From contig WGFB01000013.1 of assembly GCA_015492435.1 (NCBI GenBank), positions 1-55,061 of the forward strand: a stretch of DNA of 55,061 nt, in the 5' to 3' direction. Source of the DNA: Gammaproteobacteria bacterium (GTDB lineage: Bacteria > Pseudomonadota > Gammaproteobacteria > SZUA-140). The stretch's first letter is position 1, and the number at the start of each line of letters is the position of its first letter. Below are positions 1 through 55,061 of the stretch, piece by piece. The translations under genes and the position numbers were made by a program. The notes under the pieces are model-generated. The model was not told the origin of the DNA, made no database searches, and was given only the letters and a program-made list of their open reading frames with translations.

Positions 1-180
1 CCAGGGGTCGGTGACCAGGGTTGGGGTATCCTGGTGGAGCTGGTCGATGCGCACGAGCACCTGGTCGGCGTCTTCCGCGGAGAGGGGATCGGCCGCCTGG
101 GCTGAAAAGAGCGGAAAGAGCAGGAGAAAGACGAAGACGGTTATTGGTGTGTACAGCTTCCGTGCCGGATTGTAAGACAT
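1..180 (-). CDS. 5' part of a secreted protein of unknown function (runs off the window edge)
   Basis: Minus strand from ATG at 180 reads MSYNPARKLYTPITVFVFLLLFPLFSAQAADPLSAEDADQ... with no stop to base 1. Sec signal peptide with AQA cleavage motif; GGGAG RBS upstream. Confidence 0.65.
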   Translation of the reverse strand, partial: MSYNPARKLYTPITVFVFLLLFPLFSAQAADPLSAEDADQVLVRIDQLHQDTPTLVTDPW

Positions 181-344
181 CCCTGCTCCCTGGGTGGTGA
201 TCGAATCTGCCAGATAATGTAGCGAAGGACTTTTTGGGGTGTCAATCGGGGTTTTCCGGCAGACCGTGCGGATTTTTTAACTATGGCGCCGGAATTGATC
301 GGGGGTGTGAGGCGGGTTAGAGTGTTTTGGGGGTTGTTGTATTG

Positions 345-384
345 CCCCCTCACCCTGGCCCTCTCCCCCAAGGGGGAGAGGGGA
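345..384. repeat. REP-like short palindromic element
   Basis: CCCCCTCACCCTGGCCCTCTCCCCCAAGGGGGAGAGGGGA, with the stem CCCTCTCCCCC-AA-GGGGGAGAGGG. Resembles a widespread proteobacterial intergenic repeat. Single copy in this window. Confidence 0.55.
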
Positions 385-430
385 TTGTTCAATGGTAGCG
401 ATGTCCAGAGGCGTTTTTTTTCACTCCATC

Positions 431-1174
431 ATGTTCATCCAGTGTCCACAATGCCGCACCCACAACGAGGTGAGCGAGAGCCTGCTGCAGCATCATGAGG
501 AGGTGATCACCTGCCGGCACTGCCGGCATCGCTTTACGCTGACGCTGACGCCCGCAAGCGGCGAGGAGACAACCGCGCTCCCGGCTCGGGAGGAAGCGCC
601 GCGCGAGGCCACTCAACCGGCCATCAATATCAATGTGTCCCGCGAGGAGCTCTCGCGCCTGGCGGGCGGGACGGCGCCGAAAAAGCGGACGGCCCCGGTG
701 CTGTCACCCCATACGGCGGGCTGGTCCGCGGGTGTGGTCCTCATGGTGGTGTTGTTCATTGGTCAGTTCAGTTATTTCGAGCGCGCCGATCTGGCCCGTC
801 ATGTCAGCCTGCGTCCCTGGCTGGCCTTCGTGTGCGGGCTTGCGGGTTGCGATGTCCCCCTGTTGCGCGACCCTGCCAGGATCCGCGTCGCCGCCCGCCA
901 CGTGGCCGACCACCCCCAGGCCCGGGACGCCCTGCTGGTCACGCTCACCATGGTCAATGACGCCTCTTTCCCCCAGCCTTTTCCCAGGCTGGAACTGAGT
1001 TTCAAGGATCTCGACGACCGGGTGATCGCGCAGCGCGTGTTCGAGCCCGCGCAGTACCTGCCGGCAGGTGTCGATGCGCGGCGGGGCATGGCGCCCGGCA
1101 CGCCGGTGATGGCCACCCTGGCGCTGGCCGACCCCGGTCCCGAGGCGGTCAACTTCGAATTTCGCATGCGCTGA
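431..1174 (+). CDS. Zinc-ribbon and DUF3426 domain membrane protein
   Basis: N-terminal CPQC...CRHC zinc ribbon, one TM helix, C-terminal CGLAGCDVP...FPRLELSF...PAQYL typical of DUF3426. Usual position upstream of dusB. Start placed at MFIQCPQC. Confidence 0.85.
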   Translation: MFIQCPQCRTHNEVSESLLQHHEEVITCRHCRHRFTLTLTPASGEETTALPAREEAPREATQPAININVSREELSRLAGGTAPKKRTAPVLSPHTAGWSAGVVLMVVLFIGQFSYFERADLARHVSLRPWLAFVCGLAGCDVPLLRDPARIRVAARHVADHPQARDALLVTLTMVNDASFPQPFPRLELSFKDLDDRVIAQRVFEPAQYLPAGVDARRGMAPGTPVMATLALADPGPEAVNFEFRMR

Positions 1175-1271
1175 GTATTTTTTGATTCATCACCTTTATC
1201 CGCTCCGGGAGAGCGGGTATCATATGCGGTCCCGCGCCGCCGCTGGAGAATAAAACCCCAACGCCCTTGAC

Positions 1272-2258
1272 ATGAAAATCGGCCCCTATCAACTGAAGAA
1301 CAACCTGGTGCTGGCGCCCATGGCCGGCGTCACCGACCGCCCCTTCCGCCAGCTGTGCAAGCGCCTGGGGGCCGGCATGGCGGTGTCCGAGATGGTGTCG
1401 TCCAACTCCCTGCTGTGGGGCAGCGAGAAGACCCGCCGCCGCGCCGACCACGCGGGCGAGGTGGAGCCGCGCTCGGTGCAGATCGCCGGCGCCGACCCGG
1501 AGATGATGGCCGAGGCCGCGCGCTACAACGTGGACAACGGCGCGCAGATCATCGACATCAACATGGGCTGCCCGGCGAAGAAAATCTGCAAGGTGATGGC
1601 CGGCTCGGCCCTGTTGCAGGACGAGGCCCTGGTGGGCCGCATCCTGGACCGCGTGGTGGCGGCGGTGGACGTGCCCGTGACCCTCAAGATCCGCACCGGC
1701 TGGGACCGGGCGCACCGCAATGGCGTCGCCATCGCGCGCATCGCGGAACAGGCGGGCATCCAGGCCCTGGCCGTCCACGGGCGCACCCGCGCCTGCGCCT
1801 ACACCGGCCAGGCCGAGTACGACACCATCGCCGAAATCAAGTCGCGCATCGCCATTCCCGTCATCGCCAATGGCGATATCAGGACGCCGCAGCAGGCAAA
1901 ATATGTACTGGAATATACGGGCGCCGATGGTATCATGATCGGCAGGGCCGCCCAGGGACGTCCGTGGATCTTCGGTCTCATAGACCACTATCTCAAGACG
2001 GGGGAAATCAGGAACGACCCTCCCATCGCCACCATCAGGAACATCATGCTGGAACACTTGCAGGCGCTCTATGCATTCTATGGTGAACACGTCGGCGTGC
2101 GTATCGCGCGCAAGCATATTTCCTGGTACAGCAAGGGACAACCCGGCGGCGGCGCCTTCCGGCAGGCCGTCAACCGCGCCGAGAACGTGGAGGAACAACT
2201 GGCGCTGACGGCGGCCTTCTTCGACCGCCTGGAGGCCGGCGTGGGCATGGCCGCATGA
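1272..2258 (+). CDS. dusB: tRNA-dihydrouridine synthase B
   Basis: LAPMAGVTD, DINMGCP, VHGRT, IANGDI motifs; immediately upstream of fis. Confidence 0.97.
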   Translation: MKIGPYQLKNNLVLAPMAGVTDRPFRQLCKRLGAGMAVSEMVSSNSLLWGSEKTRRRADHAGEVEPRSVQIAGADPEMMAEAARYNVDNGAQIIDINMGCPAKKICKVMAGSALLQDEALVGRILDRVVAAVDVPVTLKIRTGWDRAHRNGVAIARIAEQAGIQALAVHGRTRACAYTGQAEYDTIAEIKSRIAIPVIANGDIRTPQQAKYVLEYTGADGIMIGRAAQGRPWIFGLIDHYLKTGEIRNDPPIATIRNIMLEHLQALYAFYGEHVGVRIARKHISWYSKGQPGGGAFRQAVNRAENVEEQLALTAAFFDRLEAGVGMAA

Positions 2259-2545
2259 GTGTGATCGAGTCCGAAGTGGAAGAATCCTGCGGGCAGGCCA
2301 CCTTCACGGAGCGCCGCCAGCAGCCCTTGAGCGCCTGCGTCACCGCCGCCCTGGAACGCTATTTCCATGACCTGGACGGGCACGAACCCCAGAAGCTGTA
2401 TGAAATGGTCATCGCCGAGGTGGAACTGCCCATGCTCAAGGTGGTCATGAAGCAGGCCAGGGGCAACCAGTGCCGCGCCGCGGAAATCCTCGGCATCAAC
2501 CGCGGCACCCTGCGCAAGAAACTGGAAAAATACAAGCTCCTCTGA
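2255..2545 (+). CDS. fis: DNA-binding protein Fis
   Basis: [24 protein letters not shown]; ATGA overlap with dusB. Confidence 0.95.
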
Positions 2546-2561
2546 ACCAGGCCCCGTGCCC

Positions 2562-4123
<1,562 letters not shown>

Positions 4124-4130
<7 letters not shown>

Positions 4131-6244
4131 CGCCCCTCCCGCCCACGCGACACCAGCCAGACCACCAGTAACAGCAGGGACAAGCCACCCAGGGCGCCCG
4201 TGCCGCCGCTGCTGTCCACTTGGCGGGTGAAGGAATAAATACCCACCAGGGCCGCGCTCTTGTTGCCCGCCTTGTCCACGGACAGCACGTTGATGGTGGT
4301 GGCGCTGTCGATCCGCAGGGGTTGCGCATAAACAGGTGAGGGGGGAATAAGATTGCCATTGATGTCGCTGACGGTGCCATCGGAGGCCGGACTGCCATCG
4401 GTGGTGTAGTACACGATGTCGCAGCCGAAGCCGTCCCCGTCGTCGCAGTTGAGCGTAACGGTCTGGGGCGTGTCGTACATGCCGTCGGGCAGGGACGCGG
4501 AAGTCACCGGCGGCATCAGGTCCAGGCGGTATTGTTCCGTCACCACGGCGCCCACGTTGCCCGCGTTGTCCACGGAGAAAAACTTGAGGGGCACCTCGCC
4601 GGCTCCCGACGCGGGCAGGAAATCCCCCAGCTCCAGCGGATTGCGGTAGAGACTGGAGGCGGTGGAGGGCGTGGAGCCGTCCACGGTGAAATAGGTCGCC
4701 GCGCACCCGGAACCCTCCGCGCCGTCGTCGCAGTTCAGCGTCACCGGCTCAAGGTCCAGGATGCCGTAGGAACCGCCAGGAAAGGAGGCGGAGCTGACCG
4801 GCGGCACGGCGTCGATGTAATAGTCCTCGCTGCGCGGCGCCTCGCGGTTGCTCTCTCCATCCACGCCGAAGAATCTCAGGGTGGTATTGCCGGCAATGGT
4901 GATGGGATTGCCGTCGTACAGGTGCCCCGGCTGCGCCTGGGGGGTGCCGCCATCGGTGGTGACGTAGATGGCGGCGCAGGCGCCGCCAGCGTTGTCCAGG
5001 CAGGTGAGGGTCACCGCCTGGGCCACGGGATAGCCGCCCCCTCCCGGCGCCGCCGTGGTGACGGGCGGGGAGACGTCGAAGGCCGCCAGGCCCGCGCGCG
5101 CATCGGGGGCGGGATCGCTGTTGATGTCGGTGAAATCCCCGCCCACGTACAGCTTCGTGGCCGCGGCATTCATCATCAGGCTGTTGACGGAAGGGCCGGC
5201 CGCGCCGGGGTCCCAGGCCGTGGCATTGGCGCCGCCCGCGCCCGTCATCAGGGCGGCGAGGCGTGACCGGGGCAGGGTGCCGTTGACGTTGGCGAATGCC
5301 CCCCCGATGTAGAGGATGGCGCGGTCATAGGACAGGGCCATGGCGTGCACGGGGCCATCGAGTCCGCCATCCCAGCCCGTGTCCATGCTGCCGGGGGCGG
5401 TCGCGGTGGTGTCGAGGGCCGCGAGATAGTTGCGGCTGCCCGGCGCGCCGCCATCGACAGCCGTGAAACCCCCGCCCACGTAGAGCAGGTCTCCGTCCTG
5501 GACCAGGGCGCGCACGATGCCGTCGGGCGCGGGATTCCAGGCCGTGCCCTGCCCCGAGGACAATTCCAGCTCGGCGAGGCGCGGACGCGCCAGGCCGCCG
5601 GCCATGGTGAACCGCCCGCCGATGAACAGGGTCGTGCCCGAGGCGGAAGGCAGCAGGGTATGGACGACATCGTCCACCCCGGTGAACCAGGGATTGACAT
5701 CCCCCGTCAGGGCATGCACGGAGGCCAGGTAGGCGCGGGAGACGGCGCCCCCCTGAAAGGCGGTGAAGGCGCCGCCCACATAGACGCCCAGGCCGTCCTG
5801 CGACAGGGCCAGGGCATTGACGGGACCGTCGGGATCCGGGTCCCAGTCGCCCACGTTATTGGTATCGGTGGTGGTGTCGATGACGGCCAGGTTGTTGCGC
5901 GCAACGCCCCCCACCGTGGTAAAACTGCCGCCGATATAGAGGGCCCGGCCGTCGCGGGAGAGGGTCATGGCCTCGACGGCGCCGCCGCCCACGTCGGGGT
6001 TCCAGGCGGTCACCGCCCCCGTCGCCAATTCAATCGCGGCCAGATTATTGCGCGGCGCCGCCTGGCCATTGGGTTCGAACACCTGGGTGAAACTGCCGCC
6101 GATATACAGGAACTGTCCGGTGACCAGGATCGCATTGACCACCCCGTCCGTATCACCGATGCCATCGTCTGGGATGGATGCCGCCCAGGCAGGGGGCAGG
6201 CACAGGCCCCACACCAGGAGGACCGCCGCCAGGCCCCTGGCCAT
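4124..6244 (-). CDS. Secreted surface protein: 7 beta-propeller-type repeats, 3 chitobiase/Fn3-associated-like domains, GlyGly-CTERM-like tail
   Basis: Signal peptide [21 protein letters not shown]. Seven WxPxxDGxVxALxxSxxxLYxGGxF repeats. Three PPVT..VTLxCxD..GC..YxTxDGSxP domains. C-terminus [25 protein letters not shown]. Confidence 0.8.
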
Positions 6245-6249
6245 GCCCG

Positions 6250-9200
6250 TCACCACCGCGCCGCCCCCGCATGCCTGGCGCGGCGCAGCAGCAACACCAG
6301 CCCTGCAAGCAGCCACCATGGGGCCAGGGCGCCGCCATAATTGCTCACATAATTCTCGCGCCGCACCACCTCCACATTGCCCGCTTTGTCGGTGGAATAG
6401 AAGCGCAGGGTGGCATTGTCACTGATTGTGACGGGCCCGCCATACACATTGAATTGCGAGAGGGGGGCATCGTCGTTGGTGGTATAGAAGGTCCGGTCGC
6501 AACCGGAAGCCTCGTCCACGCAACTCAGCGTCACCACCAGCCTGCGGCTGCTGAATACCATCGTGCCCGGCGAGGCCGTGGTCACCGGCGCCACAATTTC
6601 GAGGAAATACTGCTCCGTATTGACGCTCTCCGTATTACCCAGGCGGTCCACGGAAAAGAATTTCAGCACCGTGTCCTCGATCAAGGAAATAGGCTCCGTG
6701 TAGAGGGTGGAGGCCGTGGTGGGTGTCGAGCCGTCGGTCGTATAGTAAGTTGCGGCGCAGCCCGATCCCCCGCCATCGTCACATGCCAGCACCACGGGCT
6801 TGTTGTTGATGCCGTTGTAGTTGCCGCCGGACGGAGTGGCGGTGGTGAAGGGGGCATCGCGCTCCAGGGGCAGGGCGTCGAGGGCCGCCAGGTAACCGCG
6901 GGACTCGCCGTTCACCCGGATGAAGTCCCCGCCCGCGTAGAGGGTTCCGCCGCTGCCGGGCATGAGCAGGCGGCGCACCACCCCGTCGCTCTGATCTCCC
7001 CAGTCCGGGATGACCTGGCCCTCCTCCCGGCTCAGTGCCGCCAGGCCCGGTTGCGGGCTGCCACCGATGCTGCCGAAGGCGCCCCCCATGTAGAGGCTGG
7101 CCCGGTCCCGCGCCTGCACCAGATCCCATACGATGCCATCCGCCTGGGGATTCCATGGAGCCGCCAGATTGCTGACGGTGCTGAGGGCGGCGAGGGAGGC
7201 GCGGCTGTCCCCCCCCACGGCGGAAAAATCGCCGGCAATGTACAAAAGATCACCTTCGTCCGAAAGCCGCATGGCATACACCACCCCGGCCACTTGGGGC
7301 GCCCACCCGGTGGGAGAGGCCGTGGCGGTATCGAGGGCCACGACGCCGGCATGGGGGGTGCTGCCCACCACTGAGAAATCGCCGCCCGCATAGAGCGTGA
7401 CGCCGCGCAGGGCCAGGGCGTGGACGGCGCCATCGGTGGGCGTGGCGGCGCTGGATCCGGCCACCTGGGGCGCCCACAGCGTGGCCGAGCCATTGGGACG
7501 CAACTCGGCCAGGCGCCGGCGGGTCTGCCCGCCGATGACAGAGAAAGCGCCCCCTGCGTAGATGGAGGTGCCATCCTCGGACAGCAACAAGGCATGGACG
7601 GGCGCATCGGCGGCGGGATTCCAGAAGGTAGGCAGGCCGCTGTCCAGGTCCAGCTCCGCGGCGCGGCCGCGGGGCTGGCCCGCGACGACGGTGAAGTCGC
7701 CGCCAAGATACAGGGAAGCGCCCGAGGCGGAGCGTATCATGGTCCTGACGAGGCCGTCGGCGCCGGGATTCCAGGGGGTGGCCTGGCCCGAGTTGAGATC
7801 GAGGGCGGCAAGGCGGCCGCGCATGACGCCGCCCACCGAGACGAAGCGCCCGCCGGCATAGAGGGTGGTGCCCGACAGGGCCAGGGCGTGCACCCCGCCG
7901 CCCGCACCGGGATTCCACAAGGTAGGCGTATCATCGAGTGGCACATTGGGATCGGCGGGAAGCGCGGCCAGGCGCGAGCGCCCGATGCTCTTGATGGTGG
8001 CAAATTCCCCACCCGCGTAGAGCGTGGTGCCCGACAGCGCCAGGGCGCGCACCGGTCCGTCGGCGTCCGGGTCCCACGCCGTGGGAATGTTCGCCGGGAC
8101 CGTGGCCGCCGTGTCCAGCGCCGCCAGCCGGTTGCGGGTCACCGCGCCGCCCGCCAGGGTCGTGAAATCCCCACCCGCGTAGAGCGTGGTGCCCGACAGC
8201 GCCAGGGCGCGCACCGGTCCGTCGGGGTCCGGATTCCACGCCGTATCCACTGTCAGGTCGCCGTTAATATGGGCGATATTGTTGAGCTTGGCGTTGCCCA
8301 CCCGGCCGAAGCGGCCGCCGATGTACCACCCTCCCGCCCCATCGGGCACCACCGCCAGCACATCACCATTGACAGAGGGATAGGCGTAATCGGGCTGGTC
8401 GTTGGCCGGCGCGGCGGGATCGGCCTGGATGGCGATGCCGCCACCGGTCGCCGGCCCCACATAGGTGAAGTCCCCGCCGAGATAAAGGGTGGAGCGGTCC
8501 GAGGCCGTGGTGAAGTCACCCCCGACGAAGAGCGCCCCGCCCGCCAAGGCCATGGTAACGACCGTGTTGTCCACGCCCCCATCCCAGGACAGGGCATTGT
8601 TGCTGTCCACACCCGTGTCGAGCGCCGCCAGACGGCTGCGGGACTGACCGCCAATGGTGGTGAACGCGCCCCCCACGTAGAGGGTGTTCCCGCTCAACAG
8701 GAAGCTGTTTACCGCGCCGTCGGCATCGGGGTTCCAGGCCGTGGCGCGATCCTTGTTGATGGCGCGGGTATCGATGGCGGCAAGGCGGTTGCGCGCCTCT
8801 CCGCCGATGAAGGTGAAGTCTCCCCCGAGATAGAGTTTGCCATCCCCGGCGGAAAATCCCAGGGCGCGCACGGTGGCGTCGGCGCCCGGGTTCCAGGCCC
8901 CGTCCACGGTGCCGCCCGCCGTGCCGATGGCGGCGAGGCGGCTGCGGGGCTGCCCGCCCACAGAAAGAAAATCGCCACCGATATAGAGCACCGCGCCGTC
9001 CCCGGAGAGGGTCATGTCAAGCACGTCCCCATCGGGCGACGGATCCCAGGCGGCGACAATGCTGCCGCTGCCGGCATCCAGGGCCGCCAGGCGGCTGCGC
9101 TGGGCGCCGTCCACGGCCGAGAAACTGCCACCGGCATAGAGCCGCGCCCCGTCGGGGGACAGCACCAGCACGCGCACGCTGTTGTCCGCGCCGGGATTCC

Positions 9201-9714
9201 AGGCGCCGTCCACTGTACCCGTGGCGCTGTCCAGCCGCGCCAGCCGGCTGCGGCTTACACCCCCCACGAGGGTAAAATCGCCCCCCACATAGAGGGACTG
9301 GCCATCACTCGACAGGGCCAGGGTGCGCACCTCGCCGTTGGCGCCGGGATCCCAGTCCATGTCCACGCCCTTGTCTCCATTGATGCGGGCGATGTTGTCG
9401 CGCGGCGCCCCGCCCACCTGGGTGAAGGCGCCGCCGATAAACCAGCCGCCGCTGCCGTCGGGTATCACCGTGTTGACCCTGCCATTCACGTAAGGATAGG
9501 CGGTATCCAGCAACACCGTATCCGCGTCGAAGACAATGCCTCCCCCTACTGGCCCGCCATCATAGTCACCCACGGCCGCCATGGCATGCACCGGACCGTC
9601 GGTCACCCACAGGTCGCCGCGCAGGCCCGCCGCCCCGGCCGCCTGAGGCAAAATCAATATTATTGCGCTCAGCCATACCAGAATGGGGGAACAACTTGCT
9701 ACAATCCGCTTCAT
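6250..9714 (-). CDS. Large secreted surface protein: ~18 beta-propeller-type repeats, 2 chitobiase/Fn3-associated-like domains, GlyGly-CTERM-like tail
   Basis: Signal peptide MKRIVASCSPILVWLSAIILILPQAAGA. 18 LYxGGxF-type motifs counted. Two YTTDGSTP-like domains. C-terminus YGGALAPWWLLAGLVLLLRRARH. Confidence 0.8.
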   Translation of the reverse strand: MKRIVASCSPILVWLSAIILILPQAAGAAGLRGDLWVTDGPVHAMAAVGDYDGGPVGGGIVFDADTVLLDTAYPYVNGRVNTVIPDGSGGWFIGGAFTQVGGAPRDNIARINGDKGVDMDWDPGANGEVRTLALSSDGQSLYVGGDFTLVGGVSRSRLARLDSATGTVDGAWNPGADNSVRVLVLSPDGARLYAGGSFSAVDGAQRSRLAALDAGSGSIVAAWDPSPDGDVLDMTLSGDGAVLYIGGDFLSVGGQPRSRLAAIGTAGGTVDGAWNPGADATVRALGFSAGDGKLYLGGDFTFIGGEARNRLAAIDTRAINKDRATAWNPDADGAVNSFLLSGNTLYVGGAFTTIGGQSRSRLAALDTGVDSNNALSWDGGVDNTVVTMALAGGALFVGGDFTTASDRSTLYLGGDFTYVGPATGGGIAIQADPAAPANDQPDYAYPSVNGDVLAVVPDGAGGWYIGGRFGRVGNAKLNNIAHINGDLTVDTAWNPDPDGPVRALALSGTTLYAGGDFTTLAGGAVTRNRLAALDTAATVPANIPTAWDPDADGPVRALALSGTTLYAGGEFATIKSIGRSRLAALPADPNVPLDDTPTLWNPGAGGGVHALALSGTTLYAGGRFVSVGGVMRGRLAALDLNSGQATPWNPGADGLVRTMIRSASGASLYLGGDFTVVAGQPRGRAAELDLDSGLPTFWNPAADAPVHALLLSEDGTSIYAGGAFSVIGGQTRRRLAELRPNGSATLWAPQVAGSSAATPTDGAVHALALRGVTLYAGGDFSVVGSTPHAGVVALDTATASPTGWAPQVAGVVYAMRLSDEGDLLYIAGDFSAVGGDSRASLAALSTVSNLAAPWNPQADGIVWDLVQARDRASLYMGGAFGSIGGSPQPGLAALSREEGQVIPDWGDQSDGVVRRLLMPGSGGTLYAGGDFIRVNGESRGYLAALDALPLERDAPFTTATPSGGNYNGINNKPVVLACDDGGGSGCAATYYTTDGSTPTTASTLYTEPISLIEDTVLKFFSVDRLGNTESVNTEQYFLEIVAPVTTASPGTMVFSSRRLVVTLSCVDEASGCDRTFYTTNDDAPLSQFNVYGGPVTISDNATLRFYSTDKAGNVEVVRRENYVSNYGGALAPWWLLAGLVLLLRRARHAGAARW
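8006..8225. repeat. Exact 58-bp intragenic direct repeat (8006-8063 and 8168-8225), period 162 bp
   Basis: TCCCCACCCGCGTAGAGCGTGGTGCCCGACAGCGCCAGGGCGCGCACCGGTCCGTCGG occurs twice and encodes DGPVRALALSGTTLYAGG. Confidence 0.9.
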
Positions 9715-9866
9715 GATAAGTCTACGGGAAATGCCCGAGAACAAGAGGGCTTTGTGAGGCACCAGTGGAGCCCGTGGCCGGCGTGCCCCGCCAACCTCGG
9801 AAATGCGCCTCCATTGTAACCATATTTCTTTTAACTATCAATTAATTATAAAATCCGAACGGGACC

Positions 9867-11171
<1,305 letters not shown>

Positions 11172-11204
11172 CCCTAGCAACCCCTTAATGTGAAGGAGTC
11201 GAAA

Positions 11205-11711
11205 ATGAGCAAGCCCTTTGTTGCCGTCCTCATGGGATCCGACAGCGATCTGCCCACCATGCAGGCCACCCTGGACGTTCTGAAAAAACTGGAGATTCCC
11301 TGCGAGGTGCGCATCACCTCGGCTCACCGCACCCCGGCGGCCACCCACGACTATGTCACCGACGCCGAGGCGCGCGGGTGCAGCGTCTTCATTGCCGCGG
11401 CGGGCCTGGCGGCGCACCTGGCCGGCGCCGTTTCCGCCATCACGGTGAGGCCGGTGATCGGCGTGCCCCTGGATGCCGGCCCCCTGCAGGGCATGGATGC
11501 GCTGCTCTCCACCGTCATGATGCCCGGCGGCATCCCGGTGGCCTGTGTGGCCGTGGGCAAGGCCGGCGCCAAGAATGCCGCCTATCTCGCCGCCCAGATC
11601 ATGGCCGTCGGCGACAGCGGGCTGGCCGACCGCCTCCGGCAGGAACGGCAGAGCAACGCCGCCGCCATCCAGGAAAAGAACGCGGCCCTGCAGGCAAGCC
11701 TGACATCCTAG
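11205..11711 (+). CDS. purE: N5-CAIR mutase / AIR carboxylase catalytic subunit
   Basis: [35 protein letters not shown]; AAGGAG RBS before ATG 11205. Confidence 0.97.
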
Positions 11712-12292
11712 TGCGAGCGGCGCCCGCCACGCCCCAGCGATGGCATGTCTTCCGCGCGGCGGAGATCATCCGCGGCGGCGGTGTCGTCGCCTATCCCACC
11801 GAGGCGGTGTTCGGGCTGGGCTGCGACCCGCTGAATGCAGAGGCGGCGCGGCGCCTGCTGGCCTTGAAGCGGCGCCCGGCAAGCAAGGGGCTGATTCTCA
11901 TCGCCGCGGAATTCGCCCAATTGCGGCCCTATCTCGGCGAGCTGAGCGACGCCATGCGGCGCCGCATCGGGAAGACCTGGCCCGGCCATGTCACTTGGCT
12001 GTTGCCCGCGCATCCTGAACTGCCGCGATGGATCCGGGGCGCTCACTCCACGGTTGCGGTGCGCGTCACCGCCCATCCGGTGGCGGCCGCCCTGTGCCGC
12101 GCGGCGGATAGCGCCCTGATTTCCACCAGCGCCAATGTGGCGGGGCGTGCGCCTGCGCGCACCACGCTGGAAGTCCGGCGGCAGTTCCGGGACAGCCTGG
12201 ATTACATCCTCCCCGGGGCCACGGGTCCCTTCACCGCCCCCAGCGAAATCAGGGATGGCGCAACCGGCAAGGTCATCCGGCCGGGGGGATGA
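11711..12292 (+). CDS. tsaC: L-threonylcarbamoyladenylate synthase (Sua5/YrdC family)
   Basis: VAYPTEAVFGLGCDP, KGLILI, STSAN, PSEIRD. GTG start overlaps the purE TAG. Confidence 0.92.
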   Translation: MRAAPATPQRWHVFRAAEIIRGGGVVAYPTEAVFGLGCDPLNAEAARRLLALKRRPASKGLILIAAEFAQLRPYLGELSDAMRRRIGKTWPGHVTWLLPAHPELPRWIRGAHSTVAVRVTAHPVAAALCRAADSALISTSANVAGRAPARTTLEVRRQFRDSLDYILPGATGPFTAPSEIRDGATGKVIRPGG

Positions 12293-12307
12293 CTGGCGCC
12301 TTGATGA

Positions 12308-13258
<951 letters not shown>

Positions 13259-13260
13259 AC

Positions 13261-14082
13261 TCAGAGGCCATCGCCAAGTGGGTTGGGCTGCTCAATCCCC
13301 AGCCATCCGGCCCATTGGCGGAACAGGCCCGGATCGAGCGCGGCGGCCGCGGAGCGGCCCGCGAGTTGGGGTTGGTAGACGGCTTCGCCCTCCAGGGTGA
13401 GGGCCCGGCCGCCGGCCTCTTCCAGGATCAGGCAGCCCGCCGCGTAGTCCCACAGCTTCTGCCGCCCGTGCAAGTAAATATCGCATCGTCCCGCCGCCAG
13501 CCAGCACCAGTCGAGGGCCACCGCGCCGAAGCTGCGTTGCGACTGATAAGGCGGGTTTGTGGCCAGACGCCGGGCCAGGGCCGGGGCAAGGCGCTTGAAA
13601 TCGACGAGGGCAACCGCCTGCGAAAGGTCCACACCGCCGCTGGCGGAGCGCAACGGCTCGGCATTGCACCAGGCGCCCTGGCCTCTGGCGGCGGTGAAAC
13701 ACTCGCCCCGGGCGGGGTCGTAGACAACGCCCAGCTCCACCCGCCCCTCACGCAACAAGGCAACGGAAACCGCGTAATACGGGATGCCGCCGGCGTAGTT
13801 GGTGGTCCCATCCAGGGGATCGATACACCACACCCCCCGGCCGCGCCGCGCCAGGGCCTGTTGCTGGGCCCCAGCCTCCATTTCTTCTCCCAGCAGGGCG
13901 TAATCAGGCCATTCCTTCCCCAGGGCCGCCACCAGGGCATCCTGCATACGCCGGTCGAAGGCGGTCACCAGGCTGCCATCGGCCTTGCGCGAGCCGGCGC
14001 CGCGGCTGAGATGCCGCGGCAGTTCACTATCGGCTGTGTGTTTTACCAGATCGGCGAGATGGCTGAGGGACTCGGGCTGCAT
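13261..14082 (-). CDS. Inositol monophosphatase family protein
   Basis: KADGSLVT, GEE, WCIDPLDGTTNY, WDYAAG. Confidence 0.92.
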   Translation of the reverse strand: MQPESLSHLADLVKHTADSELPRHLSRGAGSRKADGSLVTAFDRRMQDALVAALGKEWPDYALLGEEMEAGAQQQALARRGRGVWCIDPLDGTTNYAGGIPYYAVSVALLREGRVELGVVYDPARGECFTAARGQGAWCNAEPLRSASGGVDLSQAVALVDFKRLAPALARRLATNPPYQSQRSFGAVALDWCWLAAGRCDIYLHGRQKLWDYAAGCLILEEAGGRALTLEGEAVYQPQLAGRSAAAALDPGLFRQWAGWLGIEQPNPLGDGL

Positions 14083-14091
14083 ATGGGGTGT

Positions 14092-14134
14092 AAAAAAGGC
14101 CGGGCGCAGTCTCCCTGCACCCGGCCTGTCTTTT
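14092..14134 (-). terminator. Rho-independent terminator downstream of the peroxiredoxin gene (possibly bidirectional)
   Basis: Minus strand: GGCCGGGTGCAG-GGAGA-CTGCGCCCGGCC followed by TTTTTT. Confidence 0.8.
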
Positions 14135-14153
14135 CGGTCTCCGCTACCCGTGC

Positions 14154-14759
14154 TTACAGCTTGTCGGCATTGCTGGCCAGGTATTCGGCCACGCCCTCGG
14201 GCGAGGCATCCATTCCCTTCTCACCCTCCTTCCAGCCCGCGGGGCAGACTTCTCCGTGCTTTTCATGGAACTGCAGGGCATCCACCATGCGCAGCATTTC
14301 GTCGATGTTCCTGCCCAGGGGCAGGTCGTTCACCACCTGGTGGCGCACCACGCCCGCCTTGTCGATGAGAAATGAGCCTCGGAAGGCCACCGCGCCATCG
14401 GGCGTCTCCACATCGTAGGCCTTGCAGATGCCATGGGTCATATCGGCCACCAGGGTGTAGCCGACGGGCCCGATGCCGCCCTTGTCAACCGGTGTGTTGC
14501 GCCAGGCATTGTGGGTGAAGTGGGAATCGATGGATACGCCGATGACCTCGACATTGCGCTTCTTGAATTCATCCAGGCGATGGTCGAAGGCGATCAGTTC
14601 CGAGGGGCACACAAAGGTAAAATCCAGCGGGTAGAAAAAGATGACCGCGTACTTGTCCTTGATGGCCTCCGACAGCGTGTACTCATCGACGATGGAACCG
14701 TCACCCAATACGGCGGGGGCGGTGAAATCCGGGGCCTGACGGCCAACTAATACTCCCAT
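14154..14759 (-). CDS. ahpC: Typical 2-Cys peroxiredoxin (AhpC/TSA)
   Basis: FYPLDFTFVCPSE peroxidatic motif and GEVCPAGW resolving motif; AGGAGG RBS. Confidence 0.93.
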   Translation of the reverse strand: MGVLVGRQAPDFTAPAVLGDGSIVDEYTLSEAIKDKYAVIFFYPLDFTFVCPSELIAFDHRLDEFKKRNVEVIGVSIDSHFTHNAWRNTPVDKGGIGPVGYTLVADMTHGICKAYDVETPDGAVAFRGSFLIDKAGVVRHQVVNDLPLGRNIDEMLRMVDALQFHEKHGEVCPAGWKEGEKGMDASPEGVAEYLASNADKL

Positions 14760-14953
14760 GTGCTACCTCCTTAAAGATATATGCAGCGTGATAACAAAAG
14801 CTAAATATAGGCCCGGCCCGCTCTAATCTCAAGTGAATTCGCCACTGGTAATCCCTTAAAAAACGTAACGTTTCATTCAATTGGCGCGCCTCTCGCGCTG
14901 GACTGGCGCCACCGTCGCGCGGCGGCCGGCAAAGCAACACCCATGAAAAAGGC

Positions 14954-15047
14954 AAAAAAAAGCGCGCATGGCTCTTTGAAAGGGGAGGGGGAGGAAGCTC
15001 ATGCGCGCAACGGAGTTTAATACAAGAGGAGGTCTATATATTAAACA
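14954..15047 (-). ncRNA. Candidate trans-acting small RNA with two anti-SD loops
   Basis: Minus strand hairpin 1: GTTTAATA..GACCTCCTCTTG..TATTAAAC. Hairpin 2/terminator: GCGCGCATG..CCTCCCCCTCCCC..CATGCGCGC then T8. AT-rich promoter region directly upstream, divergent from a LysR gene. Confidence 0.6.
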
Positions 15048-15054
15048 CGCGCCT

Positions 15055-15125
15055 ACTATGCTACAGTTTTATCATATATGATAGTAAATTATTTTAATGT
15101 ATTTAATTGATATACATCAATACAA
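15055..15125. promoter_or_regulatory. AT-rich divergent promoter region with probable LysR binding sites
   Basis: Palindrome TATCATATATGATA (15070-15083) and TTGATATACATCAA (15107-15120) in a very AT-rich stretch between the LysR gene and the sRNA candidate. Confidence 0.5.
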
Positions 15126-15136
15126 AATCCACGCCC

Positions 15137-16072
15137 ATGATCAAGATCAGAAACGCCACCTTCCGGCAACTGCAAGCCTTTGAATCCATAGCGAGAAACG
15201 GCTCCATCACCGCGGCAGCGGCGGAGTTGCACCTCACCCAGCCCACCCTCTCCATACAACTGAAGAAATTGACGGCCGTGGTGGGCATGCCCCTTTTCGA
15301 CCAGATCGGCAAGCGCATCCATCTCACCGAGGTAGGCCGCGAGTTGCTCGAGACCTGTCATTCCGTGTTCGAAACCCTGTCCGCCTTCGAAATGACCGTG
15401 TCCAACATGAAGGGCGTCAAGGAAGGGAATCTGCGCCTGTCGGGGGTGACCACAGCCGAGTATTTCGCCCCCCGCATCCTGGGCGCCTTCTGCAAGCGTT
15501 ACCCGGGGATCAATGTCACCCTGGAGGTCACCAACCGCCGGCGCGTCCTGGAACGGCTGGAGCAGAACCTCGACGATCTCTATATCGTGGGCCAGGCGCC
15601 GACGGAGCCCCATATCCACCGCATGCCCTTTCTGGCCAATCCCCTGGTGGTGCTGGCGCCCCCCGGCCATCGCCTCGCCGGCCGGAAAAACATTCCCATC
15701 CAGGAACTGGCGCGGGAGAATTTCATCATGCGGGAACCCGGCTGCGGCACCTATGGCTCCATCGACCGCCTCGTCCGCGAGCACGATTTCCAGTTCAAAA
15801 GCCAGATCGGCCTGGGCAGCAACGAGGCCATCAAGCAGGGTGTCATCGGCGGGCTGGGCATATCCATGCTGTCCGTCTACGCCCTCACCCACGAATTGCA
15901 AAGCGGAGAGCTGGTGCTGCTTGACGTGCAGGGCTTTCCCATCGAGGACCAGTGGTCATTGTGTTATCCACGTGGCAAGCAGCTCTCGGTGGTGGCCCGC
16001 CTGTTCACCGACTACATGCTCAGCGAGGGTCGCGAGCTGACCCTGAAATCCTTGGCCAATATCGACTTCTGA
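15137..16072 (+). CDS. LysR-family regulator, CbbR-like
   Basis: ATFRQLQAF..AAAELHLTQPTLSIQLKKL..VGMPLFDQIGKRIHLTEVG; FLANPLVV, IMREPG, LGSNEAIKQGV, LDVQGFPI, all characteristic of the CbbR/CmpR clade. Confidence 0.85.
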   Translation: MIKIRNATFRQLQAFESIARNGSITAAAAELHLTQPTLSIQLKKLTAVVGMPLFDQIGKRIHLTEVGRELLETCHSVFETLSAFEMTVSNMKGVKEGNLRLSGVTTAEYFAPRILGAFCKRYPGINVTLEVTNRRRVLERLEQNLDDLYIVGQAPTEPHIHRMPFLANPLVVLAPPGHRLAGRKNIPIQELARENFIMREPGCGTYGSIDRLVREHDFQFKSQIGLGSNEAIKQGVIGGLGISMLSVYALTHELQSGELVLLDVQGFPIEDQWSLCYPRGKQLSVVARLFTDYMLSEGRELTLKSLANIDF

Positions 16073-16076
16073 CGCC

Positions 16077-16910
16077 TCACGCCTCTCCCGGCCGGCAGGC
16101 CCCTGTACAATCCACGGCATACCACCGGGGTTCAGCGGCCACGCGCATGGCTGTCAGCGCGCCGCCCCACAGGCAGCCGCTGTCCAGGGCATAGATGCCC
16201 TCACGGGCATAGCAACCCAGGGTGGACCAGTGGCCGAAGATGATGCGCAGGGACGCGCTGGCGCGACCGGGCACATCGAACCAGGGGAGGTGATCGCCCC
16301 GCTGTTGCCCGGGCGGCCCTTTTTCCCCCAGCACCAGCTCCCCGTCATGCCGGCAGTAGCGCAGGCGGGTCAGGCAGTTCACGATGAAACGCAGGCGCGC
16401 CCACCCCGCCAGGTCGTCACACCAGCGGGAAGGGGCATCCCCGTACATCCGGGCAAGGAAATCCCCGACGTCGTCCGAGCGCAGGACTGTCTCCACTTCC
16501 CGGGCGCAGGCCTGGGCCAGGCGCAGGTCCCATTGGGGCGGCAGGCCGGCGTGGATCATGGTGAAGCCACTCTCATCGTCGTGATGCAAGAGGGGACGGT
16601 GGCGCAGCCAGGTCAGCAGTTCCTCGCGGTCCGGCGCCTCCAGGATGGGATCCAGGGTATCCCGGCGGTGGGGTCCGCGGATGCCCGCCGCCACCGCCAG
16701 CAGGTGCAGGTCGTGATTGCCCAGCACGGTGACGGCGCCCTCGCCCAGCGACTTGACGAAGCGCAGCGCCTCCAGGGAGCGCGGGCCGCGGTTGACCAGG
16801 TCACCGACGAACCACAGGCGGTCCGCCGCCGGATCGAAACGTATCTTGTCCAGCAAGCGCTGGAGGTCGTCGAAGCAGCCCTGAACGTCGCCGATGGCAA
16901 ACACCGCCAT
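16077..16910 (-). CDS. apaH: Symmetrical bis(5'-nucleosyl)-tetraphosphatase
   Basis: IGDVQGC, VGDLVNRGP, LGNHDLHLL, HAGLPPQW, FGHWS, LDSGCLWGG. Confidence 0.96.
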   Translation of the reverse strand: MAVFAIGDVQGCFDDLQRLLDKIRFDPAADRLWFVGDLVNRGPRSLEALRFVKSLGEGAVTVLGNHDLHLLAVAAGIRGPHRRDTLDPILEAPDREELLTWLRHRPLLHHDDESGFTMIHAGLPPQWDLRLAQACAREVETVLRSDDVGDFLARMYGDAPSRWCDDLAGWARLRFIVNCLTRLRYCRHDGELVLGEKGPPGQQRGDHLPWFDVPGRASASLRIIFGHWSTLGCYAREGIYALDSGCLWGGALTAMRVAAEPRWYAVDCTGACRPGEA

Positions 16911-16912
16911 GG

Positions 16913-17383
16913 TCAGGGCGCCTTGCGATTCCCGGTATCCTCCGGCGCCACGCGCAAGGAGAAGGTGACCGGTCCTTCATTGACCAATGCGACCCGCATG
17001 TCGGCGCCGAAGGCGCCGCTCTGCACCGGCCGATGCCGTTGCTCCGCCGCCCTGACCAGATGATCGAACAATTGCTGTCCCTGCGCCGGTCCGGCCGCCG
17101 GCGTAAAGCTGGGCCGCGTTCCCTTGCGGGTATCCGCGGCCAGGGTGAACTGGGGCACCAGCAGCAACCCCCCCCGCCGGTCCTGGAGACTGAGATTCAT
17201 CTTCCCCGCCTCGTCCTCGAATACGCGGTAGTTCAGGATGCGCTCCAGCATCCTTCCGGCCTCGCGCTCCATATCGCCACGCTCCACGGCCACGAAGACC
17301 AGCAATCCTTCGCCGATTTCCGCGATCATGCTTCCCCCCACTGAGACGGAGGCGCGGCTGACACGCTGCAACAGGGCGATCAT
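16913..17383 (-). CDS. dtd: D-aminoacyl-tRNA deacylase
   Basis: [31 protein letters not shown]. Confidence 0.96.
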
Positions 17384-17386
17384 GAC

Positions 17387-18340
17387 TCAGGACAGGCGCT
17401 GCCCCAGGGTCTGGGTGGCGGAGATGAGGGCGCTGCGGATGCCCGCCTCGGTGGCGGAATGACCGGCATTGCCGATGATCTGGAATTCCGCTTCGGGCCA
17501 GGCGCGATGCAGCAGGTAGGCGTTTTCCAAGGGACACACGATGTCGTAGCGGCCATGAATGATATAACCGGGAATGTCCTTCAGGCGGCGGGCATTGGCG
17601 AGAATCTGACCGGGTTCGAGAAAGGCGTTGTTCACGAAGTAGTGGCATTCGATGCGCGCCAGGCTGAGGGCGGTATAGGGCGCGGTGAAGTGCCCCATGA
17701 TTTTCGAATTGAGCTGCAGGCTGGCGGCGCGCGCCTCCCATTTCGACCAGGCCTTGGCCGCGGCCATCCGGGCGAGTTCGTTCTCGCCCGTGAGGCGGCG
17801 GTGATAGGCCCGCAGCAGATCATCGCGCTCGTTCTCGGGGATGATGCGCAGGTAGTCCTGCCAATAGTCGGGAAAGATGCGGCTGGCGCCCCCTTCCTGG
17901 TAGAACCACTCGATCTCCGTGGGACGGCACAGGAAGATGCCGCGCAGGACCAGCCCCAGCACCCGCTGCGGATGGGTTTCGGCATACACCAGGCTGAGGG
18001 TGGAGCCCCACGATCCACCGAACAGCACCCAGCGCTCGATGCCCAAGTGCTCGCGGATGCGCTCCAGGTCCTCCACCAGGGCCTGGGTATGGTTGCCCTC
18101 CAGTTCGGCGTGGGGACTGGATTTTCCGCAGCCACGCTGATCGTACACCACGATGCGGTAGATGTCCGGATCGAAGAAACGCCGCTGATAGGGCTCCGAG
18201 CCGGCGCCGGGCCCGCCGTGCACCACGGCCACCGGCAGACCGGATGGGTTGCCGAATTCCTCCACGTGCAGGACGTGGGGAGGATCGACCTTGAGGCTGT
18301 GGGTCACGTAGGGTTTGATGTCGGGGTACAGGTCCGGCAT
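17387..18340 (-). CDS. pip: Proline iminopeptidase
   Basis: HGGPG, DQRGCGKS, FGGSWGSTL, LRGIFL, HGRYDIVCP, AGHS. Confidence 0.95.
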   Translation of the reverse strand: MPDLYPDIKPYVTHSLKVDPPHVLHVEEFGNPSGLPVAVVHGGPGAGSEPYQRRFFDPDIYRIVVYDQRGCGKSSPHAELEGNHTQALVEDLERIREHLGIERWVLFGGSWGSTLSLVYAETHPQRVLGLVLRGIFLCRPTEIEWFYQEGGASRIFPDYWQDYLRIIPENERDDLLRAYHRRLTGENELARMAAAKAWSKWEARAASLQLNSKIMGHFTAPYTALSLARIECHYFVNNAFLEPGQILANARRLKDIPGYIIHGRYDIVCPLENAYLLHRAWPEAEFQIIGNAGHSATEAGIRSALISATQTLGQRLS

Positions 18341-18376
18341 GGCTTAGGCCCTTTCTTCTGCGTTATTCAATGACAT

Positions 18377-19417
18377 TTACAACAACCCCACTCCCAGAGC
18401 CATGCCAATGGCATAAGTGACAGCACCTGCACCACCACCAATCAGCATCATGCGCACACCACTGCGCACAGCGTCACGTCCCGTGAAGAGACTGAGCAAT
18501 GCCCCCACTCCAAACAGGCTGAGCAGGGTGATGACCCCAGTATAAACCACTGGGTAGGCAGCGCCTCCATAAAGAAAGGGCAGCAGGGGAATCAAGGCGC
18601 CCAGGGAGAAGGAAAAGAACGAAAAACCTGCCGCGCCCAGTGGAGAGCCCAGGTCATCGGGATTCAGGCCCAGTTCCTCCCGCGCCAGGGTGTCGAGGGC
18701 GTGCTCGGGATCCTTGAGCAGGTCGGCGGCGACCCGTCGCGCGCGTCCCATCTCCACGCCGCGGGCATTGTAGATCAGGGCCAGTTCCTCGGCCTCCTCG
18801 TCGGGATATTGCTCCAGTTCCTCCCGTTCGAGGCGGATCTGGTATTCGTAGAGTTCACGCTGGGAGCGCACCGAGACATACTCACCCGCCGCCATGGAGG
18901 CCGCTCCCGCCACCATGCCCGCGATGCCCGTCATGAGTATCAGTTTGTGATCGTGAGTCGCCCCCGCAACGCCCATCACCAGGCTGGCGTTGGATACCAG
19001 GCCGTCGTTCACCCCGAACACGGCGGCGCGCAGGTTACCGCCTCCACCGAATCCGGCATGACGGTGACCCACTTCCTCCACGCAGGTGGGCATGGCATGT
19101 CCCTCGCTGAGCATGGCGCTGCTGTAGACGGACAGGCCGCGCACCTTCATGGCCGCCAGCACCGGGCGGATGGTGCGCGGCCCCAGCAACTTGATCAGCC
19201 AGGCAACGATGCGGGTGCGGGGCGTGAGCCTGAAGGTCCCGGGCAGGGCGCCCCCCTCCTCGCGCATCTTCTCTTCCCAGAGGCGCGCCTGCTCCTCGGC
19301 GGCCCTGGCCAGTGCGATGAACATGCGCGACTTTTCCTCGTCCGGCTCGCGCGCGGCCACCAGGCGATAGAGCACCGCGGACTGCTTCTCCTCTTGCCAG
19401 TTTTCCAGGTTGGACAT
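18377..19417 (-). CDS. VIT1/CCC1 family Fe/Mn transporter with N-terminal ferritin/rubrerythrin-like helices
   Basis: NLRAAVFGVNDGLVSN, AGAASMAAGEYVSVRSQRE, REELGL; C-terminal TM helices. Confidence 0.92.
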   Translation of the reverse strand: MSNLENWQEEKQSAVLYRLVAAREPDEEKSRMFIALARAAEEQARLWEEKMREEGGALPGTFRLTPRTRIVAWLIKLLGPRTIRPVLAAMKVRGLSVYSSAMLSEGHAMPTCVEEVGHRHAGFGGGGNLRAAVFGVNDGLVSNASLVMGVAGATHDHKLILMTGIAGMVAGAASMAAGEYVSVRSQRELYEYQIRLEREELEQYPDEEAEELALIYNARGVEMGRARRVAADLLKDPEHALDTLAREELGLNPDDLGSPLGAAGFSFFSFSLGALIPLLPFLYGGAAYPVVYTGVITLLSLFGVGALLSLFTGRDAVRSGVRMMLIGGGAGAVTYAIGMALGVGLL

Positions 19418-19469
19418 GTGTAGAACAGGTTCCTCCGGCAGCCCGGTCAGGTATCGGCGGCCGTCATCA

Positions 19470-22016
19470 TCAACGTTTCTGTTTCATGATCTCTTCCATG
19501 ATCCTCAGACCGCTGAAGGCGTCCTTGGCGTAGTGCACGCTTTCCTTGTCCGTGTAGGCCTCGCGGCAGTCCTGCTCCACGTAGCGCCGCGTCAGCGCCG
19601 CGCCGCCCAGCAGCACGGGGATGGAAATCCCCTCGCGCTTCATCTCCTCCAGGTTCTCCTTCATGATCACCGTGGACTTGACCAGCAGGCCGGACATGCC
19701 GATGGCGTCGGCGGCATGGGTGCGCGCCGCTTCCATGATGTTGCCCACGGGTTGCTTGATGCCCAGGTTGATGACCTTGTAGCCGTTGTTGGTGAGAATG
19801 ATGTCCACCAGGTTCTTGCCGATATCGTGCACGTCGCCCTTGACGGTGGCCAGCACCAGGGTGCCTTTCTCCTGCCCCTCCACCTTTTCCATGTGCGGTT
19901 CCAGCAGGGCCACCGCCGCTTTCATGGTCTCAGCAGACTGCAGCACGAAGGGCAGTTGCATCTCCCCCGAACCGAACAGCTCCCCCACCACCTTCATGCC
20001 GTCGAGCAGCAGGGTGTTGATGATCTCCAGCGGTGGATATTTCTCCATGGCCTTGAGGATGTCCTCCTCCAGGCCCTGCTTGTCGCCATCGATGATGCGC
20101 TGCTTGAGCACTTCCTCGATGGTCGAGGGGCGTTTCTTCTCCTCGGCGGCCTCTTCCACATCCTTGAACAGTTCAACGAAATGCAGCAGGGGATCGCGGC
20201 CCTCGCGGCGGCGGTTGAAAATCAGGTCCTCGGCGGCCTGGCGCTGCGCCTCGCCGATCTTGTGCAGGGGCATGATCTTGGACACGTGGATGATGGCCGC
20301 CGTCATGCCGCGCTGCTGGGCGTGATGGAGAAAGACGGAATTCAGCACATGGCGCGCGGCGGGCTTGAGCCCGAAGGAGATATTGGACAGACCCAGCATG
20401 ATCTGGCACTCGGGCAACTCCCTGGCGATGCGCTCGATGGCGTCGAGGGTGTTCTTGCCATGATCGCGGTCCTCCTCCACACCGGTGCAGATGGTGAAGG
20501 TGAGTGGATCGAAAATGAGATCGGAGGGCGGCAGGCCATGCCGGTTGACGGCAAAATCGTAGAGGCGGTGGGCGATGCGCAGCTTGTCGTCCACCTCCTT
20601 GGCCATGCCCTGCTCGTCAATGGTGAGGGCAACGACGGCGGTGCCGAACTTCTTGGCAAAACCCAGGATCCGCGCCGCCTTCTCCTCGCCATCCTCGAAA
20701 TTGATGGAGTTGATGATGCTCTTGCCACCGAGCAGCTTGAGGGCCACCTCGATGACCTCGGCCTCCGTGGAATCGATCACCAGCGGCACGGTAATCTGCC
20801 CGCGGTAGCGGGACACCAGTTCGGCCATGTCAACCGCCTCGGGACGCCCCACGTAGGCCACGCACACATCGAGGGCGTGGGAACCCTCGCGCACCTGCTC
20901 GCGCCCGATGCTCACCAGGGCATCCCAGTCTTCCTGTCCCAGGAGTTCGCGGAACTTCTTGGAGCCGTTGGCGTTGGAGCGCTCGCCGATGGCGAAGACG
21001 CTGTTCTCCTGGCGCAGGGCCACGGAGGAATACAGGGAACTGACCGCCGGGGTGAGGCGCACCTGGCGCGGCACGGGCGCGGGTGAAGACCGCTCGTCGA
21101 GCATGGCGCGCAAGGCGGCGATGTGTTCCGGTGTGGTGCCGCAACAACCGCCAATGAGATTGACGCCGTCCTCCTCGATGAAGCGCTGCTGCCATTCCGC
21201 CAGTTCCTCCGCCCCCAGGGGATATTCCGTCCTTCCATCCACCAGCATGGGCAGGCCGGCATTGGGCATGACGGAAATAAAGCCGGGCCAGTTCTCGCCC
21301 AGATACTGCACGTGCTCGGACATCTCGGCGGGGCCAGTGGCGCAGTTGAGGCCGATGGCGTCAACGTCCATGGCCGCCAGGGCGGTGACGGCGCAGGCGA
21401 TGTCGGAGCCCACCAGCATGCTGCCGGTGGTCTCGATGGTGACCTGGGTGAAGATGGGCGCATCCTCGCGCCCCGTCTCGCGGCGCGCACTGCGGCAGCC
21501 GTTGATGGCCGCCTTGAGGGTCAGCAGATCCTGGTTGGTCTCCAGCAGGAAGGCATCGGCGCCACCGTCAAGGAGGCCGCGCGCCTGCTCGGCATAGGAT
21601 GCCTCCAGGGCATCGTAGTCCACATGTCCCAGGCTGCACAGCTTGGTGCCGGGGCCAATGGAGCCCAGGACATAGCGCGGCCATTGTGGCGTGGAGAACT
21701 CTTCCGCAACCGCGCAGGCGAGACGGGCCGCCTTGACGTTCAGCTCATAGGCCTGATCCTGCAGGTCGAACTCGGACAGCACGATCTTGTTGGCGCCGAA
21801 GGTGTTGGTTTCCACGCAGTCCGCCCCGGCCTCGAAATAGGTGCGGTGGACGCGCTGGACGAAATCGGGACGGGTGGCGCAAAGAATCTCCGAGCAGTTC
21901 TCCAACCCCAGAAAGTCCTTCTCCAGGTCCCATTCCTCGGCCTGTATCAGGGTGCCGGTACCGCCGTCGCACAGCAGCACCCGTTGTTTCAGTCTGTCGA
22001 TGAATTTTTCTTTCAT
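19470..22016 (-). CDS. metH: Cobalamin-dependent methionine synthase lacking the C-terminal AdoMet reactivation domain
   Basis: Homocysteine domain (GLNCATGP, GGCCGTTP), pterin domain (IGERSNANGSKKF), cap and B12 domains (KGDVHDIGKNLV, SGLLVKST, GGAAL). Ends at 848 aa. Confidence 0.92.
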   Translation of the reverse strand: MKEKFIDRLKQRVLLCDGGTGTLIQAEEWDLEKDFLGLENCSEILCATRPDFVQRVHRTYFEAGADCVETNTFGANKIVLSEFDLQDQAYELNVKAARLACAVAEEFSTPQWPRYVLGSIGPGTKLCSLGHVDYDALEASYAEQARGLLDGGADAFLLETNQDLLTLKAAINGCRSARRETGREDAPIFTQVTIETTGSMLVGSDIACAVTALAAMDVDAIGLNCATGPAEMSEHVQYLGENWPGFISVMPNAGLPMLVDGRTEYPLGAEELAEWQQRFIEEDGVNLIGGCCGTTPEHIAALRAMLDERSSPAPVPRQVRLTPAVSSLYSSVALRQENSVFAIGERSNANGSKKFRELLGQEDWDALVSIGREQVREGSHALDVCVAYVGRPEAVDMAELVSRYRGQITVPLVIDSTEAEVIEVALKLLGGKSIINSINFEDGEEKAARILGFAKKFGTAVVALTIDEQGMAKEVDDKLRIAHRLYDFAVNRHGLPPSDLIFDPLTFTICTGVEEDRDHGKNTLDAIERIARELPECQIMLGLSNISFGLKPAARHVLNSVFLHHAQQRGMTAAIIHVSKIMPLHKIGEAQRQAAEDLIFNRRREGRDPLLHFVELFKDVEEAAEEKKRPSTIEEVLKQRIIDGDKQGLEEDILKAMEKYPPLEIINTLLLDGMKVVGELFGSGEMQLPFVLQSAETMKAAVALLEPHMEKVEGQEKGTLVLATVKGDVHDIGKNLVDIILTNNGYKVINLGIKQPVGNIMEAARTHAADAIGMSGLLVKSTVIMKENLEEMKREGISIPVLLGGAALTRRYVEQDCREAYTDKESVHYAKDAFSGLRIMEEIMKQKR

Positions 22017-22022
22017 ATGCGG

Positions 22023-22622
22023 TCACGATACCTTTTGCGCCACCAGCAGGGCCTCGTCCCTGAATCCACGGGTGACATCGCCGGCGGCGCCCTCCTCGCG
22101 GTAGACGAGCACCTTCAACGGCGCGAACAGTTCCAGCAATTCATTGTCGGCCAGCCTGAAGGCCTCGTTGCGCGGGCCGCCATCGCTCACCCGGGTTCGG
22201 GTGAAGGTCTGGTAGAACAACAGGCCGCCGTCCTTCAGGGCCGCCATAATGGCTGGCGCCAGATCCCGCTCCAGGAAATGACTGATCACGATCACATCGT
22301 AACTCCGCGGCGCGGGAGGATGGCCCATGACATCAACCGCCTCGGCCCGCAGGTTATCCAGCCCCGCCCCGTCCGCCACGGCCCGCAACTGCCCGATGGC
22401 AACGGGCGAGATATCCCAGGCACGGGTATGCAGGCCATGGCGCGCCAGCAACAGGGCATTGGCGCCCAGGCCGCAGGCGATCTCCAGAGCCTCGCCGCCG
22501 CTGGGCAGCAGATGCGCATTCTCCAGCAGCACCCGGTCTGCCGAGCCCGGAGCCTGGCCGTCCCGTTCCTGATAAATGCCATCCCATTTCTCCCGTATGT
22601 CTTGCAATGTATTTATCCTCAT
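22023..22622 (-). CDS. Class I SAM-dependent methyltransferase (TehB-like)
   Basis: ALEIACGLGANA motif I, AWDIS, YDVIV, LKDGGLLFYQTF. Confidence 0.88.
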   Translation of the reverse strand: MRINTLQDIREKWDGIYQERDGQAPGSADRVLLENAHLLPSGGEALEIACGLGANALLLARHGLHTRAWDISPVAIGQLRAVADGAGLDNLRAEAVDVMGHPPAPRSYDVIVISHFLERDLAPAIMAALKDGGLLFYQTFTRTRVSDGGPRNEAFRLADNELLELFAPLKVLVYREEGAAGDVTRGFRDEALLVAQKVS

Positions 22623-22633
22623 GACTCCCGCGG

Positions 22634-24079
22634 CTATTTACGCCAGAATGTCGGCGTGAACAACACCAGCAGGGTGAATATCTCCAGGCGCCCGAGCAAC
22701 ATGGCCAGACAGAGCACCGCCTTGGCCACCGGGTTTATGCTTGCATAATTCGCACCCACTTCCCCCAGGCCCGGCCCGAGATTGTTGATACAGGCCGCCA
22801 CCGCCGAAAACGAGGTCACCAGATCCAGGCCGGTGGCGGCGAGGACGAGGGACATGGTGGTGAAACAGATCACGTACAGGGAGAAGAATCCCCAGATGGA
22901 ATCCATGACTTCGGGTGACAAGGCCTTGCCCCCGACTTTCACCAGGAACTGGCCGTTGGGATGAATCAGGCGCTTGATCTCGCGCACGCCCTGCTTGAGC
23001 AATAATAATACGCGCATTACCTTGAGTCCACCGCCCGTGGATCCGGCACAGCCGCCGATGAAACTGCTCAGCAGCAGCAATACCGGAAGAAAGGTAGGCC
23101 AGATATGATATTGGGCGGTGGTGAATCCCGTGGTGGTACCGATGGAGACGGCCTGGAATATTCCATGATGAAGGGCGCTGCCCGGGGTGGAGAAGGTGCC
23201 GCTGTAGTAGAGATAGCTGGTGGTGATGAGGGCCGTGATGCCCAGAAAGGTCACATAGGTCCTGAATTCCGGATCCGAGATATAGGGCTTGAGACTGAGA
23301 TTGCGCCAGGCCAGAAAGTGCAGGGCGAAATTGACACCCGCCAGCAGCATGAATACCACCGCAACCATCTCGATCAGGGTGCTGTTGAAGTAACCGATGC
23401 TGGCATCATGGGTGGAGTATCCTCCAATGGCCACGGTGGAAAAACTGTGGGCAATGGCATCGAACAGGGTCATGCCGGCAATCCAATAGGCGCCGGCGCA
23501 CAATACCGTCAGCCCCAGATAGATATACCATAGCGCCTTGGCCGTCTCGGTGATGCGTGGCGTCAGCTTGTTGTCCTTGATGGGGCCTGGCGTCTCGGCG
23601 CGGTACAACTGCATGCCGCCGATGCCCAGCATGGGCAGAATGGCCACGGCCAGGACGATGATGCCCATGCCGCCCAGCCACTGCAGTTGCTGGCGGTAAT
23701 AGAGCACCGAGTAAGGCAGATTGTCGAGCCCCACGATGACCGTCGCGCCGGTGGTTGTCAGGCCCGACAGGGACTCGAACACGGCATCCACCACAGGCAG
23801 CCCCGGATTGTACAAAAAGGGAATGGCGCCGAAAATGCCCAATACCACCCAGAACATGACCACCACGAGAAATCCGTCCCGCAGGCGCAGGTCCAGCTTG
23901 TCCTTGCGCACCGGCAGCCACAGGACGGCCCCCGCCACCAGGGTCGCCGTGAAGGTGGTGAGAAAGATTCTCATCGTACCCTCATCATACAGCCATGCCA
24001 CCAGCACGGGAGGAAGCATGGTAAAGCTGAATATGGTGAGCAGGACTCCGATGATGCGTTGTATGGCACGGCGTTGCAT
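22634..24079 (-). CDS. trkH: Trk potassium uptake membrane protein
   Basis: FESLSGLTTTGAT, QWLGGMGIIV, STVAIGG, TTTGF, GGCAGSTGGG, NNLGPGLG, GRLEIF. Confidence 0.96.
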   Translation of the reverse strand: MQRRAIQRIIGVLLTIFSFTMLPPVLVAWLYDEGTMRIFLTTFTATLVAGAVLWLPVRKDKLDLRLRDGFLVVVMFWVVLGIFGAIPFLYNPGLPVVDAVFESLSGLTTTGATVIVGLDNLPYSVLYYRQQLQWLGGMGIIVLAVAILPMLGIGGMQLYRAETPGPIKDNKLTPRITETAKALWYIYLGLTVLCAGAYWIAGMTLFDAIAHSFSTVAIGGYSTHDASIGYFNSTLIEMVAVVFMLLAGVNFALHFLAWRNLSLKPYISDPEFRTYVTFLGITALITTSYLYYSGTFSTPGSALHHGIFQAVSIGTTTGFTTAQYHIWPTFLPVLLLLSSFIGGCAGSTGGGLKVMRVLLLLKQGVREIKRLIHPNGQFLVKVGGKALSPEVMDSIWGFFSLYVICFTTMSLVLAATGLDLVTSFSAVAACINNLGPGLGEVGANYASINPVAKAVLCLAMLLGRLEIFTLLVLFTPTFWRK

Positions 24080-24123
24080 GGGGGTTCAGGTTCCTGGTGA
24101 TGCCATTCTGCGCTACGGCTGGT

Positions 24124-25497
24124 TCAAAGAAAGGTGATCCCCACCTGGAAGATGCGCTCCACTTCGGCAATGCGGTTTTTGTCCACCAGGAACAGGATGA
24201 CGTGATCCTCGGCCTGGATAACCGTGTCGTGATGGGCGATGATGACCTCGTCTCCTCGCACCACGGCGCCGATGGTGGTGCCGGGCGGCAGCTTGATTTC
24301 CTCCACCCGGCGCCCTACCACCTTGGAGGATCGCTCGTCGCCATGGGCCACGGCCTCGATGGCCTCCGCCGCGCCGCGGCGCAGTGAGTGCACCACCACC
24401 ACGTCACCACGCCGCACGTGGGCCAGCAGGCCGCCGATGGTGGCGAGTTGGGGCGAGATGGCGATATCGATGGTGCTGCTCTCCACCAGGTCCACATAAG
24501 CGCGGCGGTTGATGAGCGTCATGACCTTGCGCGCGCCCAGGCGCTTGGCCAGCATGGCGGAGAGAATATTGGATTCGTCATCGTTGGTGAGTGAACAGAA
24601 GACGTCGGCGTTCTCCACATTCTCCTCCACCAGCAGGTCCTCGTCCGCCGCGTCCCCCAGCAGCACCAGGGTCTTGTTGAGTTCCTCGGAGAGCACCTGC
24701 ACCCGCGCGGGATTGTTGTCGATGAGCTTGACCTGATACTTTTCCTCCAGTGCCGCGGCCAATCCCTTGCCGATGTTGCCGCCCCCCATGAGAATGATGC
24801 GTTTCACCTTCTTGTCGAGGCGGCGCAACTCGCTCATCACCGAACGGATATTTTCCCTGGCGGCGATGAAGAACACCTCGTCATCCACCTCGATCACCGT
24901 GTCTCCGGCCGGGATGATGGGCATGCCGCGGCGGAAGATGGCGGCTACGCGGGTATCGATGCCGGGCATGTGTTCCTTGATCTCGCGCAGTTCGTGCCCC
25001 ACCAGCGGCCCGCCATAATAGGCCCTGACCGCCACCAGCCGCACCCTGCCCCCCGCGAAGTCCAACACCTGCAATGCGCCCGGATATTCGATGAGGCGCT
25101 GGATCTGGTCGATCACCGCCTGCTCGGGGCTGATGAGCATGTCGATAGGCAAGGCCTCCTGGGCAAACAACTGGGAATGTTCCAGGTAATCGCGGGCGCG
25201 CACGCGGGCGATCTTGGTGGGCGTGTGAAACAGGGTATAGGCCACCTGGCAGGCCACCATGTTGGTCTCGTCGCTGTTGGTGACGGCGATCACCATGTCG
25301 GCGTCCTCGGCGCCCGCGCGGCGCAGCACATCGGGATGGGAGGCATGCCCCACTACCGTGCGCAGATCGAGACGGTCCTGCAGATCGTGGAGGCGCTTGG
25401 GCTGACTGTCCACCACCGTGATATCGTTGGCCTCGCGCGCCAGGTTCTCCGCCACCGAGGAACCCACCTGACCTGCCCCAAGAATGATGATTTTCAT
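24124..25497 (-). CDS. trkA: Trk potassium uptake NAD-binding subunit
   Basis: [12 protein letters not shown] and second Rossmann motif GGGNIG; two RCK pairs; 457 aa. Confidence 0.97.
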
Positions 25498-25573
25498 TGT
25501 CGACTTTTCATTGATCAGATTTCATTGCCAAGCAGATGAAAGAATCATGCCCGCTTTTCGCCGCGGCGGAGAG

Positions 25574-26920
25574 TCACTTGATCCCCAGTTCTCGCAATTT
25601 GCGGTATAGATGAGTCCGCTCGATTCCAGCCACCTGGGCCACCTTGCTGATATTCCCCTCCATGAGTCCCAGCTGGTACTCGAAATAGGCCTTCTCGAAC
25701 TGCTTGCGGGCCTCGCGCAGGGCCATGTCGAAGGCGATGGGCACCTCCGTGCCGGCATGCTTGCTGCGCATGCCCAGGGCGATCTCCACGTCTTCCACCG
25801 AGATTTCCTCGTTGCGCCCCAGGATCAGCAGGCGCTGCACCAGGTTTTTCAATTCGCGCACATTCCCCGCCCAGGTGTACTGGCGCAGGCGGTTCAAGGC
25901 GCCGACGGAAAACTTGCGGTAGGGCAGGCCCTCCTGGGAGGCGAAAACGTCCACATAATATTCCAGCAATTCAGGAATGTCTTCACTGTGTTCGCGCAGG
26001 GGCGGGATCTCCACGGGCACTACGTTCAGCTGATAATACAGGTCTTCGCGGAACTTGCCCGCCTTGACCTCCTCTTCCAGGTCGCGGTGGGTGGCGGCCA
26101 CCACCCGCACGTCGATCTCGATGGGCTCCGTCCCGCCCACCCGTAAAAAAGAGCGTGTCTCCAGGGCGCTCAGGAACCGTGCCTGCACGGTGGCATCCAT
26201 GTCGGCCACCTCGCTCAGGAACAAGGTGCCGCCATTGGCCTGCTCCAGATAGCCATAGTGGATGCCGCCGTCCGTCTCGCTGCCAAACAGCTCGTTGGCG
26301 GCGCGTTCTCCCGCTATGGCGCCCACGCCCACCTCGATGAAGGGGCCGTCGGCGCGCGGGCTGTTGAAATGCAGGTAACGGGCGAAAACTTCCTTGCCGC
26401 TGCCCGGCTCCCCCCTGATGAGCACCCAGGCATTGTGCTGGGCGATGCGCCGTACTTGTTCCTTGAGGGCCTGCATGGTCTTGCTCTTGCCGACGGGCTC
26501 GATGAGGGGCTGTGCGTATTTCTTCAGGCCGATGTTCTCCCGCCGCAGGCGGTCGGCCTCCAGAGCGCGCCTGACCACCAACAGCAGCTTGGACAGGGAA
26601 AGCGGCTTCTCCACGAAATCATAGGCCCCCAGGCGGGTAGCCTCGACGGCGGTTTCCACGGTGCCGTGACCGGAAATCATGATCACGGGAGCGACGGGCC
26701 GGTTGCCGGGCGACCATTCCTTCAACAGGGTGATGCCGTCCGTGTCCGGCAGCCACACGTCGAGCAACACCAGGTCGGGGCGCCGCACGCGCAGGGCATG
26801 ACGGGCCTCGGCGGCATTCTCCACCGCTTCCACTTCGTAGCCTTCATCCTCAAGGATCTCCTTGATCAATTCACGGATGTCGCGCTCGTCGTCCACCACC
26901 AGAACGTAGGGTGCGCTCAT
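25574..26920 (-). CDS. ntrX: NtrX-type response regulator (REC, AAA+, HTH)
   Basis: VLVVDDE, LLDVWLP, GEPGSGKE, FREDLYYQLNV, WAGNVREL, Fis-type HTH; GAFTGA loop absent; conserved rsmB-DUF4390-ntrY-ntrX-trkA synteny. Confidence 0.88.
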   Translation of the reverse strand: MSAPYVLVVDDERDIRELIKEILEDEGYEVEAVENAAEARHALRVRRPDLVLLDVWLPDTDGITLLKEWSPGNRPVAPVIMISGHGTVETAVEATRLGAYDFVEKPLSLSKLLLVVRRALEADRLRRENIGLKKYAQPLIEPVGKSKTMQALKEQVRRIAQHNAWVLIRGEPGSGKEVFARYLHFNSPRADGPFIEVGVGAIAGERAANELFGSETDGGIHYGYLEQANGGTLFLSEVADMDATVQARFLSALETRSFLRVGGTEPIEIDVRVVAATHRDLEEEVKAGKFREDLYYQLNVVPVEIPPLREHSEDIPELLEYYVDVFASQEGLPYRKFSVGALNRLRQYTWAGNVRELKNLVQRLLILGRNEEISVEDVEIALGMRSKHAGTEVPIAFDMALREARKQFEKAYFEYQLGLMEGNISKVAQVAGIERTHLYRKLRELGIK

Positions 26921-29196
26921 AGGGATTGCTCCTTGTCATCCTGTTGCAGGATGCGTTCTCCGCCTTCCAGATATTCGTCGCTCACTTCCAGGATATCCTC
27001 ATGGTGCGCCCGCTGCTCTCCGTCAGGCTGCGCCGCGCGCAAGGGCAGATGAATGATCACTTCGGCCCCTCCGCCGGCGGGGTTCTCCACGCGGATGCTG
27101 CCTCCGTGCTCCTCGACAATTTTCTTGACCACCGCCAGGCCCAGGCCGCTGCCCTTGGGCTTGGTCGTCACGTACGGCTCGAAGAAATGGCCCATCATCT
27201 TCCCGGAGATGCCGGGGCCGTTGTCCCTGATCCGCAATTCAAGCACATCCTGTCCATGGGCGGAAGCGATACGGGTGCTGATATGAATTTCACAGGGCTT
27301 TCCCTGCGCCGCTTCCAGGGAATTCTTGATGAGGTTGTGCAGCAACTGGCGCATGCGCCCCACGTCCAGCTTCAGGGCGGGCAGGTCCGGAGCCAGCGCC
27401 GTTTCGAAACGGCAGGCGTCCTTGTGCCCTCGATACAGGTCCAGTACCTCATCTATGATCTTGTTGATATCCACGATCCGCAGGTCCAGGTCCGGAGTCC
27501 GGGCATAGTCGGAAAAGGCCTGCACCATGTCCCGCATGACCTCCACCTGCTGCACGATGGTGTGGGTGGAGCGGTCGAGCACGCCGGCGTCTTCGGGGCT
27601 CATGCGTGACAGATACTTGTGCCGCAGGCGCTCCGCGGACAGCCGGATGGGCGTAAGGGGATTCTTGATCTCGTGGGCCAGGCGCCGCGCCACTTCGCCC
27701 CAGGCGGCATCGCGCTGCGCCTGGACCAGCGCCGTCACATCTTCCACCACGATGACATGACCTGCCGCGCGGCCCTCGACCCTGGGAAGGGCGGCGCCAC
27801 GGCACATCAACACCTGCCTCCCGCCCCCTTTGTAGACGGTGATCTCCTTACGCCAGTCCTCGCCGCTTTCGAGCCCCTCAAGCACGGCGCCGGCAAGCTG
27901 CCCGCCCGTCTCCCCCGTGGCGGACAGCTCCCGCACCGGAAGCCCCACGATGTCCTTGAGTTCCACGCCGAGAATATGGCTGAAGGCCGAGTTGGCCGTG
28001 CGGATCACCCGGTGCCTGTCCAGGGTCATGACCCCCGAGGACAGGCGCCCCAGCACGGCCCGGAGATAGGCCCGCTCGCGGCGCACCTGCCGCTGGCTGC
28101 GCTCCGCCTCGTCGCGCGCCTGGGAGATTTTCTCCGTCATCTCGTTGAAAGACTCCACCAGAAAACCCAGCTCGTCATTGGAATAGGAAGGCAGGCGTTT
28201 GTTGTAGTGCCCGCTGGCCACCGACCGGGTGCCGATGACCAGCACCCGGATAGGCGCCACCAGGCGCCGGGCCGCGAAGAAAGCCGCCCACACGGCGAAC
28301 AGGAAACTCAGCAGCAGCACCAGGGACAGGGTGACCGTGAAACTGAACTTGAGGGGCTTGCGCAGATAGACCAGTTGCTGGTACTGGCTGTATCCCGACT
28401 GCACATTGCCCGCCAGTAATTGCATCTGATCCGATACGGGGAACAGGGAATTGAGCACCCAGCGCTCGCCAATCGTCTCGGGAGACGGATTGCCGATGAC
28501 CACGCGGATGAACAGCCCCTGGTCGCTGATCTCTTCCAGCCCGATATAATCAGTGCCTCCCTGCACTTGCAGCAGAATGCTTTCTGGCGGCATGTTGGGC
28601 AACAGGGCCGTGGAATTGGCGCTGCTGGAGGCGATGATATGGTCGCCTCGGCCGATGAGGACCAGTTCGTAGGCGCCGTGCGCCTCGCGCAGGTCCGTCA
28701 ACTTCAGGGCAAGCTGCTTGTTCCCGGCGTCGGACAGGGCCGCCACGATGGCGCGCGCCTTCTTCAGATAGGTGAGCTTGCGCTCGTCCAGGGACTTGCG
28801 GCTCAGGGCCAGGGCGTCGTCGAAGGCCTTCTCGATGCGCACGTCGAACCAGCTGTCGATGCCCCGCTCGATGAAGCGCAGTGAAAAATAGTAGACCACG
28901 GACACCGGCGCCAGGGCAATGACGACGAACATCACCACCAGGCGCATGGTCAGGCGCGAACCGGTGGCGTGATTGCGGTATTGCTGGATAAGCCGGTAGA
29001 GATTGGAGGCGATCAGCACCAGCAGAATAATGGTGGCCAGAATGTTGATGACCAGCAAGGGCAGATAGATGCGCCCGAATTGTTCGGAGTTCTCCGTCGC
29101 CGCGCTCATCAGATAGAGAGAGGCAATGAGAAACACAAAAAGAATGAAAATGGGCAGGAAGCCGCTGCTGAGGCGCTTCAGTCTTGGATGGACCAT
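26917..29196 (-). CDS. ntrY: NtrY-type sensor histidine kinase (TM, HAMP, PAS, HisKA, HATPase)
   Basis: AWGEVARRLAHEIKNPLTPI H-box, NLIKNS, DNGPG, EPYVTTK, GSGLGLA. Exact start uncertain. Confidence 0.9.
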   Translation of the reverse strand: MVHPRLKRLSSGFLPIFILFVFLIASLYLMSAATENSEQFGRIYLPLLVINILATIILLVLIASNLYRLIQQYRNHATGSRLTMRLVVMFVVIALAPVSVVYYFSLRFIERGIDSWFDVRIEKAFDDALALSRKSLDERKLTYLKKARAIVAALSDAGNKQLALKLTDLREAHGAYELVLIGRGDHIIASSSANSTALLPNMPPESILLQVQGGTDYIGLEEISDQGLFIRVVIGNPSPETIGERWVLNSLFPVSDQMQLLAGNVQSGYSQYQQLVYLRKPLKFSFTVTLSLVLLLSFLFAVWAAFFAARRLVAPIRVLVIGTRSVASGHYNKRLPSYSNDELGFLVESFNEMTEKISQARDEAERSQRQVRRERAYLRAVLGRLSSGVMTLDRHRVIRTANSAFSHILGVELKDIVGLPVRELSATGETGGQLAGAVLEGLESGEDWRKEITVYKGGGRQVLMCRGAALPRVEGRAAGHVIVVEDVTALVQAQRDAAWGEVARRLAHEIKNPLTPIRLSAERLRHKYLSRMSPEDAGVLDRSTHTIVQQVEVMRDMVQAFSDYARTPDLDLRIVDINKIIDEVLDLYRGHKDACRFETALAPDLPALKLDVGRMRQLLHNLIKNSLEAAQGKPCEIHISTRIASAHGQDVLELRIRDNGPGISGKMMGHFFEPYVTTKPKGSGLGLAVVKKIVEEHGGSIRVENPAGGGAEVIIHLPLRAAQPDGEQRAHHEDILEVSDEYLEGGERILQQDDKEQSL

Positions 29197-29717
29197 GTAA
29201 ACCATTCGCTCTTCATACGCCAGTCCGTGGTGACATAGGAACGCAGCCGCAGGGGTACGGGCAGGGCATCATCATCGAGCTTGAACAGGATGCGCCCCAC
29301 ATAGCGGGCACCGGAATCGAGCAGGTTGGCATCCAGGATGGGCAGGCGCACGACCGTGCCCAGCACGGACAGGGCCGCCTCCAGGCTGGGTATGCTGTGC
29401 CGTGAGCCGCTGTTGCGGTTGATGATCAGGTATTGCTGGGTAAGGGCCTGATATTCCAGGCGGTAGAGCTGTCCCAGGGTCGCGAAGATATCGTCGGCCC
29501 AGAATTCGCGCTGGCGGATGATCTCGATGCGCAGCCTGAAATCCAGCGGCACCCCCTCATGGAGGGCATCAATCATGGGTTCACTGAGACGGATGGTTGC
29601 CGAGGCGCTCAGATACAGAACGTCATCGATGAGTTCGGTATGGGCCTCGTTGATTTCGATGCCATGGGCGCGCGCGGGACCCGCATGGACCGCCAAGGGC
29701 GCCATGCCCGCCAGGAT
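29178..29717 (-). CDS. DUF4390 domain protein
   Basis: DALHEGVPL, YRLEYQALTQQY, LPVPLR; sits between rsmB and ntrY. Start uncertain (ORF extends to 29861). Confidence 0.8.
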   Translation of the reverse strand: MLAGMAPLAVHAGPARAHGIEINEAHTELIDDVLYLSASATIRLSEPMIDALHEGVPLDFRLRIEIIRQREFWADDIFATLGQLYRLEYQALTQQYLIINRNSGSRHSIPSLEAALSVLGTVVRLPILDANLLDSGARYVGRILFKLDDDALPVPLRLRSYVTTDWRMKSEWFTWSIQD

Positions 29718-29811
29718 CATCCATGTCAGGGAACGGGGCGCCAGGTGCCGGATCCATCCGGAAAAGCGGAGCAACAGGCCGGAGCCTGCCGGAACGCCCT
29801 GGTGCTGGCGC

Positions 29812-31152
29812 CTAGCCTTTCCTGATGCAGGCATAATAAAACCCATCCATCTCGTCCTCACCAGGCAGTATCTGCCTGCCTGTCGTCATATCCCGCCCCC
29901 AGGCGCCCGCGATGGGTACGGCAAGCGCATCCCGGTGTGAGGCAAGGAAATTCTCCACCTGACGGTGATTTTCACCGGGGAACACCGAACAGGTGGCGTA
30001 GAGCAGCAGGCCTCCCGGCCTCAACAGCGGCCATAGCGCCCGTAACAATCTGGACTGTAACCGAATCAGGGCCCCGATGTCATCGCGTTCGCGCAGAATC
30101 TTGATGTCCGGATTGCGCCGTATCACGCCGCTGGCGGAGCACGGGGCATCCAGCAGGATACGGTCGAAAGGCTGCCCGTCCCACCACGTCTCCGGCGCGG
30201 CGGCATCCCCCCGCACCAGGGTTACCCGCGCGGCCGTGCGCCGCACGTTCTCACGCATCCGCTCCAGGCGCGCCACATCCACTTCCACGGCCACCAGCTC
30301 ACCCACGGCCGGTTGACACTCGAAGATATGACAGGCCTTGCCCCCCGGCGCGGCGCAGGCGTCCAGCACACGCTGTCCCGGCCGGGCATCGAGCAGCGGC
30401 GCCGCCAGTTGCGCGGCCGCGTCCTGAACGGACACTGCGCCCTGGGCGAAACCCGGCAGCCGTTCCGCGTCCACCGGTGTCTCCAGCACAATGGCCGAAT
30501 CCGCATGGGCTGCGGCGTGGCCGCGCAAGCCTGCCCGCTCCAGCCCGGCAAGATAGGTTTCACGCGAAGACTGACGGCAGTTGACGCGCAAGGTCATGGG
30601 AGGATGCCGGTTGTTGGCATGCAATATGGACCGCCACGCATCGGGCCAGTCCGACCTGAGCTGGTCGATCATCCAGCGGGGATGGGCATAGCGCCCCACC
30701 TCGTCGCGGTCCACGGCCTCCCGCACCTCGTCCCGGCGGCGCAGAAAATTGCGCAAGACGCCGTTGACCATCCCCCTCATCCAGGACTTGCCGGATTGCC
30801 CCACCCCGTTGACCGTTTCGGAAACAGCCGCGTGCGGGGGCACGCGCATGTACATGAGCTGATAGAGCCCCAGGAGCAGCAGACACTGGATGTCGCAGTC
30901 GCGCGCCTTCAGGGGCCGCCGCAGGAGGTGTGCCAGCACGCACTGCAGGCGCGGCTGCCAGCGCAGCACCCCGTAACACAGGGCCTGAGCCAGGGCGCGC
31001 TCCTCCCCGCTCAGCCTTTCCAGGGCCGCCGGCAGCGCCGCCGCCAGGGAGCGCCGCCGGCAGCATACCGCCTCCAGCACTTCCATCGCGGCCATCCTGG
31101 CATCGGTGGCCCGGTCCCTGCCGCCGGCGGGCTGGCGGCGCCCCTCACTCAC
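29812..31152 (-). CDS. rsmB: 16S rRNA m5C967 methyltransferase
   Basis: NusB-like N-terminus ([14 protein letters not shown]), [36 protein letters not shown] start overlaps the fmt stop. Confidence 0.95.
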
Positions 31153-32089
31153 CCAGCACCGTCCCGGCAGCCAGAGGGTGCGCGTTAAGAAACGCGCCCA
31201 CCGCCATGGCCCTGCCGCCCGCGGCCTGCACCTCGAGAAGGCGCAATATCCCCATGCCGGTGGCCACATCGACACCTTCCCTGTCGGCCGCCGTGACGGT
31301 GCCGGGCGGTTGAGGCACGTCTCCGGGAAAGCACCGCGCCCGCCAGACCCGCAGCCGTTCGCCCGCCAGCCAGGTGTAGGAAACCGGCCAGGGATTGAAG
31401 GCGCGCACCTCGCGCTCCAAAACCTGGGCCGCTTTGCGCCAGTCCAGGCACGCCTCGGCCTTGCTCAGCTTGGGTGCGTAACAGGCCTGGGCATCGTCCT
31501 GGGGCCGGGGCGTGATGCGCCCCGCCAGCCAGGCCTCCAGGGCCTCCATCAGGGTGCTTGCGCCCAAGCGGGCGAGCTTGTCGTGCAGCGTGCCGCCCGT
31601 GTCATCGGGCGCAATGGGACAGGGCGCGCGCATGAGCATGTCTCCCGTATCCAGTCCGGCATCCATCTGGATGATGGTGATGCCCGTTTCGCGGTCACCG
31701 GCGAGGATGGCACGCTGAATGGGCGCGGCGCCGCGCCAGCGCGGCAGCAGGGATGCGTGGATATTGATACACCCCATTCGGGGTATGGCCAGGACTTCGG
31801 GAGGCAGCAACAGGCCGTAGGCCACCACCACCATGAGATCCGCCTCCTGGGCCCGCAATTCGTCCCATGCCCGGGGGTCCTTCAGTGTTTCCGGCTGAAA
31901 CACGGGGATGCCATGGGACTGCGCCAGGCGTTTCACGGGGCTGGGCCGCGGGCGGCGTCCGCGCCCGGCCGGGCGGTCGGGCTGGGTGTACACGGCACAG
32001 ACCTGGTGCCGCGAGTCCACCAGGGCCCGCAGGGGGTGGGTGGCGAATTCCGGCGTGCCGGCAAAGACGATCCTGAGTATTTCGGGCAT
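31145..32089 (-). CDS. fmt: Methionyl-tRNA formyltransferase
   Basis: [49 protein letters not shown]. Confidence 0.98.
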
Positions 32090-32125
32090 GGCGTGAGAGG
32101 GCGATTTTAAGCGAAGAAAGACAGG

Positions 32126-32629
32126 CTACATGGCCTGACGCCGAGCCTTCTCCATTTTCTTGCGAATCCGTTTGCGCTTCATCTCGGTGAGATAATCGAC
32201 GAACAGCTTGCCATCGAGGTGGTCGATCTCATGCTGGAGGCACACCGCCAGAAGCCCTTCCGCCTCGACCTCCAGCGCCCCGCCATCCCGGTCCAGCCCC
32301 CTGGCCACGACACGCGCGGCGCGCTCCACGCCCTCGCTGATGCCGGGCACGGAGAGGCAGCCCTCATCGCTCTTCTGGCTGCCCTCGCGCAGCGTGATCT
32401 CCGGGTTGACGAGCGCCAGGGGCTCGTTGCGTTTCTCACTTATATCTATGACAATCAATCGCTTGCTGATGTTTATCTGGGGCGCGGCGAGGCCGATGCC
32501 AGGCGCCGCGTACATGGTTTCGAACATATCGTCGATGAGCATGCGGATTTCGTCGTCCACCCTGGCAACAGGCGCGGCCTTGAAACGCAGGCGCGGGTCC
32601 GGATAGTGCAAAATGTGATGTATGGCCAT
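32126..32629 (-). CDS. def: Peptide deformylase
   Basis: [22 protein letters not shown]. Confidence 0.98.
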
Positions 32630-32791
32630 GTGTTTTGCGGTGATTATGCTATATCTGTGGGTTCGCAATCCGGCGCCAGCCGGGAACTCTCGTGTGAATC
32701 TTAAAGGATTCCACCTGCTGCACGCTATAGTTGTTGTGAACTGATTGTTTTGACTACACTCCCAATGGATAAATTCATCAAGGCGGTGGAA

Positions 32792-33835
32792 ATGTACGGC
32801 AGAACGCTATTTGTGGCCCTCGTCATGCTGATGGCCTCCGCAACCCCGCCGCTGGCGGACACCCTCAAGCTCAAGGAAGACCACCCCGAGCGTTACGTCG
32901 TGGTCAAGGGCGATACCCTGTGGGACATTTCCTCACGCTTTCTTGAAGATCCCTGGCTATGGCCGGAGATCTGGCAGCTCAACCCCGACATCGAGAACCC
33001 CCATCTCATCTATCCCGGCGATGTCATCAGCCTGGTATACGTGGATGGCAAGCCACGCCTGCGCATTGAACGGCGTGGACGCCCTATCGTCAAGCTCTCC
33101 CCCCAGGCGCGCTTCTCGGAGCTGGAAAGCGCCATCCCGACCATACCCGCCGACGCCATCAGGCAATTCCTGCTCTACCCGCGCATTATCAGCGAAGAGG
33201 AACTGGAGCAGACGGGCTATGTCGTCGCCCATGACGAAGGGAAACTTATCAGCGGAACCGGGGACCGGGTCTACGTGCGCAATCTCGACACGCAGGCAGG
33301 CAAGGAATACCGCATCATCCGGCCCGGAGACGCCTACCGCAACCCAGGGGCGAAAAAGAAGGACATCCTCGGCTTCGAGGCCCTGCAGGTGGCAACCGCC
33401 AAGCTGGTGCGCGGGGGAGACCCTTCCACGCTCCTCGTTACCCACGCTTCCCGCGAGATCCTGATCGGCGACCGCATCATACCCTTGGAAAACGAGGACA
33501 AACTGGATTATTTCTTCCTACCCCACCGTCCCGGCAAACCTGTTGAAGGCTATGTCATCTCTGTGCTGGACGGGGTTTCCCGCATTGGCCAGTATCACAC
33601 GGTGGTCCTCAACAAGGGCCGGAACGACGGACTCGAAGCCGGTCATGTGCTGGTGATTCACCAGACGGGTCATGTCATTCGCGATACTGTCGCCCGCCGG
33701 GGCGCCAAGGTGCAACTGCCCAGGGAACGCGCCGGCATCGTGCTGGTGGTGCGCACCTTTGACAAGGTCAGTTACGGCCTGGTCATGGAGGCGTTCCGTG
33801 ACATGCGCGTGTATGATACATTTACCCAGCCGTAG
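32792..33835 (+). CDS. LysM peptidoglycan-binding protein (TsaP-like)
   Basis: Signal peptide; [30 protein letters not shown] LysM domain; conserved def/LysM-dprA synteny. Confidence 0.88.
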
Positions 33836-33916
33836 CTGAACTCTGCGCGGCCCGGGAACCAGAACAAACGATAACGGCTTTTCATTCAGGACACGCCCGG
33901 CTTCAGGGAAGAGGCC

Positions 33917-35026
33917 ATGAACGCGGAACACGATATCCAGGACTGGCTGCTGCTGTCCCGCCTTCCAGGCATGGGGCCGCGCACCTGCCTGGCCTTGATA
34001 CGGCACTTCGGAAGCCCGCGGGGCGTTTTCACGGCGCGGGCGTGCGAACTGGCGGCCCTGGGCCTGCGGGACAAGATCATCAACACCATCCTGCGCCCGC
34101 CGGGAACGGATCATATCGCGGCGGACCTGGCCTGGCTGGAGCACGACGGCCGCCACCTCCTGACCTTGCGCGATGCCGCCTATCCCGCCCTGCTCAGGGA
34201 GATCCATGACCCGCCGCCCGTGCTCTTTGTGGCGGGAAATCCCAGAGTGCTCTCACAAGCGCAGATTGCCCTGGTGGGCAGCCGCAATCCCACACCCGGT
34301 GGATGCGAGATCGCCCATGAATTCGCCGCAAGCCTGGGACGCAGTGGTCTTGTCGTCACCAGTGGCATGGCGCTGGGCATCGACGGCGCCGGTCACCGTG
34401 GCGCGCTGGACAGCGGCGCCCCCACGGTGGCGGTGATGGGGACGGGACTGGACCGCATCTACCCCGCATGCCACCGGGATCTTGCCCGGCGCATCGAGGA
34501 AAATGGCGCCATGATATCGGAATTTCCCATAGGATCTGCCCCCTGCCGTAAGAATTTTCCGCGCCGCAACCGGCTTATCAGCGGCCTGAGCCTGGGCACC
34601 CTGGTGGTGGAGGCTGCCGTGCACAGCGGTTCCCTCATCACGGCCCGCATGGCCCTGGAGCAGGGCCGCGAAGTTTTTGCCGTGCCCGGATCCATCCGCA
34701 GCCCCCAGTCACGAGGCTGCCATGCCTTGCTCCGCGATGGCGCCAAACTGGTGGAATGCGTTGCCGATGTCCTGGAAGAACTACAGGGTTTTTCCACTCC
34801 CATACAGGCTTCGCCCGATAATGAGCCCCCTGAAACAGTGGAGGCCCAGTGTGATCCCCAGCAGCAAAATGTGCTGGATCATATTGACGATACCCCCACG
34901 AGTGTTGATATGCTTGTCGCGCGGACAGGATTGACGGCAGACCGGCTTTCCTCCATTCTGTTATGGCTGGAATTGCAAAACCGTATTGTTTCTCTCCCGG
35001 GAGGCACATTTACACGTCTCAAATAG
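33917..35026 (+). CDS. dprA: DNA-processing protein DprA (Smf)
   Basis: YPALLREIHDPP, VGSRNPT, TSGMALGIDG, FPRRNRLISGLS, SGSLITA, EQGREVFAVPG. Confidence 0.97.
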   Translation: MNAEHDIQDWLLLSRLPGMGPRTCLALIRHFGSPRGVFTARACELAALGLRDKIINTILRPPGTDHIAADLAWLEHDGRHLLTLRDAAYPALLREIHDPPPVLFVAGNPRVLSQAQIALVGSRNPTPGGCEIAHEFAASLGRSGLVVTSGMALGIDGAGHRGALDSGAPTVAVMGTGLDRIYPACHRDLARRIEENGAMISEFPIGSAPCRKNFPRRNRLISGLSLGTLVVEAAVHSGSLITARMALEQGREVFAVPGSIRSPQSRGCHALLRDGAKLVECVADVLEELQGFSTPIQASPDNEPPETVEAQCDPQQQNVLDHIDDTPTSVDMLVARTGLTADRLSSILLWLELQNRIVSLPGGTFTRLK

Positions 35027-35036
35027 AGGAAATCGA

Positions 35037-35528
35037 ATGAAGGAAAACATGCTGGACGTGCTGCTCTACCTGTTCGAGCATTGCGTGGACGAGGAACTCG
35101 TCCTCAATCCGGACGAGGACGCCATCAAGAACCGCCTCAGCGCCGCGGGCTTCCCCGACAAGGAAATCAGCAAGGCGTTCGAATGGCTGGAATCCCTGGC
35201 GCAGCTTCGCGAGCAGGGCAACGCCGCCCTCATCAGGTCCCCCAAGCAGCTCACCCACCGCATCTTTACCGCCGAGGAAATGGACCGCATCGACCAGCAA
35301 AGCCGCGGCCTGATACTGTTTCTGGAGCAAATGGACGTCCTCACACCCACCACGCGCGAGCTGGTCATCGACCGCGTCATGGCCCTGGAAAGCGAGGATA
35401 TCGATATCGAGGGCGTCAAGTGGGTCATTCTCATGGTGCTGTTCAATCAGCCCGGTTACGAGGCCGCCTGCACCTGGCTGGAGGACTTCGTCTTTGACGA
35501 CCAGAGCCTGAACCTGCAGTTGCACTGA
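35037..35528 (+). CDS. smg: Smg / DUF494 family protein
   Basis: MKENMLDVLLYLFE, AGF..EISKAFEWLESL, RELVIDRVMAL, KWVILMVLFNQPG; lies between dprA and topA. Confidence 0.93.
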   Translation: MKENMLDVLLYLFEHCVDEELVLNPDEDAIKNRLSAAGFPDKEISKAFEWLESLAQLREQGNAALIRSPKQLTHRIFTAEEMDRIDQQSRGLILFLEQMDVLTPTTRELVIDRVMALESEDIDIEGVKWVILMVLFNQPGYEAACTWLEDFVFDDQSLNLQLH

Positions 35529-35756
35529 CCCCGCGACAGCCCCGGGAAGTGGCGGCAGTGCCGCCAACGGGCGCACATCCCCGGCGTCAATCGATCACGT
35601 GTGATCACGCATGAACGGCGCTCAATTTATCTGATCAAACCGCGATATAGAGTAAGGACAAAGGATCGCGCGGGATCCTCGCCCGGCCACCATGACCTTA
35701 TTCATTGCAGGGCCATTGGCTTGCATTTCAATTTCACATGATGTTACAAAGCGCCC

Positions 35757-38057
35757 ATGAGTAAAAACCTGGTCATCGTGGAATCGCCCGCCAAGGCGAA
35801 AACCCTCAAGAAATACTTCGGCAAGGGCTTCGAGGTGCTGGCCTCCTACGGCCACGTGCGCGACCTGCTGCCCAAGGAAGGCGCCGTGGATCCCGACCAC
35901 GATTTCGCCATGAAATACCAGGTGATAGAAAAGAACAGCAAGCACATCGATGCCATCGCCAGGGCCATGAAGAAGGCGGACGCGCTCTACCTGGCCACGG
36001 ACCCGGACCGTGAGGGCGAGGCCATATCCTGGCACATCTACCACATCCTCAAGGAAAAAAATCTCCTCAAGGACAAACCGGCCTACCGCATCGTCTTTCA
36101 CGAGATCACCAAGAACGCCATCCAGGAAGCCCTGGCCCACCCCCGGGAGCTGTCCATGGAACTGGTCAATGCCCAGCAGGCGCGCCGCGCCCTGGACTTT
36201 CTGGTGGGCTTCAATCTCTCGCCCCTGCTGTGGAAAAAAATCCGCCGCGGGCTCTCCGCGGGACGGGTGCAGAGCCCGGCGCTGCGCATGATCGTGGAAC
36301 GCGAGCAGGAAATAGAGAATTTCAAGCCCCGGGAATACTGGACCATCGAGGCCGACGTCGCCAAGGGCAAGGATCGTTTCAGCGCCAAACTGTCCCGCTA
36401 CAAGGACAAGAAAATCACCCAGTTCAGCGTCACCCATGAAAAACAGGCGCGGGAGATCGAAAAACACATCCTGGATGTGGCTCAGGGCAAGCTGACCATC
36501 ATCAACATCGAGAAAAAGCAGCGCAAGCGCAATCCCGCCGCGCCCTTCATCACTTCCACCCTGCAACAGGAAGCCGCGCGCAAGCTGGGCTTCACGGCGC
36601 AACGCACCATGCGCACGGCCCAGCAATTGTATGAAGGCATCGACACGGGAGACGGCGCCACGGGTCTCATCACCTACATGCGCACGGACTCGGTCAATCT
36701 GGCCCAGGAGGCAATCGGGGAAATCCGCGCCTTCATCAGCCAGCGCTACGGCGCTGAAAACCTGCCCAAGCAGCCGCGCAGCTTCAAGACCAAGTCCAAG
36801 AACGCCCAGGAGGCCCACGAAGCCATCCGTCCCACCTCCATCGCCATGGAGCCCGATGCCATCAAGCAGCACCTGAGCAGCGACCAGTACAAACTCTACA
36901 ACCTGATCTGGAAGCGCGCCCTCGCCTGCCAGATGATTCACGCCACCATCAACACCGTCGCCGTCGACATGCAGGCCGGAGACGACGTCGTCTTCCGCAC
37001 CACCGGCTCCATCATCGCCAAACCGGGATTCATGGCGGTATATCAGGAAGGGCAGGATGACGACAAGCGCAAGAGCAAGGACGAGGAACACACGCTGCCG
37101 GATCTCCAAGTGGGCGATACCCTCAAGCTGGAAAGGCTGCATCCGGAACAGCACTTCACGGAACCACCACCGCGCTACAGCGAGGCCAGCCTCATCAAGG
37201 CCCTGGAAGAATATGGCATCGGCCGCCCCTCCACCTACGCCTCCATCATCGCCACTCTGCAGCAGAGAGACTACGCGGTATTGGACAAGAAGCGCTTCAA
37301 ACCCACGGATGTAGGGCGCATCGTCAACAAGTTCCTCACCGAGCATTTCGACCGCTATGTGGATTACGATTTCACGGCCAGGCTCGAAGATGAACTGGAT
37401 GCCGTCTCGCGCGGTGAAAAGGAGTGGATCCCGCTCATGAAGGAATTCTGGAAACCTTTCAAGGAACGGGTGGACACCAAGGACAAGACCGTACAGCGCA
37501 AGGATGTCACCCAGGAACTCATCGACGAGCAATGCCCCAAATGCGGCAAGCAGCTCTCCGTGCGCCTGGGGCGGCGTGGCATGTTCGTGGGCTGCACCGG
37601 CTTCCCGGACTGTGACTATACCCGCAATATCGGAGACGACGGCGATACGCCTGAAGTGGAAACCGTGGAAGGCAGGCAGTGCCCGCAGTGCGCGGCCGCG
37701 CTGATCATCCGCCAGGGACCCTATGGCAAGTTCATCGGCTGCAGCAACTACCCGGACTGCAAGTTCATAGAGCCCCTGGAAAAACCCACGGATACGGGTG
37801 TCGAATGCCCCCAGTGCAGGAAAGGCACGATGCTGAAGCGTAAATCCCGCCGCGGCAAGATTTTCTACTCATGCTCCACGTATCCGGACTGCGATTACGC
37901 GGTGTGGAACGAACCGGTGACCATACCCTGTCCCCAATGCGGCTGGCCCATGCTGACCATCAAGACCACCAAGCGCAAGGGCACGGAGATCGTCTGCCCG
38001 CAGAAGGACTGCGACTACATCGAGCCCTACGAGGAGCAAGACGCCAAGGCCTCCTGA
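35757..38057 (+). CDS. topA: DNA topoisomerase I with C-terminal zinc ribbons
   Basis: IVESPAKAK, ATDPDREGEAI, SAGRVQS, ITYMRTDS, QEAHEAIRPT, GIGRPSTY; repeated CPxC zinc ribbons. Confidence 0.98.
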   Translation: MSKNLVIVESPAKAKTLKKYFGKGFEVLASYGHVRDLLPKEGAVDPDHDFAMKYQVIEKNSKHIDAIARAMKKADALYLATDPDREGEAISWHIYHILKEKNLLKDKPAYRIVFHEITKNAIQEALAHPRELSMELVNAQQARRALDFLVGFNLSPLLWKKIRRGLSAGRVQSPALRMIVEREQEIENFKPREYWTIEADVAKGKDRFSAKLSRYKDKKITQFSVTHEKQAREIEKHILDVAQGKLTIINIEKKQRKRNPAAPFITSTLQQEAARKLGFTAQRTMRTAQQLYEGIDTGDGATGLITYMRTDSVNLAQEAIGEIRAFISQRYGAENLPKQPRSFKTKSKNAQEAHEAIRPTSIAMEPDAIKQHLSSDQYKLYNLIWKRALACQMIHATINTVAVDMQAGDDVVFRTTGSIIAKPGFMAVYQEGQDDDKRKSKDEEHTLPDLQVGDTLKLERLHPEQHFTEPPPRYSEASLIKALEEYGIGRPSTYASIIATLQQRDYAVLDKKRFKPTDVGRIVNKFLTEHFDRYVDYDFTARLEDELDAVSRGEKEWIPLMKEFWKPFKERVDTKDKTVQRKDVTQELIDEQCPKCGKQLSVRLGRRGMFVGCTGFPDCDYTRNIGDDGDTPEVETVEGRQCPQCAAALIIRQGPYGKFIGCSNYPDCKFIEPLEKPTDTGVECPQCRKGTMLKRKSRRGKIFYSCSTYPDCDYAVWNEPVTIPCPQCGWPMLTIKTTKRKGTEIVCPQKDCDYIEPYEEQDAKAS

Positions 38058-38067
38058 GGACTGGCGC

Positions 38068-38958
38068 TCAGAACTCCCAGACTCCCCTCAGCCCCGTGAC
38101 CGTCGATTCACTGTCCGGCTGGTACACCGCGGAGCGGTAGGTCCGCCCGCCACTGCGGAAGGTGAATGTTTCCGTGTCCGACCGGCTGAAGCGGGTCTGT
38201 TCGAAATAAAGGGAAAGAGAAAATGTACTGCGCTGCGGCAGGACGGGATAGATCAGCCACGAGGCATAATAGGAAAGCCGGGCGCGGGGCCGCAGATCCA
38301 CCGATGCGCCCAGGGTGTTGAAGTCGATGGTTTCCCATGTTCTCAGGGGGATCTTTATTCCCATATGGATGTTATGGCCATGGCCACGCGTCAACAATTG
38401 CAGGCCAAGGCCGGCCTTGGCATACAGAAAATGATAAGTCTCCAGATATCCTTGTACCGGCGTGCCATCCGTCAGTGAGCCGCTGCCGATATATCTTTGC
38501 CAGAAATCCGAGCCCAGGGAGAAGCGTCCGTCCACGGCACGCAGCAACCCGGCGGGTGACAGGGGAAAACGATACCCGGCCTTCAATTCCAGGGTGTTGC
38601 CGAAATAGCGCGTGCTCGTCTTGAAAGGTTTGAGTTCCGGCGCTGATGCGGTCAGATCGAAGGCATTGCCATCATAGGCCACCGAGCCATTGTAGATTCT
38701 TGCATCCAGTTCGATAAGGGCGCCGCGGCGCACATTGGTGAAATTGGAATAGGCCAGGCCCAGCGCGTACCGGGGGCCCGATTCCGAGAGGAAATTGGAG
38801 GCCTGGGGAATGGACTCCTTCCATTGATAGTATTCCGTGGCGGCATAGGGCCGCCAGGCCATGTCCCCCGCCCGCAGTCCCACGGCGGAGATATCCGCCG
38901 GCAACAGCAGAATCATGCCAGCGATCAGGGCAGGTAATGTATGAAATCCTCGTGCCAC
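38068..38958 (-). CDS. Putative outer-membrane beta-barrel protein
   Basis: Signal-peptide-like N-terminus, alternating aromatic beta-strands, C-terminal GLRGVWEF (BAM-type terminal Phe). Confidence 0.7.
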   Translation of the reverse strand: MARGFHTLPALIAGMILLLPADISAVGLRAGDMAWRPYAATEYYQWKESIPQASNFLSESGPRYALGLAYSNFTNVRRGALIELDARIYNGSVAYDGNAFDLTASAPELKPFKTSTRYFGNTLELKAGYRFPLSPAGLLRAVDGRFSLGSDFWQRYIGSGSLTDGTPVQGYLETYHFLYAKAGLGLQLLTRGHGHNIHMGIKIPLRTWETIDFNTLGASVDLRPRARLSYYASWLIYPVLPQRSTFSLSLYFEQTRFSRSDTETFTFRSGGRTYRSAVYQPDSESTVTGLRGVWEF

Positions 38959-39058
38959 TACACCCTCCCGGCGAAAATATGTTCCGCCATTCCTCCTCTG
39001 GTGTAGTAGCGGCGAAAACCGCTCCTTCTTGAGGCGATCAACCCGGCAGTTGCATAAA

Positions 39059-39217
39059 GGAACCTCTGATTAATTCATGAACCGGCGTCTGGCGGCTGAA
39101 ATGTCCCGGCTCTGCGTTGAAAAGCTTGGCAATAGCGCACGATTACCTGCGCTTTTCGCCTTGATCCGGAACATTTCATCTCGCCATCCATCCGGTCCAG
39201 AATTAATCAGAGGCTCC
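39059..39217. mobile_element. MITE family A, copy 1 (159 bp)
   Basis: Terminal inverted repeats GGAACCTCTGATTAATTC / GAATTAATCAGAGGCTCC, flanked by a 4-bp direct repeat TAAA. Near-identical inverted copy at 45515-45673. Confidence 0.88.
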
Positions 39218-39328
39218 TAAAATTGCAAGGGCCAACCGAGGATAACAACTTGTTTCATGCGCCCTGCTGTGTGTGACACCCCCAAGCGTTGGCGCCACAC
39301 CAGGTTTTATCCTGCAGCAGGCCGCGGG

Positions 39329-39397
39329 AAGACACAAGATACAAAAGGCTGCTTTCCTTTTACCTTTTACCTTGTATCTTGTACCTTGTATCTTGTA
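39329..39397. repeat. Heptanucleotide tandem repeat with an inverted partner
   Basis: Six units YCTTKTA at 39356-39397, preceded by the complementary AAGACACAAGATACAAAAGG. Confidence 0.75.
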
Positions 39398-39465
39398 ACT
39401 TTCGCAATCCCAGCACCCAGTTTTTGCAATGACCGGGTTAATACTGCGACTGGAATGACAGAGAA

Positions 39466-40221
39466 ATGATCAAGAAAGCGATTTCCTTCCTGCTATGCGC
39501 ACTCCTGCTGTCTGGCGCAGGGCTTTCCGCGGCCGCGGAACTGAAGCTTGCCACCAGTCCGTGGCCGCCCTATGTGGACGAGAATCTCCCCGGCAAGGGG
39601 CTGGCCATCAAACTGGTCACCACCGCCCTGTCGCGCGCCGGATACAAAACCAGCCTGAGAATCGAAACCTGGACCAGGACGCTGGAAGGCGCGGATATCG
39701 GCGTCTACGATGTCATTCCCGCGGCCTGGTACAACGAGGCGCGCGCCCGCGCCTTCAACTTCAGCAAACCCTATCTGACCAACAACATCATGCTGCTCAA
39801 GCGCAAGGACGACCCTTTCACCTTCAACGGACTGTCCGACCTGAAAGGCAGGATCATCGGCATCATCCCCGGCTACGCCTATGGCCCCGCCTTCGACGCC
39901 GCGGGAAACTTCTACCGCGTCAACAGCCGGCATCTCGTGGAAAATCTCACCAAGCTCCGCCTGGGGCAGATCGACCTGACGCTGGATGACGAGCGGGTGT
40001 TGCTGCACGACCTGGGAAAATACATGGCCAACAGCCAGGGCCAGTTCGTCATCCTGCCCAAGCCCCTGTCCGTCAACGGGCTGCACATTGCCGTGAGCAG
40101 GCAACGGCCCGATCATGAAAAAATCGTGACGGACTTTGACAAGGCCGTGGAGGAAATGAAGCAGGACGGCGAATACGAAAAGATTCTCAACGAATACGCA
40201 ATCTACAGAAAGCGCTTGTAA
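39466..40221 (+). CDS. Periplasmic substrate-binding protein (family 3), no adjacent permease
   Basis: Signal peptide, WPPYV, W.R, DLKGRIIGIIPGYAY, GQIDL, MKQDGEYEKI. Confidence 0.88.
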   Translation: MIKKAISFLLCALLLSGAGLSAAAELKLATSPWPPYVDENLPGKGLAIKLVTTALSRAGYKTSLRIETWTRTLEGADIGVYDVIPAAWYNEARARAFNFSKPYLTNNIMLLKRKDDPFTFNGLSDLKGRIIGIIPGYAYGPAFDAAGNFYRVNSRHLVENLTKLRLGQIDLTLDDERVLLHDLGKYMANSQGQFVILPKPLSVNGLHIAVSRQRPDHEKIVTDFDKAVEEMKQDGEYEKILNEYAIYRKRL

Positions 40222-40368
40222 CCTGGCGCGCAACACGGGTACAACCCCGCCTTCGCCGTATTCTCACGCATCAAGCAAACCGCAACTGGAAGACGCGGAA
40301 GTGCGGCCCACGGAATAGTCACCACGGGACCGTGCCCGCCGCATGAGTTCCGCCGATGAAAACCTGGA

Positions 40369-41382
40369 TCAGGAATCCAGGCTCTCCCACGTCGTGGTAA
40401 GCGTCTGATCGGCAGTACCATCACCATCAACATCTATTTCAAGCTGAACATTGGTACTGTCGATAGCCGTCAGGGTCACGCTGCTGTTGCCCTCACCCGT
40501 GATCTTCATGCGGCCTGTGTAGGGATAATCCGGCGCCACGCCTTCGAAGGTCGCCAGGGTTTCAAATTGAACGTATCCACCGAGTTCAGTGCTGGATACG
40601 GTTCCATTGGCGTTCACGGTATAGGCCAGGGTCACATCATTTTCCGTGAAGGCGATGAGATAGTTGCTCAGGCTCTCGGTGACGCCATTGATGTCAATGG
40701 TAAGCGAGTTTCCCTTCACGGATCCCATGAAATTCACATCATCCTGGGTCTCCAGGGCATAACTCATGTCCCCGTTGAAGGTCGCCGTGTCTCCGCCTCC
40801 GGCGACCACCACATTTGCCAGGGTCATGGTCACATCAACACTCCAAACCGAATCCACCAGGGGATTTCCGCTCAACGCATTGAATCTCAAGGAGATCATG
40901 CCATTCACGGACACCATGTCCGAATAGTCGATACAATTGTTGAAGGTCAGGGTGAAACTGTCTCCCGCTGATAAGCCGAGGGAATTATCCGCATCGTCGA
41001 AAGCGACACTCACCGATCCACTGACGCCACAAGGCACCTCATCAGGGTGGGATATCCCCGTCAGCCGGGGAGGGGTATCGACATCATTCTGAAGAATCCA
41101 GCGTAATTGCTTGTTGGCGAATGCCGCCAGGCGCGGGCCTGCTCCGGCCTTCCGTACGGACACGCCCGTGACAATATCCCCGCCTTCACTTGCAACCTCA
41201 TACGTCGACTGGGCGTTCGCCGCGCCGGCGCCCGCCGCCGCCTCGGCGTTTGCCGTGGTGATCGCAACAGGGGTTTCCGTGCTTGCCGTGCTGCCTCCAC
41301 CACTGCCCCCACCCCCGCAAGAGGCAAGCAGAATGAAAATGAGCAGACCAGAAAACCGGAAGTATCGGCGAATGCTTCCCAT
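40369..41382 (-). CDS. Lipoprotein of unknown function, beta-rich
   Basis: Lipobox LLASC followed by GGGGSGG linker; C..SG...TFNNC motif; C-terminal DVDGDGTAD; GAGGAG RBS before ATG 41382. Confidence 0.8.
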   Translation of the reverse strand: MGSIRRYFRFSGLLIFILLASCGGGGSGGGSTASTETPVAITTANAEAAAGAGAANAQSTYEVASEGGDIVTGVSVRKAGAGPRLAAFANKQLRWILQNDVDTPPRLTGISHPDEVPCGVSGSVSVAFDDADNSLGLSAGDSFTLTFNNCIDYSDMVSVNGMISLRFNALSGNPLVDSVWSVDVTMTLANVVVAGGGDTATFNGDMSYALETQDDVNFMGSVKGNSLTIDINGVTESLSNYLIAFTENDVTLAYTVNANGTVSSTELGGYVQFETLATFEGVAPDYPYTGRMKITGEGNSSVTLTAIDSTNVQLEIDVDGDGTADQTLTTTWESLDS

Positions 41383-41635
41383 GGGACTTCTCCTCAAGTC
41401 GGGCATATGCTGGAGAACATTTTGGTCAGGGAGAATTTTACACCAACGACGCGCGCACATGAATCATGCCCGCATTTCCTATAATGCGGGTCAGAAACCA
41501 ACCCCTTGGGCAACAATAGTATGTCGTGTTCAGCAATTGATTTGAGAAAAACAGGCATGCGAGGGACTTCTGAGGCTTACTCAGGTAGCCTGATTGTAGA
41601 AACACAGCTTTTTCCGTATAAGAACCCCGCCGCGG

Positions 41636-42406
41636 TCACGGCCCTGGCATCGTGAAGTAGAATACCGCGCCCAAGCCGGGCCTGCTGCGCGCCCATATGC
41701 GCCCCCCATGATGTTGCACGATCCTCTTCGCCGTCGCCAGGCCTACCCCGCTGCCTTCAAATGCCGGATCACTGGACAAGCGGCGGAAGGCCGCAAAAAT
41801 TTCGTCGGCCTTGTCCTGCTCGAAGCCGATACCATCGTCGGCGACATAATAAATCACAACGCCATCCTCTTCCTTCATCCCGACCTCGATGTTGGAAATC
41901 TCGTTCTTGCGCGTATATTTCCAGGCATTCTCCAGGAGATTCATCATCAATATGCGTGTCAGCACCCCGCTGGCCATCACCGTCATGCCGGGATGGACGA
42001 CAAATTTCGCCTTTCTGTCCGGCGCATGGCGGGAAAACTCCCTCAGAATCCCGGCGCACAGATCACTGAGATCCACTGGCTGCCTGGCAGATGGGGGGTG
42101 GGAAGACCGGGAGAGATCCAGCAGGTCGGTGATGAGCCGCTTCGCCTGCTTGGCGGCGTTGTTAACCCGCTGCATGTAAATGATTTCGTCGGGCTGGTGA
42201 TTCCGCGAGTATTCGTGCAGCAGTATCTCGCTGTAACCCTCGATGCGTGTCAGGGGCGCATAGAGATCGTGAGCAGCGGAATAATTGAATGCCTCAAGGT
42301 CCTTCTTCTCACGCTCCAGAGCCTCGATGCGCTGTCTCAGCACGTCGATCTCAGCGGCCTCCCTGGCGCCGCCGCCGCTCGCTTTTTCACGGCCGTTTCC
42401 TTCCAT
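41636..42406 (-). CDS. Cytoplasmic histidine kinase (HisKA + HATPase) with no sensor domain
   Basis: FNYSAAHDLYAPL H-box, NLLENAWKYT, DDGIGF, IFAAFRRL, GSGVGLA. Only a ~35-aa coiled coil precedes the DHp. AGGAG RBS. Confidence 0.88.
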   Translation of the reverse strand: MEGNGREKASGGGAREAAEIDVLRQRIEALEREKKDLEAFNYSAAHDLYAPLTRIEGYSEILLHEYSRNHQPDEIIYMQRVNNAAKQAKRLITDLLDLSRSSHPPSARQPVDLSDLCAGILREFSRHAPDRKAKFVVHPGMTVMASGVLTRILMMNLLENAWKYTRKNEISNIEVGMKEEDGVVIYYVADDGIGFEQDKADEIFAAFRRLSSDPAFEGSGVGLATAKRIVQHHGGRIWARSRPGLGAVFYFTMPGP

Positions 42407-42431
42407 GTCGTGCCGCTCCTGCCTTGTTACG

Positions 42432-42833
42432 CTAGCGTTTCACTCCACATGGCGCATGGTACTCGAACAAGAACCTTTTATCCTGCCGGCTGCTCCGGTG
42501 GAAACTGGGGGAATTGGCCGGTTGCATGGCAGCGCGATGCATGGCGCAGCTCAATTGCATCGTGCCGTCCCTGGAGAGCGCGATACCACAGCCCTCGCCC
42601 TTTGCCCGGGACTGGCAACCATGCCCCAGCCACTGGAAAAGAAGGCGGGCAAATTCCCTTTCACCCTTTAGAAGTTGGCCATCCAGGATGATCCAGTCGA
42701 AGTCATCTACCTCCCTGTCCTCCTGGAGCAGCTGGCCACCGTCCCTGAACGCTTTCAACTCATAGGTGTTGTCGTTCAATGCGGACTGCAAGGATGAAAA
42801 CCGCCCCATGCGTCCCCCCAACAGAAGTTTCAT
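42432..42833 (-). CDS. Hypothetical 133-aa protein: receiver-like N-terminus and Cys/His-rich C-terminus
   Basis: ATG overlaps the luxI TGA (ATGA). MKLLLGG...YELKAFRDGGQLL...DFDWIILDGQL resembles REC beta1-beta3. Confidence 0.65.
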   Translation of the reverse strand: MKLLLGGRMGRFSSLQSALNDNTYELKAFRDGGQLLQEDREVDDFDWIILDGQLLKGEREFARLLFQWLGHGCQSRAKGEGCGIALSRDGTMQLSCAMHRAAMQPANSPSFHRSSRQDKRFLFEYHAPCGVKR

Positions 42834-43453
42834 GCCGCCACCGGCAGTGATCTCGCCGCCTCGCGCGCCTTGAGAATGCACTCCTTCAATTGATCGTCGA
42901 CATCGATCCATACTGCCACGGACATCACCTTGCCCGTCCTCTGGGCCCTGCCATCACCGAAACGCCGCATGGGCATGCCGAGCTTCCTGAGCAGTCGCTC
43001 GAAGGAGATGCTGATGACAGTCACGTAGGCGCGCACCCCGTTTCTTTCCGCCAGATCGACCACCTTCCGAAACATGTCAAGGGTCAGGCCTCCGATGCCG
43101 CACAGGCCACGGTCATGGCAGTCGCAGTGACGGATTGCAAAACGGCTCACCTCCCACACCGCCGGGTCCCTGGGGGGCGCCTGTCCCCGCAACAGGAGAG
43201 GAAAGGTATCCTTGAGCATGTAGGGGCCCGTTGTCGGCAGAATACGCCAGCAACCCTCCACCGCGGCACCTTCCCTGACCACCATGTACAGGGGATTCAG
43301 ATCATCGTATCCATCCCGCTCCATGCCATGCTCCGATCTCACATCCCATCCCAGCCGTTCGCGGAATACCTGGTGTCTGAGCCGGAACATGCCTTCCAGG
43401 ATCTCCCTGTCTTCCGTCAGTTCCCTCCCCCGCGCCAGTATGATCTCGCTCAT
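42830..43453 (-). CDS. luxI: Acyl-homoserine-lactone synthase (LuxI family)
   Basis: FRLRHQVFRERLGW, ERDGYD, GCWRILPTTGPYML, WEVSRF, YVTV. Confidence 0.96.
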   Translation of the reverse strand: MSEIILARGRELTEDREILEGMFRLRHQVFRERLGWDVRSEHGMERDGYDDLNPLYMVVREGAAVEGCWRILPTTGPYMLKDTFPLLLRGQAPPRDPAVWEVSRFAIRHCDCHDRGLCGIGGLTLDMFRKVVDLAERNGVRAYVTVISISFERLLRKLGMPMRRFGDGRAQRTGKVMSVAVWIDVDDQLKECILKAREAARSLPVAA

Positions 43454-43519
43454 CCCCTAGCACCTCCCTATGCATGTCAATATGGGGTGTAAGTAGACAA
43501 TGAAAGGGGGCGGAAGGAA

Positions 43520-43539
43520 AACTGTAAGATCTTACAGGG
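43520..43539 (-). promoter_or_regulatory. lux box upstream of luxI
   Basis: Minus strand CCCTGTAAGATCTTACAGTT with a perfect 16-bp palindrome CTGTAAGATCTTACAG. Closely matches the canonical lux box ACCTGTAGGATCGTACAGGT; ~67 bp upstream of the luxI ATG. Confidence 0.9.
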
Positions 43540-43673
43540 TCCGCCGTGGCATTTGCCTGGAGGAGGGCAAGACAGGCAGGGGCAGGGAGTGGATCGCGCC
43601 GCGCTCAGCACCAGTCCTCGGTCAGTTGCTGGATCACGGTTGAGAGGCCACGGACGCGCCTGCCAGATCTTCC

Positions 43674-44423
43674 CTAATTCAGTTGGGGCGCTATGAGCCC
43701 CGTGGAAATCGCCCTGGCAATCGCCTGCTGGCGGTTGACGACATTGAGTTTCTCGGCGGCATTCTGCACATGGAATATAACCGTGCGCTCCGAAATTTTG
43801 AGTATGCGCGCCGTCTCCCAGGTGGTCTTGCCTTCCGCGGCCCACAAGAGGCACTGTTTTTCCCGCTCTGTCAGGGAGATCTGCGATATGGGCAGGTGAT
43901 CCACCTGGGAGAAAAGCCTGCGCACGGCCTCGTGAAGATGCGCCGTGAAGAGCAAGGCATTGGGGCTCATGGCTTCGATGCGCGGCCCGGCCTTCTTGTG
44001 ATCGTCGGACGAGCCCAGGCTGAACATGGCCGATTCACCGCACGCGGTATGCACGGGGAAGCTGATGCCGCTCCTCAGGCCGTGATCGCGCGCCTCATCC
44101 ATGAACATCCTTGCCTGCTTGTCTTTTTTCTCCAGGGGGGCGACCTGTGACCAGTTGATGGGCAGGGAGCTGCGGGTACAGTGGGCCACGACAGGATCAA
44201 TGCACAAATAGTTTCTTTCCAGATAGCGCTCGCGCCATTTCTCGGGATAGCCGCTGACATAGATGAAGGAAGGCTGGGTCAGGGATGTCGGTATCCTGGC
44301 GCCATAGATGAAATGCTCGGACTCGGAAAAATGGCAGAAATCAGCGCAGACGCCATGGATTGCCTCTAAGGATCCCGCCCTGGACAGAGCGTCGATAAAG
44401 CCATTCAAAGATGTCTGCGCCAT
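43674..44423 (-). CDS. luxR: AHL-responsive LuxR-family regulator
   Basis: Autoinducer-binding residues YPEKW..Y, IDPVV, INW, LRSG; HTH LTEREKQCLLWAAEGKTTWE. Confidence 0.96.
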   Translation of the reverse strand: MAQTSLNGFIDALSRAGSLEAIHGVCADFCHFSESEHFIYGARIPTSLTQPSFIYVSGYPEKWRERYLERNYLCIDPVVAHCTRSSLPINWSQVAPLEKKDKQARMFMDEARDHGLRSGISFPVHTACGESAMFSLGSSDDHKKAGPRIEAMSPNALLFTAHLHEAVRRLFSQVDHLPISQISLTEREKQCLLWAAEGKTTWETARILKISERTVIFHVQNAAEKLNVVNRQQAIARAISTGLIAPQLN

Positions 44424-45043
44424 GCTCGGCTTCTCCGGATTAGGGCACAGTACTGTTTCTTCCCAAAACATGCCGTGCCGCCCGATCACACGTCGTCCGG
44501 CTTTCCCTGACCTGGATCAGTCAATACTAATAACCCGGCCGCGATGAAACATCAAGCCCCGTGATTCTGACCGATACGGGCTCATTTGCAACTTGCCGGC
44601 ATTTCGATTCCCCACACACCCGAAGAACATAGGAATTTTCCGATTCACCAGCGCCACGATATCCGCGGTGCCTGCGCATTGGTATTTTGACATATCAAAA
44701 AGGGTAGCGTAGATTCACGTCATCAACCCGCATTTCTCACCAGGATGGCGGGATGATCGCGTAGAGGATTGGATTCACAAAGGATTTTAGGAAGGAGCGG
44801 AATACCCGTGTGTATTTCCGGCTGAGTAAAATCCTTTGTGGATTCAAGAATCAAGCGAGGGGCCGTCATCCTGGTGAGAAATGCGGGTCAACCCGGCACC
44901 AGAAGGAAGCCACCCATGCGGCTCCGGACCGTCATAGTGATCCTGATCATAGCGGCTCCAGCGTGGCCGGCCAGGCTCTGGAAGGCACGCAGCCCAAGCG
45001 GATCAGCCTGTACTTTCTGTACGATGGGGTGGACGGGCTGAGG

Positions 45044-45529
45044 ATGGGTGAAAAAATCCCTGATCTCCTCGCCACTTGGCGGATGTGCCAGCGCCTGCCC
45101 GCCGGAAAATGGCTGTTCAGCCGCCTGCTGGGCCGGCGCGTGCCCTACTCGGGCAGCATCTCCCCGCTCATTACGGCCCTGCGACCCGGCTACGCGCGGG
45201 TGGAACTGCGCGACCGGCGCGCGGTGCGCAATCATCTCGATTCCATTCATGCCATTGCCCTGGCGAACCTGGGGGAAATCGCCAGCGGCCTGGCGCTGCT
45301 CTGCAGCCTGCCCGCCCATGTCCGCGGCATCGTAACCCATATCTCCATCGACTACCTCAAAAAGGCCCGCGGCCGCCTCGTGGCGGAGAGCCGGGTAACA
45401 TTGCCCGAAGTGAACGGCGACCTCCAACATCGGGTACGGGCCGACATCCGCGATCAATCAGGAGAAGTGGTCGCCCGCATCGAGGTGAGCTGGCAACTGG
45501 GCCTGAAAACCTTGGGAACCTCTGATTAA
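45044..45529 (+). CDS. Hotdog-fold / DUF4442 (PaaI-like thioesterase) protein
   Basis: GKWLFSR..VPYSGSI, VRNHLDSIHAIALANLGE, IDYLKKARG. The last codons come from a MITE. Confidence 0.85.
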   Translation: MGEKIPDLLATWRMCQRLPAGKWLFSRLLGRRVPYSGSISPLITALRPGYARVELRDRRAVRNHLDSIHAIALANLGEIASGLALLCSLPAHVRGIVTHISIDYLKKARGRLVAESRVTLPEVNGDLQHRVRADIRDQSGEVVARIEVSWQLGLKTLGTSD

Positions 45530-45673
45530 TTCTGGACCGGATGGATGGCGAGATGAAATGTTCCGGATCAAGGCGAAAAGCGCAGGCAATCGCATGCTAT
45601 TGCCAAGATTTTCAACGCAGAGCCGGGACATTTCAGCCGCCAGACGCCGGTTCATGAATTGATCAGAGGTTCC
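45515..45673. mobile_element. MITE family A, copy 2 (159 bp, inverted relative to copy 1)
   Basis: Ends GGAACCTCTGATTAATTC / GAATTGATCAGAGGTTCC, flanked by a 4-bp direct repeat CTTG. About 7 mismatches to copy 1 by eye. Confidence 0.9.
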
Positions 45674-45705
45674 CTTGCATGAGGACCTGTAAAAACCGCG
45701 CTGAT

Positions 45706-46707
45706 ATGGATACCCGGCTGCTGGAACATGCCCGTATCGAGGCGCCCCTGTTGTGCGGGGCCATGTATCCCTGCAGCAATCCCGAGCTGGTGGCGGCCGT
45801 CTCGGAGGCGGGCGCCATGGGCATCGTGCAGCCCATCTCCCTGACTTACGTGCACGGTTACGACTTCCGCGCGGGCCTGCGCTACATCCGCTCCCTGACG
45901 GACAAGCCCATCGGCATGAACGCCCTCATCGAAAGGTCGTCACGGCGCTATCACCAGCGCATGGAACAGTGGGTCGATATCGCCCTGGAAGAGGGGGTGC
46001 GCTTCTTCGTCACCTCCCTGGGCAATCCGCGCTGGGTCGTGGACCGCGTGCATGCCACCGGCGGCCGCGTCTACCACGATGTCACGGAATACAAGTGGGC
46101 CGAGAAGGGACGGGATGCGGGCGTGGACGGGCTGATTGCCGTCAACAATCAGGCAGGCGGACACCTGGGAAACCTCGATGCCGCGGCCTTGCACGAGGCG
46201 CTGTCCGGCATGGGCCTGCCCCTGGTCTGCGCCGGGGGTATCGCCACACCCCGCCAGTTCGCCGCCGCCCTGGCCATGGGATACTGTGGCGTGCAGATGG
46301 GCACACGCTTCATCGCCACCCGGGAATGCCGGGCCAGCGACGCCTACAAACAGGCCATCATCCAGGCGCAAGAGGATGACATCGTCACCACGGAACGTAT
46401 TACCGGCGTGCCCGTCTCCGTCATCCGCACGCCCTATATCGAGCGCCTGGGCACCCGCGCCGGCCCGCTGGGCCGCTGGATGCTGCGCGGCAGGCACAGC
46501 AAGCATCTCATGCGGACGCTTTATGCGCTGAATTCCCTATGGCGGTTGAAGCGCTCACTCATGCAGGAGGACAAGGCCGGCGACTACTGGCAGGCCGGCA
46601 AGAGCGCCGGGGCCATTCATGAAATAAGATCCGCGTCCGTCATCGTGCGCGAGTTCGCCCTGGCGCTATCGAGGCTGGACGCGGGAGGCGACATTGGCGC
46701 GCCCTAG
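45706..46707 (+). CDS. Nitronate monooxygenase / FabK-like flavin oxidoreductase
   Basis: PLLCGAM, ELVAAVSEAGAMG, KPIGMN, AGGH, CAGGI, GVQMGTRFIATRE, WQAGKS. Confidence 0.9.
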   Translation: MDTRLLEHARIEAPLLCGAMYPCSNPELVAAVSEAGAMGIVQPISLTYVHGYDFRAGLRYIRSLTDKPIGMNALIERSSRRYHQRMEQWVDIALEEGVRFFVTSLGNPRWVVDRVHATGGRVYHDVTEYKWAEKGRDAGVDGLIAVNNQAGGHLGNLDAAALHEALSGMGLPLVCAGGIATPRQFAAALAMGYCGVQMGTRFIATRECRASDAYKQAIIQAQEDDIVTTERITGVPVSVIRTPYIERLGTRAGPLGRWMLRGRHSKHLMRTLYALNSLWRLKRSLMQEDKAGDYWQAGKSAGAIHEIRSASVIVREFALALSRLDAGGDIGAP

Positions 46708-46771
46708 AGGATTCGAACCTCTGACCTTTGGAATCGGAATCCAACGCTCTATCCAGCTGAGCTAAGGGCGC
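46695..46771 (-). tRNA. tRNA-Arg (CCG)
   Basis: GCGCCCTTAGCTCAGCTGGATAGAGCG-TTGGA-TTCCGAT-TCCAA-AGGTC-AGAGGTTCGAATCCTCT-AGGGCGCGCCA; 77-nt cloverleaf with encoded CCA. Confidence 0.96.
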
Positions 46772-46849
46772 ATGCGTGAGGATTTTCGAGCCGGTATCGA
46801 ACGCCTAATCTACCAGAATCGGATGGTATTTTGTACGGCCGCGGCTAAT

Positions 46850-49234
46850 TTAGGGGATTTTCTCCGCCAGGGGACGATATTGCAGGGCGTAGAACATCTC
46901 CAGGTAGCGGCGCGTCTCCTCGCGCTCCAGGTTGGTGACATAGTTCCAGAAGCCGTAGATGCGGGACAGGGTCATCATGCGCTCGGCATACAGGTCCCAG
47001 GTGTAGCGCTGGCGTATGCGCTCCAGGGCGTTGTCGGAGATTTGCTCCCAGTATTGGGGTGATTCCGCCACGCGGGCAAAGAAATCGGCCATGAGCTGCG
47101 CGGCCTGTTCGCCATGATTGGGCTCGATGTGAAATCCCGAGACGCCATTCTCGATAATCTCCAGGGGCCCGCCGTAGCGGGTGGCGAATGTCGGCAGGCC
47201 GCTGCTCATGGCCTCGATCACCGTCAGGCCAAAGGCCTCGAAAAGCGCCGGCTGCACGAAGGCGCCGCGGTGATCGGCAATATAGCGATAGAGTTCGCCG
47301 GCCATGTTCTTCTCCAGTTGCACGCCCAGCCAGCGCACCTGGCCGTCCAGCTCGTAACGGTCCATCAGCTCGTGCATGCGGGCGATCTGCTCCCGTTCCT
47401 CGCGGTCACCCGAGAGTCCGGCATCCACATGACCGGCCACCAGCACCAGGTTGGCGGCCTCCCGCAGCTGCGGACACTGACCGTACCATTCCACCAGGCC
47501 GGTAATGTTTTTGATGTGGTCGAGGCGCGCCATGGAGAACAGCAGGGGCTTGTCACGGTCCTGCAGTACGCCGCGCGCATCCGGCCCCTGGTGGCTGCCG
47601 AACACGATGTTCTCCAGTTCGCTGTGCAGGGCGGTCAGGCGCCGCTCCCTGTCACTATAGGAAAAATAGATCTCCGGGTTGGCACCCGGAGAAACGATGT
47701 TGAACTTGGGATCGAACATCTCGATGCCATTGACCACCCGGTAGAGTTCCGGCATGGTGAAGGCGCTGTAGCTCTCGTACTGCCCCACGCTCTCGCTGTT
47801 GCCAACAATCTCCTGGTAGGTGCTCGTGATGATGAAATCGGCGGCATTCATGGCAATGAGATCGGCCGTGAACTGGCACGAGAAATGGTATTGCGCCTCA
47901 TTGTCCTTCCAGTAGAGATCGGACATGAGGTATTTGGTTTTCTCCAGGGCATGGGCAATATTGCACTGGGTGACGTGCAGGCTGTGGGCCAGCAGGGTGG
48001 CGACCAGATTGCCATCGGAATAATTGCCCACGATGAGATCGGGGCGGCCCGACAGCTCGGCCAGCACCTCGCGCTCCGCGTCCTCGGCAAAACGCTCCAG
48101 GAAGGGCCAGATCTCGAAGCGGGAGATCCATTGCGGCACCACCTCCCCCTCGGGCGTGCGGAAGGGCACGCGCAGGATGCGCGCCGACTCGGTGCCCACG
48201 ATGGCCTCGATGCGCTGGTCGCAGGTGGTGTTGCCCGCCTCGGGGATGAGGCGCGTCACCACCAGGATCTGCGGATCGATCTCCAGCCCCTGCTCTGTCA
48301 GGCGCTTGCGCATCTCCTTCTCCAGGGCGCGCACCTGGTCCAGGATATAGACCACCTGCCCCCCGGTATCCGGCAGGCCAAGCACGTTGTCCTGGGCGAA
48401 GTAGCCATGAGGGGAGAGAATGACCAGATTGAAAATCATGGGAATGCGGCTCAGGAAACGCTCCAGATTGCCGGGATCGGGCGCCTCCAGGATGTCCGTG
48501 AGCAGGGACATGGTATCGCGGATACGCGCCACCGTCGCCCCCCAGCCGGGCTCGAACCCCAGGGACTGCAGGGAGTGCCCCACCTCGGACCACCCCTCCG
48601 CCGTATCCCGCGCCGCCAGAAAATCATCGGCCTGGCGCAGGCGCTTGCGCAGCTCGGAGACGCTGCCGATGCGGTCATTGAGCATCAACTGCTGTCCCTG
48701 ATATTGATGGACGGTGAGGAAATCCAGGATATGCTGTCCCCCCGACCCCAGTTCCTGGAACAATTGGCTGGAGAGGCGCCGGTTGAGGAATTCCACCCCG
48801 CGCCCGATGGAACGGGACTCGCGCAGCTTGGGGAACTCACGGCTGAAGGGGCCGATATCGAATTCGAGTATGAGATTGCTGTGTGGCCTGCCACTGTCCA
48901 CCAGGCTTTCCTTGCAGGCAAAGTATTGCGAGGTGGAAATGGTTTCAACCTGCAGGGATTCGGCATGGATGCGCAGGTATTTCCAGCGTGCGATATAGGG
49001 CCGCACGGCCAGATAGATCCATGGCGACCTGATGGCGGCTTCCTGGACGGCGCGCAGTGTCTTGCAGAAAGGCGATTCCTGGAAACCAGGATCTTGCGCT
49101 TCGCAACAGTAACTTTCCAGCTCGTCGCTGATCTCCGAGCGCAGCAGAAAAGGCTTGCCCACGCCCGCCAGGCGGCGCAGGAAGGTGAAGCAGGTATCGC
49201 GGTTTTCTTTCAGGTATTCTTGTAGTTCTTGCAT
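46850..49234 (-). CDS. sus: Sucrose synthase (GT4)
   Basis: [64 protein letters not shown]; 794 aa. Confidence 0.96.
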
Positions 49235-49237
49235 GGT

Positions 49238-51406
49238 CTATGCGAATTCAGCCTTTTGTTTCCCCTGGAACGAGCCAAGGAAGTCATAATATTCAATGCC
49301 TTCGATAATCCCCCAGGCATATTCTCCGGTAGCGAAGTGGATGCGCTCACGGCCACGCAGCGCTTCAAGCTCACCGCTGTGGTTGCCCACCACCACGCCC
49401 AGGGTCTCGCCCGACAACATGTCCTCGTCATTCCCGGAGTCCCCGGCGACAAGGATATGTTCGACGTCTATGCCCCACTTATCGGCAATGTAACGCAAGG
49501 CTGCACCTTTCGAGGCCCGCACCGGCAGGATGTCCAGGTAGGCGCCATGGCAAAAGACCACGTTCACATGCAGTTTCAGTCTCCTCAGCATGCGGATGAT
49601 GTCCTTCACGGGCGGCGCCTTTTCCGGATCGATGAAATAACTGATCTTGAATTCCCGTTGTTCCCGCTGAGGCTGGAGACGCAGGCCCGGGATGCCCTGC
49701 ATCGCCTCCCGCACTTCCGTGGGCTGCCATTGATGCTGGATATGCTGGCGCCAGGTGACATCCTGGACGAGATTGCGTCCATAGTGAATCTCGGTGCCCA
49801 CCGCGGTAATGAAAAAATCCGGCCGCGGCACGCCCCACTTCTTCAATACATCCCGCGCGCTCTCGATGCGCCGGCCCGTGGCGACGCCGAAACCGATGTG
49901 GTGCTCGATACCACGCAGGCGCTCCAGCAGGGAGGCCAAGGCCTCGCGATCGCCAATCAGGGTATTGTCGATATCGCACACCAAAATGCGGTCCGAGGTG
50001 GGCAGGCGGCTTTTCACCGCCATGCTGGGCCGCCTGCCCCGCATGCTCTTTCCAACCACCCGGTTGATTTCCCTCAGGTATTTGACCACATGCCCTTCCC
50101 AGGAGAAATGCTTGCGGGCGCCGTTCAGGCCCGCCTTGGACCAGCGCCGCCATTGCTGCCGGTCCGTCAGGGCATCCACCAGCACCTCTCCCAGCCGGTC
50201 GGAGTCGAGGGGGTCGATGAGCACCCCGTTGCGGCAATACCGGATGATGTCGCGGGGTCCGCCGTCTTCCGTGGCGATGATGGGCAGGCCGCTGGCGGCG
50301 GCCTCCAGCAGCGTCAGCCCGAAAGGCTCGGTGAGGGCGGGATTGACGAACACCCCCTTGCTCTTGGCGGCCAGGCGATAGAGCAGGGGCACGTCCTCGG
50401 GTTCGTGATGCTTGGGATAGGCAACGTGCCCATAGAGATCGTAGCGGTCGATCATGACCATCAGTTCCGTGAGCACGCGGCGCGGACCCTTTTCCATGGT
50501 GGCCAGTTCATCGCGGTTGCCGGCGATGATGATGAGGTTGGCCAGTTCACGCAACTGGGGATTCTCCGCATAGGCGCGCACCAGGGTGGCAATGTTCTTG
50601 CGCGGATCCGGACGCGACAAGGCCAATATCATGGGCTTGTCGGGTTCCGCCAGAAAGCGGGCGATCTCCTGAAAAATGGGCGGCCGGAAACGCCCCCGCT
50701 TGGGGGGGTAGAAACGCCCCAGGTCGATGCCGGGCGGAATGACCACGATGCGTTGCGGCTCGTAGTTGTCATAGAGGCTGTACTGTTCCTCCACCTCCTG
50801 GGCGGTGCTGGCAACGACCAGGGCCGCATGGTCCAGCACCTGGTCCTCCGCTTCTATGCGCTGGCTGATATGATACTGGCTCTCGATATTCTCCTCCTTC
50901 ATCCCCTGCAGCAGCAGGCGCTGGCGCTTGACATGTCCCAGGGAGTGCCCGGTGAATACCAGCGGGGTGTCCAGCAGGGTGGAGAGGCGTATGCCCACGT
51001 ATCCGGCATCGGCATAGTGGCTGTGAATGATGTCCGGTATGCGCCCGACGCGGCGGATATGCTTCAGGGCCTGGTCGGCGAAGCTGTCGAGATAGGGCCA
51101 CAGCACCTCCTTGCGCAGATAGCGCCGCGGCCCGCAGGGCAAGCGGATGATGAAGGCCCTGTCGGCAATCTGTTCCTGGGGCTGGGCATAGTCCGAATCC
51201 ACTTTTGCGTCAATCACCTGGCGCGTCAGGATGTCGACCCGTTCGACGCGGGGGTGATCGGCCAGCGCCCGGCCCAGTTCCAGCACATACTTGATCTGCC
51301 CCCCCGTGTCGGAATCGCGGCCCAGCTCGTTGCTGTGCCCGCGCATGAGGCCGTGGACGCTGATGAGAAGGATGTACATGCCCTTCCCGTTCTCAGCCAC
51401 GGCCAT
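49238..51406 (-). CDS. sps: Sucrose-phosphate synthase with C-terminal HAD (SPP-like) domain
   Basis: SVHGLMRG..ELGRDSDTGGQ, HSHYADAG, TGHSLG, RPDPRKN, PALTEPFGLT; HAD motifs CDIDNTL and AGDSGND. Start at MAVAENG. Confidence 0.95.
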   Translation of the reverse strand: MAVAENGKGMYILLISVHGLMRGHSNELGRDSDTGGQIKYVLELGRALADHPRVERVDILTRQVIDAKVDSDYAQPQEQIADRAFIIRLPCGPRRYLRKEVLWPYLDSFADQALKHIRRVGRIPDIIHSHYADAGYVGIRLSTLLDTPLVFTGHSLGHVKRQRLLLQGMKEENIESQYHISQRIEAEDQVLDHAALVVASTAQEVEEQYSLYDNYEPQRIVVIPPGIDLGRFYPPKRGRFRPPIFQEIARFLAEPDKPMILALSRPDPRKNIATLVRAYAENPQLRELANLIIIAGNRDELATMEKGPRRVLTELMVMIDRYDLYGHVAYPKHHEPEDVPLLYRLAAKSKGVFVNPALTEPFGLTLLEAAASGLPIIATEDGGPRDIIRYCRNGVLIDPLDSDRLGEVLVDALTDRQQWRRWSKAGLNGARKHFSWEGHVVKYLREINRVVGKSMRGRRPSMAVKSRLPTSDRILVCDIDNTLIGDREALASLLERLRGIEHHIGFGVATGRRIESARDVLKKWGVPRPDFFITAVGTEIHYGRNLVQDVTWRQHIQHQWQPTEVREAMQGIPGLRLQPQREQREFKISYFIDPEKAPPVKDIIRMLRRLKLHVNVVFCHGAYLDILPVRASKGAALRYIADKWGIDVEHILVAGDSGNDEDMLSGETLGVVVGNHSGELEALRGRERIHFATGEYAWGIIEGIEYYDFLGSFQGKQKAEFA

Positions 51407-52322
51407 CCTCCGTCCACGCTTCGAGAAAGGCCGTGTAAAGCCCACGGTCTCCGAGGGTCGCGCCCCTGACCCTGCAGATCCTGGCCGCGAAGGCGAGCGC
51501 GCGCTGCAGGATATCCGGCCATTCCCAGCCCCGCTGCATACCCAGGAGGACGACCGCGCTGAAGGCATCGCCGGCACCCACCGTATCCACCACTTCATCG
51601 ACCGTCACCGGATCGCCCCACAGGGTTTCATCCGCGGTGAGCACCACGGCGCCCTGTTCTCCCCGCGTTACGATGAGGACCTGCATGCCGGATTGTTCGA
51701 GCAGCGCCGTGGCGGCCGCCAGCAGATCATCCTCCGCCCCCATCCCGGGCGCGGCCAGTTCCATCAGCTCCCCGTCATTGAGCTTGACGCAATCGGCGCC
51801 CGCTACGTCATCGAGCACGCTTTCACGGCGCCACCAGGGGGCGCGCAGATTGACGTCCACGCAGCGGGGAATGGCCAACTGTGCACGTAAATGCGCCAGT
51901 GTCTGCCGCGAGGTGTCATGGCGGACAGCCAGGCTGCCATGATAGATGAGAGAGACGCGCACCCCGCGGATCGCCTCTTCGACTCCAGAAAGGGCAATGT
52001 AATCATAGGCCTGATGAGACACGATATCGTAGGAGGGCTGCCCGTCCCGGAGGGTCACGGCGACTTTGCCGGTGGAGTGTGCCTCATGCACCTGCACGCC
52101 CCGGGTATCCAGGCCCCAGGCCCGCATCGAATCGAGCACCTCCTCTCCCTGGCGATCCGCGCCAACGGCGCTGACGAAGAGGGGCGCCTCGCCGAATCCC
52201 TGGAGGTGCCAGGCCACATTGAAGGGCGCGCCCCCCAGCACGCGCGCACCATCGGGAAACGTATCGAAGAGCACCTCACCGAATATCAGGGGACGACCTT
52301 GTCCTTGAGGTGGCGCTTTCAT
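51393..52322 (-). CDS. PfkB-family carbohydrate kinase (fructokinase)
   Basis: FGEVLFD, GGAPFNVA, DVNLR, KLNDGE, VTRGEQG, DTVGAGDAF; first gene of the sucrose cluster. Confidence 0.92.
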   Translation of the reverse strand: MKAPPQGQGRPLIFGEVLFDTFPDGARVLGGAPFNVAWHLQGFGEAPLFVSAVGADRQGEEVLDSMRAWGLDTRGVQVHEAHSTGKVAVTLRDGQPSYDIVSHQAYDYIALSGVEEAIRGVRVSLIYHGSLAVRHDTSRQTLAHLRAQLAIPRCVDVNLRAPWWRRESVLDDVAGADCVKLNDGELMELAAPGMGAEDDLLAAATALLEQSGMQVLIVTRGEQGAVVLTADETLWGDPVTVDEVVDTVGAGDAFSAVVLLGMQRGWEWPDILQRALAFAARICRVRGATLGDRGLYTAFLEAWTEDGRG

Positions 52323-52380
52323 GTCGGCGTTTGCGGCGGGGTTTGATTGTCAGTCTGAGGTTTTCTGCTGCTGATTTGAA

Positions 52381-52540
52381 CCTGAATCCGTGGGTTCATG
52401 ATGGCGCATAGCCCAAGCTCTTGATCCCACGGCGGTTCAAAAAATACCCGCTTAACCTATGGGTGAAGCTAAGATTTTTTGATCCCACTGCGGAATCAAA
52501 CTCTCGCGCTCTGCATCCGCCCAGAACCCTCGGATTCAGG
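52381..52540. mobile_element. MITE-like element, family C (160 bp)
   Basis: Terminal inverted repeats CCTGAATCCGTGGGTTC / GAACCCTCGGATTCAGG (16/17 match); internal symmetry TCAAAAAAT..GCTTAACCTATGGGTGAAGC..ATTTTTTGA. Target-site duplication ambiguous (TGAA on both sides, offset by 1 nt). Confidence 0.6.
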
Positions 52541-52576
52541 ATGAACAGTAGCACTTGGGCCCATCCCTTGCAATTC

Positions 52577-52975
52577 TCAAGATTCATTGAGAGCGGAAAC
52601 AATAGGGCAACCTTGGCCTGGCGTACTGTCACTGCATTGCCCGATGAGGCGTTCCAGCCGCGCCTTCATCAGCATGAGTTCCTGAATCTGCGCATCGATC
52701 TGCTGCCGCCGGCGTTCTGCCTGGGCCTGCACGTCATTGCACTGTCCCTCGCCCAGCTCCAGGAGGCGGGCGATTTCCCGGAGGCTGAAGCCCAGGCGCT
52801 GGGCACGCTTGATGAACTGGATTCTGTGGATGGTTGTCTTATCGTAAAGACGGTAGCCCGCGGCGGGCCTGGCAGGCCGGGCCACCAGTCCCAGGCGCTG
52901 GTAGTAGCGCACTGTCTCTACGTTCACACCCGCGGCTCGCGCCAGCCGCCCGATGGTCAAGGGCTTGTCCGGCAT
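52577..52975 (-). CDS. MerR-family metal-responsive regulator
   Basis: TIGRLARAAGVNVETVRYYQRLGL, YRLY, FIKRAQRLGFSLREI; three Cys (GQCND, QCSD, GCPIV) placed as in MerR/CadR/PbrR. Confidence 0.9.
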   Translation of the reverse strand: MPDKPLTIGRLARAAGVNVETVRYYQRLGLVARPARPAAGYRLYDKTTIHRIQFIKRAQRLGFSLREIARLLELGEGQCNDVQAQAERRRQQIDAQIQELMLMKARLERLIGQCSDSTPGQGCPIVSALNES

Positions 52976-53145
52976 AGAATCTCCTGCTTTTCGCTGTCCT
53001 TCTGTGACTGATCCACCCCTCCCAGAATAAACCAAAACCCCCTGGCTGTCAGGGCCGGCAGGGCAATACACATATATTTTAAATGGTTATAAATCCGTCC
53101 CTGGATACCCCTTTAATTTTATCAGTCTTTTCCGATAACTATGTC

Positions 53146-54771
53146 ATGCCATTGAAACTCTTTGCCATCACCCTGACAATGTCGGGCACCATCATCATGC
53201 TGGCCGCCCTGCATCCGGCCGTGCAGCTTTGGAAGGCGCATCGCACGGGGCGGCAGCGCAATGCCTGGCGGATATTGCTGGTCCTGATGGTGTTGTTCGT
53301 CATGGCCTATGGCATTTTCCTCGCCGCCCTCGCCACCCACAACGTCACCATGGTGGACCTTGTCGTCTCGGCCCTGATGTTTGGCGGCAGTTGTTTCGTG
53401 ATCCTGGTTCTGAGGATCAGCCTGATGAGCATCAAGGACATCAAGAAAGCCGCGGAACTGGAACGCTACAACGCCCTGCATGATCAACTGACCGGCCTGC
53501 CCAACCGGGTATTGCTGTATGAAAGCATGTTGCAGGCTATTGCACATGGCAAACGCAGGCACACCCCCGTGGCCCTGATGATCATGGACCTCAACCAGTT
53601 CAAGGAAGTCAATGACACCCTGGGCCATCATTGCGGAGACAAGCTGTTGCGCGCCCTGGTCCCCAGGTTGCGGGATGCGGTGCGCGCATGCGACATCATT
53701 GCCCGGCTGGGAGGCGACGAATTTGCCATCGTACTGGGTGAAACGGATAAGGAGGGTGCTATCACCGTCGCGGAAAGAATTGTTCAGTCCCTGGAAGAAC
53801 CCTTGTCAGTCGATGGCTATGACCTGCAAACCGGCGTCAGTATCGGCATTGCGCTCTATCCCGCCGATGGGAATGACTGCAACACCCTGATCAAAAAGGC
53901 GGAGATCGCCATGTACGCCGCCAAGAAAAGTAGCAACCATTTCGAAGTCTACAAACCCAGCCAGAATATCCATTCCTTAGACCGGCTCAATAAGACAAGG
54001 AAGCTGCACGACGCCATTGTCAATGGCCTGCTGTCATTGCATTTTCAGCCCATCGTCGATCTGCGCAGCGGGCAGGTAAGCTGCTTCGAAGTCCTGACCC
54101 GCTGGACCGATGAGGAACTGGGTCCCGTGCCTCCCGACGAATTCATTCCCATCGCCGAGCAAAGCGGGCTCATCAAGCAGCTGACCCTGTGGATGCTGGA
54201 CGAGTCCATGCGCCAGTGCCGGCACTGGCTCACCTTCAACCCCGGCCTCCATCTGTCTGTCAACATGACGGCTCAGGACCTGCAGGACAGCTATCTGATT
54301 CGGAATATCGCGGATACCCTGGCAAAGCACGGTTTCAACGCCCGCCAACTGCACATCGAGATCACCGAGAGCAACATGATGACCCACTCACGGCACAGCC
54401 GCCGCATGATCAGCCAACTCCACGAGTTGGGCGTATCTCTGTCCATAGATGATTTCGGCACCGGGTTCTCCTCACTGGCCTATCTCAAGCAACTGCCGAC
54501 GCAGGCTATCAAAATCGACAAAAGCTTCGTGAGGGACATTGCCTCAGACAGCAGCGATGAAATCATCGTGCGATCCGTCATAGACATTGCCCACAATATG
54601 GGGCAAGTCGTCATTGCCGAAGGAATAGAAGAGCCGGAATGCCTGGAACGCTTGCTGGCGCTGGGGTGCGACTACGGGCAGGGATTCCTGTTTTCCCGCC
54701 CGATTCCCGCCCATGAGGTTCTCACCTGGCTGCGGGAGAGGGGCGAGCTAGTGCGCCAGGCGGCTGTTTGA
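53146..54771 (+). CDS. Membrane-anchored diguanylate cyclase/phosphodiesterase (GGDEF-EAL)
   Basis: Three N-terminal TM helices; HDQLTGLPNR; RACD I-site and GGDEF; EVL; DDFGTGFSSL; KIDKSF; AEGIE. Confidence 0.93.
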   Translation: MPLKLFAITLTMSGTIIMLAALHPAVQLWKAHRTGRQRNAWRILLVLMVLFVMAYGIFLAALATHNVTMVDLVVSALMFGGSCFVILVLRISLMSIKDIKKAAELERYNALHDQLTGLPNRVLLYESMLQAIAHGKRRHTPVALMIMDLNQFKEVNDTLGHHCGDKLLRALVPRLRDAVRACDIIARLGGDEFAIVLGETDKEGAITVAERIVQSLEEPLSVDGYDLQTGVSIGIALYPADGNDCNTLIKKAEIAMYAAKKSSNHFEVYKPSQNIHSLDRLNKTRKLHDAIVNGLLSLHFQPIVDLRSGQVSCFEVLTRWTDEELGPVPPDEFIPIAEQSGLIKQLTLWMLDESMRQCRHWLTFNPGLHLSVNMTAQDLQDSYLIRNIADTLAKHGFNARQLHIEITESNMMTHSRHSRRMISQLHELGVSLSIDDFGTGFSSLAYLKQLPTQAIKIDKSFVRDIASDSSDEIIVRSVIDIAHNMGQVVIAEGIEEPECLERLLALGCDYGQGFLFSRPIPAHEVLTWLRERGELVRQAAV

Positions 54772-54895
54772 TCCCACCTCCCCCGGCCCTGCGGGAACCA
54801 GAAGGCGCCGCCCCGCCAGTATGGAAATAGGGATGCCGTTTCGCATATCATGGTACGGATCTTCCGGAAATCCGCCCCGCGGGGAAGATTCCTAG

Positions 54896-55056
54896 GTGGC
54901 TGTCGGACTTAGGTGATCGTAGCGAGGCGAGTGGGAAATGGAGGACAGTTTTTCGATCATTTGAGGCGAATAGTGGTCACTATTTAACGAAAATGATCGG
55001 AAAAATGGACCCATTTCCCGCCGCCGCAGTAGATTCATCCTAAGTCCGACAGCCTC
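54896..55056. mobile_element. MITE family B (161 bp)
   Basis: Terminal inverted repeats GTGGCTGTCGGACTTAGG / CCTAAGTCCGACAGCCTC, flanked by CTAG on both sides; long internal hairpin with central AATAGTGGTCACTATT. Confidence 0.85.
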
Positions 55057-55061
55057 CTAGG

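Follow-up and report, generated by a model that had tools for sequence, protein, structure and literature searches.

A predicted LysR-linked small RNA family with C-rich loops in Tenderia-like Gammaproteobacteria

The predicted RNA gene and its neighbours

We identified, in a 55,061-nt stretch of DNA (the window) from a Tenderia-like gammaproteobacterium (genome G000), a predicted sRNA gene of about 97-99 nt on the minus strand (14954-15052), whose 5′ end we place by its -10 box and whose 3′ end is a U8 tract. It is divergent from the gene of a 311-aa LysR-family regulator (15137-16072, plus strand), and its neighbour on the other side is a gene for a 2-Cys peroxiredoxin (AhpC-like; 14154-14759, minus strand; NF011576, 332 bits). 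An earlier note on this DNA had described the unit as ~95 nt of minus strand with two hairpins and an 8-U tract, and both the sequence and RNAfold reproduce the hairpins and the tract: the minus-strand fold of 15052-14954 exposes CCUCC and CCUCCCCCUCCCC in its loops and then ends in U8, and RNAfold on 14950-15055 (minus strand) gives exactly two hairpins with an MFE of -34.8 kcal/mol, against a mean of -16.95 +/- 2.84 in a shuffle control (z = -6.29, about -6.3; 0 of 200 shuffles equal or better).

Hairpin 1 (15015-15046, minus strand) has an A/U-rich stem of 8-10 bp, in which G15046-A15039 (GUUUAAUA) pairs with U15022-C15015 (UAUUAAAC); its loop is UAUAGACCUCCUCUUG, with CCUCC at the tip (15032-15028), and includes ACCUCCU, identical to the anti-Shine-Dalgarno (anti-SD) core sequence. 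Hairpin 2 (14962-15008, minus strand) is a predicted intrinsic terminator with the stem GCGCGCAUG/CAUGCGCGC (G15008-G15000 paired with C14970-C14962) and a C-rich loop, CCUCCCCCUCCCC, at 14994-14982; the U8 tract that follows (14954-14961, minus strand) is the predicted transcript end and possibly an Hfq-binding 3′ end, and a T-run stands after hairpin 2 in related units as well. Hairpin 2 was missed by a simple terminator scan, whose rule is confined to loops of 3-8 nt.

The note had seen no plausible ORF inside the unit. A mechanical ATG ORF of 41 aa can be read at 14877-15002 (minus strand), and the stem ATG from which it would start, within the CATG of hairpin 2, is frequent in the family; among 36 related units, however, the frame, the stop and the ATG are not kept. 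The ATG is absent from four of the 36, it has no SD sequence in front and it sits inside a 9-bp GC stem, while indels of 1-2 nt within the C runs make peptides, frames and stops differ between units. That the locus encodes a small protein is, on these grounds, hardly credible.

The neighbouring ahpC has a promoter-like site of its own (TTGAGA-17-TATATT, 14832-14804), and since it lies beside the unit only in three genomes of the window's genus, g1, we do not count it as part of the conserved module. In those three genomes the unit is upstream of ahpC on the same strand, and the ahpC RBS (AAGGAGGT, 14772-14765) is complementary to the ACCUCCU of loop 1 over 7 nt, just as the note had proposed; both features would fit a cis-acting leader, an attenuator or an insulating terminator for the neighbour gene, with no independent RNA gene. 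We consider this improbable: outside g1 the downstream genes are others or convergent, the promoter-like site of ahpC is conserved and lies at least 120 nt beyond the U8 tract, the stretch that separates the terminator from ahpC is not conserved (roughly 170 nt longer in genome G002), and units are also found as two to four tandem promoter-plus-terminator cassettes and, in one case, as an orphan.

Distribution, covariation and association with a LysR clade

We searched 53 genomes in two GTDB families of Tenderia-like Gammaproteobacteria (36 in the window's family and 17 in a second one) with covariance models, which identified 47 units in 27 of the 53 genomes, at one to four tandem copies per genome; as the genomes are related MAGs, these counts are not independent. 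Model R1, built from eight units of genus g4, finds full-length units on the same strand (second copies in g4 at 40-51 bits, g1 at 30-36 bits, g9 at 30.7 bits), and its reverse-strand matches reach at most 20 bits. Model R2 finds units in 12 of the 36 genomes of the window's family (3 of 3 in g1, 8 of 10 in g4, 1 of 1 in g9) and none in its eight other genera, and model R3 in 15 of the 17 genomes of the second family. The window's own unit matches R2 at 14952-15052 (minus strand; 60.4 bits, E 6.8e-10) and is nearly identical in two genomes of the same genus; blastn with the intergenic region retrieved same-genus matches only, plus a chance-level match of 39 nt in genome G031.

Both stems covary at the loci beside orthologous LysR genes, which bears out a check suggested with the original observation. 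In the alignment of 19 units (A6), which was fitted to the model and thereby favours pairing, 93.1% of the cells pair and 20 of 28 pairs show double changes; none of 500 shuffles reaches this, and slid controls pair at 19-48%. Both sides have changed in 13 of the 14 pairs of helix 1 in this alignment. In alignments made by MAFFT only, compensatory changes were found at 5 of 28, 7 of 21 and 10 of 13 pairs, the last of these counts being for the lower stem of hairpin 2 in the second family. The G-U pairs agree with the minus strand as the RNA strand. When MAFFT aligned the 19 units all together, hairpin 1 came out misaligned and only 7 pairs were supported; sub-family alignments and the model-guided one took its place. 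These patterns support, at the level of sequence, the view that we are dealing with a non-coding RNA gene whose structure is conserved and whose stems covary.

An Infernal search against Rfam, likewise proposed beforehand, gave no match at gathering score, and for eight loci searched at E<=10 it gave chance-level matches only (SR6_antitoxin, snoRNA, miRNA and group I intron fragments), far below the cut-offs; as judged from these model comparisons, a new sRNA family without a match in Rfam is well supported. All 36 units compared have an unpaired run of at least four C, and all but one of them (35 of 36) an unpaired CCUCC; the universal C-rich loop is long and irregular (runs of C4 to C10). 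The note had claimed two anti-SD loops, and this fits the loop sequences of the window's unit but does not extend to the family: hairpin 1 lacks CCUCC in the second family and in g9 (many second-family units have no C-rich loop there at all), which leaves the C-rich loop of the terminator hairpin as the one that is constant family-wide.

The RNA units and one clade of LysR proteins go together. Divergent transcription from a single LysR orthologue group (69-100% identity) is the arrangement of 45 of the 47 units, 19 of 19 in the first family and 26 of 28 in the second, where one exception is at a contig end and the other is the orphan; genomes that have no unit also have no LysR protein above 57% identity, that is, RNA and LysR clade co-occur perfectly. 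In G020 there is a TGA inside the LysR frame, yet two units are kept. The other flanking genes vary by genus, so that LysR and RNA alone are conserved. The genomic record thus assembled supports a predicted sRNA family that goes with a single clade of LysR proteins resembling CbbR.

The window's regulator was described beforehand as CbbR-like, and its best NCBIfam match is indeed CbbR (NF045990; 246.4 bits, under the cut-off of 450 bits). It has no OxyR orthology: with model NF008361 it reaches 67.3 bits, where the cut-off is 329. In a quick ML tree of 66 rows, the sRNA-linked LysR proteins form a clade of their own (98% SH-aLRT) inside the CbbR radiation, placed between the clades of green-cbbL-linked and red-cbbL-linked CbbRs, with the deep forks open; their recognition helix is nearly identical to that of the nearest red-cbbL CbbRs. 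None of the sRNA-linked LysR genes has cbbL beside it. The only RuBisCO gene of the window's genome is on another contig (C87) with its own divergent CbbR, 44% identical to the sRNA-linked LysR, and in the window's family the red-cbbL-linked CbbRs and the sRNA-linked LysRs are found in different genera. LysR regulators of the CbbR branch are thus not limited to cbb operons; in annotation, the sRNA-linked proteins would receive the wrong label CbbR.

The predicted promoter upstream of the RNA unit

The region between the unit and the LysR gene (15053-15136) has a G+C content of 25%, compared with 62.6% across the window, and contains the dyad ATTGATGTATATCAAT (15121-15106) and the palindrome ATCATATATGAT, in agreement with the AT-rich, palindrome-bearing region noted earlier. 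Three elements can be recognized in it, all on the minus strand. The predicted -10 hexamer, CATAGT (15055-15060), was read from aligned promoters, in which CATAGT, CATAAT or CATACT stands in register 11-12 nt past the second element, a box resembling an activation site (ACTATCATATATG, 15073-15085, at about -37 to -25; family consensus ATTATCATTTATA). The third is the dyad ATTGAT-N4-ATCAAT (15106-15121, centre near -65), a candidate LysR recognition site that the divergent LysR promoter would have in common. The -10-like hexamer is present in 34 of 36 units and the box in 33 of 36 (by regex), in register; the dyad, mostly ATAG-N8-CTAT, is found at a fixed distance in 21 of 36 by a strict regex and is absent by that rule from 15, with a half-site kept in the others. 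By sequence, then, the unit has its own promoter (box and -10 in register in 33-34 of 36 units) and its own intrinsic terminator (GC stem and T-run). Another candidate for the main promoter, TTGATG-18-TAAAAT (15120-15091), was rejected since it is unconserved in G001 and G002.

Tandem units farther out, as much as about 900 nt away from the LysR gene, carry the boxes too, as does the orphan unit (G054:C31). When a PWM made from 34 promoters was run over the whole window's genome, the sRNA site scored 47.3 bits and the runner-up 26.7. The same layout of dyad, box and -10 is found in the red-type cbbL promoters of the sister or nearest CbbRs, and these CbbRs, as noted above, occur in genera other than those with sRNA-linked LysRs; both points would suit a reading in which the conserved feature is DNA, namely a LysR operator plus the remnant of an old cbbL promoter that includes a terminator-like palindrome, without a functional transcript. 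Of the 11 sequencing runs listed with the locus, none is recorded as RNA. We find the DNA reading very improbable, since compensatory changes preserve both helices despite sequence turnover, the G-U pairs and model scores that are far weaker on the reverse strand indicate a single-stranded RNA with one polarity, the loops retain their C-richness as the stems change, and whole cassettes are duplicated.

Possible targets, interpretation and comparison with known systems

We scanned 9,981 SD-bearing candidate starts in the window's genome with RNAduplex, a crude scan that includes many false starts. Its best matches were an unknown ORF on contig C49, a delta-carbonic anhydrase, an MCP, a PilZ protein, FliF and FliI; among the three of these that we compared in relatives (the C49 ORF, the delta-carbonic anhydrase and FliF), none was confirmed as a target. 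For example, loop 2 has a 14-nt perfect match at the RBS of the C49 ORF; this ORF is truncated, belongs to no Pfam family and did not turn up in five relatives. For the delta-carbonic anhydrase the match is 11 nt long and involves loop 1, and its RBS in six relatives is G-rich in g4, without clean covariation; the RBS match of FliF is unconserved, the RBS in relatives not being G-rich. The sequence CAAGAGGAGG occurs seven times in the genome against roughly four expected (an estimate from uniform composition), which is not a clear excess. As an anti-SD motif, CCUCC is generic. Hfq was found in 30 of the 36 genomes of the window's family; neither Hfq nor ProQ was found in the window's genome itself, which is 90% complete.

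These target results bear on an alternative in which the RNA is real and LysR-controlled, but masks no SD sequences: it would titrate a protein or another RNA (a G-rich-binding factor, a sponge partner) or would pair with G-rich sites outside RBSs. The universal element of the family is a long, irregular C-rich loop (36 of 36 units) with no fixed seed, hairpin 1 goes without CCUCC in the second family and g9, and no conserved SD target appeared among the matches compared in relatives; these points speak for it. Against it, CCUCC is unpaired in 35 of 36 units, and loop 1 of the window's unit carries the anti-SD core ACCUCCU; in addition, described sRNAs with C-rich loops (cuckoo RNAs, NfeR1) are read as anti-SD actors, and AbcR1 is described as using two defined motifs to pair with the mRNAs it targets (PMC4615179, PMC8844928, PMC7486931). 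On balance we regard this alternative as unlikely.

The reading we favour, and think rather probable, is that 15052-14954 (minus strand) is the gene for a LysR-activated, trans-acting anti-SD sRNA of ~97 nt. All the computational tests that we carried out are in line with the core of the note, in which this sRNA and not a cbb operon would be the regulator's direct target. The structure and its conservation, the covariation, the linkage to and co-occurrence with one LysR clade, and the common promoter layout are observed; the steps that would connect them are as follows. An activator-dependent promoter, with CATAGT as the -10 element and without a good -35 element, would drive the sRNA, and the divergent LysR of the CbbR clade would occupy this promoter via the dyad near -65 and the ATTATCATTTATA-type box over the -35 region. 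Transcription would end at the GC-rich hairpin and U8. The loops would then expose CCUCC and C-rich stretches to pair with purine- or G-rich SD regions of target mRNAs, and this pairing would block translation initiation, probably with Hfq on the U-rich 3′ end, so that a signal sensed by the LysR effector domain would be relayed to a post-transcriptional regulon. By ancestry, the signal may be a Calvin-cycle or redox metabolite.

We propose only tentatively, as a possibility that we would not yet bet on, that a regulator of the CbbR lineage was re-targeted from a RuBisCO operon to sRNAs. One to four sibling anti-SD sRNAs would today be under an ancestral promoter of red-type cbbL or under a copy of that promoter, and the metabolite signal that in other organisms turns on the Calvin cycle would, in Tenderia-like electro- and chemolithoautotrophs, become global translational control, perhaps over carbon-concentrating, redox or motility functions; of the regulator's direct targets in the genome, the sRNA would be the only one that can be recognised. 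The Tenderia group matters for carbon fixation at vents and in the subseafloor and for biocathodes, and to our knowledge next to nothing is known of regulatory RNAs in uncultured marine chemolithoautotrophs of this kind. An sRNA beside a CbbR relative in many uncultured marine autotrophs of the sulfur/iron type probably lets the regulator control the translation of other genes. The outcome is a new sRNA family with a likely transcription factor, a precise promoter model and two covariance-model alignments, with a bearing on models of how carbon status is coupled to gene expression in autotrophs.

LysR-sRNA modules are already known: in OxyR-OxyS and GcvA-GcvB, the LysR protein activates a divergent sRNA. 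The present regulator is not OxyR-like (67 bits versus 329), and the RNAs are unrelated by Rfam. The Betaproteobacteria toxic small RNA (Rfam RF02278) and RsaE/RoxS of Firmicutes are likewise short and pair with RBSs by way of C-rich or CCUCC loops; these differ in taxa and contexts, and neither was matched at E<=10 in the eight loci. The module resembles CbbR-cbbL pairs in having a LysR of the CbbR radiation, a divergent layout and the dyad/box/-10 design of red-type cbbL promoters, but its divergent partner is a predicted non-coding RNA, the regulator's score of 246 bits on NF045990 is below the cut-off of 450, and the genome's RuBisCO gene stands beside another CbbR gene. Literature searches, by titles and abstracts, found no CbbR-controlled sRNA; a search on small RNA in Tenderia found nothing relevant, one on C-rich sRNAs divergent from LysR genes brought up a single review, and one on LysR-type regulators, sRNA, anti-Shine-Dalgarno and autotrophs found nothing relevant beyond rhizobial AbcR/NfeR1 work. 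The cis structures around ccmR in a survey of cyanobacterial RNA structures are, as far as its excerpts go, unrelated to the sRNA unit (PMC12873609).

The closest parallels are two systems described in other bacteria. In the Rhizobiales, the adjacent, tandemly encoded AbcR1 has a promoter to which the LTTR VtlR/LsrB binds and which it activates, and AbcR1 inhibits translation of its target mRNAs by pairing through defined motifs, according to PMC7486931 and PMC8844928; there the LTTR box is of the TTA-N7/8-TAA type, and AbcR2 depends on RpoH1. As in that system, a LysR-type gene adjoins tandem sibling sRNAs (PMC7486931, PMC8844928). The differences are that our system is in another bacterial class, has no sequence or CM relation to AbcR (no Rfam match at E<=10), has sRNA and LysR genes in divergent orientation and has a regulator in the CbbR radiation whose best family is CbbR, not VtlR; moreover, most copies here, tandem ones included, bear LysR-type boxes, whereas AbcR2 is described as RpoH1-dependent. 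The cuckoo/CcsR RNAs of Alphaproteobacteria (RSs0680, ar14) share with our units at least two adjacent hairpins, variable covarying stems, tandem clusters and C-rich, anti-SD-like loop motifs as the sole conserved sequence (PMC4615179). In the excerpts of that paper, each of the two to four adjacent hairpin loops of a cuckoo RNA carries CCUCCUCCC, interpreted as anti-SD (PMC4615179); here CCUCCUCCC is not in every hairpin, the window's loops being GACCUCCUCUUG (CCUCCUC) and CCUCCCCCUCCCC, there is no match to an Rfam CM, the host is gammaproteobacterial, and the unit is linked to a LysR gene rather than to alphaproteobacterial contexts. The best reading is that the sRNA-LysR module is analogous to both VtlR/LsrB-AbcR1 and cuckoo/CcsR, and homologous to neither.

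Fold and conservation of the predicted sRNA unit

The predicted sRNA unit (15052-14954, minus strand) reads GCGCGUG-GUUUAAUA-UAUAGACCUCCUCUUG-UAUUAAAC-UCCGUU-GCGCGCAUG-AGCUUCCUCCCCCUCCCCUUUCAAAGAGC-CAUGCGCGC-U8. RNAfold places two hairpins in 14950-15055 (minus strand; MFE -34.8 kcal/mol), the first with CCUCC at its tip and the second with an open C-rich loop of 20 nt; dinucleotide shuffles average -16.95 ± 2.84 (z = -6.29), and none of 200 is as stable. The earlier note's picture of a minus-strand unit with two hairpins, exposed C-rich loops and a U8 tract is thus borne out. A consensus terminator scan does not list hairpin 2, because it admits loops of 3-8 nt only. The AT-rich upstream region with palindromes described in that note is also present: the 84 bases that separate the unit from the start codon of the divergent LysR gene (ATG at 15137) are 25% G+C, against 62.6% for the window, and include the dyad ATTGATGTATATCAAT as well as the palindrome ATCATATATGAT.

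The unit is nearly unaltered in both other genomes of the window's genus, g1 (mean column identity 93%, promoter included), and the spacer between unit and ahpC-like gene is rearranged within the genus, with ∼170 nt extra in one genome (G002). In genera g4 and g9, LysR orthologues share 74-76% and 69% identity with the window's LysR, and the units upstream of them are alike in design and different in sequence; g4 genomes have two tandem units each, apart from G050, which like g9 has a single one. Two g4 sub-family alignments made with MAFFT fold into the same two hairpins, with compensatory changes in 5 of 28 and 7 of 21 pairs; the same holds for 10 of 13 pairs in the lower stem of 17 units from a second GTDB family of Tenderia-like Gammaproteobacteria. 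Covariation upstream of orthologous LysR genes, in these MAFFT-only alignments, therefore supports the proposed helices. A covariance model from the eight first-copy g4 units (R1) recovered the g4 second copies (40-51 bits) and the units of g1 (30-36 bits) and g9 (30.7 bits), all full-length and in the expected orientation, with the top reverse-strand or unrelated matches at ≤20 bits. In an alignment of 19 units, which was model-fitted and so biased towards pairing (the MAFFT-only alignments being the independent check), 93.1% of cells pair and both partners change in 20 of 28 pairs; no column shuffle out of 500 attains any of five measures, and pairing falls to 19-48% when the 3′ partners are slid. 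The window's unit is a well-conserved feature and a member of an sRNA family.

Distribution and linkage to the LysR gene

A second covariance model (R2), built from the 19 units, found that 12 of the 36 genomes of the window's family, which is its entire order, carry units: all three of g1, eight of ten of g4 and the single genome of g9, with none in the remaining eight genera. Completeness is 66% and 74% for the two g4 genomes that lack units. Searching the LysR protein against 185,579 species genomes gave more loci, with orthologues 69-76% identical and one to four tandem units upstream. Units of this second type have a short hairpin 1 that lacks a C-rich loop, followed by a single-stranded CUCUCCUU linker and a long hairpin 2 with a large, C-rich loop; a model built from them (R3) found 28 units in 15 of 17 second-family genomes, which brings the sum to 47 units in 27 of 53 genomes. 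The two anti-Shine-Dalgarno (anti-SD) loops of the earlier note hold in part: 35 of 36 aligned units have a predicted unpaired CCUCC (and all 36 an unpaired C-run of at least four), but hairpin 1 of the second-family units has no C-rich loop.

Copy number varies among loci. The highest observed is at L068 (1515-2402, minus strand), where four tandem units follow one LysR gene, each with dyad, box and -10. At L072 (2320-2412, minus strand) the LysR-proximal unit has apparently decayed, the 5′ arm of its terminator hairpin being gone, and the second unit is intact. In G050 (L015/L062), a second promoter box, ATTATTGCTTATA with GCACAAT, lies ∼330 nt from the LysR start with no unit recognised behind it.

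Units are divergent from an orthologous LysR gene in 19 of 19 cases in the first family and 26 of 28 in the second. One of the two unlinked units is 204 nt from a contig end, and the LysR gene there begins another contig; the orphan L117 (G054:C31:7660-7773, minus strand) stands between two unrelated same-strand genes with its own TTTCTATTTTTATTTAT box and no LysR near. No LysR protein above 57% identity was found in the unit-less genomes. At L017/L065 (G020:C117) the LysR orthologue is interrupted by one TGA, its match splitting after residue ∼233, which may reflect a pseudogene or an error of assembly; both units there are intact.

Other identities for the locus were considered and rejected. 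Against an ahpC leader, ahpC adjoins the unit in g1 only, the flanks elsewhere being a Calx-beta/PKD protein, DUF218, SspA/SspB, a Macro-domain protein or an aminotransferase. A dispersed repeat is ruled out by the one locus per genome. As for a small-protein gene, the ATG of the hairpin-2 CATG is enclosed in a GC stem, has no SD and is missing from 4 of 36 units, and frames and stops vary among units, in agreement with the earlier claim that no plausible ORF lies inside.

Promoter design and regulator ancestry

When 34 unit promoters are aligned on their box, they share the pattern TTT(c/t)TATTATCATTTATA, 11-12 nt, then CATAAT, CATACT or CATAGT, and the first conserved hairpin starts a few bases past this -10-like hexamer. 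By regular expressions, the box occurs in 33 of 36 units, the hexamer in 34, and a dyad (mostly ATAG-N8-CTAT) ∼20 nt 5′ of the box in 21, most others having one half-site. Relative to the inferred start, the box spans about -37 to -25 and the dyad centres near -65. The putative sites of the unit promoters follow the classical LysR arrangement, in which the recognition site lies near -65 and the activation site overlies -35. A LysR-type box of the form TTA-N7/8-TAA is described in PMC7486931. Distal tandem units have their own box copies, up to ∼900 nt from the LysR gene (L068), and when the whole assembly of G000, the window's genome, is scored with a position weight matrix from the 34 promoters, the window's site is the only one found (47.3 bits; next best 26.7). 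Together with the orphan's box, these observations indicate that the boxes belong to the RNA units and not only to LysR autoregulation.

The window's LysR (15137-16072, plus strand) has CbbR as its top NCBIfam model (NF045990); the match, at 246 bits, falls short of the equivalog cut-off (450), and OxyR matches at 67 bits. The sole RuBisCO large-subunit gene of G000 (C87:10287-12795; green-type form I, 473 aa) has its own divergent CbbR, 44% identical to the window's LysR, which is therefore not required to explain cbb regulation; this agrees with the earlier suggestion that its direct target is the sRNA and not a cbb operon. A quick maximum-likelihood tree with 66 CbbR-like proteins places the sRNA-linked LysRs in one group, held by a branch (98% SH-aLRT) that also includes two long-branch proteins without units; these, L026 (G011) and L098 (G010:C55), lie in or beside the clade with no unit upstream. 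The group sits inside a radiation with green-cbbL-adjacent (99%) and red-cbbL-adjacent CbbRs, whose deep forks are without resolution. Red-type cbbL promoters of sister genera have the same design as the unit promoters (ATAGAC-N4-GTCTAT, ATTGTTATTTATA, CATCGT), and the recognition helix of the CbbRs beside them is nearly the same as that of the window's LysR (72% identity over residues 1-65, 55% in the effector domain). Red-cbbL-linked CbbRs and sRNA-linked LysRs occur in separate genera of the window's family, which would fit re-targeting of one lineage and equally fits differential loss of paralogues. A dedicated LysR regulator of CbbR ancestry for the sRNA family is strongly implied.

A 2-Cys peroxiredoxin gene (ahpC-like; 14154-14759; NF011576, 332 bits) stands 3′ of the unit in the same orientation and has its own promoter-like site, TTGAGA-17-TATATT (14832-14804, minus strand). 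Directly 5′ of this -35, the block ATGAAACGttACGTTTTTTAAGGGATTACCA..GAATT.AC (14833-14885, minus strand), also kept in G001 of the same genus, holds the dyad AAACG-N3-CGTTT and may be an operator of the ahpC-like gene. In a Tenderia-type MAG, an AhpC/TSA-family gene (L074:4129-4590, minus strand) lies two genes downstream of the LysR orthologue; this and the g1 peroxiredoxin after the sRNA may reflect coincidence or a redox link.

Proposed action and relation to known systems

The most economical reading of the sequence data is an sRNA whose transcription the LysR would activate, which would terminate Rho-independently and act in trans, its loop CCUCC and C-rich stretches pairing with SD regions and so repressing translation. 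An Hfq gene is found in 30 of 36 genomes of the window's family; neither Hfq nor ProQ was found in G000, an incomplete assembly (2.1 Mb, 128 contigs, 90% complete). The generic anti-SD motif limits target prediction, and our G000 scan was crude (9,981 candidate starts, many false). Apart from the sRNA gene itself, the sole 14-nt perfect complement of loop 2 in the G000 genome is the RBS AAGGGGAGGGGGAG of a truncated ORF (L104, G000:C49:1-338). The start of this ORF resembles a signal peptide, it belongs to no Pfam family, and it was not found in five relatives. The RBS region ACAAGAGGAGG of a delta-carbonic anhydrase gene (L106, L110; G000:C51:13520-14389; PF10563, 284 bits) complements 11 nt of loop 1; its g4 relatives have G-rich RBSs and no clean covariation. 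Matches of 10-12 nt occur at MCP and PilZ genes, and G-rich RBSs at FliF and FliI. None of three leads examined in relatives was confirmed as conserved.

None of the sequencing runs listed as containing the locus is on record as RNA; its DNA runs are labelled as hydrothermal vent metagenomes. Related loci are titled as MAGs of Gammaproteobacteria, Chromatiales and 'Candidatus Tenderia sp.' In these uncultured autotrophs, a regulator of the carbon-fixation type appears to work through RNA.

No Rfam family matched the window's unit at gathering scores, or eight loci of both unit types at E ≤ 10, so an already described family is not indicated; the window's sole gathering-score match is a tRNA gene (46698-46771, minus strand; 69.8 bits). 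Our literature searches found no report of this sRNA family, which is new and absent from Rfam. LysR-sRNA modules are known as a kind, and the window's module joins them. The closest described systems are VtlR/LsrB-AbcR1/2, in which a LysR regulator is described as binding and activating the promoter of an adjoining tandem sRNA that pairs with target mRNAs by defined motifs (PMC7486931, PMC8844928), and the cuckoo/CcsR RNAs, described as clustered copies with two to four hairpins, CCUCCUCCC loops and covarying stems (PMC4615179). Membership in either is not supported, since no model matched, the cuckoo/CcsR loop motif is not in each hairpin here, and the window's regulator belongs to a different LysR clade from VtlR/LsrB.
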